Positions 1 through 64,000 of a DNA stretch of 64,000 nucleotides are shown piece by piece (positions within the stretch are counted from its first letter, which is position 1; the number at the start of each line of letters is the position of its first letter). The stretch lies in IMG/VR virus record IMGVR_UViG_3300046786_000304, positions 128,001 to 192,000 of that record. The stretch is one strand, 5' to 3'. This stretch comes from a virus (Duplodnaviria > Caudoviricetes). The notes under the pieces were generated by a model. That model was not told the origin of the DNA. It saw only the letters and a program-made list of their open reading frames with translations, and did no database searches. A program made the position numbers and the translations under genes.

Positions 1-102
1 GTAACACAGGAAATAAGCAACTTAGTTGATTCTGCTCCTGAATTACTTAACACATTAGGGGAATTAGCAAAGTCTCTAGGCACAGACGCTAATCAAGCCT
101 AA
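1..102 (+). CDS. 3' end of a tail-fibre-related ORF (truncated by window start)
   Basis: Frame 1 reads VTQEISNLVDSAPELLNTLGELAKSLGTDANQA* and matches the LVDSAPGLLDTLNELAAALG motif of the next gene. Confidence 0.7.
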   Translation, partial: VTQEISNLVDSAPELLNTLGELAKSLGTDANQA

Positions 103-140
103 CAGAATTTCAATAGAAATTCTATTTTGAGGATAAAGAA

Positions 141-3100
141 ATGCCATTAATTAAAGCCCGGTCGAGTTCCATTATGGAAAACGTTGACCTACGTGGTCAA
201 CCAACAGCAGAAACGGCGGCACAAACGGTTAATACAAATCAATTAGCCAGTACTGCTTACGTTAGAACAGCAGTTGCTGATTTAGTTGATTCCGCACCTG
301 GTTTGCTAGATACATTGAATGAACTAGCAGCCGCATTAGGTGATGATGCTAACTTTGCAACCACAGTTGCAGATAACATTGCTACAAAAGTACCATTAGA
401 TGGTAGTGTAGCAATGACAGGCGAATTGACATTGTCAGGTGATCCAATTACTAGCTTAGGCGCAGTAACAAAGAATTACGTTGATAATGCTATTAACGCA
501 CAAATGATCTACAGTACAGATGATGTAGATGAAGGTACAACACACTTATACTACACAGATGCTCGCGTAAGAAGCGCAGTAAGTTTAGACAGCGATAACA
601 CCGTTGTTTTGGACTATGACAGTACAAGCGGTCAATTTACATATCGTCATCCAACAAGTGACGGTGTATTAGAAGGTACTACAAACTTGTATTATACTGA
701 TAGCCGTGTTCGCAATGCTATTAGTTTAACAAGTGATGATGGTCAAATTCTTTCATACAGTTCACAAACAGGTGCGTTTACATTTACAACACCTGATACA
801 GACAAAATTGTTGAAGGTTCAACAAACCTATACTTTACAACAGCTCGCGCTCGTAACAGCGTAAGCGCAGGTTCAAATATTGACTATGACGCATCAACAG
901 GTATTTTCAGTACACAATCTGCTGTTTGGAGCGTTAACAGTCAAACTAATGATGTAGTATTAGACACAGACGACGTTAATGAAGGTAGTACAAACTTATA
1001 CTTCACAAATGCTCGCGCTGCCGGCGCAGTTAGTTTAACTACAGATGACACGAACATTTTAAGTTACAATACAGGTACAGGACGTTTTACATTTGTAACA
1101 CCAAGCACAGACGCTATCAGCGAAGGTTCAGTAAACTTGTACTATACAGATGCTCGCGTTCGAGCGGCCGTTAGTGCCAGTGGTGACATTAGCTACAACA
1201 GCGGTACAGGTAATTTCAGTTATTCAACACCAACAACTGATGGTGTTAACGAAGGTTCAAATAACCTATACTTTACAGATACTCGTGCTCGCAATGCTGT
1301 TAGCTTGTCAAGTGACAACACAGATGTTTTAAGCTATGACAACACAACAGGTTTATTCACATTCTCATTAGGTTCTCAAACAACCGATGACGTACAAGAA
1401 GGCACAACAAACCTATATTACACAGATGCTCGCGCTCGTTTAGCCATCGATGTAGCAGGTTGGGCTAACCTAAGTTACAATGATTCTACTGGTGTAATTA
1501 CAATTAGCTCTCCTGATACAGATGATGTTACAGAAGGTTCTAATTTATATTACACAGATACTCGCGCCCGCAATGCAGTAAGTGCAATACAAACTAGCGG
1601 TGATGGCGACTTCGAGTATGATAACACAACAGGCGTATTCACTTACGTAGGTCCTGATGATGCTGATTATCGTCAAGCAGTAAGCGCATATCGCGACAGC
1701 GGTGATGGCGATTTGCAGTACGATAGCTCAACGGGTGTATTCACATACACAGGCCCAAGTGCTAGCGAGACTCGTGCTCACTTTACTGCAACTACAAGTG
1801 GTACTGGTCACGGCGATTTAACATACGATAGCACAACTGGTGCATTTACATTAACTAAAGTATCAGTAGCCGATGTTCGTGGTGATATCAGTGGCGATGG
1901 TGCCGCAGGTGTTGATTATAACAGTACATCTGGTGTTATTAGTTTAGCTAACGTTCCAAACAGTAGTTTAGCTAACAGCGATATTACTGTTAATAGCCAT
2001 TCCATCTCTTTAGGTGGTAGCTATACATTAGACACAGACGATATTGGCGAAGGTGCTACAAACAAGTATTGGACACAAACACGTTTTGATAACGCATTGG
2101 CTGCATCTGATACGGATGATTTAGCTGAAGGTTCTAATAATTTATATTACACACAAAGCCGTTTTGACAGCGCATTCGCTGCCAAAACAACAACAGACCT
2201 AACAGAAGGTACAAATGAATACTTTACTACAACTCGCGCTCGTAACAGCGTAAGTGGTGGTACAGGTGTTACATATACTGCTGGTACAGGTGTTATTGAA
2301 ATCGGCCAATCTGTTGGCACAACTGACAACGTTACATTCAACGATGTAACAGTTAGTGGTGACTTAACAGTTCAAGGTACATTAACATCTATTCAATCAA
2401 CAACAGTTGAAATCAATGATTTGAACTTGACATTGGCTAAAGGCAGCGCAAACGCTACTCAAGCTAACGGTGCTGGTTTGACAGTCGATGGTGCTGGCGC
2501 TACTATCACTTACGCAAGTGGTGATGACAGCTGGAACTTTAACAAAGACGTTAATATTACTGGTGGTTTAACACTAACACAAGACTTGTCTGCTCCAACA
2601 TTCACAGGTGACTTAACTGGTAACGTAACAGGCAATGTAACAGGTGATTTAACTGGTAACGTAACAGGTAACTTAACCGGTGACGTAACAAGCACAGGTA
2701 CAAGTTCATTCTCTACAGTAGATATCAACGGTGGTAACATTGATGGTACAGTTATTGGTGGTGTAACTCCTGCCGCAGTTACTGGTACAACAATTACTGC
2801 TAACACTGGATTCAGTGGTGATTTAACTGGCGACGTAACAGGCAATGTTACAGGCAATGTAACTGGTGATTTAACTGGTAATGTTACAGGTAATGTAACT
2901 GGTACAGTTAGCGATATTAGTAACCACGATACTGACGCATTATCAGAAGGTACAACAAACTTGTACTTTACAGATAGCCGCGCACGTGCCGCTTTAAGTG
3001 GTGGTAACACAGGCACAGGTCATGGTAGCCTAAGCTACAATAGCGGAACTGGCGCATTTACATTCACTAAAGTTACTTCAAGTGACATCCGCGGTGAACT

Positions 3101-4544
3101 AAGTGCTCAAAAGGTCAGTGGCGATGGTAACTTTAGTTACGATAGCACTAGCGGTGTATTCAGTTACACTGGTCCTAGCGCAGGTGATACTCGCGCTCAC
3201 TTCAGTGCTGACACATCAACAGGTGCTGCATATGACCAATCAACTGGTGTATTCAGCCTAGCTAATATTCCAAATGCAAGTTTGTCATATAGCGATATTA
3301 CTGTCAATGGTTATACTATTGCTTTAGGAGGCAGCCAAACTTTAGATACAGACGATATTGGTGAAGGTTCTACAAATGAGTACTTTACACAAACTCGTGC
3401 TCGTAATGCTATTAGTTTGACAACTAGCGATGTTAATACATTAAGCTATGATCCTGCGACTGGTGTATTTGACTTTGACTTATCCGGTATTGATACCGAT
3501 GAAGTTCAAGAAGGTACAACAAACTTATACTTTACACAAGCCCGTGCTCGTCAAAGTATCAGTTCAAGTGGTTGGAGTAATCTAAGTTATGATGATACTA
3601 CTGGTACTATCACAATTACAGCTCCAAGTACAGCAGATGTAACTGAAGATTCTGGTTACTTGTATTTCACTAACGCTCGTGCTCGTAGTGCTATCAGCTT
3701 AACAACTGATAATTCTAGCGCATTAAGCTATGACCAATCAACTGGTGTATTCAGCTTCACATTGAACTCTGTTGACACAGACGAAATTGTTGAAGGCAGT
3801 ACAAACCTATACTTTACAACAGCTCGCGCTCGCGCAAGTGTAAACAATGGTTCTAACATCAATTATGATAGTTCGACTGGTACTATTAGTACTGATGCTG
3901 CAGTTTGGAGTGTCAATGGTCAAACTCATGATGTAACCTTAACAACCGATGACGTTAATGAAGGTTCAACAAACTTGTACTTTACTGATGTTCGTGCTCA
4001 AAATGCTCTAACATTAGTAACTGATGATAGCAATATCTTAAGTTATGCTACAGGTACATTGACATTTGTAACACCAACAACTGATGCTATCGATGAAGGC
4101 GCAGTGAACTTGTACTACACTGACACTCGCGCAGATGATCGTATCGCTGCCGCAAGTATCCGTGATTTAAGCGATGTTAATAAGACAGAAGCGTTACAAG
4201 ACGGTTATACACTAGTTTGGTCTAGTTCTTTAGGCGAATTCGTTCCACAGAACGTTGCCGTTCAAGCTACTACATTGAACTTCACTGGTGACGGTACAAC
4301 AGACAGTTTCAGTACTGGTGTTGAAGTTACTAGTATCGATAACACTCAAGTGTATATCAACGGTTTGATTCAAGCACCTACATACTCTTACACAATTAGT
4401 ACAACTAGTAATGTAACAAGTATCGTGTTTGATACAGCACCAGAAGCCAACGATTATATCTTCGTTCGCGTAAGTTCTACTTCTAGCTTGACAGCTGGTG
4501 GTGTTCTAAACGAATCAAGTAACATCGACGGCGGTACATACTAA
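141..4544 (+). CDS. Long repeat-rich tail fibre / virion structural protein (1467 aa)
   Basis: T/S/G/D-rich; 18 copies of a TDxxxEGxxNLY(F/Y)TxxRARxA-like motif; N-terminal P2/Mu-type fibre motif (ASTAYV..LVDSAP..LDTLNELAAALGDDANFATT); AGGA SD. Confidence 0.8.
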   Translation: MPLIKARSSSIMENVDLRGQPTAETAAQTVNTNQLASTAYVRTAVADLVDSAPGLLDTLNELAAALGDDANFATTVADNIATKVPLDGSVAMTGELTLSGDPITSLGAVTKNYVDNAINAQMIYSTDDVDEGTTHLYYTDARVRSAVSLDSDNTVVLDYDSTSGQFTYRHPTSDGVLEGTTNLYYTDSRVRNAISLTSDDGQILSYSSQTGAFTFTTPDTDKIVEGSTNLYFTTARARNSVSAGSNIDYDASTGIFSTQSAVWSVNSQTNDVVLDTDDVNEGSTNLYFTNARAAGAVSLTTDDTNILSYNTGTGRFTFVTPSTDAISEGSVNLYYTDARVRAAVSASGDISYNSGTGNFSYSTPTTDGVNEGSNNLYFTDTRARNAVSLSSDNTDVLSYDNTTGLFTFSLGSQTTDDVQEGTTNLYYTDARARLAIDVAGWANLSYNDSTGVITISSPDTDDVTEGSNLYYTDTRARNAVSAIQTSGDGDFEYDNTTGVFTYVGPDDADYRQAVSAYRDSGDGDLQYDSSTGVFTYTGPSASETRAHFTATTSGTGHGDLTYDSTTGAFTLTKVSVADVRGDISGDGAAGVDYNSTSGVISLANVPNSSLANSDITVNSHSISLGGSYTLDTDDIGEGATNKYWTQTRFDNALAASDTDDLAEGSNNLYYTQSRFDSAFAAKTTTDLTEGTNEYFTTTRARNSVSGGTGVTYTAGTGVIEIGQSVGTTDNVTFNDVTVSGDLTVQGTLTSIQSTTVEINDLNLTLAKGSANATQANGAGLTVDGAGATITYASGDDSWNFNKDVNITGGLTLTQDLSAPTFTGDLTGNVTGNVTGDLTGNVTGNLTGDVTSTGTSSFSTVDINGGNIDGTVIGGVTPAAVTGTTITANTGFSGDLTGDVTGNVTGNVTGDLTGNVTGNVTGTVSDISNHDTDALSEGTTNLYFTDSRARAALSGGNTGTGHGSLSYNSGTGAFTFTKVTSSDIRGELSAQKVSGDGNFSYDSTSGVFSYTGPSAGDTRAHFSADTSTGAAYDQSTGVFSLANIPNASLSYSDITVNGYTIALGGSQTLDTDDIGEGSTNEYFTQTRARNAISLTTSDVNTLSYDPATGVFDFDLSGIDTDEVQEGTTNLYFTQARARQSISSSGWSNLSYDDTTGTITITAPSTADVTEDSGYLYFTNARARSAISLTTDNSSALSYDQSTGVFSFTLNSVDTDEIVEGSTNLYFTTARARASVNNGSNINYDSSTGTISTDAAVWSVNGQTHDVTLTTDDVNEGSTNLYFTDVRAQNALTLVTDDSNILSYATGTLTFVTPTTDAIDEGAVNLYYTDTRADDRIAAASIRDLSDVNKTEALQDGYTLVWSSSLGEFVPQNVAVQATTLNFTGDGTTDSFSTGVEVTSIDNTQVYINGLIQAPTYSYTISTTSNVTSIVFDTAPEANDYIFVRVSSTSSLTAGGVLNESSNIDGGTY
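2604..2907 (+). repeat. Two blocks of 12-bp-unit (GNVT/GDLT tetrapeptide) tandem repeats
   Basis: ggtaacgtaaca/ggtgacttaact units; the protein reads TGDLTGNVTGNVTGDLTGNVTG in two blocks. Confidence 0.85.
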
Positions 4545-4563
4545 TTAGAAATAACTAGTACAC

Positions 4564-4590
4564 AAAAAGGGCTCTTCGGAGCCCTTTTTT
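4564..4590 (+). terminator. Rho-independent terminator
   Basis: aaaaagggctc-TTCG-gagccc-tttttt. Confidence 0.9.
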
Positions 4591-4605
4591 ATGATTGTAA
4601 AAAAG

Positions 4606-4613
4606 TATAAATA
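4606..4613 (+). promoter_or_regulatory. T4-type late promoter TATAAATA
   Basis: Exact T4 late consensus upstream of the 4637 ORF; the TAAATA core recurs before most structural genes. Confidence 0.75.
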
Positions 4614-4636
4614 CATTATTAAATTATATTTCCACC

Positions 4637-5137
4637 ATGCCAATTTTCCGAGGTAAAAATTTCGTCAGCGCAGTATCAGACTATAAAGATAGTGTTCGCG
4701 TTGCCACACGATCTAACGTAAACGTTAGCGCAAGTATATTCACAGTAGATGGAGTGTCTTTGGCAGATAAAGACAGGGTTTTGTTAGTAGGACAAACAAC
4801 ACAAGAACAAAATGGTATATATTCGTGGTCTGTGTCTACAAGTAAATTGACAAGAGCAGACGATGCTGATAGTATTTTTGAATTAAGTGGTGGCAATAAA
4901 GTCTATGTAGAAGAAGGTAATACTCAATCAAAAACATCGTGGACATTAGTAACGCAAGGCGTTATCAATCCTGGAATAACTCCATTAATATTTGCCAAAG
5001 AAAGTAGAATTAACACTACAGATGTCAGCGGAAATTATGGCGGATCTGGAAAAACTCTGGAAATTGATTTAGATGAAACAGGTCAAATCAATACTATCAG
5101 CGAAGTAGACATTGAAATTGACTGCGGCGAATATTGA
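4637..5137 (+). CDS. Virion structural / fibre-associated protein
   Basis: DSVRVAT..N...T.DGVSL..KDRVLL.GQT..EQNGIY motif typical of large-myovirus fibre proteins. Confidence 0.55.
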   Translation: MPIFRGKNFVSAVSDYKDSVRVATRSNVNVSASIFTVDGVSLADKDRVLLVGQTTQEQNGIYSWSVSTSKLTRADDADSIFELSGGNKVYVEEGNTQSKTSWTLVTQGVINPGITPLIFAKESRINTTDVSGNYGGSGKTLEIDLDETGQINTISEVDIEIDCGEY

Positions 5138-5236
5138 TTTGACCCCCATTTAACACTCTAGTATTTTAGTTTTGGCTAAATACTATACAAATAGTAGAAA
5201 TCGAAGTTCCTACAATTTCAAGGGGTATATACTCAA

Positions 5237-7714
5237 ATGGCCAATACAATTATTTTAAAGCGTAGTGCTACACCTGGCAAGGTACCAACGACAGGACAGC
5301 TAGCATTAGGCGAAATCGCAATTAACACACATGATGGTTTAATCTATATCAAGAAAGACGACGGAACTCCGAGCGTTGTTCAAATTGGTGGTGTAACCAG
5401 TGTTAATGGTGAAACTGGTTCAGTTACAATCGACACAGGCGACGTATCTGAAAACGGTAATCTTTATTTTACAAATGCTCGCGCAAGAAGCGCATTAAGC
5501 GCAGGCACAGGTATTAGTTACAACAGTTCTACTGGTGCAATTAGTACAGCTCAAAGCATTACAACAAGCGCAAGCCCAACATTTGCTGGTTTAACACTAA
5601 CTGGCGGAATTCCTAGCATTGCTGGTGATATTATTCCAAGTGCAGACGTTACATATAGCTTGGGTAGTTTAACTAAACAATGGAAAGACGTTTTCGTCGG
5701 TCCAGGTTCTTTATACGTTAACGGTAGTAAAGTTCTTGAAGACGTAAACGACACAATTACTTTTACAGCTGACACTGACCAAAACATCCGTATCAAAACA
5801 CTTGGTACTGGTATTTTACAATTAGGTTCTAGTACAACAAACATTAACATCGACGGTACGCTACAAATTGCTGCCGGTAAGAATATTACTGACAGCGCAG
5901 GCGTAAAAGTTAACTTTGGTGACAACATTGAAATGAACGGTAACAAGATTGTTGGATTAGGTGCTCCTAGTTCTGCAAACGATGCAGCCACAAAGACTTA
6001 TGTTGACACAGCAATTAGCGCAGTAAGCACATCAAGCATTGCTCAAGGTAACAGCAACATTAGCGTTGTTGATACAGGTACTGGTACAGTAACAGTTACA
6101 GTTGACGGTTCAACAGCATTGACAGTTGATTCAACTGGTGTTACAGTTGCTGGTAACTTTACAGTTAGTGGTACACAAACAGTTGTTAACAGTAACACAA
6201 TTAACTTAGCTGACAACATTATTACATTGAACAGTGACCACACTGGTGCTCCAACACAGAACGCTGGTTTGTTAGTTGAGCGTGGTGACGAAGCAGATGC
6301 TCAATTACGTTGGAACGAAGGCACTGATAAGTGGACATTCACAAACGACGGCGCAGTTTATTATCCAATCGCTGTTAACACAGATGACTTAGCCGAAGGT
6401 TCAACAAACCAATACTTTACAACAGCTCGCGCTCGTACTTCACTAAGTGCAACAAGTGCTACTGGTGTAAGCTATAACAGTACAACTGGTGCAATTAGTT
6501 TAGGTAGTATTCCAAACAGCTCACTAACTAATAATAGTATTACTATTAACGGTACAAGCGTTGCTTTAGGTGGTACACGTACATTAGATACTGATGCAGT
6601 TAGCGAAGGTACAACAAACCAATACTTTACAACAGCTCGTGCTCGTAGTAGCGTAAGTGCTGGTACTGGTATTTCTTATAACAGTACAACTGGTGCTATT
6701 GCAACAAGTGCTATTCCAAACGCAAGTTTGACAAACAGCAAAGTTACAATTGGTTCTACAGATGTAAGTTTAGGCGCAACAGTAACTACATTTGCTGGTT
6801 TAACAAGCGTTACATCTACATCATTCGTTGGTGCTTTAACAGGTAATGCTGATACAGCAACAAGTGCAGGTAAGTGGACAACAGCTCGCACAATCACTTT
6901 AGGTGGTGACTTAACTGGTAGCGTAAGTATTGACGGTAGTGCTAACGTAACATTAAATGCCACAGTAGCATCTGATACAGTTGCACTAGGCACAGATACA
7001 ACTGGTAACTATGTTGCAAGTATTACAAACGGTTCTTACATCACTGGTGCTAACGGCGGCAGCGAAGGCGCAGCCTTAACACTAGCAGTTGATGCAACAA
7101 GTGCTAATACAGCAAGTAAAGTTGTTGCTCGTGATTTAAGTGGTAACTTTAGTGCTGGCACAATCACAGCTGCATTAGCAGGTAATGCTACAACAGCAAC
7201 TACATTACAAACAGCTCGTGCAATTCAAGGCGTAAGTTTTGACGGTAGTGCGGCAATTACAGTTGTTACAGCAGGTACAGGTATTAGCGTATCAGGTACA
7301 GCAGTTACTAATACATTGTCAACAAGCGGTGGTTCAATCGGTGGCGCTATAGCAGTTAGCGGTGCTATTACTGCTACAGGTGAAGTTACAGCTTACTACT
7401 CTGACTTACGTTTGAAAACAAACATTGTTCCTATCGAAGACGCTTTAGAAAAAGTTGAAGCATTGAATGGTGTTACATTTGATCCAAACGAAGCCGCTTT
7501 AGCATTAGGTATCGACGATCGTCACCAGATGGGTGTTATTGCTCAAGAAGTTGAAGCAGTTGCTCCTGAATTGGTATGCGACTCAGCATTCAAAGGTTAC
7601 AAAACAGTTCGTTATGACAAGCTAACAGCATTGTTAATCGAAGCTGTTAAAGAACTAAGTGCTAAAGTGAAGACACTTGAAGCACAGTTGGGTAGTTCAA
7701 AACCAACATTATAA
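5237..7714 (+). CDS. Tail fibre with C-terminal intramolecular chaperone (peptidase S74-like)
   Basis: N-terminal MANTIILKRSATPGKVPTTGQLALGEIAIN anchor motif; C-terminal YYSDLRLKTNIVPIEDALEKVEALNGV...GVIAQEVE...VRYDKLTALLIEAVKEL. Confidence 0.85.
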   Translation: MANTIILKRSATPGKVPTTGQLALGEIAINTHDGLIYIKKDDGTPSVVQIGGVTSVNGETGSVTIDTGDVSENGNLYFTNARARSALSAGTGISYNSSTGAISTAQSITTSASPTFAGLTLTGGIPSIAGDIIPSADVTYSLGSLTKQWKDVFVGPGSLYVNGSKVLEDVNDTITFTADTDQNIRIKTLGTGILQLGSSTTNINIDGTLQIAAGKNITDSAGVKVNFGDNIEMNGNKIVGLGAPSSANDAATKTYVDTAISAVSTSSIAQGNSNISVVDTGTGTVTVTVDGSTALTVDSTGVTVAGNFTVSGTQTVVNSNTINLADNIITLNSDHTGAPTQNAGLLVERGDEADAQLRWNEGTDKWTFTNDGAVYYPIAVNTDDLAEGSTNQYFTTARARTSLSATSATGVSYNSTTGAISLGSIPNSSLTNNSITINGTSVALGGTRTLDTDAVSEGTTNQYFTTARARSSVSAGTGISYNSTTGAIATSAIPNASLTNSKVTIGSTDVSLGATVTTFAGLTSVTSTSFVGALTGNADTATSAGKWTTARTITLGGDLTGSVSIDGSANVTLNATVASDTVALGTDTTGNYVASITNGSYITGANGGSEGAALTLAVDATSANTASKVVARDLSGNFSAGTITAALAGNATTATTLQTARAIQGVSFDGSAAITVVTAGTGISVSGTAVTNTLSTSGGSIGGAIAVSGAITATGEVTAYYSDLRLKTNIVPIEDALEKVEALNGVTFDPNEAALALGIDDRHQMGVIAQEVEAVAPELVCDSAFKGYKTVRYDKLTALLIEAVKELSAKVKTLEAQLGSSKPTL

Positions 7715-7722
7715 TTTCCAGA

Positions 7723-7750
7723 GTTAAATGGGGTTTAGGTCCCATTTAAC
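7723..7750 (+). terminator. Intergenic hairpin (possible terminator or processing site)
   Basis: gttaaatggg-gtttaggt-cccatttaac; no U-tract. Confidence 0.45.
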
Positions 7751-7779
7751 AGGATAAATAAACACATAGGAGATTATAA

Positions 7780-7974
7780 ATGTCAGTTTTACCAGCAACA
7801 GGTTCTGAAATTGTAATGGGTCGTGTTAAACAGGGCTATTCAAACGTAGCACCCGGCGCCGGACAGAATATTTCGCTAAGTGGTACACTTGGTGGATATA
7901 TTGGACAAAGTTCAGGAACACAACTTAGTTTGAGTTCTAGATTCGGCGGCAGATTATCACCATACACATACTAA
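7780..7974 (+). CDS. Small Gly/Ser-rich fibre-tip-associated protein
   Basis: MSVLPATGSEIVM..ISLS motif; strong GGAG SD; TAAATA upstream; lies directly after the S74 fibre. Confidence 0.55.
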   Translation: MSVLPATGSEIVMGRVKQGYSNVAPGAGQNISLSGTLGGYIGQSSGTQLSLSSRFGGRLSPYTY

Positions 7975-7995
7975 TAATATAATTAGAAGCAACAT

Positions 7996-8027
7996 TATAA
8001 ATACCTCAGTAACCCTGAGGTATTTTT
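7996..8027 (+). promoter_or_regulatory. Late promoter overlapping an RBS-sequestering hairpin
   Basis: TATAAATA 7996-8003; stem aaatacctcag/ctgaggtattt contains the GAGG SD of the 8028 ORF. Confidence 0.7.
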
Positions 8028-8606
8028 ATGGCTAAACAAAAACCAACACAAAAAGACGAAGTATTAGAGCAATTATTTGCGCTATGTCCTTTTAACTTAA
8101 CCAGTGAGTTTGAAAGACAAAACTTTGAAGGACAAGCTGGCGTGGCTCGCGCTCGTTATGTAGTTTCTGTTATTAACAGAATTAGAAAAATCGACAGCGA
8201 TTTAGAACAAGAGCAACGTACATTTGAAACCAATTGTTTGTTAGAAGAACGCGAGTACTTGGTTAATTTTATTAAAAACGAACCACAGAATGAAATTCAA
8301 TCTATACTTTCAAATTGGCAAATTACCGAAGAAGAGTATTGGATTGATTATCTAGGCAAAGTTTCTGCCATTGAGTTATTAACAATGGGCAAGCCAAGTA
8401 TAGAAACAATGACTAAAATGGTTAAGTTACCAGAGTCTGCTTATATCAAAGCCACACAAATCTGTGTTAAATTAGCTAATGCTATTAAAGAAGCTACAGT
8501 AATGGCTGAGCAGGAAATTGGCGTTGAAGCAAATATGCCATCTGATGATACAGACACACAACCGCCATCGCAGCCTAAACGACTAAAACTTAAAAAAGTT
8601 AAATGA
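8028..8606 (+). CDS. Hypothetical helical protein (possibly fibre assembly)
   Basis: Clean ORF with SD, downstream of fibre genes; no motif recognised. Confidence 0.6.
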   Translation: MAKQKPTQKDEVLEQLFALCPFNLTSEFERQNFEGQAGVARARYVVSVINRIRKIDSDLEQEQRTFETNCLLEEREYLVNFIKNEPQNEIQSILSNWQITEEEYWIDYLGKVSAIELLTMGKPSIETMTKMVKLPESAYIKATQICVKLANAIKEATVMAEQEIGVEANMPSDDTDTQPPSQPKRLKLKKVK

Positions 8607-9247
8607 ACTATAACGAACTTCGATTAGCGATTTGTATTCCTACCAGGGATACAATGCACAGTAGTTGTACATATTCGTTGTACAATCTTTGTCAAAAGTT
8701 AACCGAACATGATATAGATAATAAATTATTTTTAAGTCCAGGTACACTAATCGCAAATCAAAGACATGAACTAGTGTTGGCCGCTAAAGAATGGGGAGCG
8801 ACTCATGTCATGTTTATCGACAGTGATATCGAATTTCAGCCATATCATGTTTTTGATCTATTAGACTTTGACGAACTAATAGTCGGTGCCGCATACAGTA
8901 AAAGAGTAGAGCCATTTATAACTACAGCATGGCATAAAATATATGACTGGAATTCTCACGTAGACGTAACAGCACAAACTGACAGCCATATACAGGTAGA
9001 ATGTATGGCTCTGGGATTTTGTTTAATTGGTATAACTGTCTTCGATCAGTTAGAACTTCCGTGGTTTATATTAGGCTACGATAAAACAGTAAATCAATAC
9101 ACCGGCGAAGACATTGAATTTTTTAGACAATGTAATGAAGTTGGAATTCCTATATGGCTTGATGTTGCCACTACCTGTGAGCTAGGACATTTAGGAACAC
9201 AATCATTTAAAGTTGCTGGCGGTATCGAAGTAGACCCCGCCATTTAG
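8603..9247 (+). CDS. Glycosyltransferase (GT-A / GT2-like)
   Basis: LAICIPT, THVMFIDSDIEF (DxD), GFCLI, GEDIEF, LGHLG. Confidence 0.75.
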   Translation: MNYNELRLAICIPTRDTMHSSCTYSLYNLCQKLTEHDIDNKLFLSPGTLIANQRHELVLAAKEWGATHVMFIDSDIEFQPYHVFDLLDFDELIVGAAYSKRVEPFITTAWHKIYDWNSHVDVTAQTDSHIQVECMALGFCLIGITVFDQLELPWFILGYDKTVNQYTGEDIEFFRQCNEVGIPIWLDVATTCELGHLGTQSFKVAGGIEVDPAI

Positions 9248-9593
9248 TATTCCATCTGTTTAGTTTAAGTATATTAGCTTCGGCAGAAACAATGTTATCT
9301 TTGTCTGCAAAATATCTTTGTACAGCTAAATCTTTTTCAGTATCATCTATAAGTATATTTAGTGTGTTATCTTTTGTTGACAACAATAACTTTATAATAG
9401 GATGATCCATATCCTCTAGATTTAATAAATGTTGAGTTTGTAAATACCAACGTTCTACATAACTTATTTCGGGTTTGAATAAAGTATTAAGCAATGGATT
9501 GTTTAGCCGAACGTCCCAGCAATAATATAAGTCTAATGATCTAGCGACTTTAAGGGGTTGTTCCTTTTTGGGAAATGGTATTATTTCTGCCAT
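9207..9593 (-). CDS. Hypothetical protein
   Basis: ORF coupled to the upstream NUDIX gene on the minus strand. Confidence 0.6.
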   Translation of the reverse strand: MAEIIPFPKKEQPLKVARSLDLYYCWDVRLNNPLLNTLFKPEISYVERWYLQTQHLLNLEDMDHPIIKLLLSTKDNTLNILIDDTEKDLAVQRYFADKDNIVSAEANILKLNRWNTKWRGLLRYRQQL

Positions 9594-10041
9594 TCTTTTT
9601 GTCCATCCAATTATAAAAATTCTTAAACTTTTCCTTTAGCCGTTTTGAACTTAACATCAACCTAGTCTTAGGATGTAAAGGGCTAGGTAAGTGATCTATA
9701 TCAGTCCATGCATAACCAATGTTCTCGTCATTCAACTCGGGTATAAACTCTTTATTAACTAATACAATATAAGTGTCGTAGACAAAATCTTTGCTACGAC
9801 TATGATAGCTATGCAACGGTATTATTTTTTTAATTTTTGTTAGCTGTAATTCTTCTTCTAACTCTCTTTTTAATGCGTCAATGGGTTGTTCATTTTGTTC
9901 GACTCTGCCACCGGCAAATGTCCAAGTGTTAGGATGACTTTCACTAGGGCTTCTTAATACAGACATAACTTTATTAGTCTGTTCGCTGAGAATAATAGCC
10001 CCTACACCCTTAAACTGTTTCACAAATACAATCTCCACCAT
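9550..10041 (-). CDS. NUDIX hydrolase
   Basis: Nudix box GGRVEQNEQPIDALKRELEEEL. Confidence 0.9.
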   Translation of the reverse strand: MVEIVFVKQFKGVGAIILSEQTNKVMSVLRSPSESHPNTWTFAGGRVEQNEQPIDALKRELEEELQLTKIKKIIPLHSYHSRSKDFVYDTYIVLVNKEFIPELNDENIGYAWTDIDHLPSPLHPKTRLMLSSKRLKEKFKNFYNWMDKKNGRNNTISQKGTTP

Positions 10042-11378
10042 CCATTTTGATAAGTTCCTTCGACAGCACTAATCCATTGACCATTGCGCCATTCGTAGGT
10101 TAATCCTGTTGTAGTATTTAACACCACGGCATTAGAATTACTAGTACTATCAAATGATACCGTCCATGCACTGCCGTTGTATTGTACAATGTCATTAGCT
10201 TTGGCATTTACTACACCCCAGTATGAATTTTCAGGAATGTCTTCTAATATTAGATATCTTTGCCCTGTAACTGCTGTAGGTAAATTTTTGCCTGGAGCAC
10301 TTCTACTAGGATTAATAATAGCATTAACAGCGGCCTCAGTTGACGCAGGCAAGCTTTCATTGTCAATAGTAATATAAGCTACATTAGTTCTTGTAGGATC
10401 ATCGTCTACACTATTAATCACAGCAACTATATCAGCACTGGGGTCACTTGGATCTACACCTCGGCGTAGTCTTAGATTACTAATACCAAGCTTTAATTCG
10501 CCAAAAGGTTTAAGTATACTAGCCCAACTTAGTAAATCTCCATTGGCATCAGTTGTGCCGCCTGATTGATTTAATATCTTTGCTTGGTCGCCTATAATCT
10601 GTAATTGTAATTTTAAATTCTCAAAAGTAACTACTACCCATTCTTTGTTAGGAACTGGATCGCTGGGATTCCAATCTAAGATATCGTTGTTTTGTTTTTT
10701 CCTAATCTCAGTAAGGATAGTATGAATAAGAGTTTGACGTTTAACCTTAGCAGGAGGATTAATTAATACAGGTAATGTAAAGTTTAATGCGGCAACATCG
10801 ATAATATCATCTGTGCCTTGAGGAACTTGTCTAACACTCCATACTACATTGACTAATTCAGTGTAAGTTAAATTACTCCAGTCAAATTGATTGTCGTTGG
10901 TTTTTAAGTTAATACTAGGATTGAACAATACCAATAACTGTTCCATTAGTTGTAGCTTTTGATCAGTGTTGCTGGTCCAAATGTCTACTTGAACAGTTAA
11001 ATCGTAGGGCACAGGCATATAGCGTTCAATAGTATAAGTGTTACCCACTTCACCATCTACATACTGTCCAGTGACATTGTCAAACTTCTTTTCATAAACA
11101 CGCTGAGTGTCTACATGAGTTGGGTTCAATCTACGCTCGGCATTGATTTGTAAATCAGTTACATAGCAACTTATAAACGGCACAGTATTGATAGCGTTTT
11201 CACTTTGATTCTTTAAGATGTGAGCAGCCATACGATTGATATCACCATAACGCACGGGTACCTGAATGTACGTTTCGTTGCCTTCTCGATCTTTGCCAGT
11301 TTTAACACTAAACCCGCCTAAAATACGCATAAATTGCAGTAAGTATTTTCTTATTTGTTCATCGTAAAAATATTGCAT
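10020..11378 (-). CDS. gp15: Tail completion / sheath stabiliser (T4 gp15-like) with C-terminal extension
   Basis: MQYFYDEQIRKYLLQF, QVPVRYGD, ERYMPVPYDL..QVDIWT..TDQKLQLMEQL..LFNP; adjacent to gp14-like gene. Confidence 0.75.
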   Translation of the reverse strand: MQYFYDEQIRKYLLQFMRILGGFSVKTGKDREGNETYIQVPVRYGDINRMAAHILKNQSENAINTVPFISCYVTDLQINAERRLNPTHVDTQRVYEKKFDNVTGQYVDGEVGNTYTIERYMPVPYDLTVQVDIWTSNTDQKLQLMEQLLVLFNPSINLKTNDNQFDWSNLTYTELVNVVWSVRQVPQGTDDIIDVAALNFTLPVLINPPAKVKRQTLIHTILTEIRKKQNNDILDWNPSDPVPNKEWVVVTFENLKLQLQIIGDQAKILNQSGGTTDANGDLLSWASILKPFGELKLGISNLRLRRGVDPSDPSADIVAVINSVDDDPTRTNVAYITIDNESLPASTEAAVNAIINPSRSAPGKNLPTAVTGQRYLILEDIPENSYWGVVNAKANDIVQYNGSAWTVSFDSTSNSNAVVLNTTTGLTYEWRNGQWISAVEGTYQNGWWRLYL

Positions 11379-11380
11379 GG

Positions 11381-12433
11381 TTAATCTGCCTTGGGTTTAA
11401 CTACTTGACTTAATGCTTGACGTTCTGGCATTTCCTTGCCGCCAACAACAGTTGTATTGTTATTATTAATAAATCCAGCACCGTTGAGAACTTTATCTCG
11501 CAGATCTACTGGACCGTTAGGAGTATTAATTCGTTGCCAACGAGTTCCGCGATAAGCAAATAGCGCAGGAGGATTATAATCAGTGCGTAAGAAGAAATCT
11601 CCTTGATGTGGATTCAACGGGAAACTTAAACCTTCATTCAATGACTCGCCATGATCGTATGTTGGATTAGCATCACGTTGATAATTTTTACTAGTATCCT
11701 GTAAGCCATTGGTATTAGTAGTATCGTCTAAAATAGTAGGAGCAAGCTGTTCTCCACGAGCAATAATAGCATTGGAAATTTCTAATTCTTTTTGATATGT
11801 GCTCAATGCATCTTTTAATGTATCATTACCATAGTCGTCGGCTTTGTTTTGTAAAATGTCTCTATACTCTTGAGCATCAGTCATTGGGCTAGCTTTGATA
11901 CGCCAAATGTGCGGATACCAAGTTTGACTAAAACCTTCTGCGGCACGACTAGCATCTTGAATAACATAGAATTTATTTACAGCTGGTTTACTTTGATCTA
12001 ATAATAAGTCATCTCTAATATGTGGAAGTTCGATGACGTCGCCTGCCATTAGTTTTCTGCCCATACGTTCGACCATATCATTTGTATGGAAGCTGATAAA
12101 GATAGTATCAGCACTTAAAAACAAACCAAACTGTGTCAAGTCAAAGTCTTGATCGCCTACGTTATAAACTCCTCGAAGTTCGTAGACATCAGGATCATAA
12201 ATTCTATCACGATTTTCTAAGAACAATAAGTCTTGTATCTTAGTTTCGTTGAGTATGTCGTCGGCCTTATAGTTAGGCTTAGTTGGATCAGTACTGGCGC
12301 CCTGATCTGCTGGTTGTAAATATTTGTGTACTAAAACGCCAGTCCCGCCTACCATGAATTGTTCGCGGATAAGTCTATCCATGAAATGGTAGTCGTTAGT
12401 TTTTTCGTTTTTCCACAGGCTTAGTCTTGGCAT
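11381..12433 (-). CDS. gp14: Neck / head-closure protein (T4 gp14-like)
   Basis: QDLLFLENRDR.YD..VYELRG.Y..DLTQFGLFL..D..F..FH.NDMVER.GRKLMAGDVIELPH. Confidence 0.7.
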   Translation of the reverse strand: MPRLSLWKNEKTNDYHFMDRLIREQFMVGGTGVLVHKYLQPADQGASTDPTKPNYKADDILNETKIQDLLFLENRDRIYDPDVYELRGVYNVGDQDFDLTQFGLFLSADTIFISFHTNDMVERMGRKLMAGDVIELPHIRDDLLLDQSKPAVNKFYVIQDASRAAEGFSQTWYPHIWRIKASPMTDAQEYRDILQNKADDYGNDTLKDALSTYQKELEISNAIIARGEQLAPTILDDTTNTNGLQDTSKNYQRDANPTYDHGESLNEGLSFPLNPHQGDFFLRTDYNPPALFAYRGTRWQRINTPNGPVDLRDKVLNGAGFINNNNTTVVGGKEMPERQALSQVVKPKAD

Positions 12434-12440
12434 AATGTAT

Positions 12441-12446
12441 TATTTA
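12441..12446 (-). promoter_or_regulatory. Late promoter core TAAATA, 7 nt before the gp14-like ATG
   Basis: Reverse complement reads ggTAAATAatacattATG. Confidence 0.65.
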
Positions 12447-12491
12447 CCTATAACTTTTAAATGGCAATTACTCCAAAATTAAAGGAAATCT

Positions 12492-12520
12492 TTGATTTTT
12501 TGCCTCTTTCATCGTATAAT
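12492..12520 (+). promoter_or_regulatory. Sigma70-type promoter of the porin gene
   Basis: TTGATT-17-TATAAT. Confidence 0.6.
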
Positions 12521-12586
12521 CAGGATATACCTTATATATAAAGGTAGCTTATTATTTTAATCAGCTAAAAGAAAAGGAAATTTATT

Positions 12587-13492
12587 ATGAAAAATACAAT
12601 CTTAGCAACTATGTTAGCATTGGCAACAACTGCGGCATCTGCTCAAGTTACTGTCTATGGTAGACTAAGTGAATTCGTCGACAGTACAAAGACAGGTACT
12701 ACTACAGTTAAGTCTTTGGTAAATGACTCTAGTCGTATTGGCTTCAGAGTAGAAGAAAAACTAGGCCAAAGTCTAACAGCCCGTGCAGTAGTTGAAACTT
12801 CAATTGCTGCCGATGATCCAAAAACAGGTAGCGCAACTCAACTAGGTGATCGTCAAAGTACTGTTGGTCTTGCTGGTAAGTTAGGTAGCGTTGATTTGGG
12901 TCGTAAAGAACATAGTGAATATATCACTGTGAAAGCAGCCGATCCATTTGGCGGCGGCAATTATGCAACTATTGCTTCAGATGTGTTCAATGATCGTTCT
13001 AAACGTATCGGCGACGGTGCTTACTTGGGAACAACAGTAGGTCCAGTTAATGTTACATATGATCGTAGTTTTTATACGAACCCAGCTACAGCAGAAGCAA
13101 CAGCTTGGAGCCTAGGTGGTAAAATTGGCCCTGTAACAACAGCAGTAGCACGTTTTGCCAGTGGTGCCGATCATACTAATGTAGTCACAGTTAGCGCACA
13201 AGTAGCTGGCCTAAATTTGTCTACGATTCAAAGCACTGACAAAACTGGCGCAGTTGAAACTAAAGGTCAGTTATATGGCGTAACAGCACCAATCAATGCC
13301 GCAGTCAGCGTTAAAGGCAGTTATGGTATTAAAACCGGCTTGGCTGCAGGTGATGTTAAAGCATATAACGTAGGTGTTGCTTATGCTTTCAGCAAGCGCA
13401 CTAGTGCATCTGTTGCTTATCGTAGCGTTGACGCTGGCGGCACAGCAAATGATGTTAAACAAGTTGGTCTCGGTTTATCACACAATTTCTAA
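12587..13492 (+). CDS. Gram-negative trimeric porin (betaproteobacterial-type)
   Basis: Signal peptide MKNTILATMLALATTAASA|QVTVYG; SRIGFRVEEKLG, RQSTVGLAG..GSV.LGR; YAFSKRT; terminal GLGLSHNF. Confidence 0.9.
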   Translation: MKNTILATMLALATTAASAQVTVYGRLSEFVDSTKTGTTTVKSLVNDSSRIGFRVEEKLGQSLTARAVVETSIAADDPKTGSATQLGDRQSTVGLAGKLGSVDLGRKEHSEYITVKAADPFGGGNYATIASDVFNDRSKRIGDGAYLGTTVGPVNVTYDRSFYTNPATAEATAWSLGGKIGPVTTAVARFASGADHTNVVTVSAQVAGLNLSTIQSTDKTGAVETKGQLYGVTAPINAAVSVKGSYGIKTGLAAGDVKAYNVGVAYAFSKRTSASVAYRSVDAGGTANDVKQVGLGLSHNF

Positions 13493-13511
13493 TCAATATA
13501 TTGATTAGCAC

Positions 13512-13534
13512 AAACCCGCTTCGGCGGGTTTCTT
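13512..13534 (+). terminator. Rho-independent terminator
   Basis: aaacccgc-TTCG-gcgggtttctt. Confidence 0.9.
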
Positions 13535-13583
13535 GTTGACTAAATGATAAATAATTACAATACACTTTAAAGGATTTTTTATT

Positions 13584-14234
13584 ATGGCTATTACAGATAA
13601 CTATAAACGCATTCTCCCAGTTACTTCAATGGGAACTCCAGAATTAGCATACTTCGTAGTTGATATGGAAGAAGATATCGAAAGTAATTATGATTCCAGT
13701 GACAGTTTATATTCACAAGCAGTTCAAGCACTTCAACTAAAAACAGACTTATATATGGTAAGCGTACCAAATGGTAACATCTTTACATTTGCCGCAAGAG
13801 CATCAAGTGTACCTGGGGCGGTCGCTGGTGCAACATCCGGTGTCATTGAGAGTTTAGGACAAGATATCACTGACTTTGTTAGTGAAGAAACAGTAACAAA
13901 TATTTCTTTATTAAATGGCGGTAGCGCAAACGACGTAGGCGATGAATTTGAATTCCGTCACGCAAATTTTGCTACACCATTAAGAGTTCGTGTTACAGCA
14001 TCTAATTCAGGCGTAGCTACTGGTGTATCGATTATCAACGGCGGTATATGGAAAGATAGCGCAAACTTACCTGCTAATACTACAGCGGCAGGCTTTACCA
14101 GAGTTCAAGTAGCCGCAGGCCAAGATTGGAATGGCGCCAACTTACAAGTTAATATTAACGCTTGGGGTCTAAATAATGTTACTGTTTACAATGCCAGCAT
14201 TGTAGGCGGCAGTTTAGTTTGGAATGACGAATAA
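13584..14234 (+). CDS. Probable virion protein
   Basis: TAAATA upstream, AGGA SD, own terminator; beta-rich, Gly/Asn-rich. Confidence 0.55.
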   Translation: MAITDNYKRILPVTSMGTPELAYFVVDMEEDIESNYDSSDSLYSQAVQALQLKTDLYMVSVPNGNIFTFAARASSVPGAVAGATSGVIESLGQDITDFVSEETVTNISLLNGGSANDVGDEFEFRHANFATPLRVRVTASNSGVATGVSIINGGIWKDSANLPANTTAAGFTRVQVAAGQDWNGANLQVNINAWGLNNVTVYNASIVGGSLVWNDE

Positions 14235-14256
14235 AACCCTAAAACCAAAGTATTAC

Positions 14257-14279
14257 AAACCCGCTTCGGCGGGTTTTTT
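14257..14279 (+). terminator. Rho-independent terminator (same sequence as the 13512 one)
   Basis: aaacccgc-TTCG-gcgggtttttt. Confidence 0.9.
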
Positions 14280-14280
14280 A

Positions 14281-14309
14281 TTGACACAAATTAGCAAAAG
14301 TAGTACAAT
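14281..14309 (+). promoter_or_regulatory. Early sigma70 promoter
   Basis: TTGACA-caaattagcaaaagtag(17)-TACAAT. Confidence 0.8.
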
Positions 14310-14337
14310 ATACTATACATAGCAATTTGGAGCAGTT

Positions 14338-14778
14338 ATGATGGAATACGATGTGACAGCAGACAGTCCAAAAATTAAAAAGTTTTTAGCTAGTTTGATG
14401 CCTTCATATATCAAACAGTTGGGACTTACTAACAGTAAACGAGCAGTCCTAGTTAAAGTTACTCGAGACTTAGAAGAAGATTTCCAAGGTGCTACGATGA
14501 ATATCGAAGCCGCAGACTGTATGATGGTCTTGCTCAAACCACCAAAGCGTCTCACCCCAAATAGTTTGTTAGACTTGGCTAGTACTTTAGCACACGAAAT
14601 GGTACACGTCAAACAATTGGCAAAAGGGCAAATGAAGTTCTTGCCAAATGAAGCCAGAATTTGGAAAGGTAAACGCTATACCAAAAAAACTAAGTATTTG
14701 GATATGCCTTGGGAGATTGATGCTTTCTCCAAACAAGAACTGCTCTTGCGTAGAGCAATTGAAATTGACGTAAAATAG
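14338..14778 (+). CDS. Putative zinc metallopeptidase (HEXXH)
   Basis: TLAHEMVHVKQ...PWEIDAF. Confidence 0.7.
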   Translation: MMEYDVTADSPKIKKFLASLMPSYIKQLGLTNSKRAVLVKVTRDLEEDFQGATMNIEAADCMMVLLKPPKRLTPNSLLDLASTLAHEMVHVKQLAKGQMKFLPNEARIWKGKRYTKKTKYLDMPWEIDAFSKQELLLRRAIEIDVK

Positions 14779-14793
14779 AAGTTAGTGTATAAT
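14765..14793 (+). promoter_or_regulatory. Early sigma70 promoter
   Basis: TTGACG-17-TATAAT. Confidence 0.8.
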
Positions 14794-14816
14794 TATATTT
14801 TTACCTAGGAATAAGC

Positions 14817-16013
14817 ATGGCTACAAAAAAACCCGTTAAACAAGTAAGTTCAGATAAATTGGCATGGCGTTTTGAGCCTCCGGCCAAAACAGTTGCCTAC
14901 CGAGAAGTAGATTCTAAGTATGTAGGTGAAGAACCCACTTACCCTAGCATTGAAGAACAAGCGCAATGGACTAACAGCGAATACCGCAGTCAGGTCATGC
15001 GTACACTTAATTGGTATGCTCACACACAAGACAAAAAGAAAAGCGCAGAATGGCTTGCTCAATTCCTTGCTCGTAATCCACGCCGCCAAAAACTAGCAGA
15101 ATCCGTTAAGCGCGGCGACATTTGGCCAGGCGCCACTGTAGGCTTTGCCCTTAGAGCAGGTCGTGTCGGACTAGCCCTGCGTTTTGGCACACTTCGTACT
15201 CTTGTTAAACAGTTGAAAGAAGCTGACGTTGGTATTGATACCAGTAATCAAGTCGTAGAAGAAGTTAAAGACGACAAGCCCAAGTTCAACATCCAAGAAC
15301 GTATGGCAGAAAAGACTTCTGAGTTCTTAGGCGAACTAGAAGGTCGCTTTGACGAGTTCATGGCAGAGTTCAAAGGCGAGCCTAAACTAGTTGAACTTAT
15401 GACACAGATGAATGTGCCAGCGGTACAGGTTAAAACTGTACAGGAATTCATTAACAAAAAGATTGCAGAGTTCGAAGAAGTTAACTCGAGTAAAGATCCC
15501 CAGGTATTAGAAGCATACAAGCATTTGGGTAAGCGTCAAATTACAGCGATGATCAAATGGTGGACGCAGGCTTTGACAGATGCTAACAGTTACAATGTTG
15601 TTAAGAAAGCCAGCAAGGCTCCACGTAAGAAGAAAGCAGTGAGCCCAGAAAAAGTTGTGTCTAAGTTAAAGTACGCAAAAGAGTTTAAAGAGCTAAGTTT
15701 GAAAAGTGTGGATCCGACTACAATTCTTACGGCACAAGAGCTTTGGGTGTTCAATACAAAGACACGCAAGTTGGGTATCTATATTGCGGACCAATACGCA
15801 GGTACCCTTTCAGTTAAGAACAGTTCTATCCTAGGATTTGATGCCAACGCAAGTGTACAAAAGACGTTGCGTAAGCCTAAAGAACAGCTTAAAGAGTTTA
15901 GTGCTAACGGCAAGCCAGCCGCTAAGAAATGGTTTAAAGGCATCAAAGCTACAGAGATCAAACTTAATGGCAGAGTTGGTACAGACATTATCTTACTAAA
16001 AGTCTACAAGTAA
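14817..16013 (+). CDS. Hypothetical protein of large T4-like phages
   Basis: Lys-rich; C-terminal SVDPTTIL.AQELWVFNTKTRKLGIY...QKTLRKP; function not recognised. Confidence 0.7.
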   Translation: MATKKPVKQVSSDKLAWRFEPPAKTVAYREVDSKYVGEEPTYPSIEEQAQWTNSEYRSQVMRTLNWYAHTQDKKKSAEWLAQFLARNPRRQKLAESVKRGDIWPGATVGFALRAGRVGLALRFGTLRTLVKQLKEADVGIDTSNQVVEEVKDDKPKFNIQERMAEKTSEFLGELEGRFDEFMAEFKGEPKLVELMTQMNVPAVQVKTVQEFINKKIAEFEEVNSSKDPQVLEAYKHLGKRQITAMIKWWTQALTDANSYNVVKKASKAPRKKKAVSPEKVVSKLKYAKEFKELSLKSVDPTTILTAQELWVFNTKTRKLGIYIADQYAGTLSVKNSSILGFDANASVQKTLRKPKEQLKEFSANGKPAAKKWFKGIKATEIKLNGRVGTDIILLKVYK

Positions 16014-16021
16014 GCTAAACT

Positions 16022-16058
16022 AAATCTCCCGATAAATACAATATCGGGAGATTTTTTT
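16022..16058 (+). promoter_or_regulatory. Terminator-like hairpin with late promoter in the loop and SD in the 3' arm
   Basis: aaatctcccgata-aatacaa-tatcgggagattt-tttt-ATG; TAAATA 16033-16038; GGGAG 16046-16050. Confidence 0.75.
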
Positions 16059-16805
16059 ATGAGTATCAAAGACGAAGTTACTAAAGATATAGAGCTCAGA
16101 CTTGGCGGCGGCATGGTCGATGTTGAATTGGATTCGGCACACTATGACTTGGCTATTAATCAGTCATTACGCAAATATAGACAGCGTAGTAGTCGAGCAG
16201 TAGCAGAAAAGTTTATCCCTATAGACATTAAAGCAGAACAGCAAGAATATCAACTACCTTTAAATGTTCAATTAGTGCGCGAAGTTATGCTAAGACAAAC
16301 TGGTACAACATTAGCCAGTGGTACAGGTGTTGACTTTGAACCATTCAATGCTATGTATTTGAATAACATGATGTTACAGAATTCTTCAAACTTTGCAGGA
16401 TTATTAAACTACGAATTGTATGCCGATCGTCGTGAACTAATGGCTCGTATGTTTGGCGGCTATGTAACATTTACATTCAGTCAAAACGATAAAAAGATTT
16501 TACTACATCGTAAGTTTAGAGCAGATGATACAGTATTTGCTTGGTGCTGGGTTGAACGTGACGATGAAGACTTATTGATAGATCCATATGCGGGTCCTTG
16601 GTTAAAGGACTATGCCTTTGCCAAAGCTAAGTTTATGTTAGGTGAAGCCCGTGCTAAATTTGCTACAATCGCAGGCCCGCAAGGCGGAACAAGTTTAAAT
16701 GGTGACGCACTAAAAAGCGAAGCAGCCGCAGACTTGGAAAAGTTAGAAGAAGACTTAAAGAATTACGTAGACGGTGGCGGCTACGGAGGATTCATCATTG
16801 GATGA
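16059..16805 (+). CDS. gp13: Neck protein (T4 gp13-like)
   Basis: LRLGGGMVDVELD..HYD.AI, WLKDYAFAKAK.MLGEAR.KF..IAGPQGG..LNG. Confidence 0.8.
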   Translation: MSIKDEVTKDIELRLGGGMVDVELDSAHYDLAINQSLRKYRQRSSRAVAEKFIPIDIKAEQQEYQLPLNVQLVREVMLRQTGTTLASGTGVDFEPFNAMYLNNMMLQNSSNFAGLLNYELYADRRELMARMFGGYVTFTFSQNDKKILLHRKFRADDTVFAWCWVERDDEDLLIDPYAGPWLKDYAFAKAKFMLGEARAKFATIAGPQGGTSLNGDALKSEAAADLEKLEEDLKNYVDGGGYGGFIIG

Positions 16806-16989
16806 TTTATCAAAACTCAGAGTACTAGCAGGTGTTGATAAAACAGCACCTAGTCCAGTAACTGGAGAAATCGGTACAAATAAAGGACGTTATCAGCGTG
16901 AACACAACATACGTCCAGGCACAGACGAATGGTTTAAACTGTGGTTCTCCAGACCCAGCTTAACTGGCGAAAAACCTTTTGACAAATAG
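16798..16989 (+). CDS. Small protein (probable TTG start)
   Basis: GGAGGA SD 7 nt before TTG; DDLSKLRVLAGV...NIRPGTDEWFKLWFSRP. Confidence 0.65.
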   Translation: MDDLSKLRVLAGVDKTAPSPVTGEIGTNKGRYQREHNIRPGTDEWFKLWFSRPSLTGEKPFDK

Positions 16990-17007
16990 AAAGTGTTGCT
17001 ATATACT
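16979..17007 (+). promoter_or_regulatory. Sigma70 promoter 6 nt before an ATG
   Basis: TTGACA-17-TATACT-agcaat-ATG(17014). Confidence 0.75.
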
Positions 17008-17013
17008 AGCAAT

Positions 17014-17502
17014 ATGAACATTTACCTTGACATGGATGACGTAGTTGCTGACTGGATGAAAGCGGCACGTGATTATCTTAAAAAACCAACATGGGATTGG
17101 TCACAAATTCTCCCAGACACAGAATGGCGACGTCTTAAAGACAATCAAAGAATGTATCGTCATCTTCCACTTAAACCAGGAGCTCATGAACTAGTTGACT
17201 GGGTTACAAAATACTGTAGACGAACAGATTCTGGCTTATACTTTTTAAGTGCGTTACCGCATAACAATGATGTGCCGTGGGCAGTACAAGACAAAGTATG
17301 GTGGGCTCATGATCACTTTCCGCATATTCCTGTTTTTCTTGGACCATATAGTCATGATAAATGGGTGCGTTGTGAACCCGGCGATATTTTAATTGATGAT
17401 CGTAGAAGTAACTGTGAAGAGTGGGAACGTGCCGGCGGCAGAGCACATATCTATAAAAACTGGGAAGACTGTAAAGTGTGGCTAGAGGAGACATTAAAAT
17501 GA
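17014..17502 (+). CDS. 5'(3')-deoxyribonucleotidase, HAD family
   Basis: IYLDMDDVVAD, LSA, DK..W, GDILIDDR; start revised from track value 16993. Confidence 0.8.
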   Translation: MNIYLDMDDVVADWMKAARDYLKKPTWDWSQILPDTEWRRLKDNQRMYRHLPLKPGAHELVDWVTKYCRRTDSGLYFLSALPHNNDVPWAVQDKVWWAHDHFPHIPVFLGPYSHDKWVRCEPGDILIDDRRSNCEEWERAGGRAHIYKNWEDCKVWLEETLK

Positions 17503-18131
17503 TCATTGGCGTATGTGGATTTATTGGCAGTGGCAAAGATACTATTGCCGACTATCTAGTTAACGTTCATGGCTTTCGTCGTGAAAGTTTTGCTAATACA
17601 TTAAAAGATGCAGTAGCCGCAGTATTCGGCTGGGACAGAGTATTGCTTGAAGGTCGTACTAAAGAAGCACGTGAATGGCGTGAGCAAGTAGATCCATGGT
17701 GGGCAGAAAGATTAAACATGCCGAATCTTACTCCTCGTTGGGTATTACAGTACTGGGGTACAGAAGTTTGCCGTCGCGGCTTTCATGACGACATTTGGAT
17801 TGCTAGTGTAGAAAACAAATTACGTAGAAGTAAAGATAACATTGTTATTAGTGATTGTAGATTCCCTAACGAAATTGCTAGTATTAAAAATGCTGGCGGT
17901 ATTATTGTTTGTGTTGAACGTGGGATTCAACCTCATTGGGTTGATATTGCAATTCAAGCAAACAAGGGCGTAGAATCTGCAAACATCTGGTTAATGAAAG
18001 AAAAGATTCATGCCAGCGAAACAGCATGGGTTGGTACTAAATTTGATTATGTACTAGATAATAATTCTACATTAGATTCATTGTTTAATCAAGTAGAAAA
18101 AGTGGTGCAACCTGAGCCAGTAAAAATATGA
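17499..18131 (+). CDS. Deoxynucleoside monophosphate kinase (T4 gp1-like)
   Basis: IIGVCGFIGSGKDT, SFA..LKDAV, TPRWVLQYWGTE, ISDCRFPNE, HASE; start revised from 17478. Confidence 0.9.
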   Translation: MIIGVCGFIGSGKDTIADYLVNVHGFRRESFANTLKDAVAAVFGWDRVLLEGRTKEAREWREQVDPWWAERLNMPNLTPRWVLQYWGTEVCRRGFHDDIWIASVENKLRRSKDNIVISDCRFPNEIASIKNAGGIIVCVERGIQPHWVDIAIQANKGVESANIWLMKEKIHASETAWVGTKFDYVLDNNSTLDSLFNQVEKVVQPEPVKI

Positions 18132-18164
18132 ATTCCGCTAAATAGCCTTGTTTCTCCGAAAACG

Positions 18165-18172
18165 TATAAATA
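18165..18172 (+). promoter_or_regulatory. T4-type late promoter TATAAATA
   Basis: Exact consensus before the sheath gene. Confidence 0.8.
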
Positions 18173-18196
18173 CACATAACCGTTTAAGGAGAAAAC

Positions 18197-20593
18197 ATGG
18201 CTACTTTAGTATCCCCAGGTGTAGCAGTTAGCGTTACAGACGAAAGCCAATATGGCGGTGCCGGACAAGGCACAGTACCGTTAATTATTTTAGCTACAGA
18301 AACAAACAAATCAAATGTCAGTGCTTCTGGTTATGCAGAAGGCACTATTCCAGCAAATGCCGCAAAACCTTATCTATTAACTAGTCAACGAGAGTTAGTA
18401 GAACTATTTGGTCGTCCACAATTTATGGTTGTAGATGGCACGCCAATACACGGCGCAGAAACAAACGAATATGGTTTATTGGCAGCATATAGTTATTTAG
18501 GTCTTGCCAACAGAGCGTATGTTCTTCGTGCTGACATCGACTTAGCACAGTTAGAACCAACTACAGTTGAACCTGCCGGTGCTCCATCAAATGGAACATA
18601 CTGGTTTGATTTAACATCAACATCACTAGGCTTATTTGAAGCAACATCAACAGGTACAAGTAATTGGGAAGCAAAATCCCCTATAATAATCACTAACCCT
18701 GCTGATACTGTTAATGGAACAGGTTTAGTTCCTGATAGTTCTATCGGTGAAACAGGCGATTATGCTTTGGTTGCTACTAGCGTGGTTTCTAGTTATCAAT
18801 TTTATAAAAAATTAAGTAATGGTACTTGGATAATTTGTACTAATTCGGCATTAAGCAAAACAGTATTTGCTAGCCCGCATTATACAATTCCTACGGCAAC
18901 AGCATCTGGAGACTTATGGATTAAAACATCAACTCCAAACAATGGTTTAAAAGTTATTGTTAAGAAATATGTTTCAAGTAACTTACCTGCTAAGAGCCCA
19001 TGGGTAACACAAAATGTTCCTAGCTATGCCAACGACGCTGATGCTAATGCTGGTTTTGGCTCATCATTAGTAGCTGGAAAAATTTACGCAAGAGTATTAC
19101 CTGGCACAGCAAATATTTTATTAAAAGAATACGACGGATCTAATTGGACTTCTTTAAATGAATTGGCAGGTATCGAAGCACCACGTGGCGCAACGGCTGA
19201 TGGTACATTATGGTATAATACTGATTTATTGGCTGATTTATATATCAAAGCTAATGGCCAATGGGAACCATTAGATTCAAATATTACAATTGATTCTAAC
19301 TCTCCACAAAGTCCAACAGCAGGTGACGTTTGGATCGATAGTAGTGACGTAGAAAATTATCCTATGATATACCAATATGATGGCGTGTCATGGACTGCTC
19401 GAGACATCACTGATCAGACAACTCCAAATGGTGTAATATTTGCAGATTTAACAACCACAGCATACGATACAAGTAATAATGGCGGCGCAACTCCAGTTGA
19501 TGAAGAAGCACCAGATCCAGCATTACATCCAAACGGTATCTTGTTATGGAACAGTATTGTATCTACAGGTAACGTTAAACGTTATGATGCCGCAACAGGT
19601 GTGTGGAATACATACAGTGGTAACATGTCCGACGGACGTCCATTTATGTTGCGTAAAGCACAACGTCAATCAGTTGTTAAGGCAATGCAAGCGGCTGTAA
19701 ATTCAAATACACAGATCCGTGAAGAGACAACTTTCTTTACATTGATTGCGGCTCCTGGATACCCTGAACTATTAGATGAAATGGTATCATTAAACACAGA
19801 CCGTAAAGAAACAGCTTTCATTATTGTTGACACTCCATTCAGATTACGTCCACTAGGACAAGAATTGATTAATTGGATGACTGGCAATAATGCAACAGTT
19901 AACGGCGAAGCAGGCATTATTACTTCAACTAACACAGCGGCAGCTTACTATCCAAGCGGTATTACCAGCGACCTAAGTGGCAACGATGTTGTTGTTCCTC
20001 CAAGTCACATTGTATTACGTACAATCGCTTATAACGACCAAGTTGCTTATCCTTGGTTTGCTCCAGCTGGTTTAACACGCGGTGTTGTTACAAACGCAAC
20101 TAACGTTGGTTATATTAACAGCGAAGGCGAGTTTGTTCCAGTAGCATTAACAAATGGTCAACGTGATACATTATATGGTGACGGTAGTAGAGTTGGTATT
20201 AACCCAATCGCACGTTTCCCAGGACAAGGTTTGTATGTGTTCGGCCAACGTACACTACAAAGCTTTGCCAGCGCATTGGATCGTGTAAACGTTGCTCGTT
20301 TAATTGCTTACTTACGTGAGCGTTTTGATCCTTTAGCAAGACCGTTCATCTTTGAACCTAATGATAGAATTACTCGTGCTAATGCTAAACAAGTATTCGA
20401 TGGCTTCTTGTCAGACTTACTTGGCAAACGAGCAATTTATGATTACATTGTTGTTTGTGACGAAACAAACAATACACCTGCCAAGATTGACAGAAACGAA
20501 TTGTATATCGACGTAGCAATTGAGCCAGTTAAAGCGGCTGAATTTATCTACATTCCGATTCGTGTAGTCAACACCGGCGAGTTATCAGCCTGA
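18197..20593 (+). CDS. gp18: Tail sheath protein
   Basis: MATLVSPGVAVSVTDES; YPWFAPAG..RG; INPI..FPGQG..VFGQRT; LDRVNVARL; FIFEPND; AAEFIYIP. Confidence 0.95.
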   Translation: MATLVSPGVAVSVTDESQYGGAGQGTVPLIILATETNKSNVSASGYAEGTIPANAAKPYLLTSQRELVELFGRPQFMVVDGTPIHGAETNEYGLLAAYSYLGLANRAYVLRADIDLAQLEPTTVEPAGAPSNGTYWFDLTSTSLGLFEATSTGTSNWEAKSPIIITNPADTVNGTGLVPDSSIGETGDYALVATSVVSSYQFYKKLSNGTWIICTNSALSKTVFASPHYTIPTATASGDLWIKTSTPNNGLKVIVKKYVSSNLPAKSPWVTQNVPSYANDADANAGFGSSLVAGKIYARVLPGTANILLKEYDGSNWTSLNELAGIEAPRGATADGTLWYNTDLLADLYIKANGQWEPLDSNITIDSNSPQSPTAGDVWIDSSDVENYPMIYQYDGVSWTARDITDQTTPNGVIFADLTTTAYDTSNNGGATPVDEEAPDPALHPNGILLWNSIVSTGNVKRYDAATGVWNTYSGNMSDGRPFMLRKAQRQSVVKAMQAAVNSNTQIREETTFFTLIAAPGYPELLDEMVSLNTDRKETAFIIVDTPFRLRPLGQELINWMTGNNATVNGEAGIITSTNTAAAYYPSGITSDLSGNDVVVPPSHIVLRTIAYNDQVAYPWFAPAGLTRGVVTNATNVGYINSEGEFVPVALTNGQRDTLYGDGSRVGINPIARFPGQGLYVFGQRTLQSFASALDRVNVARLIAYLRERFDPLARPFIFEPNDRITRANAKQVFDGFLSDLLGKRAIYDYIVVCDETNNTPAKIDRNELYIDVAIEPVKAAEFIYIPIRVVNTGELSA

Positions 20594-20621
20594 TAAATAA
20601 CATAGCCGAAGGAGAAAACAC

Positions 20622-21242
20622 ATGGCAGATTTAACAAAATTTGGAGTTCCAACAGCAGGCCTAGGCGGTGATAACGCTATGGTCATGCCGAAACTTCAAT
20701 ATCGATTCAGAGTTGTTGCTTACAACTTTGGCCGTGAAGGCGGCAGTACAGTTGCACTTACACAAAACGTTGTAAGTGTAACAAGACCAAGTCTAACACA
20801 CGACGAAATTACATTAGACGCATATAACAGCAGAGCATATCTTGCTGGCAAACATACATGGGAACCAGTTACATTAACATTACGTGATGATATTAACGGT
20901 ACAGTAACTAAACACGTTGCTAGTCAGTTACAAAAACAACTTAACCAAGGACAGCAAAGTGCTCCGGCAGCTGGTCGTGATTATAAGTTCGGTCTTGTAA
21001 TTGAACAGCTAGATGGAAGTCAACCTGGTGTAGTAATTGAGACATGGAGCATGAACGGATGCTTTATTCAAAATGCTAACTATGGCGAAAACAACTACGC
21101 AACTAGTGATGTAATGACTATCACATTACAAATTCGCTTTGATGCCGCTGATATACATGATACACAAGTCGAGTCCGCTACAACTTCAGGCGGCTTAACT
21201 AATGGTACAATGGCTATCGGAGCTGGTAACAGCGCAATTTAA
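20622..21242 (+). CDS. gp19: Tail tube protein
   Basis: Follows the sheath gene; PKLQYRFRV, YLAGKHTWEP.T.TLRDD, I.LQIRFD. Confidence 0.85.
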   Translation: MADLTKFGVPTAGLGGDNAMVMPKLQYRFRVVAYNFGREGGSTVALTQNVVSVTRPSLTHDEITLDAYNSRAYLAGKHTWEPVTLTLRDDINGTVTKHVASQLQKQLNQGQQSAPAAGRDYKFGLVIEQLDGSQPGVVIETWSMNGCFIQNANYGENNYATSDVMTITLQIRFDAADIHDTQVESATTSGGLTNGTMAIGAGNSAI

Positions 21243-21251
21243 GGATAGTAA

Positions 21252-22118
21252 ATGGCGGCATTAACTGACGCTATGAACTGGTATAACTTACGCGGGCAGA
21301 AAGCGGCCCGCGCTAAGTACCATTTTAAAGTAGAATTCTTCAGCAGTCAATATCAAGCACCTACGGCTACAGCGCCTGCGTTGCAAGGTCCAGCACGATT
21401 AATATTTGATTGCATTAGATCTGTTGAATTGCCAAAGTATAGCGTAGAAACTGAAGTTATTAATTCATGGAATATTAGACATCATGTTCCTACTAGAATA
21501 AATTTTGAACCTATTAGTATTTCTTTTACAGATACATTGGATAACAGGTTTATGAATTTTATTAAGGCATATATGGGAGTTATCAGTAATAGTTTTCAGC
21601 CAGCTAAAGAAAGTTTCCGTACTGGCTTTGGTGATAATCCTTTTGGTATTAAAAGATTAGACACAGGAAAAGACGCACCTATAGATAAAATTGAGATAAC
21701 ACAATTTTACGGATCCGATAACAAAAGAACAATAACATTGTGGCGTCCAAAAATTGTCGATGTACAACACGATACATTAGATTATAGTACTAGCGAAGCA
21801 GTTACTTGGCAAATTGGATTTAGATATGAAAGCGTAACTTATAGCGACGGTAAAGCAACAGAAGCGCAAAAGTCAGAAAAAACACAACAACAAACAGCAA
21901 GTAATCCAAATGCCGCGGCATTCATAAAGCAAGCGCAAGATCAAGTTGCACTAAATCAAAAAATAGCACAAGATCAGATTAAAGCGGCAGAATCGGCAGT
22001 TAATTTACCGGCAGCATCATTAAATGGAATGTCTTTTAAAGAAGCAAGTGCTATTGCTAATGCAAGGGCAAACAATGCCATTGGCGGTATAGACCGAGGA
22101 ACTAGAGGCGGAGTATAA
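21252..22118 (+). CDS. Tube-like baseplate / tube-initiator protein (gp48/gp54-like)
   Basis: Tube-fold motifs (SVELPKYSVETE, F.PISISFTD, V.DVQHDTLDYS.SE.V.W.I.FRYE). Confidence 0.6.
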   Translation: MAALTDAMNWYNLRGQKAARAKYHFKVEFFSSQYQAPTATAPALQGPARLIFDCIRSVELPKYSVETEVINSWNIRHHVPTRINFEPISISFTDTLDNRFMNFIKAYMGVISNSFQPAKESFRTGFGDNPFGIKRLDTGKDAPIDKIEITQFYGSDNKRTITLWRPKIVDVQHDTLDYSTSEAVTWQIGFRYESVTYSDGKATEAQKSEKTQQQTASNPNAAAFIKQAQDQVALNQKIAQDQIKAAESAVNLPAASLNGMSFKEASAIANARANNAIGGIDRGTRGGV

Positions 22119-22396
22119 TGGCATTAGAAACTAACAAATACGATATAATCTATGGTAGATTATTACATTTAAATTTTACACCAACACATGCTAAAGGTTT
22201 AGCAAAGGTATTGTATGATGTAACAGAACATTATGGCTTTAGTGTAAACCATGTATTACAATATGTAGATAGTAATGGAATTAGATTTGACAATGAAATA
22301 TATTCAGCATTAAACAATGCCAGAACAAATAGTAGTCAAATTGGTTATATAGATAAAGAATACATTCCGCCAGCGATATTACAGCAGGTGGTTTAA
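22118..22396 (+). CDS. Hypothetical protein
   Basis: Translationally coupled ORF. Confidence 0.6.
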   Translation: MALETNKYDIIYGRLLHLNFTPTHAKGLAKVLYDVTEHYGFSVNHVLQYVDSNGIRFDNEIYSALNNARTNSSQIGYIDKEYIPPAILQQVV

Positions 22397-22866
22397 TGGC
22401 TAGTAATTATAGTCAAGGTTATTTTGCTCCGGAAAATCCATCCAAGTATATAGGCAGCAACCGTCCCAAATATAGAAGCGGCTGGGAACTAACAGTAATG
22501 CGATTTTGCGATAATCACCCCGCAGTTATAGCGTGGGCCAGCGAAAGTTTGCGTGTACCTTATCGCAATCCTTTTACAGGCAAAGAAACATTTTATGTTC
22601 CTGACTTTCTTATAACGTATCAAGATAAAAATGGTAATAAAATCAGTGAAGTCATCGAAGTAAAACCTCGCGGCCAAGCAGTATTAGAACTAGCAAAAAC
22701 ACAGCAAGAAAAAGCCGCAGTTATATTGAACATGGCGAAGTGGGAAGCATGTAAAGCGTGGTGCCAACGGCACGGAATGAAGTTTAGAATACTCACTGAA
22801 GAAGATATATACAATAACTGGGGTGCAAAAAGCAAACCTAAAACAACAAGAGCAAGAAGAAGATGA
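22396..22866 (+). CDS. gp4: Head completion protein / TnsA-like endonuclease (T4 gp4-like)
   Basis: P.NPSKY.G, YRSGWE..VM.FCD, WASE, YVPDF, IEVKP, KWEA. Confidence 0.85.
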   Translation: MASNYSQGYFAPENPSKYIGSNRPKYRSGWELTVMRFCDNHPAVIAWASESLRVPYRNPFTGKETFYVPDFLITYQDKNGNKISEVIEVKPRGQAVLELAKTQQEKAAVILNMAKWEACKAWCQRHGMKFRILTEEDIYNNWGAKSKPKTTRARRR

Positions 22867-23372
22867 CCAAAAAATTAGAAGAATTTTTTAATTTGGATCC
22901 AGCAGAGCCAGATCGCAACGACAGCGTAACTGAAGATCAGCAGTTATTACCTGTTGCCGAAATAGTGCCGATGTCAGACGCATTAACTAAAATCAAAGAT
23001 CAACTTAGTGTTGCTGCCAAAATAGATGAAGCATTGCCGCAGGTTAAAGGGTTAGAAACAGAAGATCATGCCCTAGACGATTATGCTAATCAAGCTATGG
23101 AGCAGTTTTCTAGATTAATGGATTTGGGTTTTAATGTCGATGACAGAAACGCTGGTAAAATATTTGAAGTCGCTAGTACTATGATGAATAATGCTATTAC
23201 AGCAAAAACAACTAAGCTAGATAAAAAGCTCAAAATGATTGAGTTACAGTTAAAGTTAGCAAGATTACAAAAAGATTTAGGCAAGGACGAAGCAGAAGAC
23301 AAACCCACTGAACTTAGCACAGACCGCAATGCTATCCTTAACTTGATTAATCAGAACTTAAAGAACAAATGA
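22863..23372 (+). CDS. Probable terminase small subunit (gp16-like)
   Basis: Helical core ..MDLGFNVDDRNAGKIFEVA..M...AI.AK plus coiled coil; upstream of gp17. Confidence 0.5.
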   Translation: MTKKLEEFFNLDPAEPDRNDSVTEDQQLLPVAEIVPMSDALTKIKDQLSVAAKIDEALPQVKGLETEDHALDDYANQAMEQFSRLMDLGFNVDDRNAGKIFEVASTMMNNAITAKTTKLDKKLKMIELQLKLARLQKDLGKDEAEDKPTELSTDRNAILNLINQNLKNK

Positions 23373-23400
23373 ATTGATAAATAATGTATCGGAGATTAAA

Positions 23401-24045
23401 ATGAAGACTCTATTAGAATACATAGAAACATTACAGCAAAAACACGATGTTCGCATTAAACTAGCCTGCGAATGTGGTGATGAAATTTGCGACAAAATTG
23501 AAAAGCATCTAGAAAAGTATGATGCTGAAAAAATTACTCGCCCTAGCAAGACTATATTGATGAGTCGTCCTTTAGACTTTCCTAACTTGGATATGGCAGA
23601 AGTTTATATCATTGACTTTACTGCTAAATTACCAGTTAGTCCAGAAATGCTAAAACAAGAATTAGCAAGACTATTGAATATTAACGAAGGACTTATTGTT
23701 GTTCGTATGGCCAATGAGCCACGTGAAGAAGAAGCACAGCACGACGAAGAAGCAGAAAAGTTCAAAGTCAAAGATGAAGAATACAAAGCTAAGGTAGGCG
23801 CTGACTACGACAAGAGTGAAAAGTCTGATGTTAAAGCAGATGAACTTTATGGCGACAAGTACAATACTAAGTTCTTAAAAGAATTAAAAAAATTAAGCGA
23901 CGAACGCAAAAAAGAAATTAAAGCACCTAAGGTTATCAAGGATCCTGATGTTCCTGTTAGTGAGCCTGAAATTGGTGATAGCAAAGCGACTAATAAAAAG
24001 AGTCCAGTGCGAACATTTACAGCCCCAGCGGGTAAAGGAAAATAA
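23401..24045 (+). CDS. Hypothetical protein (possible head protein)
   Basis: GGAG SD before MKTLLEYIE; TAAATA upstream; start revised from 23374. Confidence 0.6.
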   Translation: MKTLLEYIETLQQKHDVRIKLACECGDEICDKIEKHLEKYDAEKITRPSKTILMSRPLDFPNLDMAEVYIIDFTAKLPVSPEMLKQELARLLNINEGLIVVRMANEPREEEAQHDEEAEKFKVKDEEYKAKVGADYDKSEKSDVKADELYGDKYNTKFLKELKKLSDERKKEIKAPKVIKDPDVPVSEPEIGDSKATNKKSPVRTFTAPAGKGK

Positions 24046-24047
24046 TC

Positions 24048-24920
24048 ATGGATTTATCAAGACTAATGAGCAGACTAGCCGCAATTGGTGGCATGCAAGG
24101 TGCTGTTACTGAAGCAGAAGAAGAAAAATGTTCTGAGTGTGGCAAAGTTCACGAAGGTGATTGCGACGCAGAAAAAGTAGAAGAAGGCAAAAAGCCAGAT
24201 TTCATTGATGCAGACAATGATGGTAATGAAAAAGAACCTATGTCGGATGCACTTAAAGACAAAGAAGAAAAAGTTGATGAAGGCAAAAAGCCAGACTTTA
24301 TAGATGCAGACAATGATGGTAATAAAAAAGAACCTATGTCTGATGCACTTAAGGACAAAGAAAAAGTAGAAGAAACTTCTTTAGATTCATTGCGTAAGCT
24401 TGCTGGTATTATGGAATGTGGTGACGAATATGAAATGGGCGGCGAAATGAGTCCTATGTCAGTTACAGCCACTGAAGTTCCAGGAATGGGTGTACCTGCT
24501 CAAGTAGCAAATATGGTCGCAGGTGCTGAAGGCGAATCTAGTCCAAAAGCAAAATATACATTAAGTATTCAAAATGGCGAAAACAATTTACAAATGACAA
24601 CAGACGTGCCTGATGAAATTATTCACATTATGAAGCTAGCTGGTGTTAACAAAGGTGCTGAAGTAACTAAGACCGAAGCTCCGGGCGAAGAACAAAACGA
24701 AGCTCCTAAAAAAGAAGTAGAAGAAGAATGGAGCAATACTCCTAGTCAAACTAAAGAACGCGAACCAAAAGCTTATGGCGACATTCGTGATTGGGGTCAA
24801 AAAGGCACAGGTCAAGGCAAGCCAGGTAGTGGCACAAATAGACCAGCTGGTCAAGGTGACAATCCATTAGGCGAACAAGCAATGATGGAAGCTTACAAAA
24901 AATTTAAAGCGAGCAAATGA
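24048..24920 (+). CDS. Acidic low-complexity protein (possible scaffold or internal head protein)
   Basis: E/K/D-rich; LRKLAG motifs; 32-aa tandem duplication. Confidence 0.6.
   Translation: MDLSRLMSRLAAIGGMQGAVTEAEEEKCSECGKVHEGDCDAEKVEEGKKPDFIDADNDGNEKEPMSDALKDKEEKVDEGKKPDFIDADNDGNKKEPMSDALKDKEKVEETSLDSLRKLAGIMECGDEYEMGGEMSPMSVTATEVPGMGVPAQVANMVAGAEGESSPKAKYTLSIQNGENNLQMTTDVPDEIIHIMKLAGVNKGAEVTKTEAPGEEQNEAPKKEVEEEWSNTPSQTKEREPKAYGDIRDWGQKGTGQGKPGSGTNRPAGQGDNPLGEQAMMEAYKKFKASK
24171..24374 (+). repeat. 96-bp-period tandem duplication encoding KPDFIDADNDGN
   Basis: gaaggcaaaaagccaga at 24183 and 24279. Confidence 0.9.
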
Positions 24921-26452
24921 GCGGCACTCCGGTTTTAGTTAAACAAGCCTATAAAAAAGAAAATTACACAGAGAATCAGATAACAGAGATTGTAAAATCT
25001 GCTACTGATCCTGTGTATTTTATTCAAGAGTACATGTGGGTACAGCACCCAACTAAAGGCCGTGTTAGATTTCATTTATACGATTACCAAGTTGATTTAA
25101 TTAAATGTTACCACGAAAATCGTTATAGCATTAATATGCTTGGACGACAAATGGGTAAGTCAACTTGCGCCGCTGGTTACTTGTTATGGTACGCAATGTT
25201 TGTTCCAGACAGTACTATTCTTATTGCCGCACACAAATACACAGGTTCGCAAGAGATTATGCAACGTGTGCGTTTCATGTATGAGAACTTACCTGAATGG
25301 ATTAAAGCTGGCGCAACAAGTTATAACAAAGGTAGCATTGACTTTGATAACGGTAGTCGTATCGTCAGTGCTACAACAACAGAAAATACTGGTCGTGGTA
25401 TGTCTATTACACTAGTATACTTGGACGAGTTTGCTTTCGTCCCGCCACGTATTGCCAAAGAGTTCTGGACAGCACTAAGCCCGACACTGGCAACAGGTGG
25501 TAAGTGTATTATCACATCAACCCCTAACCAAGACAATGACCAATTCGCACAGATTTGGAACGAAGCAAATAAAAAGACAGATGCATTTGGTAATCCAAGT
25601 AACGTAGGTAAGAATGGCTTTGCTAGTATATCTTATATATGGAGTGACCACCCCGACAGAGACGAGTCTTGGGGCGATACTGAACGTAGTAAAATTGGTG
25701 AAGAACGTTTTTTACGTGAACATGAATGTGTATTCATTACAGCAGATGAAACATTAGTTAGCAGTATGATGTTGACTAATATGTCTGGTATAGATCCTAT
25801 TAACAAAATTGGCCAGATTAGAGTATATGACCGTATCATGACAGACAACATGTATGTTGTTGCTTGGGATCCAAGTTTGGGTACAGGCAGTGACCCTGCG
25901 GCCATTGAAATTTTTAGATTGCCGGATCTTGTACAAGTAGCCGAATGGCAACATAACAAAACAGACGTGCGTGGCCAGTTGCGTATGCTTATAACTATCT
26001 TAGAATATCTACGAGAAAATGGTGTTGCCAATGACCAAATTTATTGGAGTGTAGAAAACAATACACTAGGAGAAGCCGCATTAGTTGCTATCACTGAATA
26101 CGGCGAAGAACGCATACCTGGCTATTTTATCAGTGAGCCAGGCGGCAAACGTCGTGGCTTTAACACAACAAATAAGAGCAAGATTGCCGCTTGTACCAAA
26201 TTAAAGTATTATATCGAAAGCGGCAAAATGACGCCAAAGAGTAAGAACTTAATACAAGAACTAAAAACCTTTGTTGCCCATGGCGCCAGCTTTGCTGCCA
26301 AGGAAGGCGAAACGGATGATTTGGTTATGGGTACAATTCTGGCAGTTAGGCTCATTGAACACTTGATGAAGTACGACGAACAAACATATAACAAGCTAGT
26401 AGAGCGTGGCAGTGGTGATTTTGTTGCTCCGATGCCAATTGGCATAATTTAA
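24917..26452 (+). CDS. gp17: Terminase large subunit
   Basis: HPTKG..F.LYDYQ, GRQMGKST, GRGMS, YLDEFAF, ITSTPN, AWDPSLGTGSD, ETDDLVM. Confidence 0.95.
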   Translation: MSGTPVLVKQAYKKENYTENQITEIVKSATDPVYFIQEYMWVQHPTKGRVRFHLYDYQVDLIKCYHENRYSINMLGRQMGKSTCAAGYLLWYAMFVPDSTILIAAHKYTGSQEIMQRVRFMYENLPEWIKAGATSYNKGSIDFDNGSRIVSATTTENTGRGMSITLVYLDEFAFVPPRIAKEFWTALSPTLATGGKCIITSTPNQDNDQFAQIWNEANKKTDAFGNPSNVGKNGFASISYIWSDHPDRDESWGDTERSKIGEERFLREHECVFITADETLVSSMMLTNMSGIDPINKIGQIRVYDRIMTDNMYVVAWDPSLGTGSDPAAIEIFRLPDLVQVAEWQHNKTDVRGQLRMLITILEYLRENGVANDQIYWSVENNTLGEAALVAITEYGEERIPGYFISEPGGKRRGFNTTNKSKIAACTKLKYYIESGKMTPKSKNLIQELKTFVAHGASFAAKEGETDDLVMGTILAVRLIEHLMKYDEQTYNKLVERGSGDFVAPMPIGII

Positions 26453-26473
26453 TTAAAATAGGTAAATATATAC

Positions 26474-27736
26474 ATGGCGATTGATTATAATACTGTAGCT
26501 GATAGAATATTTGACCAACTCAAAGGGTTTGGTTATAGTATCACAATGAACGATAAAAGTGGCAAAGCAACAGCTAACGCTAAAAAAGCTAGATACTTTT
26601 ATAGCACTGATGAAAAATTCACAGTTGTTATCGATGAAGAAGATCGTGTAATTAAAATCAAATACGGCGATAATACAGATCGTGAAAGATTAAACAAATT
26701 AGAAAATACCATACGCAATGGTATTGCGAAAAAATTCGTAGTAGGCGTAGATCTTATGCCTTATACAGGTAAAGATATTGAACCAAAGGATGTAGAGAAT
26801 ATGGCAAAAGTCCAAGAAAGTTTAAGCCCAGTACAAGGGTCAATGAAAACTAGCTATCAACAAACAGATGGCGCAAAACTAATTATTCGTCACAGCAAGC
26901 CTGTTAACGAAGAAGTAATGGGCAGTAGAAGCCGCAACATTAGAGCATTGTTTATTGAGAATGCTCTAGGTGAACGCTTCCGTTATCCACAAATCCATTT
27001 GGCAGGCGCACGTACAATGACACGCCACGTTGCTGAAGGTGGTACACCTTATGATGAAGTTGGACAAAAGATTATTGGACTAAGCGAAGAACGTAGCCAA
27101 CTAATGCAAGTTGCTCGTTACATCAGAAGTCAAGGTTTACAAGAACAAGCCAATGATGTTCAATTCGCAGTTACTGGCCGTTTAAACGAAATTAAAGATT
27201 TATTGGGTCGTTACAACACTGAACGTTTAATGGGTGATGTACACGAACAAGACGAAAATGATCTGGACGCACTAAAAGAAAAACTAACTAAAAACGTATT
27301 TGACGAAACTATTGGCACTATGTTACCAAGACTAAATGGCTACTTAAAAGAATATCAAGCAAAAATGGAAGCAACTCAGGCATTTGATTCATTAAAACAG
27401 CAGGTAGAAGAAAGTTCTACTATTGCGGTTAGTGCGATTCCAGACTTAGATTTTACAAGTATGATTGTTTACGAAAGCCCAACGGTTAATACATCACAGT
27501 TAATTAATTTGGTTCTTCCTGTTTTGGAAGACGACACAATTAAAAACCAATTGACTCGTGTAGCTGAAGGTGTGGCAAAAGGTCACTTGGACCCAATGGC
27601 AGTAGAAAACCTAACTCGCAGTATTATTGGCAAGAGCAGTAAGCAAACAGCAACATTTGAAGATAGCCGTTTTGAAATCGGTGCTATGTTCGAAAGTGCT
27701 TTGAAGAAATACTCACTAGAAGAAATTTTGAAATAA
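26474..27736 (+). CDS. Hypothetical protein
   Basis: TAAATA 5 nt upstream; RSRNIRALFIEN..GERFRYP..HLAGAR. Confidence 0.7.
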   Translation: MAIDYNTVADRIFDQLKGFGYSITMNDKSGKATANAKKARYFYSTDEKFTVVIDEEDRVIKIKYGDNTDRERLNKLENTIRNGIAKKFVVGVDLMPYTGKDIEPKDVENMAKVQESLSPVQGSMKTSYQQTDGAKLIIRHSKPVNEEVMGSRSRNIRALFIENALGERFRYPQIHLAGARTMTRHVAEGGTPYDEVGQKIIGLSEERSQLMQVARYIRSQGLQEQANDVQFAVTGRLNEIKDLLGRYNTERLMGDVHEQDENDLDALKEKLTKNVFDETIGTMLPRLNGYLKEYQAKMEATQAFDSLKQQVEESSTIAVSAIPDLDFTSMIVYESPTVNTSQLINLVLPVLEDDTIKNQLTRVAEGVAKGHLDPMAVENLTRSIIGKSSKQTATFEDSRFEIGAMFESALKKYSLEEILK

Positions 27737-27783
27737 AGACTAAATAAATTCAACAGCAATTCATCCAAAAGGTTAAATTGCTG

Positions 27784-27813
27784 TTGACATAGCAAGCAAT
27801 AGTTTGCTATACT
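27784..27813 (+). promoter_or_regulatory. Sigma70 promoter of gp32
   Basis: TTGACA-18-TATACT; the -35 overlaps the 3' arm of a caacagcaatt/aattgctgttg inverted repeat. Confidence 0.7.
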
Positions 27814-27890
27814 ACGTTCACAAGATGAGAGTATCTTGTGTTCCAGGCAACAAACTTTTTTAAACCCTGGCATTTTATAAGGAAAAAATC

Positions 27891-28901
27891 ATGGCAACAT
27901 TAGCAGAAATCCGTGCTCGTCTACTAGAGCAAGAAAACCGCACAAGCGGCAACAAACAAGGCGGCGGAGGCGATAACGCAATCTTCCCGTTTTGGAATAT
28001 CCCAGAAAACAGTACAGCAGTTCTTCGTTTCCTACCAGACGGTGACGACACTAACACTTTCCCATGGCGCGAACGCCAAATGATTCGTTTGGAATTTGCC
28101 GGCGTTAAAGGCGGCGATGAAAGCAAACGAGTAACTGTTACAGTTCCTTGTATGGAAATGTGGAAAGAAACTTGTCCTATTCACGCAGAGATTCGTCCTT
28201 GGTTCAAAGATAAATCTTTGGAAGACCTAGGTCGTAAATACTGGAAGAAAAAATCTTATATCTTCCAAGGCTTTGTTGTACAAAGCGGCTTGGCAGAAGA
28301 AACATTGCCAGAGAATCCAATCCGTCGATTGATTATCAACCCAAGTATCTTTAACATTGTTAAAGGTGCGTTGATGGATCCGGACATGGAAAGTCTATTC
28401 ACAGACTACGAAAACGGTACAGACTTCCGTTTGACAAAGACAACAAAAGGTCAATACGCAGACTATAGCACAAGTAGTTTTGCTCGTAAAGAACGTGGCC
28501 TTAACGAAACTGAACTTGAAGCAGTTGCCAAATTTGGTCTTTACAATCTAAATGACTTTATGCCTAAGAAGCCAACTAAAGAAGAAGTTGACGTCATTTA
28601 TGACATGTTCAAAGCCAGCGTAGATGGTGAGTTGTATGACCCACAACGTTGGGGTCAATACTTTAAGCCAGCAGGTGTAAACCTTGGTAACTTGGGTGTA
28701 GCATCAGACGTTGACGCCGCCGAAGCAAGTTTCAAAGCACCAGCTCCGGCAGCTCGTCCAGCACCAGTAGCTAAACCTACTGTAGTGGCAGATGATGAAG
28801 ACGACACTCCTCCTTTTGATGCAGATGAAACACCAGCACCGGAAGGCAAAAAGAATGTCAACGACATTCTTGCGATGATTCGTAATCGTCAACAAAAGTA
28901 A
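27891..28901 (+). CDS. gp32: Single-stranded DNA-binding protein
   Basis: AVLRFLP, CPI, K..KSY, F.DY.NG.DF.L, DYS.SSF, acidic C-terminal tail. Confidence 0.85.
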   Translation: MATLAEIRARLLEQENRTSGNKQGGGGDNAIFPFWNIPENSTAVLRFLPDGDDTNTFPWRERQMIRLEFAGVKGGDESKRVTVTVPCMEMWKETCPIHAEIRPWFKDKSLEDLGRKYWKKKSYIFQGFVVQSGLAEETLPENPIRRLIINPSIFNIVKGALMDPDMESLFTDYENGTDFRLTKTTKGQYADYSTSSFARKERGLNETELEAVAKFGLYNLNDFMPKKPTKEEVDVIYDMFKASVDGELYDPQRWGQYFKPAGVNLGNLGVASDVDAAEASFKAPAPAARPAPVAKPTVVADDEDDTPPFDADETPAPEGKKNVNDILAMIRNRQQK

Positions 28902-29004
28902 TACGGCTTGGGCCTCTGCGATAACTAACCGGTAAATGGTTATTGTACGCCCAGGTTCTTCTATGCAGAAGAAACGTAGATTATCACAAAGTAGAGAGTA
29001 TCCA

Positions 29005-29271
29005 ATGACACTACCAGACGAAAGATATCGTGCTGTAATGTGGGCAGAACGGTTCCTACAAGAACTTGCTCACGATACTAAAAAGTATCCTAGGATTTCC
29101 AAAGAAGTTAGACGTGAAGCTTATTCTATTGCTAGACATTTCCCCCATAAATGGGATATGGATCGTGTTGCAAAAGAATGCCCAGAAGTCTTTCAAGAAC
29201 GAATGGAACCATTGACAAGGATGCTAGAAGTATATAAAATAGAACAAAAGGAAGAAAACAATGGCAACTAA
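29005..29271 (+). CDS. Hypothetical protein
   Basis: MTLPDERYRAV...PRISKEVR.EAY...RHFP; start revised from 28936. Confidence 0.65.
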   Translation: MTLPDERYRAVMWAERFLQELAHDTKKYPRISKEVRREAYSIARHFPHKWDMDRVAKECPEVFQERMEPLTRMLEVYKIEQKEENNGN

Positions 29272-29473
29272 AAAACAAACAGTAAAGAAAATCAGCGACA
29301 AGATGGCTAAAGTAAATGACTCATTTACTATCAATATGTACGACAATGGCTATATGCTTGAAATTGGCGGACGTGACAGCACCGACGATTGGAAGACAGC
29401 TAAGATTACTGTAGGTTCTATTGAAGAACTAGCAGAGCTTATTAAAGAAGCCAGTGAAATGGAGCGTGAATAA
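29261..29473 (+). CDS. Hypothetical protein
   Basis: Coupled ORF with SD. Confidence 0.65.
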   Translation: MATKKQTVKKISDKMAKVNDSFTINMYDNGYMLEIGGRDSTDDWKTAKITVGSIEELAELIKEASEMERE

Positions 29474-30543
29474 TGACTAAACCATTCGACGTTTCCAAAT
29501 TTAGAAAAAGTATTACTAAGAGCATTGACGGCCTTAGTATTGGTTTCAATGATCCAACTGATTGGATTAGCACAGGTAACTATACACTAAACTATTTGAT
29601 CAGCGGCGACTTTTTCAAAGGTGTGCCAATGGGTAAAGTTACTGTGTTTGCCGGCGAGTCCGGTGCAGGTAAATCATATATCTGTTCAGGTAACTTAATT
29701 CGCCACGCACAAGAACAAGGTATCTATGTTGTACTTGTTGACAGTGAGAACGCATTAGATGAAGCATGGCTTCATGCACTTGGCGTAGACACAGGCGAAG
29801 ATAAACTACTCAAACTTAACATGGCTATGATTGATGACGTAGCAAAGACTATTACAGAATTTGTTTCTGAATACAGAGCAATGGCAGAAGACCAGCGTCC
29901 AAAAGTCTTGTTTGTTGTAGACTCATTAGGTATGTTGCTAACACCAACAGACGTTAATCAGTTCGAAGCAGGTGACTTGAAAGGCGACATGGGTCGTAAG
30001 CCTAAGGCATTGACAGCATTAGTTCGTAACTGTGTTAATATGTTTGGTAATCTAAACATTGGTATGGTTTGTACTAACCACACATACGCAAGTCAGGATA
30101 TGTTTGATCCAGATGACAAGATTAGTGGTGGCCAGGGCTTTATCTATGCCAGCTCTATTGTTGTTGCTATGCGTAAGTTGAAGTTGAAACTAGACGAAGA
30201 TGGTAATAAGACTACCACAGTCAACGGTATCCGTGCTAGTTGTAAGATTATGAAAACTCGTTATGCTAAACCTTTTGAATCAGTTCACGTACAGATTCCA
30301 TACTCAACAGGTATGAGTCCCTATAGTGGATTGTTTGACTTGTTAGAAGAACGTGGTAGCTTAAAGCGTGAAGGTAACAGTTATCTTTATACAACTAAAG
30401 ATGGCGAAGTCTTTAAGGCAATGCGTAAAGGCTGGACCAACGAATTATTGGACAAAGTAATGGCAGACATTATGCTTCGTGATTTGACTGCCGGAGTAAA
30501 TACAGCAGATACAACGATCACGGAGGAAGAAGATGTTGCATGA
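29473..30543 (+). CDS. uvsX: RecA/UvsX recombinase
   Basis: WISTGNYTLN, AGESGAGKS, LVDSE, VVDSLG, GGQGFIYASSIVV, KTRY. Confidence 0.95.
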   Translation: MTKPFDVSKFRKSITKSIDGLSIGFNDPTDWISTGNYTLNYLISGDFFKGVPMGKVTVFAGESGAGKSYICSGNLIRHAQEQGIYVVLVDSENALDEAWLHALGVDTGEDKLLKLNMAMIDDVAKTITEFVSEYRAMAEDQRPKVLFVVDSLGMLLTPTDVNQFEAGDLKGDMGRKPKALTALVRNCVNMFGNLNIGMVCTNHTYASQDMFDPDDKISGGQGFIYASSIVVAMRKLKLKLDEDGNKTTTVNGIRASCKIMKTRYAKPFESVHVQIPYSTGMSPYSGLFDLLEERGSLKREGNSYLYTTKDGEVFKAMRKGWTNELLDKVMADIMLRDLTAGVNTADTTITEEEDVA

Positions 30544-30802
30544 TGAAGAAGTTAATTTGATTGTTGACACTTGGACAAGTGTTAAAACTTATATTGACAA
30601 GAAAGAGCGTTATGATGCCGCTAGTGCATTCTTGCGTAGTTTAGAAAATCACTACGATATGGATAGTGTGGCAGAAGAACTTCTTGGTAACGACAGCACA
30701 TTGGATACAGTAATTAAAGATTTGTACACCGACAACGACATCATTGATGAAGATGACGACTACGAAGAAGATAATTACGACTCAGACTACGACGACGAAT
30801 GA
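30533..30802 (+). CDS. Small acidic hypothetical protein
   Basis: D/E-rich C-terminus; lies between uvsX and uvsY. Confidence 0.65.
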   Translation: MLHDEEVNLIVDTWTSVKTYIDKKERYDAASAFLRSLENHYDMDSVAEELLGNDSTLDTVIKDLYTDNDIIDEDDDYEEDNYDSDYDDE

Positions 30803-31260
30803 GTAATTGGTATAGACAAGTATCGGGCGACATCACAACGTTGCCTGATGCTATTTCATATTTCGAATCCGAATTACAAGGTGCTAGGATAGAAACTAGC
30901 CTCAAAGGTAATTTGGAAATGAATAGCAGACTTATGCCCGGCATTGTCGAGCATAGGTTTAACCAATTACAAGAGATAGAAGCAATTTTAGAATATCTTA
31001 GCATCCAACTAAGAAAGAAACGAAGCGAAAGCTTTCGCAAGTTTACAGAAAATTACAATAGAGCATTGACGAGTCGTGACGCAGAACGATATGTCGACGG
31101 CGATGCAGAAGTTTATAATTGGCAATTACTTATAAATGAATTCGCCATGGTGCGTAACAAATATTTGGGATTAATGAAAGCCATTGATAGCAAACAATTT
31201 CAAATTAATAATATCACTAAACTTAGAGTCGCTGGCATGGAAGATACTACATTAGGATAA
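30799..31260 (+). CDS. uvsY: Recombination mediator (UvsY-like)
   Basis: F.ENYNRALTSRDAERYVDGD, K.IDSKQFQINNI.KLR.AG. Confidence 0.8.
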   Translation: MSNWYRQVSGDITTLPDAISYFESELQGARIETSLKGNLEMNSRLMPGIVEHRFNQLQEIEAILEYLSIQLRKKRSESFRKFTENYNRALTSRDAERYVDGDAEVYNWQLLINEFAMVRNKYLGLMKAIDSKQFQINNITKLRVAGMEDTTLG

Positions 31261-31263
31261 TAT

Positions 31264-31569
31264 ATGAAAGAAACATTATTGCAAATGGCGGACATAGTAC
31301 ATCTAAGCCCAGCCAGACAAGCACAAATTTATTTTACAGTACAATTAAATGTACCGGAAAAATCTCTAAGACTTACTACTTCGTCTAGCATGTTTTTAGA
31401 AAGTCGAAGTGGAGTCCAGCCAACGCACATCGTCCTTGCTGAAGCAACATTTCACGCAGGTATGGCAGTTAGTTGTCTTGAAGAATGGTTAAAAGATCAG
31501 GACATCAAATATTCCATGGATGAAAAATTCGAAGAAGGCCATCTAATCGCAAAGGTAACATTACTATGA
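31264..31569 (+). CDS. Hypothetical protein
   Basis: ORF with SD. Confidence 0.55.
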   Translation: MKETLLQMADIVHLSPARQAQIYFTVQLNVPEKSLRLTTSSSMFLESRSGVQPTHIVLAEATFHAGMAVSCLEEWLKDQDIKYSMDEKFEEGHLIAKVTLL

Positions 31570-32135
31570 CTACGTTAAAACACCACGAACAATTCAGTCA
31601 CACTACACGTTCATTTGATCAGATGACACCTGTCGACGACGACCTTAAAGCTAAAATCAATGAAATAATTGAAGCCAACAAAGATGAATTTAGAATAATC
31701 AAATTGATAGAAGACAAAGATACAATCGAAAGAATCTTCCAAGTTAGCGACGTGCCAAATCAAGCTGATCAAGGTGTAGCATATAAAAGACGTAAAAATA
31801 GTCAATTACTTGCACCATTGCTGATCATGTTATCCACGCATACAGATGAACAATACGGTGGATATATTGTTGGCAAAACATATGGTCAAATCGGTATGGC
31901 CGCGGTCAAAGCTGGATACCATACATCATTCTGTATTTGTTATGAAAGAGAAGACGCAGAGAAAATTATCTTTGAAGGCGACGAAGCTAACTCGCATCCT
32001 TTGTCGGCAAACTCTGTGTTCATGGGCATAGGTAAAATTGCGCCAGGAACAACTCCGCAAGATGATATACGACAAAATCACGTTATTCGTAGCGTTACCA
32101 AAGCACATAAAGATTATATCACAGTAATTGAATAA
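31566..32135 (+). CDS. Nitroreductase-fold-like protein
   Basis: HTTRSFDQ..PVDD (RxSxRxF-like), G...GQIGMAAVKAGYHTSF, FMGIGK. Confidence 0.5.
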   Translation: MTTLKHHEQFSHTTRSFDQMTPVDDDLKAKINEIIEANKDEFRIIKLIEDKDTIERIFQVSDVPNQADQGVAYKRRKNSQLLAPLLIMLSTHTDEQYGGYIVGKTYGQIGMAAVKAGYHTSFCICYEREDAEKIIFEGDEANSHPLSANSVFMGIGKIAPGTTPQDDIRQNHVIRSVTKAHKDYITVIE

Positions 32136-32164
32136 TTGACACAAATTGGACTCTTTGCTATAAT
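32136..32164 (+). promoter_or_regulatory. Early sigma70 promoter (cassette 1)
   Basis: TTGACA-caaattggactctttgc-TATAAT. Confidence 0.9.
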
Positions 32165-32196
32165 AGATACATAGCGTAACAAAACAGGAGTCCATA

Positions 32197-32418
32197 ATGG
32201 AACTAGCAATCGGAACTAAAATTGTTTATACAAGTGGCGCAGGTACCCGTGAAGCTACCGTGGTTAATATCAAAATTAAACCCACAGCAAAGCCTGGATT
32301 TCTTAATACTTTTGTAACACTTTTAGTACCAGCCCAAAATGGGGATAAATTTGATACCCATGCTACAATTTGCGCTGACAATGCCAGCCTCAAAATGTTC
32401 AAGGTCGCTGTCATTTAA
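32197..32418 (+). CDS. Small early hypothetical protein
   Basis: Own promoter and aacaaaacaggag RBS. Confidence 0.75.
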   Translation: MELAIGTKIVYTSGAGTREATVVNIKIKPTAKPGFLNTFVTLLVPAQNGDKFDTHATICADNASLKMFKVAVI

Positions 32419-32447
32419 TTGACACAAATTGGGCTCGGTGCTATAAT
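32419..32447 (+). promoter_or_regulatory. Early sigma70 promoter (cassette 2)
   Basis: TTGACA-caaattgggctcggtgc-TATAAT. Confidence 0.9.
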
Positions 32448-32477
32448 ATATACATATTAACAAAACAGGAATTAGAA

Positions 32478-32678
32478 ATGACTGAACGTTACCAAACTAT
32501 TTGCTATGCTAAGAACATTCCAATTAGTCAATTGGAATCTGTTCGTCAAGAATTCAAATTTCTTGCTGGTCTTACCGGCCGTAAATTACGAGTCCGATTT
32601 CGTGGCCCTCGCTATGATGGTATGCGTCTTTATACTTTAAAGCGTCATGCCCATAGTTTTAGCGTATATTTCGTTTAA
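32478..32678 (+). CDS. Small basic early hypothetical protein
   Basis: Own promoter and RBS; RVRFRGPR motif. Confidence 0.75.
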   Translation: MTERYQTICYAKNIPISQLESVRQEFKFLAGLTGRKLRVRFRGPRYDGMRLYTLKRHAHSFSVYFV

Positions 32679-32707
32679 TTGACATAAATTGGCATTCGTG
32701 CTATAAT
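32679..32707 (+). promoter_or_regulatory. Early sigma70 promoter (cassette 3)
   Basis: TTGACA-taaattggcattcgtgc-TATAAT. Confidence 0.9.
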
Positions 32708-32738
32708 ACATTTTAAGTTAACAAAACAGGAGTTTTAG

Positions 32739-33815
32739 ATGGCTAATGTAACTATTTTTGCTGGCGAGTATCGTGGCACAGAAGTTAAAAATGAAACTTT
32801 CCGTTTGGTATCTGACGTTAAGACAGGCGCCAAAGGTATGTTTGTAACAGTTCTAGATAACGGCACCCTGGGCTATAAAGGCAAGAGTGTTCGTGTTAAA
32901 ATTAAAAGCATGGAGGATATCACAGTGAGCGGTCAAAGTATTGCAGATATGTCAGATAGTCAGCGTAAAAAAGCAAACAACGATAACAATGTGTTTTCAT
33001 TGATGGTTACCAAAGAGCCAGAAGTGTACACAGAAAGCGAAGAAGCCGCCATTGAGCGTATTCGTGAACGCTTCGACATCCTAGACCAAATGGCAGAAGG
33101 TACTACCTCGGGTGCTGTTCGTGCTATGATTGTCAGTGGCCCTCCAGGCGTAGGTAAGAGCTTTGGTGTTGAGAAGGTGCTTGAGCAGGCTAGTTTGTTT
33201 GACAAGATGGCCCAGCGTAAGAATCGTTTTGAAGTTGTTAAAGGTGCGATGAGCGCATTGGGTCTGTATGCTAAACTGTATCAATTTGCCGACGCAGGTA
33301 ACGTGCTAGTGTTTGACGACTGTGACAGCATCTTGCTTGACGACTTGTCGTTGAACATTCTTAAAGCCGCGTTGGACAGTTCTAAGAAGCGTACAATTTC
33401 TTGGAATACGGACAGCAGTATGTTGCGTCGTGAAGGTGTGCCAGATCGTTTCGAATTCAAAGGTAGTGTGATTTTTATCACTAACATTAAGTTTGAGCAC
33501 GTTCGCAGTAAGAAATTGAAAGACCACTTGGATGCGTTGGAAAGCCGTTGCCATTATTTGGACTTGACAATGGATACCCAACGTGACAAGTTCTTGCGTA
33601 TTAAGCAGATTGTACGTGACGGTATGCTCGACAGCTATGACTTCGAAGATGGCGCCAGCGATGAGATTGTTAACTATGTCTGGGAACAGCGTAACCGTTT
33701 GCGTGAACTGAGTTTGCGTACAGTTTTGAAAATCGCAGACTTGCGTAAAATGAGCGCACAAAATTGGAAGCGTCTCGCAGAGACAACAATTTTGAAACGT
33801 GCGGAAGTGTGCTAA
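32739..33815 (+). CDS. AAA+ ATPase with N-terminal beta-rich domain
   Basis: Walker A GPPGVGKS, Walker B LVFDDCD, IFITN, ALESR. Confidence 0.85.
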   Translation: MANVTIFAGEYRGTEVKNETFRLVSDVKTGAKGMFVTVLDNGTLGYKGKSVRVKIKSMEDITVSGQSIADMSDSQRKKANNDNNVFSLMVTKEPEVYTESEEAAIERIRERFDILDQMAEGTTSGAVRAMIVSGPPGVGKSFGVEKVLEQASLFDKMAQRKNRFEVVKGAMSALGLYAKLYQFADAGNVLVFDDCDSILLDDLSLNILKAALDSSKKRTISWNTDSSMLRREGVPDRFEFKGSVIFITNIKFEHVRSKKLKDHLDALESRCHYLDLTMDTQRDKFLRIKQIVRDGMLDSYDFEDGASDEIVNYVWEQRNRLRELSLRTVLKIADLRKMSAQNWKRLAETTILKRAEVC

Positions 33816-33820
33816 ACTAA

Positions 33821-33856
33821 ACAAAGCCCAATTAATTGACACTAATTGGGCTTTGT
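33821..33856 (+). terminator. Hairpin or terminator enclosing a -35 box
   Basis: acaaagcccaatta-attgacac-taattgggctttgt (14-bp stem). Confidence 0.65.
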
Positions 33857-33864
33857 GTTATAAT
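33836..33864 (+). promoter_or_regulatory. Early sigma70 promoter (cassette 4)
   Basis: TTGACA-ctaattgggctttgtgt-TATAAT. Confidence 0.85.
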
Positions 33865-33893
33865 AAGTACTTAAACAGTAAAAAGGAATTTAA

Positions 33894-36011
33894 ATGAAAT
33901 TCAAACCCACTCTTATAGCAGTAGCAGTTCTAGCATTAGCAGGAAGCGTACAAGCTCAAGTAGCCGACAGAGAAGATGTTGCTAAATCAACTAACCTCAC
34001 AACAATCGGTGTAAGTGGTCGCGCATATGGTCAGACAACAGGTGTTGGTGCTTGGAAGAATGGCTACACTGGTAAAGGTTCTATCATTGCGGTTATTGAT
34101 CAAGGCTTTGACATCAATCATGCTGACCTCAAAGGCAATGTATTAGAATCCAAGAATTTTTATCCTGGTCAAATTATTAGTTGGGGTTTACATGGAACTC
34201 AAATGGCTAGTATTGCCGCTGGTATTTCCAATGGCATGGGTACAGTAGGTGTTGCGCCAGATGCCAAGTTACTATTGGCACAGGTAGGCAGTGGCGGTAC
34301 TACAACAGGTGTTAACATGGCCGCAGTATTACAAGCAATGACATGGGCAGACGCAAAAGGTGCCAATGTAATTAATTTAAGTTTGGGTTCTACATACGAC
34401 ACAAATTTTAAAGCAGGCACCGCACTACTCAATCCAAATGTTCCTGGAATTTATAAAGCCAATCCCATATATACAAATACTAAGACTGGCGCACTGGCTA
34501 GCATTTATGGAAATAAGATTTCTGATATCACTGCCTTTGCTACAGCAACAAAGTCGGCTGTGATTGTGGCAAGTGCGGGTAATAGTGGTACAGGTTACGC
34601 ACAATTTCCAGGTGCCTTTGCTACACAGACAGATGCCAATGGTAATTTGTTGTTAGGTGGTCGTGTGCTAATTGTTGGCAATGTTAAAGGTGACGGCAAA
34701 GGTGGATGGATCATGGATCCTAGTAGCAATCAAGCTGGTAGCATCTGTTCTAACATTGTAGGCAATACATGTCAAGACAAATACTATGTCAAAGACTTTT
34801 ATGTTGTGGCACCTGGTAGCGCAATTTGGAGCGCAGTTCCAGATGCGGCTCGTAGTGCATCAGGCATTGCCCAAGGTGTTACCAATGGCGCAGGCGGTGT
34901 AAGTGGCACAAGTCCAGCGGCCGCAGAAGTCAGTGGTGGTATCGCATTGATGCACCAAGCATGGCCACAGCTCAAAGCAAGTCAGTTAGTTCAAGTTGTT
35001 TTGAATACTGCTACATCTTTAGGCGACAGTGCCGTATATGGCAAAGGTATGGTGAACTTTGATAAGGCTACTCAACCTTACGCTAATATTAAATATTCTA
35101 CAGCGGCATTGACTTCTGGTTCACCAGTTAATGGTACAGCATTGACAACAACAGGTGCTACATTGAGTTCAAGTGCGTTGAAAACAAGTAGTGTGCTGTC
35201 TAATGTACAAGTTGTTGATGGTATCAATCGTAACTTTACATCAGACTTTACAAAGGCACTAGGCGTTAGCAATCCCGCTAACAGTTTGTTTACAAGTCCT
35301 TACTTGGCAATGAACGCAGTCGGCTATCGCGAATTCGCAGTACCTTATAACAAAGACACAACATTGACATTTATGCAAAGTCAAAATGGTTTTGCTAGTC
35401 AAGTTGATACAGCATATGGCGAAGGTCGTGTACAAGTACAGTTTGGTACAATGTCAGAACAAAGCGGCTTCCTAAACAACTATGGCTCAGGCTTGTTGGG
35501 TATGGGCAATAGCAGTACTTCATACGCAATGGTCGGTGGTTCTACTCCACTTGTTGGAAGTGTGGATTTGATTGGTAGTTATGGTCTTGGCATTACAAAA
35601 ACAGGTAACGCACAAGGCAGTATGTTGGCACTGAGCCCAACTGTTATCAGTGACACTTGGAAAGTTGGATTGGCTAAGAAAGATATTTTCTTTAGCGGCA
35701 AGACCAAAGACCAAGTTACCTTCGCAGTACAAGGTCCAGTAGGTGTACGTAAAGGTTATGCCGATGTAACAGCAGTTACAGGCTATACTTACAGTGGCAC
35801 AGATGATGACGTAACAGCCAATCCAGTTACTAGCACTGAACGAGTTAACTTGGCATCAGGTAAGCGTCAAACAGATTTGGTATTGGGTTATAATGTTAGC
35901 GTAGGTAACACAACTTACGCAGGCGTTAACATTGCTAAACAGTTTAACGTTGGTGGTGTGTCAGGTCAAACTGGTACAGCAGTTGGCGTTATGGTACGTA
36001 GTGTGTTTTAA
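33894..36011 (+). CDS. Secreted subtilisin-like (S8) serine protease with beta-rich C-terminal domain
   Basis: Signal peptide; IAVIDQG (Asp), HGTQMASIAAG (His), SAGNSG (oxyanion Asn), SGTSPAA (Ser); C-terminal amphipathic strands ending in F. Confidence 0.88.
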   Translation: MKFKPTLIAVAVLALAGSVQAQVADREDVAKSTNLTTIGVSGRAYGQTTGVGAWKNGYTGKGSIIAVIDQGFDINHADLKGNVLESKNFYPGQIISWGLHGTQMASIAAGISNGMGTVGVAPDAKLLLAQVGSGGTTTGVNMAAVLQAMTWADAKGANVINLSLGSTYDTNFKAGTALLNPNVPGIYKANPIYTNTKTGALASIYGNKISDITAFATATKSAVIVASAGNSGTGYAQFPGAFATQTDANGNLLLGGRVLIVGNVKGDGKGGWIMDPSSNQAGSICSNIVGNTCQDKYYVKDFYVVAPGSAIWSAVPDAARSASGIAQGVTNGAGGVSGTSPAAAEVSGGIALMHQAWPQLKASQLVQVVLNTATSLGDSAVYGKGMVNFDKATQPYANIKYSTAALTSGSPVNGTALTTTGATLSSSALKTSSVLSNVQVVDGINRNFTSDFTKALGVSNPANSLFTSPYLAMNAVGYREFAVPYNKDTTLTFMQSQNGFASQVDTAYGEGRVQVQFGTMSEQSGFLNNYGSGLLGMGNSSTSYAMVGGSTPLVGSVDLIGSYGLGITKTGNAQGSMLALSPTVISDTWKVGLAKKDIFFSGKTKDQVTFAVQGPVGVRKGYADVTAVTGYTYSGTDDDVTANPVTSTERVNLASGKRQTDLVLGYNVSVGNTTYAGVNIAKQFNVGGVSGQTGTAVGVMVRSVF

Positions 36012-36040
36012 TAGACATACTACAATTTTTAATGTATAAT
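36012..36040 (+). promoter_or_regulatory. Sigma70 promoter
   Basis: TAGACA-17-TATAAT. Confidence 0.7.
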
Positions 36041-36063
36041 GCTTTATTGCTAACAGGAACTAT

Positions 36064-36708
36064 ATGCCAACTCTTCAACAAGTTGTAGAATACAATCAAA
36101 AAAATGTTAACTGGAATAAATTTTTCTCAGTAGTAGACACACTTGGAAAAACAATGAACAGTCAAAAAGATCGTTTTGATAAAAGTGATATTATTGAAAT
36201 GGCATTAGATGCTTATAGCGACGGCAATATTAAATATACAAATGAAGATGGTGTAGATCACGAACTTGTAAATTTGTCTAATAAAAAAGGAAATCCTACT
36301 ACTCAGGAAATGAAATTTGTAGGAACTTTATTTTACAAAGAGTTCGTTTTATTAAGGGCTAATAAAAAAAGAGGAATCGCCAGCGTCAAAGAACTTCGTC
36401 CTAGTAATCAACCAATCTCGTTACGATTAGTTAATTCGATGGGCTCAAATACTCACAAGACCTTACCAGCGTCCTACGCAGAGTTTCTTCTAGTAGCTGA
36501 TAATCATAGTATTCATATTATCGAAGTTTCAGAACTTGTTCCTTATTTGAAATTCGGAGGCGATGGCATCGAGGCACACAAAGTTCCTTATAATCTTTTT
36601 CATAAAGTTATAGGACCCGACGAGATTAAAAATCGCCAACCACTCGAAGGTTTTAATTACAAAGAAGAAAAAACAAAATTTCAAAGAAATTTTTTAAATA
36701 AGTTCTAA
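36064..36708 (+). CDS. Putative PD-(D/E)xK (restriction-endonuclease-like) protein
   Basis: E..GVD...QEMK pattern; directly upstream of a methyltransferase. Confidence 0.4.
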   Translation: MPTLQQVVEYNQKNVNWNKFFSVVDTLGKTMNSQKDRFDKSDIIEMALDAYSDGNIKYTNEDGVDHELVNLSNKKGNPTTQEMKFVGTLFYKEFVLLRANKKRGIASVKELRPSNQPISLRLVNSMGSNTHKTLPASYAEFLLVADNHSIHIIEVSELVPYLKFGGDGIEAHKVPYNLFHKVIGPDEIKNRQPLEGFNYKEEKTKFQRNFLNKF

Positions 36709-36719
36709 TAAATAATCAC

Positions 36720-37571
36720 ATGACAACATATAAAGTATACAACCAATCATGTATAGAAGGCATGAAAGAGCATGTGGCAGATAATTCTGTAGATCTAATT
36801 TTTACAGATCCGCCATATGGTATCAAGGGAGATGAACTAGACGTTCATTATCACCGCGACGAATCCAAGGTAGTTCCAGGATATGTTGACGTACCGTTAG
36901 ATGAGTACGCCCAATTTAGTTTAGACTGGATTAAAGAATGCGAACGTGTTCTTCGTCCAGGCGGAAGTATCTATATTGTTAGCGGTTATACCAATTTACA
37001 TCATATTCTCAACGCATTACATTCTACTAAACTAGAAGAAATTAATCATATCATTGCCAAATATAGTTTTGGTGTTAGCACAAAAAATAAATTTGTATCA
37101 AGCCATTATCATGTTTTGTTTTGGCAAAAGCCAGACAAAAATAAACAGAAACGTACTTTCAATTCTAATTGGAAATTTACAGATCAAAAAGATAGCTATC
37201 ATGATCGTCTAACAGTACAAGACATGCCCAGGGATTATAAACCAGGAGAAGTCAAAAACAAAAATCAACTCAGCGAAGATTTCATAATGAAATTTATTAT
37301 GTATTCTAGTAACAGAGGTGATACTGTTTTAGATTGTTTTGGCGGCGGCCTTACTACAGGCAGAACAGCATTACGTTGGGGAAGAAATTTTATTGGGTTT
37401 GAATTGAATAATAATGCTTACAATGCATTTGTTCCAACTTTAGGAAGTGTGGAAGAATTAGAAGATCCAGATCCGATTAGTCCGGACTCAGAAGAACTTG
37501 CTAAACGTGAAAAGATGAGAGCAGGTTGGAAAAAAACAAGAGCAGAAAGAAAAAAAGGTAAAACAGAATAA
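36720..37571 (+). CDS. DNA N4-C/N6-A methyltransferase, beta class
   Basis: Motif IV DLIFTDPPYG N-terminal; motif I VLDCFGGG C-terminal; IGFE. Confidence 0.9.
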   Translation: MTTYKVYNQSCIEGMKEHVADNSVDLIFTDPPYGIKGDELDVHYHRDESKVVPGYVDVPLDEYAQFSLDWIKECERVLRPGGSIYIVSGYTNLHHILNALHSTKLEEINHIIAKYSFGVSTKNKFVSSHYHVLFWQKPDKNKQKRTFNSNWKFTDQKDSYHDRLTVQDMPRDYKPGEVKNKNQLSEDFIMKFIMYSSNRGDTVLDCFGGGLTTGRTALRWGRNFIGFELNNNAYNAFVPTLGSVEELEDPDPISPDSEELAKREKMRAGWKKTRAERKKGKTE

Positions 37572-37685
37572 AAAAGTATCTGTTTTATTAAGAATATTAT
37601 GCTAAATAATATTGTATAAAGTAAATTTACTTAATACACACATTGAATAAAGTTATTCAATGCTCCAGCGATACAGGTTATCGCT
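37559..37685. repeat. Array of five consecutive inverted repeats
   Basis: taaaacaga/tctgtttta; aatattat/ataatatt; aagtaaatttactt; cattgaataa/ttattcaatg; agcgata/tatcgct. Confidence 0.75.
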
Positions 37686-37709
37686 TCTAGTTATATTTAA
37701 GGAGAAAAA

Positions 37710-38882
37710 ATGAAAACTAGTACATTATCTTTAGTGGCATCTACACCACAATCTTTAGTCCCAGCAGATTCTAGAGAAGCAGTCAGAAAAATCTTTGATC
37801 TACCAGATCCAATGCCGATTAGTGAAATTCTCAATAAAGAAGAATTTAAAACTTTACAAGAAGAATTCAACGCAGAAGCAGAAGGCGAAATATTAGATCC
37901 AATTGATCTGTCAATTTATAGACAAATTCCGTCTTCGTTTAATTTGAAAGAAGCATGGATAGATTACGTAGAACAACGAGAACGTCTTCCAGATCATAAC
38001 TACAGGAAAGGTATTATCCAGCTGGCATTAAAATTTAATGCAAGACATGCAGGAATTCCTATGCTAAGTATTCCCGTAGACGCAGAAGAATCTGAACAAC
38101 ACAAATATCTATTAGACTGGCAAAAACGATGCCTTGCTCTTGCATTAAGGGGTGTTTATGAATATCCGTGTGTAATTGTAGAAACTACTAAAGCAGAAAT
38201 GGCCAAAGATTTTGGTTCGCAATTTAAATTAAAAGATCGTATGCAAGAATACGATAAGTTTAAAGCAGCTTTAGCAGAACAAAGTCCTAAACATTGGGCA
38301 ATGCAACATTGTTTTGATAGATTAGGAGTTAGTGCATATCCTTTTGGCAACCCTCCTCAGATTACCGGGCTCGGTGACATATCTAAAGCAATGTTTGATC
38401 CTTCACTAAATAACTCTGAAAAAAATTCTTCTTTTGAAGAAAAGAAATTCCAGAATTTTGTCAGAGCAGTGTCTATTCATCGACGAGTATGGCCAGAGTT
38501 GTCAAAAACTTCAATCCAGGGATCGTGGATTAGGGGTATGGTTGCAATCATTGCATCATTTGATACTAATGTCCTTAAAGGAACAGATGATTGGATTATT
38601 ACAATATTAGAAGAAGCAAAAAATCCTGATTATGATCTTTATAAAGAAGGTCCTCCAGGAGAAATGGTTTCTGTCGGGTTAAAAAATCCAATCGACTGGA
38701 CTACTAAAGCAGACTGGCATGGTAATAAACACCATCAAAAAGCCATTACTACTTTTGCAAGAGCATGGAATAAGATTAGGAATAGTGCTAAACTAAGAAG
38801 AACAATTCCTATGCTTAATGAAAATCCAATCATCGGAATAGAGAATGGTGCTAAAATGTTAGATATGAAATCCGAAGAATAA
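37710..38882 (+). CDS. Divergent ParB/Srx-like (DGQHR-type) domain protein
   Basis: IDY.EQR....I...F......P.L......Y.LDWQKR..A...G..E.PC.I pattern; AAGGAG SD. Confidence 0.5.
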   Translation: MKTSTLSLVASTPQSLVPADSREAVRKIFDLPDPMPISEILNKEEFKTLQEEFNAEAEGEILDPIDLSIYRQIPSSFNLKEAWIDYVEQRERLPDHNYRKGIIQLALKFNARHAGIPMLSIPVDAEESEQHKYLLDWQKRCLALALRGVYEYPCVIVETTKAEMAKDFGSQFKLKDRMQEYDKFKAALAEQSPKHWAMQHCFDRLGVSAYPFGNPPQITGLGDISKAMFDPSLNNSEKNSSFEEKKFQNFVRAVSIHRRVWPELSKTSIQGSWIRGMVAIIASFDTNVLKGTDDWIITILEEAKNPDYDLYKEGPPGEMVSVGLKNPIDWTTKADWHGNKHHQKAITTFARAWNKIRNSAKLRRTIPMLNENPIIGIENGAKMLDMKSEE

Positions 38883-38893
38883 CATTAATAGAT

Positions 38894-39052
38894 GATAACA
38901 TCTCCTAGGAGATGTTATCGAAATAATCTCCAGGCTACCGGAGAAGCCTTCCCACTCTATATAGAGTGCAAATACAGAGGGCCCAGCACCGTGCAATGCG
39001 GTAATGGTAGACAATTATAGAAGTTTTATAAATTGTCAATGGCAGGTAGCAC
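38894..39052 (+). ncRNA. Candidate structured non-coding element
   Basis: 26-bp perfect palindrome followed by several stems and a possible loop-distal pairing (gctacc/ggtagc); family not recognised. Confidence 0.35.
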
Positions 39053-39084
39053 ATTCAATTTTAAAACATTAAGGATGTCCAATT

Positions 39085-39351
39085 ATGACAATCAAATTTT
39101 TCAAACCCTCTGACCCTCGCTTGTTTAAAGATAAACACGAAGAATGGATTCGGGATAGTCTCGAAGTAGATAGCATAGAACAAATAGACGGTGATCCTAG
39201 TGCTTATTTTATTCTTAAATTAAAAGAAGCATTTGATGAATCATCACGCAATTTTAGAATAGTTGTAAAGCACAAAAACTTCTTTAGAGAACATTTTACT
39301 AACTATAACGATGCCTTGGAGGTAATCAATCGAGTAAAGGCAAAGCTATGA
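39085..39351 (+). CDS. Hypothetical protein
   Basis: AAGGA SD, coupled ORF. Confidence 0.6.
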   Translation: MTIKFFKPSDPRLFKDKHEEWIRDSLEVDSIEQIDGDPSAYFILKLKEAFDESSRNFRIVVKHKNFFREHFTNYNDALEVINRVKAKL

Positions 39352-39566
39352 CAATACTAAAATATTATTTTGTAGCTTCTAGTCAAGAAGTAGGAGAATG
39401 GCTTGATATTCACATGCCAAATCCTCCTTTACCTGATACACAACGATGGACCATAACAGAAAATAGATCAATTCAATTTGAAGACGAAAACGATGCTATG
39501 TTATTTAGATTAGCCTGGGGAGATGGCAATCCTCCGCAAAAGAGGTATGAACATGACAGCAAATAA
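39348..39566 (+). CDS. Hypothetical protein
   Basis: Ends with the F..E.DA.LFRL.WG motif of small phage proteins. Confidence 0.65.
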   Translation: MTILKYYFVASSQEVGEWLDIHMPNPPLPDTQRWTITENRSIQFEDENDAMLFRLAWGDGNPPQKRYEHDSK

Positions 39567-40230
39567 GAAATGGCTCCCTCCACTATTAGTGCCAATACCA
39601 AAAGGACATGCATGTCACTACGCAACTAACACTCCTCGCAGTTGGCCGCCATCGGGTTCAACGTCTGCGATATTACACATGTTATTACAGCGACGACATA
39701 GAAAGGCTGAAGGTTTGTTCGTGGACTTGCCTCAACCCGATACGTACTATCGATTATTTGCACGTCGAACAGAAGATAAAAAACAAAAATATAAAAAATC
39801 TAAAATTCAATATATAACAGCTAGCCCAACTGGAGAATTTATTAGAGTAGATCATACGCTAAAGGATGCTAAACATCATTTGTCATTTGATGAAACTAAG
39901 GCTAGAAATAGAGGTAAATTAGTAAGAAAGGAAATCCCAATTGGGTCTTATGTATTAAAATACATTGAAGACTGGGATCAATTTAATTGGGAAACACCGA
40001 CTATACATGATCTGTCTCCAGTGGCAGTTAAACGATGTAAGGAATGTCCAAACAAAACTAGCACACAAGGCCAATGCGCCTGTGGCTTTTGGAGTGCTAT
40101 CAGGGATAACACTGAATCAAAAGTTTGGTGGTCTATCCATGATAGGCGAATGTACGACATTCGACAGAAAAAAGAAGAACACAAAAACCGAAAAATCAAA
40201 CTAAGTTTGAAAGATTTGTTTGAGGATTGA
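39523..40230 (+). CDS. Hypothetical basic protein with Cys cluster
   Basis: CKEC....QCACG; true start probably near 39547-39553. Confidence 0.55.
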   Translation: MAILRKRGMNMTANKKWLPPLLVPIPKGHACHYATNTPRSWPPSGSTSAILHMLLQRRHRKAEGLFVDLPQPDTYYRLFARRTEDKKQKYKKSKIQYITASPTGEFIRVDHTLKDAKHHLSFDETKARNRGKLVRKEIPIGSYVLKYIEDWDQFNWETPTIHDLSPVAVKRCKECPNKTSTQGQCACGFWSAIRDNTESKVWWSIHDRRMYDIRQKKEEHKNRKIKLSLKDLFED

Positions 40231-40255
40231 CTCTTAATACTAATTATAGTATAAT
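40227..40255 (+). promoter_or_regulatory. Sigma70 promoter
   Basis: TTGACT-17-TATAAT. Confidence 0.8.
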
Positions 40256-40273
40256 AAATTTTTAAGGATAGAT

Positions 40274-41194
40274 ATGTTTCCATATATCGGCGGTAAAGCA
40301 CATCATGTTAAATGGCTAGATCCATTGTTCCCTGACACCTTTCCTACTTTTGTAGAAGTGTTTGGGGGTGCCGGATGGGTGTCAGTTAAAAGCACAAAAG
40401 TAGCACAGGCTACTACAAGAGTCTACAATGACTTTAATCCTTTGTTGGCAAATGTCTACGAGTGCTTTAGGCGTGATCCTGTCGCCGTATTAGCTAAGAT
40501 GAATTCTGTTACTAAAAGCGATCCAGTACTGTATTCTCAATACCAACAAGAGCTGTTCGGTACGTTAGACTGGACTAAAGTTACATTAGGTGATCTTGAC
40601 TTGTGTGTTAAGTATCTTTACTTACAGACACAAGTATTTGCGGGTACGCCACTAAGCACTAAGAATGTACCTTACTTTACAGAAACTAAGGCCGGTGGCA
40701 AGTATCCTAGCAAATATGATACACTTAAAAATAAATTAAACAAATCAGAAATCACAGATAGGCTTAAACAGATTACCACTGTTGAACAAATGGACTGTAT
40801 TGATTTGATTAAGAAATACGACAGTCCTGACACATTCTTTTATGTAGATCCTCCATACTACAATATGGAGTTTTACTATTCAAAAGATTTTCCAAAAGAA
40901 AAGCACGAAGAGTTAGCTAATACGTTGGCTAATATCCAAGGTAAGTTTGCTCTTAGCTATTATGACTTCGATGACTTACATAGACTTTATCCGGAAGACA
41001 AGTTTGTTTGGCATAAACAAGAAGTGTATCGCAGTGCAGCTACTAGAAGCGGCAATGATGCTAATTACAAAACAAAAAGTAAAGGCACAGAAATTCTAAT
41101 TATGAATTACAATCCTTCTCCTAATACCAAAGCTGTTACTGTAAAAAAAGAAAAAGCAGTTAAGACTACCTTTGATGAAGTGTTCCAGGCATAA
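40274..41194 (+). CDS. Dam-like N6-adenine DNA methyltransferase (alpha/D12 class)
   Basis: FPYIGGK, FVEVFGGAG, YNDFN, FYVDPPYY, LSYY, EILIMNY. Confidence 0.9.
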   Translation: MFPYIGGKAHHVKWLDPLFPDTFPTFVEVFGGAGWVSVKSTKVAQATTRVYNDFNPLLANVYECFRRDPVAVLAKMNSVTKSDPVLYSQYQQELFGTLDWTKVTLGDLDLCVKYLYLQTQVFAGTPLSTKNVPYFTETKAGGKYPSKYDTLKNKLNKSEITDRLKQITTVEQMDCIDLIKKYDSPDTFFYVDPPYYNMEFYYSKDFPKEKHEELANTLANIQGKFALSYYDFDDLHRLYPEDKFVWHKQEVYRSAATRSGNDANYKTKSKGTEILIMNYNPSPNTKAVTVKKEKAVKTTFDEVFQA

Positions 41195-41218
41195 CATAAA
41201 AGGTTAAATTAATCAAAC

Positions 41219-41245
41219 AAAGCAACCTTTAAAGGTTGCTTTTTT
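41219..41245 (+). terminator. Rho-independent terminator
   Basis: aaagcaacct-ttaa-aggttgct-ttttt. Confidence 0.8.
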
Positions 41246-41270
41246 GTGACTTATTATGTTATAATATCGT

Positions 41271-42719
41271 ATGAATTGTACAATACAAATACGTGACGAA
41301 GTAAATATTAAAGTAGCAGGATTAGAAGTTAGTACAAGGCGCAAACTAGAAAAGCAATTTAAGTATTTCCAGCCATGGGCTTATCATAGCCCCGCTTATA
41401 AATTAGGCCGCTGGGATGGATGTGTTAGCTTTTTTAGTCTAGGTGGCGCAAGTTATTTTAACTTACTAGATCAAATCCTTCCTGTTATTGTTGATGAAGG
41501 TTATGCCATTGAAATAGATGATCAAAGATCTATACATAGTTTTAACTTTCCACAGGCAACAGAAGATACACATGGCCAAGTTATCTGGCCAGTAGGACAT
41601 CCTAAAGCAGGAGAACCGGTGACACTGAGAGATTATCAAGTCAGTGCTATTAACCAGTTTTTAGAAAACCCACAATGTATCCAAGAGATTGCCACAGGCG
41701 CAGGCAAAACTGTGCTTACTGCTACATTAAGTAAAGCAGTGGAACCTTATGGTAGAACATTGGTTATTGTTCCTAACAAAGACTTGGTTAAACAAACAGC
41801 AGAAGATTATGTCTTGCTAGGACTTGATACAGGTGTATACTTTGGAGATAAAAAAGAAATAGGCAAGACGCATACTATCTGTACTTGGCAAAGCCTTAAC
41901 AGTATGCAAAAGCGTTTCAAGGATGGAGAAAGTCCCGTTAGCTTAGAAGACTTCGCACAAGATGTAGTGGGTATTATCATCGACGAAGTTCACCAAGCCA
42001 AAGCAGATGTACTCAAACAATTACTTACAGGTCCATTTGCTCATGTTCCTATTCGTTGGGGATTAACAGGAACGATACCTAAAGAAGATTCGGACAAAGT
42101 GACCTTATTATCTTGTATAGGTCCAGTCATAAATAAGATTGCAGCCAAAGATCTGCAGGATTTAGGTGTGTTAGCCAACTGCCAAGTAAACATTATGCAG
42201 TTCCAAGATACCGTAGAGTATAAGAATTATCAAGAAGAGCTAACATACTTAACAACTAATAAAAATAGAATGGATACTGTCGCTAAGTTCATCGGGAATC
42301 TCAGCGAAACAGGCAATACACTTGTTCTAGTAGATAGAGTGAAGTGTGGAGAAATGCTAGTAGAGCGACTACCTGATAGTAGTTTTGTCAGTGGCGCGAT
42401 GAAAACTAATGACAGGAAAGAACAGTATGACGAAGTTAAAACAGCAACTAATAAAATCATTGTGGCTACTTATGGTGTGGCTGCTGTTGGTATTAATATA
42501 CCCCGTATTTTTAATCTTGTTCTTATTGAACCCGGTAAGAGCTTTGTTAGAGTTATCCAAAGTATCGGACGAGGTATTAGAAAAGCTGAAGACAAAGATC
42601 ACGTAGAGATCTGGGATATCACAAGTAGCGCAAAGTTTAGTAAACGACATCTTACTACACGAAAGAAATATTATGAGGAAGCGGGTTATCCTTATCAAGT
42701 ACAAAAGGTAAAATATTAA
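41271..42719 (+). CDS. uvsW: SF2 DNA helicase (UvsW-like)
   Basis: LRDYQ, ATGAGKT, IIDEVH, GLTGT, QSIGRGIR. Confidence 0.9.
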   Translation: MNCTIQIRDEVNIKVAGLEVSTRRKLEKQFKYFQPWAYHSPAYKLGRWDGCVSFFSLGGASYFNLLDQILPVIVDEGYAIEIDDQRSIHSFNFPQATEDTHGQVIWPVGHPKAGEPVTLRDYQVSAINQFLENPQCIQEIATGAGKTVLTATLSKAVEPYGRTLVIVPNKDLVKQTAEDYVLLGLDTGVYFGDKKEIGKTHTICTWQSLNSMQKRFKDGESPVSLEDFAQDVVGIIIDEVHQAKADVLKQLLTGPFAHVPIRWGLTGTIPKEDSDKVTLLSCIGPVINKIAAKDLQDLGVLANCQVNIMQFQDTVEYKNYQEELTYLTTNKNRMDTVAKFIGNLSETGNTLVLVDRVKCGEMLVERLPDSSFVSGAMKTNDRKEQYDEVKTATNKIIVATYGVAAVGINIPRIFNLVLIEPGKSFVRVIQSIGRGIRKAEDKDHVEIWDITSSAKFSKRHLTTRKKYYEEAGYPYQVQKVKY

Positions 42720-43219
42720 TGAACATACTAACAGTAGACAACAAAGCATTTGAGCTGAATCAATTACCAGAGGAGGTAGATGATCTGCGATATGCAGTAC
42801 TAGATTGGAACGATCCGAAAAATGTTGATTATCATTTTGTCCCGCTAATCTTTATGGAAACATTTCATGCTCCGGCCGCAGTATTGAAAATAGGTGAACA
42901 TGTTATTCAAGTTCCACTTGATTGGTATATTGTTATCGGTGAAAAAGATCACGGAGACCCTGAGATTGTTCCTATTATGAATATCAATGACCGAGGCTTT
43001 AGTGCGTTTACATTTAATCCTATCAGCAGTTTTAGATTAGACTTTAAACCACTGGAGATTATCAACGTGTTCCAAGATATTCGTTGGTATACTCCTAAAC
43101 TCAAACACGGACATATTCTAGCAGTTCCATTGGATAACAGCGAAAAACCACAATGTGCTTATTTTGTCAAAGAAACAAATAAACTTCCGGAAGTATTGTC
43201 CATTGAAAAGATGTATTAA
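42719..43219 (+). CDS. Hypothetical protein
   Basis: Coupled to uvsW; beta-rich. Confidence 0.7.
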   Translation: MNILTVDNKAFELNQLPEEVDDLRYAVLDWNDPKNVDYHFVPLIFMETFHAPAAVLKIGEHVIQVPLDWYIVIGEKDHGDPEIVPIMNINDRGFSAFTFNPISSFRLDFKPLEIINVFQDIRWYTPKLKHGHILAVPLDNSEKPQCAYFVKETNKLPEVLSIEKMY

Positions 43220-43236
43220 AGACTGTATAATATACT

Positions 43237-43725
43237 ATGGCAACTAAAGCACCAATGTTAGATATGTTCAAGAAAGTACTGCCTGCGGCAGATACTAGGA
43301 ACAAAGATTTTTATGAACGACTCAGTGATGAGGAAAAGAAAGGATTTAGTCCTTGGCTTATCCAACGTTATTTGAGTAGTGCAGAAAGTCCTACTGCGGA
43401 AATGATCGAACACTATCTTATTATGACCAATGATTTGGTTAATACAGATTATAGTACAATTAAAGATCATCCTGAGCTAATGTGGAAGTTGATGAGCATT
43501 GTCGGTGTAGGCAAGTCAATGAAGCATCCATATGTTGCTCCGGGCAAGGGCAAAAAGAAAAAAGGTAATGCGTTTAAGTTGTGGCTACATGAACAGTATC
43601 CTCATTTAAATGAACAAGAAGTAGAAGTATGGTTCGGTATGTTTACTAAAGAACAAGCCCGAGACATGTTGGAACAGTATCAAGTTAAAGACAAAGATGT
43701 TATCTCTGGTGCAAATGACTTATAA
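43237..43725 (+). CDS. Clamp loader small subunit (gp62-like)
   Basis: L.DEEKK.FSPWLI.RYLS, HP.L.WKL motifs. Confidence 0.6.
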   Translation: MATKAPMLDMFKKVLPAADTRNKDFYERLSDEEKKGFSPWLIQRYLSSAESPTAEMIEHYLIMTNDLVNTDYSTIKDHPELMWKLMSIVGVGKSMKHPYVAPGKGKKKKGNAFKLWLHEQYPHLNEQEVEVWFGMFTKEQARDMLEQYQVKDKDVISGANDL

Positions 43726-44395
43726 GTGTAGGTATTGTAATAAAGACTTTGTCAAAGAATCCACGTTAATCTCGCACATGTGTGAGAAAAAGCGCAGGAT
43801 GAATGCCAAAGATGAAAAACAAAATCGCATAGCTTATCAAAGTTGGTTAATCTATAGAAAAACTATGATTGCCAACGTTAAGAATGACAAGCCCTATGAT
43901 GACTTTATCAATGATAGGTATTATTTAGACTTCATGAAGTTGTCTAAATACATTATTGATTTAAGCTTGGATAAACCAGAAGAGTTTGTTAAATTTATTT
44001 TAAAAAACTCTGTGAGAATTGATAATTGGTGTAAAGATTCTGTCTATGAAACTTATGTCAAAGATAGAACATTCAAAGAAACTGTAGAACGAGCTATTGA
44101 ACGAAGTTTGTTAAATATGAAAGTGTGGTCCGAAAAGACTGGCTTTAATTGGGAAGAATATTTTGTTAAAGTCAATCCAGCAGACGCAGTACAAGACATT
44201 AGAATGGGTCGTATTAGTCCGTGGTGTACTTTTTCCACTGACCAAGGCAGCAGGTTAATTGACAGGCTTGAACCGGGACAGCAACAAGTATTAATAGATT
44301 ACTTAGATCCTAAAAAATGGCGTGTTAAGTTAAAACGAGATCCAAAAGAACCTGAATGGGTACAAGAAATTTTTAATAAGGCGGGAATACTATGA
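43715..44395 (+). CDS. Zinc-finger-containing hypothetical protein
   Basis: YKCRYCNKDF.KE.TL.SHMC; start revised from 43697. Confidence 0.7.
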   Translation: MTYKCRYCNKDFVKESTLISHMCEKKRRMNAKDEKQNRIAYQSWLIYRKTMIANVKNDKPYDDFINDRYYLDFMKLSKYIIDLSLDKPEEFVKFILKNSVRIDNWCKDSVYETYVKDRTFKETVERAIERSLLNMKVWSEKTGFNWEEYFVKVNPADAVQDIRMGRISPWCTFSTDQGSRLIDRLEPGQQQVLIDYLDPKKWRVKLKRDPKEPEWVQEIFNKAGIL

Positions 44396-44640
44396 ATCAG
44401 TACAGTGAAAAAAGAAGAGTTCCTAGACTCTTACAAAGCCAGCAATCTACTAAGGCTAGTTTTCAAATGCTCAATGGCGTAGCAGAATTTACCATAGACG
44501 GTGAACGTGTAAGTATGCCCACAGCAGAAGCGTTCCAACGTTTATTAAAAAAAGTTGCCGTACTTGAACAGAGACTAGCAGTCACTGATAACAAAGCCGC
44601 TACTGCATCTAGAGTGGCAAGGGCTAAGAATGACAGATAA
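44392..44640 (+). CDS. Hypothetical protein
   Basis: Coupled ORF. Confidence 0.6.
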   Translation: MNQYSEKRRVPRLLQSQQSTKASFQMLNGVAEFTIDGERVSMPTAEAFQRLLKKVAVLEQRLAVTDNKAATASRVARAKNDR

Positions 44641-44857
44641 AGATACTCAGGTCGTTGAAGTTTATAGAGAAACTTTAAACTTGATTGACAAACTAGTTGC
44701 TGATCATGACCCACTTGTAATAGCAGGAGTAATGATGGCACAGTCTCTTAGTTTATATAGAAGTACTCTAAGTGAAGATGACTATTCAAGTGTAGTAACA
44801 TCTATCTTAGAAAAGAAAGATAAAATTTATACATTTAACTCGGGGAATTTACATTGA
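44630..44857 (+). CDS. Hypothetical protein
   Basis: Coupled ORF. Confidence 0.6.
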   Translation: MTDKDTQVVEVYRETLNLIDKLVADHDPLVIAGVMMAQSLSLYRSTLSEDDYSSVVTSILEKKDKIYTFNSGNLH

Positions 44858-45417
44858 GCTTTGACGTAGACATTGACTTTGCAGATAGAGAGCAAGTATT
44901 AAAATTACTTGACCATACTCCTGCGATGATTAAAGATGGCACAAAAGAAAAGAAACATAACACAGGTGTTTACTTTCATAATGCGCCAGTAAATCCATTC
45001 ACAGGATTATCTACAGTAGATTATAAAAGTGCTGAAGACTTGGGTTGGTTTAAAATTGACTTGCTGAATGTTGGTATCTACAATGATTTCGACAGTAATG
45101 AACAAATAGATGATTTATTGTCCAAGGAACCAATGTGGGAGTTGCTAGAACATAAAGAAGTTATACAGCAATTATTCCATATACATAATCACAGCGACAC
45201 CGTTATTAGAATGAAGCCAAGAAGCATTGAACAACTTGCCATGGTGTTGGCAGTTATCCGTCCAGGTAAGAAGCATTTAATAGGTAGAAGTTGGAATGAG
45301 ATTGAGCAAGAAGTATGGACTAAAACTGAGGATGTTTACAGTTTCAAAAAGAGTCATGCTATTGGTTATGCGGCAGCTATTGTGTTACAGCTTAATCAAA
45401 TGAGTTATAGTTTTTGA
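44854..45417 (+). CDS. Miniature DnaE (family C polymerase) catalytic-core protein
   Basis: FDVDIDF, HNTGVYF, GWFKIDLLNV, LAVIRPG, YSFKKSHAIGY match the DnaE motifs PDxDxDF, HAxGVVI, KxDxLGL, LxRPG, FNKSHAxxY; TTG start. Confidence 0.8.
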   Translation: MSFDVDIDFADREQVLKLLDHTPAMIKDGTKEKKHNTGVYFHNAPVNPFTGLSTVDYKSAEDLGWFKIDLLNVGIYNDFDSNEQIDDLLSKEPMWELLEHKEVIQQLFHIHNHSDTVIRMKPRSIEQLAMVLAVIRPGKKHLIGRSWNEIEQEVWTKTEDVYSFKKSHAIGYAAAIVLQLNQMSYSF

Positions 45418-45773
45418 ACTAATTGTATCTGACGACGTTTAATACGTTTTGTGATGATGTTTTGAAGACTAACAGCTTCGCCGTGTAATATATCAAAGTC
45501 CTTGACATTATAGGTGCGTAAACTATAGCTAAACTTTTTAAATTTAGGCCCTATAACTAAGTTTATGGGCAGACTGCGATTACTTTGCCACCACCATTCT
45601 TCTCCTAATTCTAAGAACTCTGCTTTATCTTCGGTACAAGTAAGCACATTATAAACATAAATGCTGGCCAGAGTACTGGTATAATTTTGAATAATCCCTA
45701 GAATCTCTTCTTCGCCGCAACGGCACAAGCTTAAGAAGGGAAACTTATCTAATATTTCTTTATGATCTGCCAT
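45405..45773 (-). CDS. Hypothetical protein (late, divergent)
   Basis: TAAATA 6 nt upstream on the minus strand. Confidence 0.7.
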   Translation of the reverse strand: MADHKEILDKFPFLSLCRCGEEEILGIIQNYTSTLASIYVYNVLTCTEDKAEFLELGEEWWWQSNRSLPINLVIGPKFKKFSYSLRTYNVKDFDILHGEAVSLQNIITKRIKRRQIQLVQKL

Positions 45774-45825
45774 CGGTAATATTTAGCACCGAATTCATTT
45801 CAATTAAAATTAAATAAATATAACT

Positions 45826-46608
45826 ATGAGCGATACATTTACATTATTGAGCTACCCGCAACGCAGTATATTAATATATGCAGAAGGATATAGCAGGACA
45901 CAAAACATGCCATTTAATACCACACGAAAAACCATCTACAAGGGAGTGGATAGCACCCTGGGATTTGATGTTAAAAACCAAGACCGCAAACCAGTTAATT
46001 TGCTAGGCAAAGATATCATGGTCAATATCATGCAAGTTAGAACGGGAGAACTTGTGGTACAGCGCAGAGCAGTGGCAGTAGAACCAGAATCCGGATTTTG
46101 TGAATTTACCGTATTCAGCAGTGACCTTGTTGATTTAGATCCAGGTATATATCAACTAAGTGCTGTGGTTTATGAAGCAGATGGTCGTGCTAAAAGTCTA
46201 TACACAGACCACAATCGCAGAGTTACATTAGAGCTAGAATTAAGTGATGGCGCATATCCAAAGTATCTACCAAGCACAGGTTTGACTTTCACTCAAATGG
46301 GCAGTAGTTGGATCAGCCAACCTATTCCCAGTAACTTACAAAAGAACGATAGTAGTACATTACACACAATTCAAATCGGAGTTACCAATTACACAGGTAC
46401 CATCGAAGCATTGGTTAGTTTAGAATACGACAGCGATGGAAATTATTTCCCAGTTAAGTTTGTCAATGATAAATTTAAAATTGAATTTAATGGAACAACT
46501 GATATACAGGGTTGGAACTTTATAGCAGATGCTCGTTGGGTAAAGATATTATATACTCCTTCGGATACGAATGCAGGAACAGTTGACAAAGTCTTATATA
46601 GAAGTTAA
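45826..46608 (+). CDS. Probable virion / baseplate-type beta-rich protein
   Basis: Late promoter; IYKGVD..L.F.VKN.DRKPV.L motif reminiscent of BppU-type N-terminal domains. Confidence 0.5.
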   Translation: MSDTFTLLSYPQRSILIYAEGYSRTQNMPFNTTRKTIYKGVDSTLGFDVKNQDRKPVNLLGKDIMVNIMQVRTGELVVQRRAVAVEPESGFCEFTVFSSDLVDLDPGIYQLSAVVYEADGRAKSLYTDHNRRVTLELELSDGAYPKYLPSTGLTFTQMGSSWISQPIPSNLQKNDSSTLHTIQIGVTNYTGTIEALVSLEYDSDGNYFPVKFVNDKFKIEFNGTTDIQGWNFIADARWVKILYTPSDTNAGTVDKVLYRS

Positions 46609-46620
46609 AATACTAAGGTC

Positions 46621-47592
46621 ATGATGGCCTTACAAACATTACTTAGAAGCAAAATACACGGACATGCTAGCCCTAAAGGCTGGACAAGTTTTAATTGTCC
46701 CATGTGTGTTGTCAATGGACAAGGCCGAGCAGATACAAAGCGCAGAGGCGGGATATTGTTTAGTCCCGACGGTAGTGTAGCTTACCAATGTTTTAATTGC
46801 CAATATAAAACAGGCTGGAGTCCTGGTTGGACCTTGGGTTTCAAGATGCGTAAGCTATTACGCCAACTAGGATTCGATGAAGCCGAAGTTCAACGTTTAA
46901 CATTAGAATTACTAAGCCAAGCAGACGCAGAGCTACTAGTTAAAAAAGAAGCAGAACCAGTATGGACTCCGGACTGGCCAGAGTTTAACTTCGAGTTCGA
47001 AGTTAAAGAATTAGAAGACCCTGCAAAGATAGCATACTTACAAGATAGACAAATATATGATTTAGCTACTTGGTTAGAAACAAATGACGGCTATGCCGGA
47101 TTAAACAATAGAGTTATATTGCCTTTCACTTATCAAAATAAGATTGTAGGTTTTCAAAGTAGATATGTAGGCCAAGTACCTCCTAAGCTAGCCAAGTATT
47201 TTAAGAAGAGTCCCGCAAACTATGTATACGGATTAGATAATCAACGAGATAAAAGAGAATACGTCATTGTCACAGAAGGTGAGTTTGATGCGCTACTAAC
47301 CAGTGGAGTTGCTTTGGGTAGTAACAATCTCAGTGAACGTCAAGCACAACTGATAGAAGACTTAAATATAGAACCGATACTACTACCCGACGCTGACAAG
47401 CCGGGTGGAGAACTAGTAGAGCGTGCCGCAGACTATGGATGGAGCGTTAGTTTTCCTGAATGGGAAGATTGTAAAGACGTTGGAGACGCAGTAATGAAAT
47501 ATGGCAGACTATTTGCAGTATACAGCATACTACAAGCCGCAGAACATAGTCCAACAAAAATTAGATTAATGGGAAAGAGATATTGCAGATGA
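46621..47592 (+). CDS. gp61: DNA primase (gp61-like)
   Basis: Zn-binding FNCPMC..YQCFNC; TOPRIM VTEGEFDA, PDADKPG, KDVGDA. Confidence 0.85.
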   Translation: MMALQTLLRSKIHGHASPKGWTSFNCPMCVVNGQGRADTKRRGGILFSPDGSVAYQCFNCQYKTGWSPGWTLGFKMRKLLRQLGFDEAEVQRLTLELLSQADAELLVKKEAEPVWTPDWPEFNFEFEVKELEDPAKIAYLQDRQIYDLATWLETNDGYAGLNNRVILPFTYQNKIVGFQSRYVGQVPPKLAKYFKKSPANYVYGLDNQRDKREYVIVTEGEFDALLTSGVALGSNNLSERQAQLIEDLNIEPILLPDADKPGGELVERAADYGWSVSFPEWEDCKDVGDAVMKYGRLFAVYSILQAAEHSPTKIRLMGKRYCR

Positions 47593-49052
47593 AAGATGAA
47601 ATTAAAACATACAGTACAAAAGAACAAAAATTATATTTAGAAATTTTAATTGCTGATCCAGAATTGGCAGCAAGGTCTAGAAATATTTTAGATCCCGAAT
47701 ACTTTGACAGGAACATGCGGCAAGCGGCAGAGTTCATTAAAGATTACTTAGACAAATATGACAATGTTCCTACGACTACGCAAATTGAAGCAACAACTGG
47801 TATAAGTCTAGAAGCATTTAGCACAGACGCAGTACAGCCACAAAAAGAATGGTTCTTGGACGAGTTTGAACAGTTTGCTAGACACAAGGCATTGGATCGT
47901 GCTATTCTAAAAAGTGTTGACTTGCTGGACAAGAAAAGATATGGCGAAGTTGAACGACTTATTAAAGAAGCAAGTACAGTAGGATTGCCCAAGACCTTTG
48001 GTACAGATTATTTTGCAGATCCTAGGGGTCGACTCGAAGCATTGAAAAGTGCTAATGGACAAGTTAGTACAGGATGGAAAAGTATTGATAACAAACTGTA
48101 TGGCGGATTTAACAGAGGCGAACTTAATATTTTTGCGGCACCCAGTGGCGGCGGTAAAAGTTTGTTTTTACAAAACCTTGCTATACATTGGGCGCAACAA
48201 GGACTAAATGGCGTTTATTTTAGTTTGGAACTGGCAGAAGGTCTATGTAGTAAACGAATTGACAGTATGATAACCGGAGTCCCATCCACAGACATTTATA
48301 AAAATCTAGACGACGTCGATTTGAAAGTTAGGATGATAGGAAAGAAATCCGGACGACTACAAATTGTTCAACTAACATCTGGTATAACTGTAAATGATTT
48401 AAAATCTTGGATCAAAGAGTTTCAGATATTCTCTGGAGCAAAAGTAGACTATGTAATTGTTGACTATTTAGACTTGATGCATCCTGTTAGTGTTAAAGTC
48501 AGTGCTGAGAATTTGTTTATTAAAGACAAATATGTGTCAGAAGAACTACGGGCTTTGGCCACACAAGGGCAGTATCTGTTTGCCACAGCCAGTCAGTTGA
48601 ATCGCGGCGCTGTAGAAAGTGTTGAATTTGATCATAGTCATATTAGTGGCGGCTTATCTAAGATTCAAACAGCTGACAATGTTATTGGTATCTTTAACAG
48701 TAATACTATGCGTGAACGTGGTAGAGTTCAAGTTCAATTTATGAAAACTCGTAGTAGTAGTGCTGTAGGTTCAAAAGTTGAATTAGAGTTTAATACAAGT
48801 ACTTTACATATTACAGACTTAGATGAAGACAGCGCAGATGCTCCTACTACAATAGATGTAATACACGACAAACTAAAACGTCAAAGTCAAGTAGAAGGAA
48901 CAAGTAATACAACACCCAGTGTCGGTTGGGAAAGAGCTACACCCAAAGAAGGTTTTAGTTTAGAGACACCTCAAAAACAACAAGAGCCCAAAATCCCAAT
49001 TAGGACCATGGACTCTAGTAATAAGTTAGCTAATATTCTTAAAAAGGTTTAA
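47583..49052 (+). CDS. gp41: Replicative DnaB-like helicase
   Basis: STGW..ID..L.GG..RGEL, APSGGGKS, YFSLE, VIVDYLD, ASQLNR, KIQTAD, KTR. Confidence 0.92.
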   Translation: MQMKDEIKTYSTKEQKLYLEILIADPELAARSRNILDPEYFDRNMRQAAEFIKDYLDKYDNVPTTTQIEATTGISLEAFSTDAVQPQKEWFLDEFEQFARHKALDRAILKSVDLLDKKRYGEVERLIKEASTVGLPKTFGTDYFADPRGRLEALKSANGQVSTGWKSIDNKLYGGFNRGELNIFAAPSGGGKSLFLQNLAIHWAQQGLNGVYFSLELAEGLCSKRIDSMITGVPSTDIYKNLDDVDLKVRMIGKKSGRLQIVQLTSGITVNDLKSWIKEFQIFSGAKVDYVIVDYLDLMHPVSVKVSAENLFIKDKYVSEELRALATQGQYLFATASQLNRGAVESVEFDHSHISGGLSKIQTADNVIGIFNSNTMRERGRVQVQFMKTRSSSAVGSKVELEFNTSTLHITDLDEDSADAPTTIDVIHDKLKRQSQVEGTSNTTPSVGWERATPKEGFSLETPQKQQEPKIPIRTMDSSNKLANILKKV

Positions 49053-49579
49053 GCTGTTTTAATGTCACGCATACCTTGTACAGGTGTTGCGGTATCAGGG
49101 GCTCCTATTTCAGGAGCCTTTGTTGTTTGTTGAGCAGAGCCACTGGCTCCGCCTTCTTTATCTTGACTTGCCCATGGCCATTGATTTTGTCCTTGATCTT
49201 GCATATCTTTGTTTAAATCGGATTTCAATCTTTGGAATAAACTATTATCCTCGGCCACATAACTTAGCACAGTTTCTAACAAGTCCATTAACGCAGACAT
49301 TTGTTTTAGGTTAGGCCGGTGATTCATATACATAGCACGAACGCCAGTTCTTAAATCGTTGTAATGATCTTCGCCTACAGCATCCTTGATAGCGGCCAAA
49401 CGCATCATAGTACGTGAAAAGCTATTTTGGTCGATTTCTTTACCGCTGGTATCCATTTCTGGATCATGTCGTGCGGTTTTAGCCTGCGCTTGTACAGCGT
49501 CTGTTTCAGTGTCTTCGGCAATAGCTCTTAGCTTGTTCAATACTGAACCCATGTCAAAATTAGTGTTTGAAAACGTCAT
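49049..49579 (-). CDS. Hypothetical protein (late, convergent with helicase)
   Basis: GAGG SD and TAAATA on the minus strand; LNKLRAI / MRLAAI motifs. Confidence 0.65.
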   Translation of the reverse strand: MTFSNTNFDMGSVLNKLRAIAEDTETDAVQAQAKTARHDPEMDTSGKEIDQNSFSRTMMRLAAIKDAVGEDHYNDLRTGVRAMYMNHRPNLKQMSALMDLLETVLSYVAEDNSLFQRLKSDLNKDMQDQGQNQWPWASQDKEGGASGSAQQTTKAPEIGAPDTATPVQGMRDIKTA

Positions 49580-49635
49580 ATTAATTCCCTCTTAAGATTA
49601 TTTATCTTAGATAAATATTTGATAAGGAATTAATT

Positions 49636-49896
49636 GTGCGAAAGCAAACTAAATCAATATTAGAAGAAATCACAAATATCGTGCCACAGCGTGATAAAGA
49701 AAGCTTTGTAGAAAACAAGGCTATTAATGTTATTGCTAGCACCAAGTATCTTGTCGAGTATATACAAGAGAATTTCAATCAAGACCAAAGCGACGACCTT
49801 TTAAAACGGTTATTCAACAGCCTAAAAACAGGCGATGAATCTAAATTTCGCAGAGGCATTAAACAGATAAAAGAATCAAAACATGGAACAATTTGA
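49636..49896 (+). CDS. Hypothetical protein
   Basis: AAGGA SD, GTG start. Confidence 0.65.
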   Translation: MRKQTKSILEEITNIVPQRDKESFVENKAINVIASTKYLVEYIQENFNQDQSDDLLKRLFNSLKTGDESKFRRGIKQIKESKHGTI

Positions 49897-50671
49897 AGAT
49901 TTACAAGCATGGGATTTAATGGTAGAAAGCCGCCAATACAGAGCTTCAGGTGCCCGTGGCTTGAATCTTAGAAATGTTGCTGATTTCGCATTTTTAGATT
50001 TATTAACATTATTCATATTACACAGCGAATACGAAACAGCTCCAATTGCAGCCAAATACGCAGACTCTACTATGAGTTATAGAAATTTTGCCAAAGCAAG
50101 ATTGAGTGGTACAGACTTATATGTTAGTATGAACATATTAAGCGATCCTACCAGCGTATTCAGTCATAAAATAGCACAGAACGCAGAAGCTGATGCTTTA
50201 TTAAGAGGCAAGTTAAAATTAAATCTTCCTACTGTAAAACGTTATTTAGATATATTGGCAGATGGGTCAATAACAAAAGATGATGCTGCAACATTATTTC
50301 TACGTTTAGAAAAACAGTTAAACATTACAGACAGCAAATTAAGAAGTCTACGCAGACTAGTCCAGGATTGGCCTGTACTTAATACCATGCAACGTGAACT
50401 AGCCGCAACTAAGATGCTACAATATTATAAAAAGTTTGCCAAGCGCAGTGAAATGTCAGTATTTTTAAGTGACTTAGCCAAGGGCAAAGGCTATGAAATG
50501 CGTGGCGGTATTGATGCTGAATTATCTAATTTAGGCTATACTGGACATAGTCATGATCATCGTGACCACCATGGCAAGCAAGATAAACACGATCATTCCT
50601 GGTCAAAAATAGCCAGTGATTTAATGCCAGCCGCGGGATTTTATGCGGGATACAAGCTAGGTAAACGCTAA
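49883..50671 (+). CDS. Hypothetical protein
   Basis: Coupled ORF; helical; His-rich patch near the C-terminus. Confidence 0.7.
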   Translation: MEQFEDLQAWDLMVESRQYRASGARGLNLRNVADFAFLDLLTLFILHSEYETAPIAAKYADSTMSYRNFAKARLSGTDLYVSMNILSDPTSVFSHKIAQNAEADALLRGKLKLNLPTVKRYLDILADGSITKDDAATLFLRLEKQLNITDSKLRSLRRLVQDWPVLNTMQRELAATKMLQYYKKFAKRSEMSVFLSDLAKGKGYEMRGGIDAELSNLGYTGHSHDHRDHHGKQDKHDHSWSKIASDLMPAAGFYAGYKLGKR

Positions 50672-50727
50672 AAGAAGATAAATAAATACAAGAAACTTAA
50701 TGTTTCGAACGATCAAAGGAGTCTATT

Positions 50728-51105
50728 ATGACAGCAAGAGTAAACGGTTCAGTTGGTACTACAGACGGTGGTATCTATAATCCAGGTCAGAGCTTGGCAT
50801 TTTTCAAGATCACAGTAAAAGATGGTTCTGCCGCCGCTGTTGATCTACGTAGCAGTGACGGTACAGGTCAAGCGTTAGAAGCTATCTTCTTTGCTTTCCC
50901 AACAGGTATCATTGCTTATGACAGCGCAAACGCTAACACAGGTGTTATCCACGTTATCGTTGACGGTCACGCTGCTCACACAGTTGCTAGCCTACAAGCC
51001 GCAATCCGCGCTTTAGGTACAAGCGTTGGTAGCGATGGCAAAGACGTTAGTGGTACAGTTGTTGAAGCTGGTGCTGGTTTCACAGTATCTGCTAGCGCAG
51101 TTTAA
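50728..51105 (+). CDS. Abundant small virion protein (possible capsid decoration)
   Basis: Tandem TAAATA, GGAG SD, strongly biased codons (gct/ggt/atc), own terminator. Confidence 0.55.
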   Translation: MTARVNGSVGTTDGGIYNPGQSLAFFKITVKDGSAAAVDLRSSDGTGQALEAIFFAFPTGIIAYDSANANTGVIHVIVDGHAAHTVASLQAAIRALGTSVGSDGKDVSGTVVEAGAGFTVSASAV

Positions 51106-51126
51106 TCCTACAAGTTACGGGATGGG

Positions 51127-51160
51127 AAGCCGCAGTATCGCAAGATCTGCGGTTTTTCTT
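51127..51160 (+). terminator. Rho-independent terminator
   Basis: aagccgcag-t-atc-GCAA-gat-ctgcgg-ttttt. Confidence 0.85.
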
Positions 51161-51209
51161 TGACTCGTACTTTTGTTTGATAAGGTAAATAGTTAAAAGG
51201 AAGTTTAAT

Positions 51210-51653
51210 ATGCAAGCAACAGCAAGAACAGGTGAATACATTGGCGGTAATATCGAGTACTTTACTTGTTATACCCTAGTGGATATTTCTGATACAGGTA
51301 CTTACGATCCAACAGCTGGCAGTCTTTACGAACAAGCACAAAATTTAAATGCTTTATTACAAGCTATCAGCTTAGGTAGTCAACCAATATTAACCAGCGT
51401 GGAAAAATTAACTGCGGCTGATATGGATGACTTTGAATTTGGTAGTGACTTTACGGGCACACATAATATGTGGGTATTGAGATTTGCCAGTGAAAGAGTT
51501 GGCAGTATCACAGTTAATACATTAGTTCGTGATGTGGACGGTTTACCTGTCTATGACGATTTAGATGAAACAGCTACATTTGATTCAAATGTATTTGAAA
51601 CCAACGACCCAACACAAACTAACATATATTTTGTTCGCAACGACAATCTGTGA
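51210..51653 (+). CDS. Probable virion protein
   Basis: TAAATA and AAGGA SD. Confidence 0.6.
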   Translation: MQATARTGEYIGGNIEYFTCYTLVDISDTGTYDPTAGSLYEQAQNLNALLQAISLGSQPILTSVEKLTAADMDDFEFGSDFTGTHNMWVLRFASERVGSITVNTLVRDVDGLPVYDDLDETATFDSNVFETNDPTQTNIYFVRNDNL

Positions 51654-51757
51654 TTTAGATAAATATTACAAACATTTCGGCACCAGACCATTGGCACAAA
51701 CTTAGGCATAAAAATAAGAACACATAGTGAGAGAAACACATTTTTATAAGGAGTATT

Positions 51758-52069
51758 GTGTTAATGGCATCGGCAGCAGAACGACTAGGAATAGTTGAAA
51801 CTAAGGTTGTAAACCTTGATAATAAAATCGACGAACTAAAAGTTGATGTAAAAGAAATGCACGATTGTCTTGATAAGACTCGTGATGGTATTATGGAAAA
51901 GTTAGAAGAAATGTATGGTGCAAGTTGCAAACAGCATGAAGAACTAGCTAAAAAAGTATCAGCCATGGAAAAGTTAAAAGACAAATATACCTATATCACC
52001 ATGGGTGGAATTATTGTAATTAGTTGGGCTAGTGCTCACGCAGATAGGATTATAGCGTTATTAAAATGA
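51758..52069 (+). CDS. Coiled-coil protein with C-terminal hydrophobic segment (possible membrane or lysis-related)
   Basis: Heptad region followed by YITMGGIIVISWASA. Confidence 0.5.
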   Translation: MLMASAAERLGIVETKVVNLDNKIDELKVDVKEMHDCLDKTRDGIMEKLEEMYGASCKQHEELAKKVSAMEKLKDKYTYITMGGIIVISWASAHADRIIALLK

Positions 52070-52368
52070 ATGAATTTGAAGTTATAGTCGAAGACACAGA
52101 AGAGCCTTTAACAGAGGCTAAACGTGTTTGGGCTAAACGTGGTAAGAAATTAAAGCGCATGATTCGCTGTACTAGCGGTAAGAAAAAAGGCCGTACAGTT
52201 GCTAATGTTAGTGCTTGTAGTAAAGCAATTAATGTTAAGAAAAGATTCATGATGAAGCGCATTAGAAAACGCTTCAACGCAAAGATAGTTAGAAAAGCTA
52301 AAAGAACTAAAAAGTTTAATCCGTTGAGTAAGAGATTATCAACACTGAATAAATCAGTAAATAAGTAA
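52066..52368 (+). CDS. Highly basic protein with acidic N-terminal leader
   Basis: 7 D/E in the first 17 aa, then about 33 K/R and no D/E in the remaining 83 aa. Confidence 0.7.
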   Translation: MNEFEVIVEDTEEPLTEAKRVWAKRGKKLKRMIRCTSGKKKGRTVANVSACSKAINVKKRFMMKRIRKRFNAKIVRKAKRTKKFNPLSKRLSTLNKSVNK

Positions 52369-52380
52369 AGGCACAACAAT

Positions 52381-52800
52381 ATGGCAGACGATCGCAGTTT
52401 AAAAGATGTAATAAGATTCGTAGATCCCAGCGGGGATATGAGCGATGCTGACATTGCACAAGTTGGCCGTGAATTAAAATTCACCGAAGTGTTAGACCTA
52501 ATTACTAAAGTCGGTAAAGACGATGTCGATGGAGCTAGAAACATATTAGCAAAATATGATGATAGATTTAACGTAGCTCAAGAATACAGCAATGCTCAAC
52601 CTGGACCAGGTAGTAGTTTTAAACCTATTAAACCAGTTGGCTCTGTTCCTACTATGGCTCGTAGAAATACAAACCCAAATGGCCCTCAAGATGATGATAC
52701 AGAAGGTGCGGAATTAGATTCTGCGCTTCAAGATCCTCAGACAAAAAATAGACCAGAAGTTAGACAGATACAAAGTCTTTTACAAAGGATGAAGAGATGA
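52381..52800 (+). CDS. Hypothetical protein
   Basis: ORF with SD. Confidence 0.65.
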   Translation: MADDRSLKDVIRFVDPSGDMSDADIAQVGRELKFTEVLDLITKVGKDDVDGARNILAKYDDRFNVAQEYSNAQPGPGSSFKPIKPVGSVPTMARRNTNPNGPQDDDTEGAELDSALQDPQTKNRPEVRQIQSLLQRMKR

Positions 52801-53183
52801 AAGTATTTGACCTTATAGCAGAAGGTTATCATGGCTTTACAGGTCACTTAAAAGACTTTGGTAAAGTTAAAAGGGAAATAGACCAATCAATTCCAAATGC
52901 CAGAATCGAACCGCAATTAAGAAACACTGATACTTATATGCAAGGTAGATATGGCATAGCGTTAGCGGCAGCTGCCTCCAATCAAGGAGAAAGCTTTGAA
53001 CAAGAAAGCGCATGGGCTGAAAACCTAGGTATGTTAGCATATTCTGATGAAGAAATTAAAATTATACAAGCCGCAGACAAGCTAATGGGCGTTAAAAGTG
53101 TTGCGCTCAGTAAAAAGAGTAAAGAGCGAGATGATATTGGATCATCTAGTCCGGTAGCAGATACATCATGGAGACGCAAATGA
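52797..53183 (+). CDS. Hypothetical protein (possible internal head protein)
   Basis: MKVFDLIAE N-terminus. Confidence 0.65.
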   Translation: MKVFDLIAEGYHGFTGHLKDFGKVKREIDQSIPNARIEPQLRNTDTYMQGRYGIALAAAASNQGESFEQESAWAENLGMLAYSDEEIKIIQAADKLMGVKSVALSKKSKERDDIGSSSPVADTSWRRK

Positions 53184-53395
53184 AAATCGGCGAATTAGTA
53201 TCAGGTTTAAAATATATGGTTACTAATGAGCAAAGAGAAGTATTCAATTTGCTTAAACAAAACAACGAAATACCCAGAACAGAATTAGACGAAAGACAGC
53301 ATAGATTAGCAGAACAAATGTCCAGCCAAGGTCTAATAGATAGAATTTACAATGAAGAAACAGAAACGGTTAGTTACAAGCTATTCAACAAATAA
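53180..53395 (+). CDS. Small hypothetical protein
   Basis: GGAG SD before MKIGEL; start revised from 53168. Confidence 0.65.
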   Translation: MKIGELVSGLKYMVTNEQREVFNLLKQNNEIPRTELDERQHRLAEQMSSQGLIDRIYNEETETVSYKLFNK

Positions 53396-53843
53396 AGTAG
53401 ACGTTGATCGTTTACAGCAAAAAGTTGGAAGCATGTTAGATTCTAGCATACCAAAAAATATATTAGGCATGTTAGCAACATTAGAAGATACTGGGGAAAG
53501 TTTGGTATTTTATAAGCGTTGGAAACTTGTTCCACACGAAAAGAATAATTACGAAATCGTAGACTTGTGGACTAATGAATCTGTTTATTCGCATATATCG
53601 TTATTCATTAGCGCAATGTATATGATATATCATATGAACAAACAAGTAGCTTATCCTTGCCCAAAAGAGCAATTAATCTACGGTGTTGACCAAGAATATT
53701 ATAGGTGTATGGAAAATATAAGATTTTATGCTAAGAAATCCAACACTAAAGATATGGACAAATTAGAATTATTTTCGGCTAGAATTCAAGACAGCTATTA
53801 CAAGCTCGACGAAATCAAAACCCGATTATCTAAAATATATTGA
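53352..53843 (+). CDS. Hypothetical protein
   Basis: ORF; start uncertain. Confidence 0.6.
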   Translation: MKKQKRLVTSYSTNKVDVDRLQQKVGSMLDSSIPKNILGMLATLEDTGESLVFYKRWKLVPHEKNNYEIVDLWTNESVYSHISLFISAMYMIYHMNKQVAYPCPKEQLIYGVDQEYYRCMENIRFYAKKSNTKDMDKLELFSARIQDSYYKLDEIKTRLSKIY

Positions 53844-53869
53844 TAAATAAACAAAAGGATACCTTAACC

Positions 53870-54568
53870 ATGAATACTTCAGAAATTTTTAATCCAGCAC
53901 AGCGTAAACAGCGTGTCATTGAAAGTTTTTTAAACAGCCATTACGGCCTTAAGTTGCAAGCTCACGGCGATGTTGTACAAGTACAGACTTTAATTAATAA
54001 GTTAGTTACTGAAAATCATCACATGGCCAGCACAACTAGAAACTATCAAAATACAGATCGTTATGTAAAGAACACAATGATCATTGAAGCATTAAAGCAT
54101 ATTCTTAAAGAAATTGCTCCTATGCGTACAGTTCGTAAAATGAACGAGCAAAGCGGTGAAGATCTAGCTCAAGCTGAATTGATCTTAGTTGCTCAAAACA
54201 TGGTAGAAGAACTACAGAAAATGGCTGAAGATGTTGCTCAAATGCAAACTGATGACTTGATGCCATTGGAAGAGAAAATGAAAACTACATTTGGTCAAGA
54301 ACAAGGTCAGGCATTTGGCTCCAGCGCAGACCAAGTATTTGCTACTTTATTAGATGCAGTTAAGGCTGCCAAAGACGAATTAAGCAATGCAGTTGGCGTA
54401 CTTAAAGGCGAAGCTCCTGCTATGCCTGGTGTAGGCGGTGATGAGATGGGCGGCGCAGATTTAGGTCAAACAGGCGGCGCACTAGACGCACTAGCAGGCG
54501 ATGAATTTGGCGCAGCCGATGCAGCATCAGGCGAAGAAGAATTACCAACAGGCCGCGATCTAAAGTAA
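53870..54568 (+). CDS. Hypothetical helical protein with Gly/acidic tail
   Basis: TAAATA and AAGGA SD; start revised from 53840. Confidence 0.7.
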   Translation: MNTSEIFNPAQRKQRVIESFLNSHYGLKLQAHGDVVQVQTLINKLVTENHHMASTTRNYQNTDRYVKNTMIIEALKHILKEIAPMRTVRKMNEQSGEDLAQAELILVAQNMVEELQKMAEDVAQMQTDDLMPLEEKMKTTFGQEQGQAFGSSADQVFATLLDAVKAAKDELSNAVGVLKGEAPAMPGVGGDEMGGADLGQTGGALDALAGDEFGAADAASGEEELPTGRDLK

Positions 54569-54897
54569 TGAGACTATTTGAATTTGTTGACAGCGATGCA
54601 GAATTATTGGGCTTAATTAAGCCCATTCTGCTTCGTGCCAAAGCAGAAGGCGCAACTGATATTCCTATGACTCAGTTGTTAAATGATCTAGACAATAGAG
54701 ATGAAATTACTCCTGAGTTAATGATAGATATCTTACGCAGACACAGAAAAGATTTAAAAAATATTGTTACAACGGCAACAGTCGATAGTATTGTATTGAA
54801 CACTGGACCTGCTAAAGTAATGACATCAAAACAAGATCAAGATGTTAACAAAATGAAAAACACAGCATTAAAACAAGCATTGGGTAACCTAAAATGA
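54568..54897 (+). CDS. Hypothetical protein (possible internal head protein)
   Basis: MRLFEF N-terminus; coupled. Confidence 0.65.
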   Translation: MRLFEFVDSDAELLGLIKPILLRAKAEGATDIPMTQLLNDLDNRDEITPELMIDILRRHRKDLKNIVTTATVDSIVLNTGPAKVMTSKQDQDVNKMKNTALKQALGNLK

Positions 54898-55235
54898 AAA
54901 ACATAATGTTAACAGCTACACAAGCACGTGCTAAGTCACAAAATGATTCATTGGTTTTCAATGAGATTAGAGATATCGAAGATGCTATTTTAACTGCTAT
55001 TGACAATGGATTATATGAAGCTATTGTCAGCGGTACAACTATGACAGCAACAACAAGTCCAGAATCTTTAACTGCTATTGTATATTTTAATACATGGCAA
55101 GGCAGTATCGATGATAGAGCCAAGTATCTACAAATGGGACAAATCCTAACATACTTTACCGATTTAGGATACGCAATTGAACGCAGAACAAATGCGTTAA
55201 CTGGCAATACATTCAAATGGGTTGTTAGTTGGTAA
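54894..55235 (+). CDS. Hypothetical protein
   Basis: Coupled ORF. Confidence 0.65.
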   Translation: MKNIMLTATQARAKSQNDSLVFNEIRDIEDAILTAIDNGLYEAIVSGTTMTATTSPESLTAIVYFNTWQGSIDDRAKYLQMGQILTYFTDLGYAIERRTNALTGNTFKWVVSW

Positions 55236-55243
55236 TGTCGCTA

Positions 55244-55272
55244 TAGACATTACTGTAACAAGAGTGTAAAAT
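55244..55272 (+). promoter_or_regulatory. Sigma70 promoter
   Basis: TAGACA-17-TAAAAT, 8 nt before ATG 55281. Confidence 0.6.
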
Positions 55273-55280
55273 AACACTCT

Positions 55281-55943
55281 ATGCTATTCAATCCAATATA
55301 TCAATACCAAACATTAAAGCGAGTTGAGTCCAATGGGTCTCGACTTTATGAAACACCTGCAGGTAAAGTTGCCAGTGTTACTACTATATTAGATTCAACT
55401 AAAGATAAAACATTCTTAATTGAATGGCGTAAGCGTGTAGGAGATGCCGAAGCAACTCGCATTAGTACAGAGTCAGCGGGCCTAGGTACACTAATGCACA
55501 AACACTTAGAAAATTATGCCATGGGCCTTGAACGACCTAAGGGTAATAATGTAGTTCAGGAAATGGCACGTGCCATGGCTGATACTATGATTAATCAAGC
55601 CTTTCCTTTGATTGACGAAGTATGGGGCATTGAAGCTAGTTTATATTTTCCCGGATTGTATGCTGGTACCAGTGACATGATCGGCGTACACGAAGGTAAG
55701 CCATCAATCATTGATCATAAGACAACTAAAAAGCCTAAAAAGAAAGAATGGATCGAAGATTACTTTCTACAATGTTGTGCGTATGCGTTAGCGCATAATG
55801 AAGTACATGGCACTGACATTAAGAAAGCAGTAATTAATATTATTGACAGGGACGCAAAGTTACAAAGCTTTGTAATCGAAGGTAATGAGTTTGATTATTA
55901 TAGTATAGAATGGACCAAGAGAGTTGACCAGTTTTATAAATAA
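55281..55943 (+). CDS. PD-(D/E)xK exonuclease (RecB/Cas4-like)
   Basis: SVTTIL, EWRKRVG, GTLMH, AGTSDMI, IIDHKT, YFLQ..AYA. Confidence 0.85.
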   Translation: MLFNPIYQYQTLKRVESNGSRLYETPAGKVASVTTILDSTKDKTFLIEWRKRVGDAEATRISTESAGLGTLMHKHLENYAMGLERPKGNNVVQEMARAMADTMINQAFPLIDEVWGIEASLYFPGLYAGTSDMIGVHEGKPSIIDHKTTKKPKKKEWIEDYFLQCCAYALAHNEVHGTDIKKAVINIIDRDAKLQSFVIEGNEFDYYSIEWTKRVDQFYK

Positions 55944-55963
55944 CATTTTAAAGCAGGATTAAT

Positions 55964-56416
55964 GTGCATCACGATTTAACTGTTTGGTACGGAACAACAA
56001 CTGAAAAAATTTTAGCTTGGAGAGAATTACGAACTAAGCTATTAGACAAAACACCCGAAGAATTAATTGAAGATGTTGATCAATGGTGGACATTTACACC
56101 ATGGGTACGCAAAACAATAGATCCTTTTAAACCAGATACATGGCCTACGCCATGGGACATGATTAATCGAGGCGAGTTTTGTAGAAGCGCAATAGCACTA
56201 GGACAGGCATATACATTGTGGATGTGTTGTCCGCAACTTAACACTGAGCTTTGGTTAGTGAATAATTTCAGTGAAAAAGATGTACATCTAGTAGTAGTTA
56301 TTGATGAGAAGACAGTGCTAAATTACACACTAGGTCATGTTTTAAAACTAGAAGACTGTAACTTTGAGGTTCTAAATAAAGTTACCAGAAATGAATTGAA
56401 CCACATTAAAATATAA
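55964..56416 (+). CDS. Transglutaminase-like cysteine-protease-fold protein
   Basis: WPTPW....GEFC..AIAL...TL ... HLVVVID...LNY. Confidence 0.45.
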   Translation: MHHDLTVWYGTTTEKILAWRELRTKLLDKTPEELIEDVDQWWTFTPWVRKTIDPFKPDTWPTPWDMINRGEFCRSAIALGQAYTLWMCCPQLNTELWLVNNFSEKDVHLVVVIDEKTVLNYTLGHVLKLEDCNFEVLNKVTRNELNHIKI

Positions 56417-56491
56417 TAAAATAAACTGTAACAGAAGTTAAATAGACTACTAAGAATTAAAAGCAGTACAAAGAAAAAAGGAATTACATAC

Positions 56492-58837
56492 ATGATAACA
56501 TCTAACAAGCCCATTACAGTTTTAAAGCGCAGTGGCAACTATGAAGAACTACACATAGAAAAATGGCAAGCCCAAGTAGCTAAAATTTGTAAAGGTATAG
56601 CAGATGTTAGTCAATCGATGATCGAGATTAAAGCACAACCGCATTTCTATGACGGCATTACTACTCGAGAAATTGATGAGATTACATTACGGGCTATCGT
56701 CAACCTTATCGACGTTGAATCAAATCCAGACATTGGCAATATTAACTATCAATACGTAGCCGGCAAACAGCGTGTGAGTATGCTACGCAAAGATGTATAC
56801 GGTTCATACAAGCCTCCGCACCTTTATGACATTGTACTAAAGAATGTCAGCGTCGGTTTATACACACCAGAATTGTTAGAATGGTATACTCCTGAAGACT
56901 GGGACAAAATGAATGCCATGCTTGATCATGAAAAAGACGAGCAATATAGTTATGCCGCCATCGAACAATTAATTGAAAAGTATCTTGTACGCAATCGTAG
57001 TACAAAAGACATTTACGAAACTCCACAGATTAGATACATGGTTGCGGCAGCAACGGTGTTTCATAAAGAAGAGCCAAATGCGGCTCGTATGCGTTACATT
57101 AAGGAATATTACAATGCGGCTTCTGACGGCTTATTCACTCTCGCTACTCCTGTTCTTGCTGGGCTTGGGACTCCTACAAAGCAGTTCAGTAGTTGTGTAC
57201 TCATTCGCAGTGATGATGACCTTGACTCCATTTTTGCTAGTGGCGAAATGATGGCCAAGTATGCCAGCAAGCGAGCAGGCATTGGTTTAGAAATTGGACG
57301 CTTACGTCCATTAGGCAGTCCCATCCGTGGCGGAGAAATCATGCACACTGGTATGATTCCTTTCCTTAAGAAATGGTTTGGTGATTTGCGCTCGTGCTCA
57401 CAAGGAGGCATTCGTAATGCTAGTGCTACAGTTTTTTATCCTATTTGGCATCATCAGTTTGATGATCTTATCGTCCTTAAGAACAATCAAGGAACAGAAG
57501 AAACCCGAGTCCGTCATATGGATTATGGGGTTGTGCTTAGTGCTTTCTTCTGGAGACGATTTAAAAACAAAGAAGCAATAACTTTCTTTGACCCTAACGA
57601 AGTACCCGATCTATATGAAGCTTTCTATTCCAATACTAAACTGTTTGAAGAACTTTACGTCAAATATGAAAACACGCCCGGCCTCCGTAAGAAAACGATG
57701 GCTGCGGAAGAAGTTTTCAAGAGTGGTATTCTCAAAGAGAGAACAGACACTGGACGTATATATCTAGTATTCGTCGACAATGTAATGAATCAAGGACCAT
57801 TTGATCCTGAGTATCATACAATTTACCAGAGTAATCTTTGCTGTGAAATTCTTTTACCTACTAAATCCTTTAAACGTTTGGATGACAGCGATGGTCGTAT
57901 CGCACTATGCACATTGGGCTCAATCAATTGGGGTGCGTTCCGTAACCCAGAAGACATGCGCCGTGCTTGCCGCATATTGCATCGTAGCCTCAATAACATT
58001 CTTGACTATCAAGACTTTCTTTCCATCCAGTCTAAATTATCCAACGATGAAATCAGACCACTTGGAATCGGTATCACCAACCTTGCCTACTGGCACGCCA
58101 AGCGAAGTTTCAAATACGGAGAACGAGACGCCTTGGCTGAAGTCAAGGCGTGGATGGAACATCAAGCCTACTACCTAACAGAAGCCAGTGTTGAACTTGC
58201 TAAAGAACGCGGCAAGTGTGAAGGCAGTGATAAGACACGTTATGGACAAGGCACTTTCCCTTGGGAACTACGTGCTAATGGTGTTAACGAACTAGCAGAC
58301 TTCACACCAGAATTAGATTGGGAAACACTACGCACACAAATGAAAGAACACGGTGTTCGAAATGCTACACAAATGGCAGTTGCTCCTGTTGAAAGTTCTA
58401 GTGTTGTTATTAATAGTACAAATGGTATTGAAATGCCAATGAGCTTGATTAGTACTAAAGAAAGTAAAGCTGGATCATTTACACAAGTTGTTCCTGAATA
58501 TCACAAGTTAAAAAACAAGTATCAACTAATGTGGGAACAGAAAGACTGCGATGGTTACTTAAAGACAGCCAGTGTTATTGCCGCTTATGTTGACCAAAGT
58601 ATTTCGACTAACACATTCTATAATCCAGCTCACTTTGCTGATAGAAAAGTTCCAACAACATTGATTGCTAAGAACTTGATGCAAAGTCACTACTGGGGTT
58701 TGAAGACTTTCTACTATAGCTTGATTAACAAAGCAGGTAGTAAAGCAGTAGAAGAACAACAACCTGATAATGTTATCAGCTTGAATTTTAACCAACAAGA
58801 TGAACTAGACGACGATTGCGAAGCATGTAAATTATGA
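56492..58837 (+). CDS. nrdA: Ribonucleotide reductase class Ia alpha subunit with ATP cone
   Basis: V.KRSG ATP cone, FSSCVL, SNLCCE, ALCTLG, APVESSS, KTFYY, C-terminal CEAC. Confidence 0.97.
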   Translation: MITSNKPITVLKRSGNYEELHIEKWQAQVAKICKGIADVSQSMIEIKAQPHFYDGITTREIDEITLRAIVNLIDVESNPDIGNINYQYVAGKQRVSMLRKDVYGSYKPPHLYDIVLKNVSVGLYTPELLEWYTPEDWDKMNAMLDHEKDEQYSYAAIEQLIEKYLVRNRSTKDIYETPQIRYMVAAATVFHKEEPNAARMRYIKEYYNAASDGLFTLATPVLAGLGTPTKQFSSCVLIRSDDDLDSIFASGEMMAKYASKRAGIGLEIGRLRPLGSPIRGGEIMHTGMIPFLKKWFGDLRSCSQGGIRNASATVFYPIWHHQFDDLIVLKNNQGTEETRVRHMDYGVVLSAFFWRRFKNKEAITFFDPNEVPDLYEAFYSNTKLFEELYVKYENTPGLRKKTMAAEEVFKSGILKERTDTGRIYLVFVDNVMNQGPFDPEYHTIYQSNLCCEILLPTKSFKRLDDSDGRIALCTLGSINWGAFRNPEDMRRACRILHRSLNNILDYQDFLSIQSKLSNDEIRPLGIGITNLAYWHAKRSFKYGERDALAEVKAWMEHQAYYLTEASVELAKERGKCEGSDKTRYGQGTFPWELRANGVNELADFTPELDWETLRTQMKEHGVRNATQMAVAPVESSSVVINSTNGIEMPMSLISTKESKAGSFTQVVPEYHKLKNKYQLMWEQKDCDGYLKTASVIAAYVDQSISTNTFYNPAHFADRKVPTTLIAKNLMQSHYWGLKTFYYSLINKAGSKAVEEQQPDNVISLNFNQQDELDDDCEACKL

Positions 58838-59943
58838 GTAAACAACAATACAACCTAAACACTAAAACAGACTATTTGAATCGTAAGATGTTTTTGGATC
58901 CACAAGGTCCAGTTACTATTCAACGATTTGAAGAAGTAAAGTATAACAAGATTGCTGACTTTGAAAAAACAGCACGTGGCTTCTTTTGGGTACCAGAAGA
59001 AATTAGTTTAACTAAAGATGCCAACGACTTTAAAGATGCTAGCGATGCTGTCAAGCATATCTTTACCAGTAACTTGTTACGTCAAACAGCATTAGATAGT
59101 TTACAAGGTCGTGGTCCTAGTCAGGTTTTCGCGCCTGTGATATCTTTGCCTGAGCTAGAAGCGTTGGTATACAATTGGACATTCTTTGAAACTAATATTC
59201 ATAGTCGCAGTTACAGTCATATCATTCGTAACATTTATAATGTGCCTAAAGAAGTATTCAATACAATTCATGACACGCAAGAAATTATTGACATGGCTAG
59301 TAGTGTTGGCAACTACTATGAAAATCTACATCAGATTAATTGTTTAAAAGAAACTACACCTCTTTTAAACTATTGGGATGAGAAAAGGCACATCAAAGCA
59401 ATCTATATGGCACTACATGCTAGCTATGCTTTAGAAGCATTCCGCTTTATGGTATCATTTGCGACAAGTTTAGCAATGGTTGAGAATAAAATCTTTATTG
59501 GTAACGGTAATATCATTAGTTTGATTTTACAGGACGAACTATTACACAAAGGATGGACAGCCTTCTTGATCAATCAAGTAGTTAAAGAAGATCCACGCTT
59601 TGCCGCCGTTAAACAAGAATGCGAAGCAGAAGTATATCAGCTATACATGGATGTTATCCGTGAAGAAAAAGCATGGGCAGATTATTTGTTTAACAAAGGT
59701 CCGGTTATTGGATTGAACGCCAATATCTTAAAAGACTTTGTTGATTATACAGCGGTTAACGCTTTAAAGGATATAGGTATTAAATATCAAAGTCCTGCGC
59801 CAAAATCTACTCCTATTCCTTGGTTTAATAAACACAGCGATACTAGTAAGAAACAAACCGCATTACAAGAAAACGAATCAACTAATTATGTTATCGGCGT
59901 CATGAGCGATAGTATTGATTATGATGCGTTGCCTGCACTATAA
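58834..59943 (+). CDS. nrdB: Ribonucleotide reductase class Ia beta subunit
   Basis: FWVPEEISL, DSLQG, ETNIHSRSY, LEAFRF, DELLH, QENE..NY. Confidence 0.97.
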   Translation: MSKQQYNLNTKTDYLNRKMFLDPQGPVTIQRFEEVKYNKIADFEKTARGFFWVPEEISLTKDANDFKDASDAVKHIFTSNLLRQTALDSLQGRGPSQVFAPVISLPELEALVYNWTFFETNIHSRSYSHIIRNIYNVPKEVFNTIHDTQEIIDMASSVGNYYENLHQINCLKETTPLLNYWDEKRHIKAIYMALHASYALEAFRFMVSFATSLAMVENKIFIGNGNIISLILQDELLHKGWTAFLINQVVKEDPRFAAVKQECEAEVYQLYMDVIREEKAWADYLFNKGPVIGLNANILKDFVDYTAVNALKDIGIKYQSPAPKSTPIPWFNKHSDTSKKQTALQENESTNYVIGVMSDSIDYDALPAL

Positions 59944-59952
59944 GGAGATCGT

Positions 59953-60114
59953 ATGACATTTGATGAAAAAGTAAAAATGTTTTGCCCAATGGAAGGCACA
60001 AAGTTCGAAGGACATTGTGTCGAAAACTTTGCTACAATTAGAGTTAAAACAGCAAAATGCGATCATGCTGAATATTGCGAAAATCTTAAAAAAGAGTTAG
60101 AAGAAGCGAAATGA
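59953..60114 (+). CDS. 53-aa Cys/His protein missing from the ORF track
   Basis: AAGGAG SD; MTFDEKVKMFCPMEGTKFEGHCVENFATIRVKTAKCDHAEYCENLKKELEEAK; stop overlaps the next ATG. Confidence 0.65.
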   Translation: MTFDEKVKMFCPMEGTKFEGHCVENFATIRVKTAKCDHAEYCENLKKELEEAK

Positions 60115-60536
60115 AAATTAATGAATTAGAAAATGCAATAACAGATGCGTGGTTTGATAAAGCTAGTATACAAGTTGCAAAAAAAGCAAATCCTATAAAT
60201 TATAAAAGAGCTATCGAACCAGGCAGCATTGAAACATTAGAAGGCCCGGTAAATTATCAAGCCGGCTATTATATTATCACTGGACCAAAAGGCGAACAAT
60301 ATCCTATTCCGCCTGCTAAGTTTAATGAACTATATGATGATAACAAAGATAACACAGCAATACCTAAGAAGATTATCAAAGTTGCTAAACTAGCCGATCA
60401 CGACGGTGTTGTAAATACTAGTTGGGGCGAACCACTAAATTATACAGCAGGTAATGATTATATTGTACGCCATGGCCAAGGAGATTATGGCGTTGTAAAG
60501 AAAGATATTTTCGCACAAACATACGAAGAGGTTTAA
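60111..60536 (+). CDS. PGDYG-like repeat protein
   Basis: Two internal repeats, GYYIITGPKGEQYP and GNDYIVRHGQGDYGVVKKDIF..TY. Confidence 0.65.
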   Translation: MKINELENAITDAWFDKASIQVAKKANPINYKRAIEPGSIETLEGPVNYQAGYYIITGPKGEQYPIPPAKFNELYDDNKDNTAIPKKIIKVAKLADHDGVVNTSWGEPLNYTAGNDYIVRHGQGDYGVVKKDIFAQTYEEV

Positions 60537-60537
60537 T

Positions 60538-60696
60538 ATGCAAGTAAGAGTAAAAGAACAACAAGAAGAATTTGGCAGTTGCGGTTGCGGTCGTAGTCCT
60601 ACTGGACAATGTTGCGGTTGGCACGGCCTTACCGAAGAAGAATATCAAGCTGAGTTAGAAAAATACGAAGCTAATTTATTTGAGGACGAAGAATGA
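60538..60696 (+). CDS. 52-aa CDGSH-like (putative Fe-S or Zn) peptide missing from the ORF track
   Basis: GAGG SD; MQVRVKEQQEEFGSCGCGRSPTGQCCGWHGLTEEEYQAELEKYEANLFEDEE; ATGA overlap with glutaredoxin. Confidence 0.7.
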   Translation: MQVRVKEQQEEFGSCGCGRSPTGQCCGWHGLTEEEYQAELEKYEANLFEDEE

Positions 60697-60944
60697 AAGT
60701 AGAAATTTATACAAAGGACGCATGTACTTATTGCGTACAAGCAAAGAATTTAATGAAAAGTAAAGGCTGGGAATTCACAGAACATTACATCAATGCACAG
60801 TCTAGAGAGATATTGTTAGAACAACTAACAACAAGATTAGGTACACCTCCACGTACGGTACCTCAAATCTTTATCGATGATCAAGCTATCGGCGGTTATA
60901 CTGAACTAGTACAATGGATTAAAAATGTCAACACAAACCAATAA
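60693..60944 (+). CDS. Glutaredoxin
   Basis: IYTK..CTYC..AK, TVPQIFI, IGGY.EL. Confidence 0.92.
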   Translation: MKVEIYTKDACTYCVQAKNLMKSKGWEFTEHYINAQSREILLEQLTTRLGTPPRTVPQIFIDDQAIGGYTELVQWIKNVNTNQ

Positions 60945-61878
60945 TGATCCTTTTTCTAAGTCTACTGGCACTGCCTATGAACCCGGCTTTGGTACAATGA
61001 CTCGTGATTTTAATTATTCAGAAATTAAAACGATACCGTTCAACGAAGTAGCAAATTATGTAAAAAATTCCAAGGACAAATCTTGGTGTGTTGTTAGGAT
61101 TGAACCAGTTTGGGATAAAGAAAAATTCTTAAAGGATGCGAGAGAAAATTCTTTGTTGATTCCTTATATGAAAAAGGATCCTGAAATATACAGTGAGTCC
61201 TATGAAGGTGTGTCTATACAAAAGACCAAGCGTGAACTAACCAATCACGAAGAAAATTATAACAGCATTCAGCGAAATGTCTTACCAGGCGAACCTATCT
61301 TGTTTGGTGACGGAACATTATATTATACTAAAGACGGTTTGTCTAAAACTCCTACACCTAACATTCAATTAATTGAAATGGATGAAAAAAAACGAGCTAT
61401 CTGGGAGATGATATCTAAAAAACCAGCAGTATCGGCACCGCAGTATTTAAATGACTGGGCAGGAGTATTTTCTGACTTTTTAATAAGGCTAGCAGAAAAA
61501 GGATTGATTTGTTTAAGGGGTAGATATCTAAGAACAATACCCGGACAATACGCAGGACGTCATTGGGACGGGGAGTGTAGACTGCATATCCCATTATGGA
61601 CAAATGACAAAGTGTTCACTACATTTTTCGATGCCAAACAAAATTATGCACAACTAGACAAATACCACATGCCAGCAGACGGCTCTGCTTATTTGTTTAA
61701 TGCCCACGTGGCACATAATTTTGGTAATTTTGGTGATGAAGTGCGTACCCACGCAGTATTTGGTATAACAAGTGAATATCATAGCGCATGGAAAGAAGCT
61801 CAGCCGCATTTAACTACATATGAAGATGTATTACATGATTATGTCAAAGATTTGATGAGAGTTCGAAATATTAAATAA
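60925..61878 (+). CDS. 2OG-Fe(II) dioxygenase (Asp/Asn beta-hydroxylase-like)
   Basis: HWD...RLHIPL.TN, DGSAYLFN..V.H.F.N.G...R.H. Confidence 0.7.
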   Translation: MSTQTNNDPFSKSTGTAYEPGFGTMTRDFNYSEIKTIPFNEVANYVKNSKDKSWCVVRIEPVWDKEKFLKDARENSLLIPYMKKDPEIYSESYEGVSIQKTKRELTNHEENYNSIQRNVLPGEPILFGDGTLYYTKDGLSKTPTPNIQLIEMDEKKRAIWEMISKKPAVSAPQYLNDWAGVFSDFLIRLAEKGLICLRGRYLRTIPGQYAGRHWDGECRLHIPLWTNDKVFTTFFDAKQNYAQLDKYHMPADGSAYLFNAHVAHNFGNFGDEVRTHAVFGITSEYHSAWKEAQPHLTTYEDVLHDYVKDLMRVRNIK

Positions 61879-61887
61879 AGAGGATAT

Positions 61888-62196
61888 ATGTTAAAAGAAA
61901 ATAGAATCGGTCATACCGTAAGTATGAAATTAACCAGCGGCGACGAAGTTGTTGGTAAAGTCTCAGGACAGACAGCAGAAGGTCTTACTATTAGTAAGCC
62001 TGTTATTCTGGCTGCCAGCAGAGAAGGACTACAAATGGTTCCTTTCATGATGACTGCTAGTCCTGACGGAGACTTTATGTTTAAAGCACATAATATTATG
62101 TGCGTCGCAACAACGTCTGATCAAGTAGCAGATGCGTATCTTGAAAGCACGACTGGTATTAAACCAGTTCGAAACTCTAGCAGTATCATAGTTTAA
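61888..62196 (+). CDS. Sm/LSm-like protein
   Basis: VSMKLTSGDEVVGKV (Sm1-like) followed by beta-strands. Confidence 0.55.
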   Translation: MLKENRIGHTVSMKLTSGDEVVGKVSGQTAEGLTISKPVILAASREGLQMVPFMMTASPDGDFMFKAHNIMCVATTSDQVADAYLESTTGIKPVRNSSSIIV

Positions 62197-62197
62197 T

Positions 62198-62473
62198 ATG
62201 CCACAGGTACACAGATTAACAGATCCAAATACAGCAGGAGCGCCTATAACACGTACGGCGCAAACTACTGTATTTGCTAATAATTTGTTAATCGGTGTAG
62301 ACGGAAGCGATGTCGAAGGCCACGGCCCCGGCAAACATGCTCATCCATTAACTGCCAATGGATCCACTGATGTTTTCATTGAAAATATACCAGTTAATCG
62401 ACGAGAAGATAAAGATACTTGCGGCCATCCCAGAGATACTGGTAGTCCGGATGTTTTTGTTAATGGTGGTTAA
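62198..62473 (+). CDS. PAAR-motif baseplate spike tip (gp5.4-like)
   Basis: VHRL.D, VF.N, GH, GS.DVF.E..PV.R..D..TCGH...GSPDVFV. Confidence 0.8.
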   Translation: MPQVHRLTDPNTAGAPITRTAQTTVFANNLLIGVDGSDVEGHGPGKHAHPLTANGSTDVFIENIPVNRREDKDTCGHPRDTGSPDVFVNGG

Positions 62474-62492
62474 ATACTAGGTAAATACTAGT

Positions 62493-64000
62493 ATGGCAAC
62501 ATTACCACCAATTAACGCCGGCGCATTGAAAGTAACTTTCCCGGCAAACTTACCTAGAAACGAAAAAGATCTGATATGTATGATCTTGGCAGGGCGGCTC
62601 AAAGACTTGTGGAATGGCAAGTTAATTTGTGCTCAGTTAGCTTTAGATGATTTAATAAAAAGCGTAACCGGAGTATCTGGACTAGGTACACTACGTGATG
62701 CGTTAGTTAAAGTCAACACATCATTGGCCAATATGAAAGCTGCCAGCGGCTATGATAAAATCTTAGGCAAAGTTAATTCAGCACTAGGACAGGTTAGTCA
62801 AGTTTTTAGCCTAGGTGGTTTATGCCCAAGCCCTGTACAGGCGCCTCAGATTCCTGATGTGTTGGCAACACTAAATCAAAACTTGTTTGGCCAAGCCAAT
62901 GGTATTCTAAATGCTTTGGCCCAAGCAAGTAATCCTAAAGTTTGTCTAGGTGGCGGCCCAAAAGGTTTTAGTTTAGACTGGAGTCAAGTAAAAGGTGATT
63001 TGAAATTATTAAAAAGTTCAATTGACCAGTTTAAAAGAGATCCAGCAGGATTCAAGGGCGTGATGGATGCCTTTGAACAAAACTTAAAAAATCAAGCTAA
63101 AAGATTAAATTCTGAAATTACTAGATTAGAAAAAAATCTAACCGATCCTTTAGGAATCAATGATACAAAAAATACAGTTGGTGCTATTAAAAGAGTTAAA
63201 TCAGTAACTGATGATTATATTGTTAAAGATAGAAATGGTGTTGAATATAAGAACCCAACTAGGATGATGATACCCGGAGAAGTGGATTATGTTTTAAAAA
63301 GAACTGATCCAATCTATGTCACACCTATAAAATATGTTACTACACCGATATTAGATTATTGTGGCGTTGTAGTAGGCTATGAAAAGAAAATCGTAACCGG
63401 TGATCCGGAGTATACCGGATGGGACCCTAATAACACAGTAGTGAATACAAATACACCAACTGAAAATCCCGTGGCAACAACTGCGGAATATGATTATACA
63501 TTCATTGAAGAAAATGGCACAGTCAATGTGTACAATGACAAAAGTGATATAGTACAAACTATTGATCTAATTCGAGGAAAACATTATAGAATTGGATTAA
63601 AATTAATTACAGCCAAACTTAAAATTTATCAAGCAGATGCGTCTGTATGGTTTAAAGGAATAACATTAACCAGAGAACCAGATTATGGTAAAGGATTTGA
63701 AATTGTTGCCTGTGACGCTACTACAACTTTATTTGGTGTTGAATTTGACTGGGCGGTGAACATAGAAAATCCAACAACCCCGAATAACCTATGGGCGGCA
63801 TGGGGCGCGACCGCAGATAAACGTATAACTATTAACATATCTGGTATTACAGCAATACCTGAAGAAGATAAAACATATGATGTCTCTATGGCTACTAAAA
63901 AAGCATGGCTGCATTTATACAAAAAGAATGTAGCTATTCCTGGCGGTGGTTCTATAAGCCACGAAGCAACTTACGTGAAACGAAGATATAATGTAACTGC
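62493..64000 (+). CDS. Long ORF truncated by window end (probable virion protein)
   Basis: ATG 5 nt after TAAATA; begins MATLPPINAGALKVTFPANLP; reads open in the part I translated; absent from the track, consistent with no stop inside the window. Confidence 0.7.
   Translation, partial: MATLPPINAGALKVTFPANLPRNEKDLICMILAGRLKDLWNGKLICAQLALDDLIKSVTGVSGLGTLRDALVKVNTSLANMKAASGYDKILGKVNSALGQVSQVFSLGGLCPSPVQAPQIPDVLATLNQNLFGQANGILNALAQASNPKVCLGGGPKGFSLDWSQVKGDLKLLKSSIDQFKRDPAGFKGVMDAFEQNLKNQAKRLNSEITRLEKNLTDPLGINDTKNTVGAIKRVKSVTDDYIVKDRNGVEYKNPTRMMIPGEVDYVLKRTDPIYVTPIKYVTTPILDYCGVVVGYEKKIVTGDPEYTGWDPNNTVVNTNTPTENPVATTAEYDYTFIEENGTVNVYNDKSDIVQTIDLIRGKHYRIGLKLITAKLKIYQADASVWFKGITLTREPDYGKGFEIVACDATTTLFGVEFDWAVNIENPTTPNNLWAAWGATADKRITINISGITAIPEEDKTYDVSMATKKAWLHLYKKNVAIPGGGSISHEATYVKRRYNVT

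Follow-up and report, generated by a model that had tools for sequence, protein, structure and literature searches.

A 187-codon jumbo phage gene that probably encodes the C-terminal unit of a split minimal DNA polymerase III alpha subunit

How can a protein of 187 aa carry the active-site motifs of DnaE, the alpha subunit of bacterial DNA polymerase III (Pol III alpha), and what might it do beside the replication genes of a phage? The question is raised by an open reading frame (ORF) in a 64,000 nucleotide stretch, here called the window, of a contig from an uncultured phage (IMG/VR record IMGVR_UViG_3300046786_000304, here G000). G000 is a linear fragment of 233 kb that is estimated to be ~65% complete. 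An earlier note, made from the sequence alone, had described the ORF as a miniature polymerase core in a replisome cluster, and had offered a minimal stand-alone enzyme, one half of a split polymerase or a decoy as explanations. We conclude, with a probability of roughly 85%, that the ORF encodes the C-terminal half of a two-chain enzyme in which one palm active site would be rebuilt.

Such an enzyme, a split minimal Pol III alpha, was predicted from sequence in 2021 in the group 2.2 jumbo phages (Iyer, Anantharaman, Krishnan, Burroughs and Aravind 2021, Viruses 13:63, PMC7824862, section 3.4.1). In that account the N-terminal protein binds NTP, the C-terminal protein binds Mg2+ and template, their genes lie far apart, the pair accompanies a family-B polymerase, and a role in one-strand synthesis or repair is suggested (Iyer et al. 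2021, PMC7824862). The ORF examined here belongs to the same family and has the same size, motif set and split point. It differs from the described copies in coming from an uncultured phage and in that its N-terminal partner was not found on the available genome fragment. As the enzyme family had been predicted by Iyer et al. 2021, the ORF is a new example rather than a discovery, and the novelty that the earlier note implied does not stand. The literature searched yielded no biochemical test or activity of any member. An October 2026 preprint on a chimallivirus 'split DNA polymerase' was also considered; it appears to concern the nucleus-forming phages (group 1, divergent family-B) rather than the family treated here.

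The reading frame and its resemblance to Pol III alpha

The ORF, hereafter the C-unit, runs without interruption from a TTG at 44854 to a TGA at 45415–45417 on the plus strand (Table 1). Because the frame opens only at 44839 and this TTG is the sole start codon ahead of the DxD motif, we take it to be the start. It shares bases with the TGA stop of the 75-aa ORF just before it (TTGA), and the C-unit is the last in a chain of four overlapping genes that begins with the 232-, 82- and 75-aa ORFs. The motifs follow in the order D4-V-D6-I-D8 (FDVDIDF), H35-N-T-G38-V, K67-I-D69-L-L, R136-P137-G138 and F164-K-K-S-H168-A, and the first aspartate, D4, is only three residues after the start of the chain.

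The protein matches phrog_11778 ('DNA polymerase') with an E-value of 2.5e-66, residues 3–184 aligning with profile positions 7–192 of 197. Pfam returned a single, sub-threshold match to DNA_pol3_finger, and neither PHP nor any other domain. A PDB search with the single sequence gave chance matches only, and a profile search with 86 diverged homologues matched exclusively Pol III alpha chains (E 9e-6). In this alignment, residues 54–139 correspond to 539–641 of Escherichia coli alpha, with K67-x-D69 on K553-F-D555 and RPG on 639–641, and residues 151–179 correspond to 740–769, with FKKSHA on FNKSHS (near 754–760). The aspartate triad is common to canonical DnaE and the C-unit, D401, D403 and D555 of E. 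coli being D4, D6 and D69. The AlphaFold model (pLDDT 95.9, pTM 0.88) has the palm and fingers fold of Pol III alpha, and every significant Foldseek match to it was a Pol III alpha. The resemblance to DnaE far exceeds chance, and membership of the ORF in a family derived from Pol III alpha is close to certain.

Bacterial DnaE (E. coli 2HNH, Thermus aquaticus 3E0D, Mycobacterium tuberculosis 5LEW) and PolC (3F2C) are single chains of ~1100–1400 aa. In contrast, the C-unit has no PHP domain, thumb, full fingers, clamp-binding motif, OB fold or tau-binding end. It starts at the equivalent of E. coli alpha residue 399, and the PHP domain is missing because the chain begins at the DxD. The 180–185 alignable residues are spread over 381 residues of E. 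coli alpha, with no counterpart past residue 779, and ~100 fingers residues between RPG and KSH have been lost. Judging from the published domain limits of E. coli alpha, a short hairpin that joins the DxD strand to HxxG presumably stands where the thumb would be. Also missing is the palm's first half, with its GS (GRGS) triphosphate-binding loop; in relatives this half is on another polypeptide. As the C-unit begins at the DxD strand and is without the GRGS-bearing part of the palm, it cannot form a beta-nucleotidyltransferase site alone, and the description of it as a self-contained polymerase core is not supported.

Homologues of the C-unit were found in 96 cultured jumbo phages, including PA5oct-like phages, RaK2, 121Q-like phages, Atu_ph07, XacN1 and Phosso, and the family forms 4266 clusters at 90% identity (416 representatives at 50%). 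Nearly all homologues are 185–215 aa long and likewise start at the DxD strand. The copy in the window shares at most 54–56% identity with any cultured-phage copy or 50%-cluster representative. Across 86 sequences that are 32–56% identical to it, D4, D6, K67, D69 and P137 are invariant, and D8, H35, G38, R136, K165 and H168 are 92–99% conserved. In comparisons with 29 relatives (77–88% protein identity), dN/dS was 0.03–0.09 where computable, with pN at 0.07–0.14 and synonymous sites close to saturation, and there were no stop codons. The C-unit is under strong purifying selection.

The conservation of the catalytic residues, the dN/dS values and the intact frames in the 29 relatives rule out a decaying fragment. 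An inactive remnant, or a non-catalytic decoy for host replisome or defence factors as the earlier note had proposed, would account for the small size and the loss of most DnaE domains. However, conservation is centred on catalytic and nucleotide-binding residues, several of them invariant, which is unlike a binding decoy. Length is also constant over thousands of homologues, and we give this explanation almost no credence. Otherwise, what had been read from the letters held up here, namely the order of the DnaE motifs, the origin in the DnaE palm and fingers, the loss of the PHP, thumb, clamp-binding and OB regions, and the argument against decay.

The first half of the palm in relatives and in fused forms

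In each of the five cultured relatives examined, a six-frame search with PF07733 found a gene for the missing part of the palm, here the N-unit, that scored above the curated cut-off. In relatives the genes for the two units are 33 to ~180 kb apart. The N-unit ORFs of the cultured relatives are 169–177 aa long and share the C-terminal pattern ...GVGRGSSVASY...EFLK, or more fully ...WGVGRGSSVASY.LFLIG.H.VDS.KY.LD..EFLK. The N-unit is also present in three IMG/VR contigs (G004, G006 and G007), and both units are on one contig in G006 and G007. PF07733 did not find it in four of five IMG/VR relatives searched, which are fragmentary (21–60% complete) and thus uninformative. The N-unit family is PHROG 11127, with 1698 clusters at 90% identity. 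Counts of the two units in cultured phages, by host genus, were nearly the same, at 34/34 for Escherichia, 11/11 for Pseudomonas, 8/8 for Erwinia, 8/8 for Salmonella, 4/4 for Xanthomonas, 4/4 for Yersinia and 11/10 for Klebsiella. In RaK2, PAC2, Phosso and G004 the gene that comes after the N-unit encodes a conserved phrog_14844 protein (113–153 aa, N-terminal '...NARGD...').

Single-chain fusions of the two units were found in three metagenomic proteins of 375–376 aa (P0203, P0391 and P0392). Two of them are 78–81% identical to the fused copy used as the query, and the proteins were found in separate assemblies (ENA and Logan). They could be unsplit ancestral forms or fusions that arose later. 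Each combines phrog_11127 with phrog_11778 across a linker of ~10 residues, and the PF07733 match spans the junction. The C-terminal 185 residues are of the same family as the C-unit (phrog_11778, E 3.7e-47), and the fused gene in L097 adjoins the same convergent 122-aa neighbour. The fusions hold both units, whereas the gene in the window holds the C-unit alone. A 77-aa ORF upstream of the fused gene has no homology to the 75-aa ORF upstream of the C-unit.

When the N-unit of G004 was modelled together with the C-unit, the complex scored 0.88, and the best of three controls scored 0.01. Of 80 solved complexes 58 attained this mark, as did 2 of 110 mismatched pairs. Separate runs agreed in at least 95% of contacts, and the pLDDT of the partner was 88. 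The N-unit in the model is a stand-in, from a contig whose own C-unit is 59% identical to the one here. Residues 131–134 of the N-unit, the strand before GRGS, are predicted to pair with residues 7–9 of the DxD strand, and N-unit residues 154–161 to contact the KSH helix. The high score may stem from single-chain DnaE structures that the model has memorised; it shows the likeness of the pair, not binding.

The N-unit was not found on the 233 kb contig with PF07733, phrog_11127, a regular expression for GRGS-like motifs or tblastn with four N-units, and a phrog_405 search of the contig returned the C-unit only. Its usual downstream neighbour, phrog_14844, was likewise not found on the contig by tblastn. 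Almost nothing in G000 corresponds to the 25 kb block around the N-unit of G004, and the two do not keep a common gene order. None of 80 N-unit loci in IMG/VR, examined for contigs that overlap G000, is from a close relative of it, and these loci have in common with G000 only cytidylyltransferase-like and MazG-like genes, which are elsewhere in G000. As the contig is only ~65% complete, the absence of the N-unit from it neither shows nor excludes a loss. From the pattern in the family we infer that the phage probably has one. The split polymerase that the earlier note listed as an option is thus backed by N-unit genes and fusions in relatives and by the complex model, and the complementary part for which it advised a search was found in relatives and not on the phage's own contig.

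The cytidylyltransferase-like and MazG-like pyrophosphohydrolase genes of G000 are outside the window (Table 1). Their proteins are 60–84% identical to those of genes within 1–2 kb of the N-unit in many relatives. In G000 ~90 kb separates the two genes, and neither has a polymerase half nearby.

That the 187-aa protein suffices by itself as a miniature polymerase or nucleotidyltransferase, with no need of a second chain, is very improbable. All three catalytic aspartates are within the one chain and no partner gene is on the 233 kb contig, as this would predict. However, the chain lacks both the GRGS loop and the helices equivalent to E. coli alpha 278–393, and relatives always carry these in a second gene or fused upstream. 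The predicted interface would also bury the DxD strand against a strand of the N-unit.

We therefore favour the two-chain enzyme. The ORF would encode the C-terminal member of the split minimal Pol III alpha described in group 2.2 jumbo phages (RaK2/PA5oct/121Q-like, T4-type). It would contribute the second half of the beta-nucleotidyltransferase palm, bearing the putative metal-binding residues D4, D6 and D69, together with a reduced fingers module that keeps the RPG and KSH motifs. The partner, a separately encoded N-unit of ~170 aa, would contribute the palm's first half, in which the GRGS triphosphate-binding loop lies, and the two chains would associate non-covalently to rebuild one active site.

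A conserved replication neighbourhood

The C-unit gene is in a replisome setting, as had been noted, with UvsW upstream and a gp61-type primase and a DnaB-type helicase downstream (Table 1). The gene order is UvsW, the 166- and 162-aa genes, the 232-aa C2H2 gene, small variable ORFs, the C-unit and the convergent 122-aa gene. This order recurs in Phosso, PAC2, Atu_ph07, RaK2, G004 and the close relative L096, and in the stretches of G006 and G007 it is seen from the 162-aa gene onward. A look for a family-B polymerase, also advised in the earlier note, found one on the same contig. With its family-B polymerase, UvsW, DnaB and DnaG-type primase, G000 has the gene set of a group 2.2-type jumbo phage. 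RaK2, PA5oct-like phages, Atu_ph07 and Phosso keep the same company of family-B polymerase, UvsW, DnaG-type primase, DnaB helicase and conserved neighbours.

Table 1. Features of the window and of related loci. Coordinates are window positions unless prefixed by another record; G000 is the 233 kb contig of this phage.
Feature	Position	Strand	Remarks
DNA methyltransferase gene	36720–37571	+	phrog_67 and phrog_56 for this and the next gene
DNA methyltransferase gene	40274–41194	+	
UvsW-type helicase, head of conserved block	41271–42719	+	phrog_16 DNA helicase, E 8.5e-75; syntenic gene annotated UvsW in PAC2 and RaK2
166-aa conserved neighbour, directly after UvsW	42719–43219	+	phrog_11279
162-aa conserved neighbour	43237–43725	+	phrog_11758
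232-aa C2H2 zinc-finger protein	43697–44395	+	phrog_11058; directly 5' of the C-unit in 8 other phages/contigs
82-aa ORF in overlapping chain	44392–44640	+	overlaps both neighbours; homologue only in the closest relative, L096
75-aa ORF	44630–44857	+	stop overlaps the C-unit TTG; no family match
Shine-Dalgarno-like GGGGA	44842–44846	+	7 nt 5' of the TTG start; read from sequence
Probable C-terminal unit of split minimal Pol III alpha (catalytic-aspartate, Mg2+ and template-binding)	44854–45417	+	187 aa, TTG start
122-aa convergent gene	45405–45773	-	phrog_11637; 13-nt overlap with the C-unit 3' end
DnaG/gp61-type primase	46621–47592	+	phrog_47, E 2.5e-28
DnaB/gp41-type replicative helicase	47583–49052	+	phrog_19, E 1.1e-73
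Family-B polymerase	G000:3129–4343		PF00136, E 1.7e-36
Cytidylyltransferase-like gene	G000:14636–15124		
MazG-like pyrophosphohydrolase gene	G000:104432–104851		
Homologue of the 75-aa ORF	L113:12052–12261		in G006
Fused gene	L097:1066–2193		
phrog_14844 gene, after N-unit	L095:1130–1522	-	
phrog_14844 gene, after N-unit	L012:1738–2079		
phrog_14844 gene, after N-unit	L014:1802–2161		
phrog_14844 gene, after N-unit	L010:1761–2222		

The four genes that flank the C-unit (phrog_11279, phrog_11758, phrog_11058 and phrog_11637) keep their order in cultured phages and in contigs from metagenomes, with hosts from Pseudomonas to Sinorhizobium. Their products are candidate accessory partners of the mini polymerase or of UvsW. 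The 75-aa ORF is translationally coupled to the C-unit. A homologue of it (41% identity, E 5e-19) is ~1.5 kb 3' of the N-unit in G006, where the C-unit is ~163 kb from it. As such a small protein is found beside either half in different genomes, it may be functionally linked to the enzyme. Two DNA methyltransferase genes are located just 5' of the replication block.

What the two-chain enzyme might do

If the enzyme does have two chains, we lean towards a template-directed accessory DNA polymerase. It would work with low processivity and without proofreading beside the family-B replicase, possibly to fill gaps, to carry out repair or to extend primers. That its synthesis is templated is assumed, because the enzyme is without thumb, clamp-binding, OB and proofreading parts. 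In DnaE, the thumb and the other parts that are missing here hold the primer-template duplex and confer processivity.

The same losses (of the thumb, of ~100 fingers residues and of all that follows E. coli residue 779) would suit a heterodimer that is some other nucleotidyltransferase with a beta-nucleotidyltransferase palm, for example one that acts as an untemplated terminal transferase, modifies primers or ends, or makes a nucleotide signal. The palm fold is indeed common to nucleotidyltransferases that are not polymerases. However, the fingers motifs RPG and KSH are conserved as strongly as the catalytic aspartates, and in the DnaE ternary complex these motifs line the site of the incoming nucleotide and the template. 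The gene is also within a deeply conserved replication and recombination block that extends from UvsW to the primase and helicase. An activity of this other kind is thus unlikely, though it deserves some weight.

A family-B replicase is always found alongside the split Pol III alpha, a pattern suggestive of a replisome with two polymerases or of an enzyme dedicated to repair. A more specific proposal, which we regard as speculative and doubtful, is that the accessory polymerase is a dedicated second polymerase of the fork that would extend RNA primers made by the primase before handing over to the family-B enzyme. The products of the conserved neighbours (the C2H2 232-aa protein and the 166-aa, 162-aa and convergent 122-aa proteins) would then replace the functions of the thumb and clamp. 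An analogue is known in Bacillus, where DnaE extends primers before the hand-off to PolC. If this were true, no single-chain polymerase of the C family would be known that is smaller than the rare natural fusion of 375 aa.

The copy in the window brings nothing new in principle; what it supplies is a further divergent lineage, found in an uncultured phage and set among the same conserved neighbours. The family to which it belongs is widespread, with thousands of metagenomic clusters and representatives in all RaK2/121Q/PA5oct-type jumbo phages, some of which are candidates for phage therapy. The independent fused forms would be the simplest constructs for a first biochemical test. The split Pol III alpha family is a natural experiment on how little of a C-family polymerase suffices, and on whether an active site can be made from two polypeptides that are cut inside the palm.
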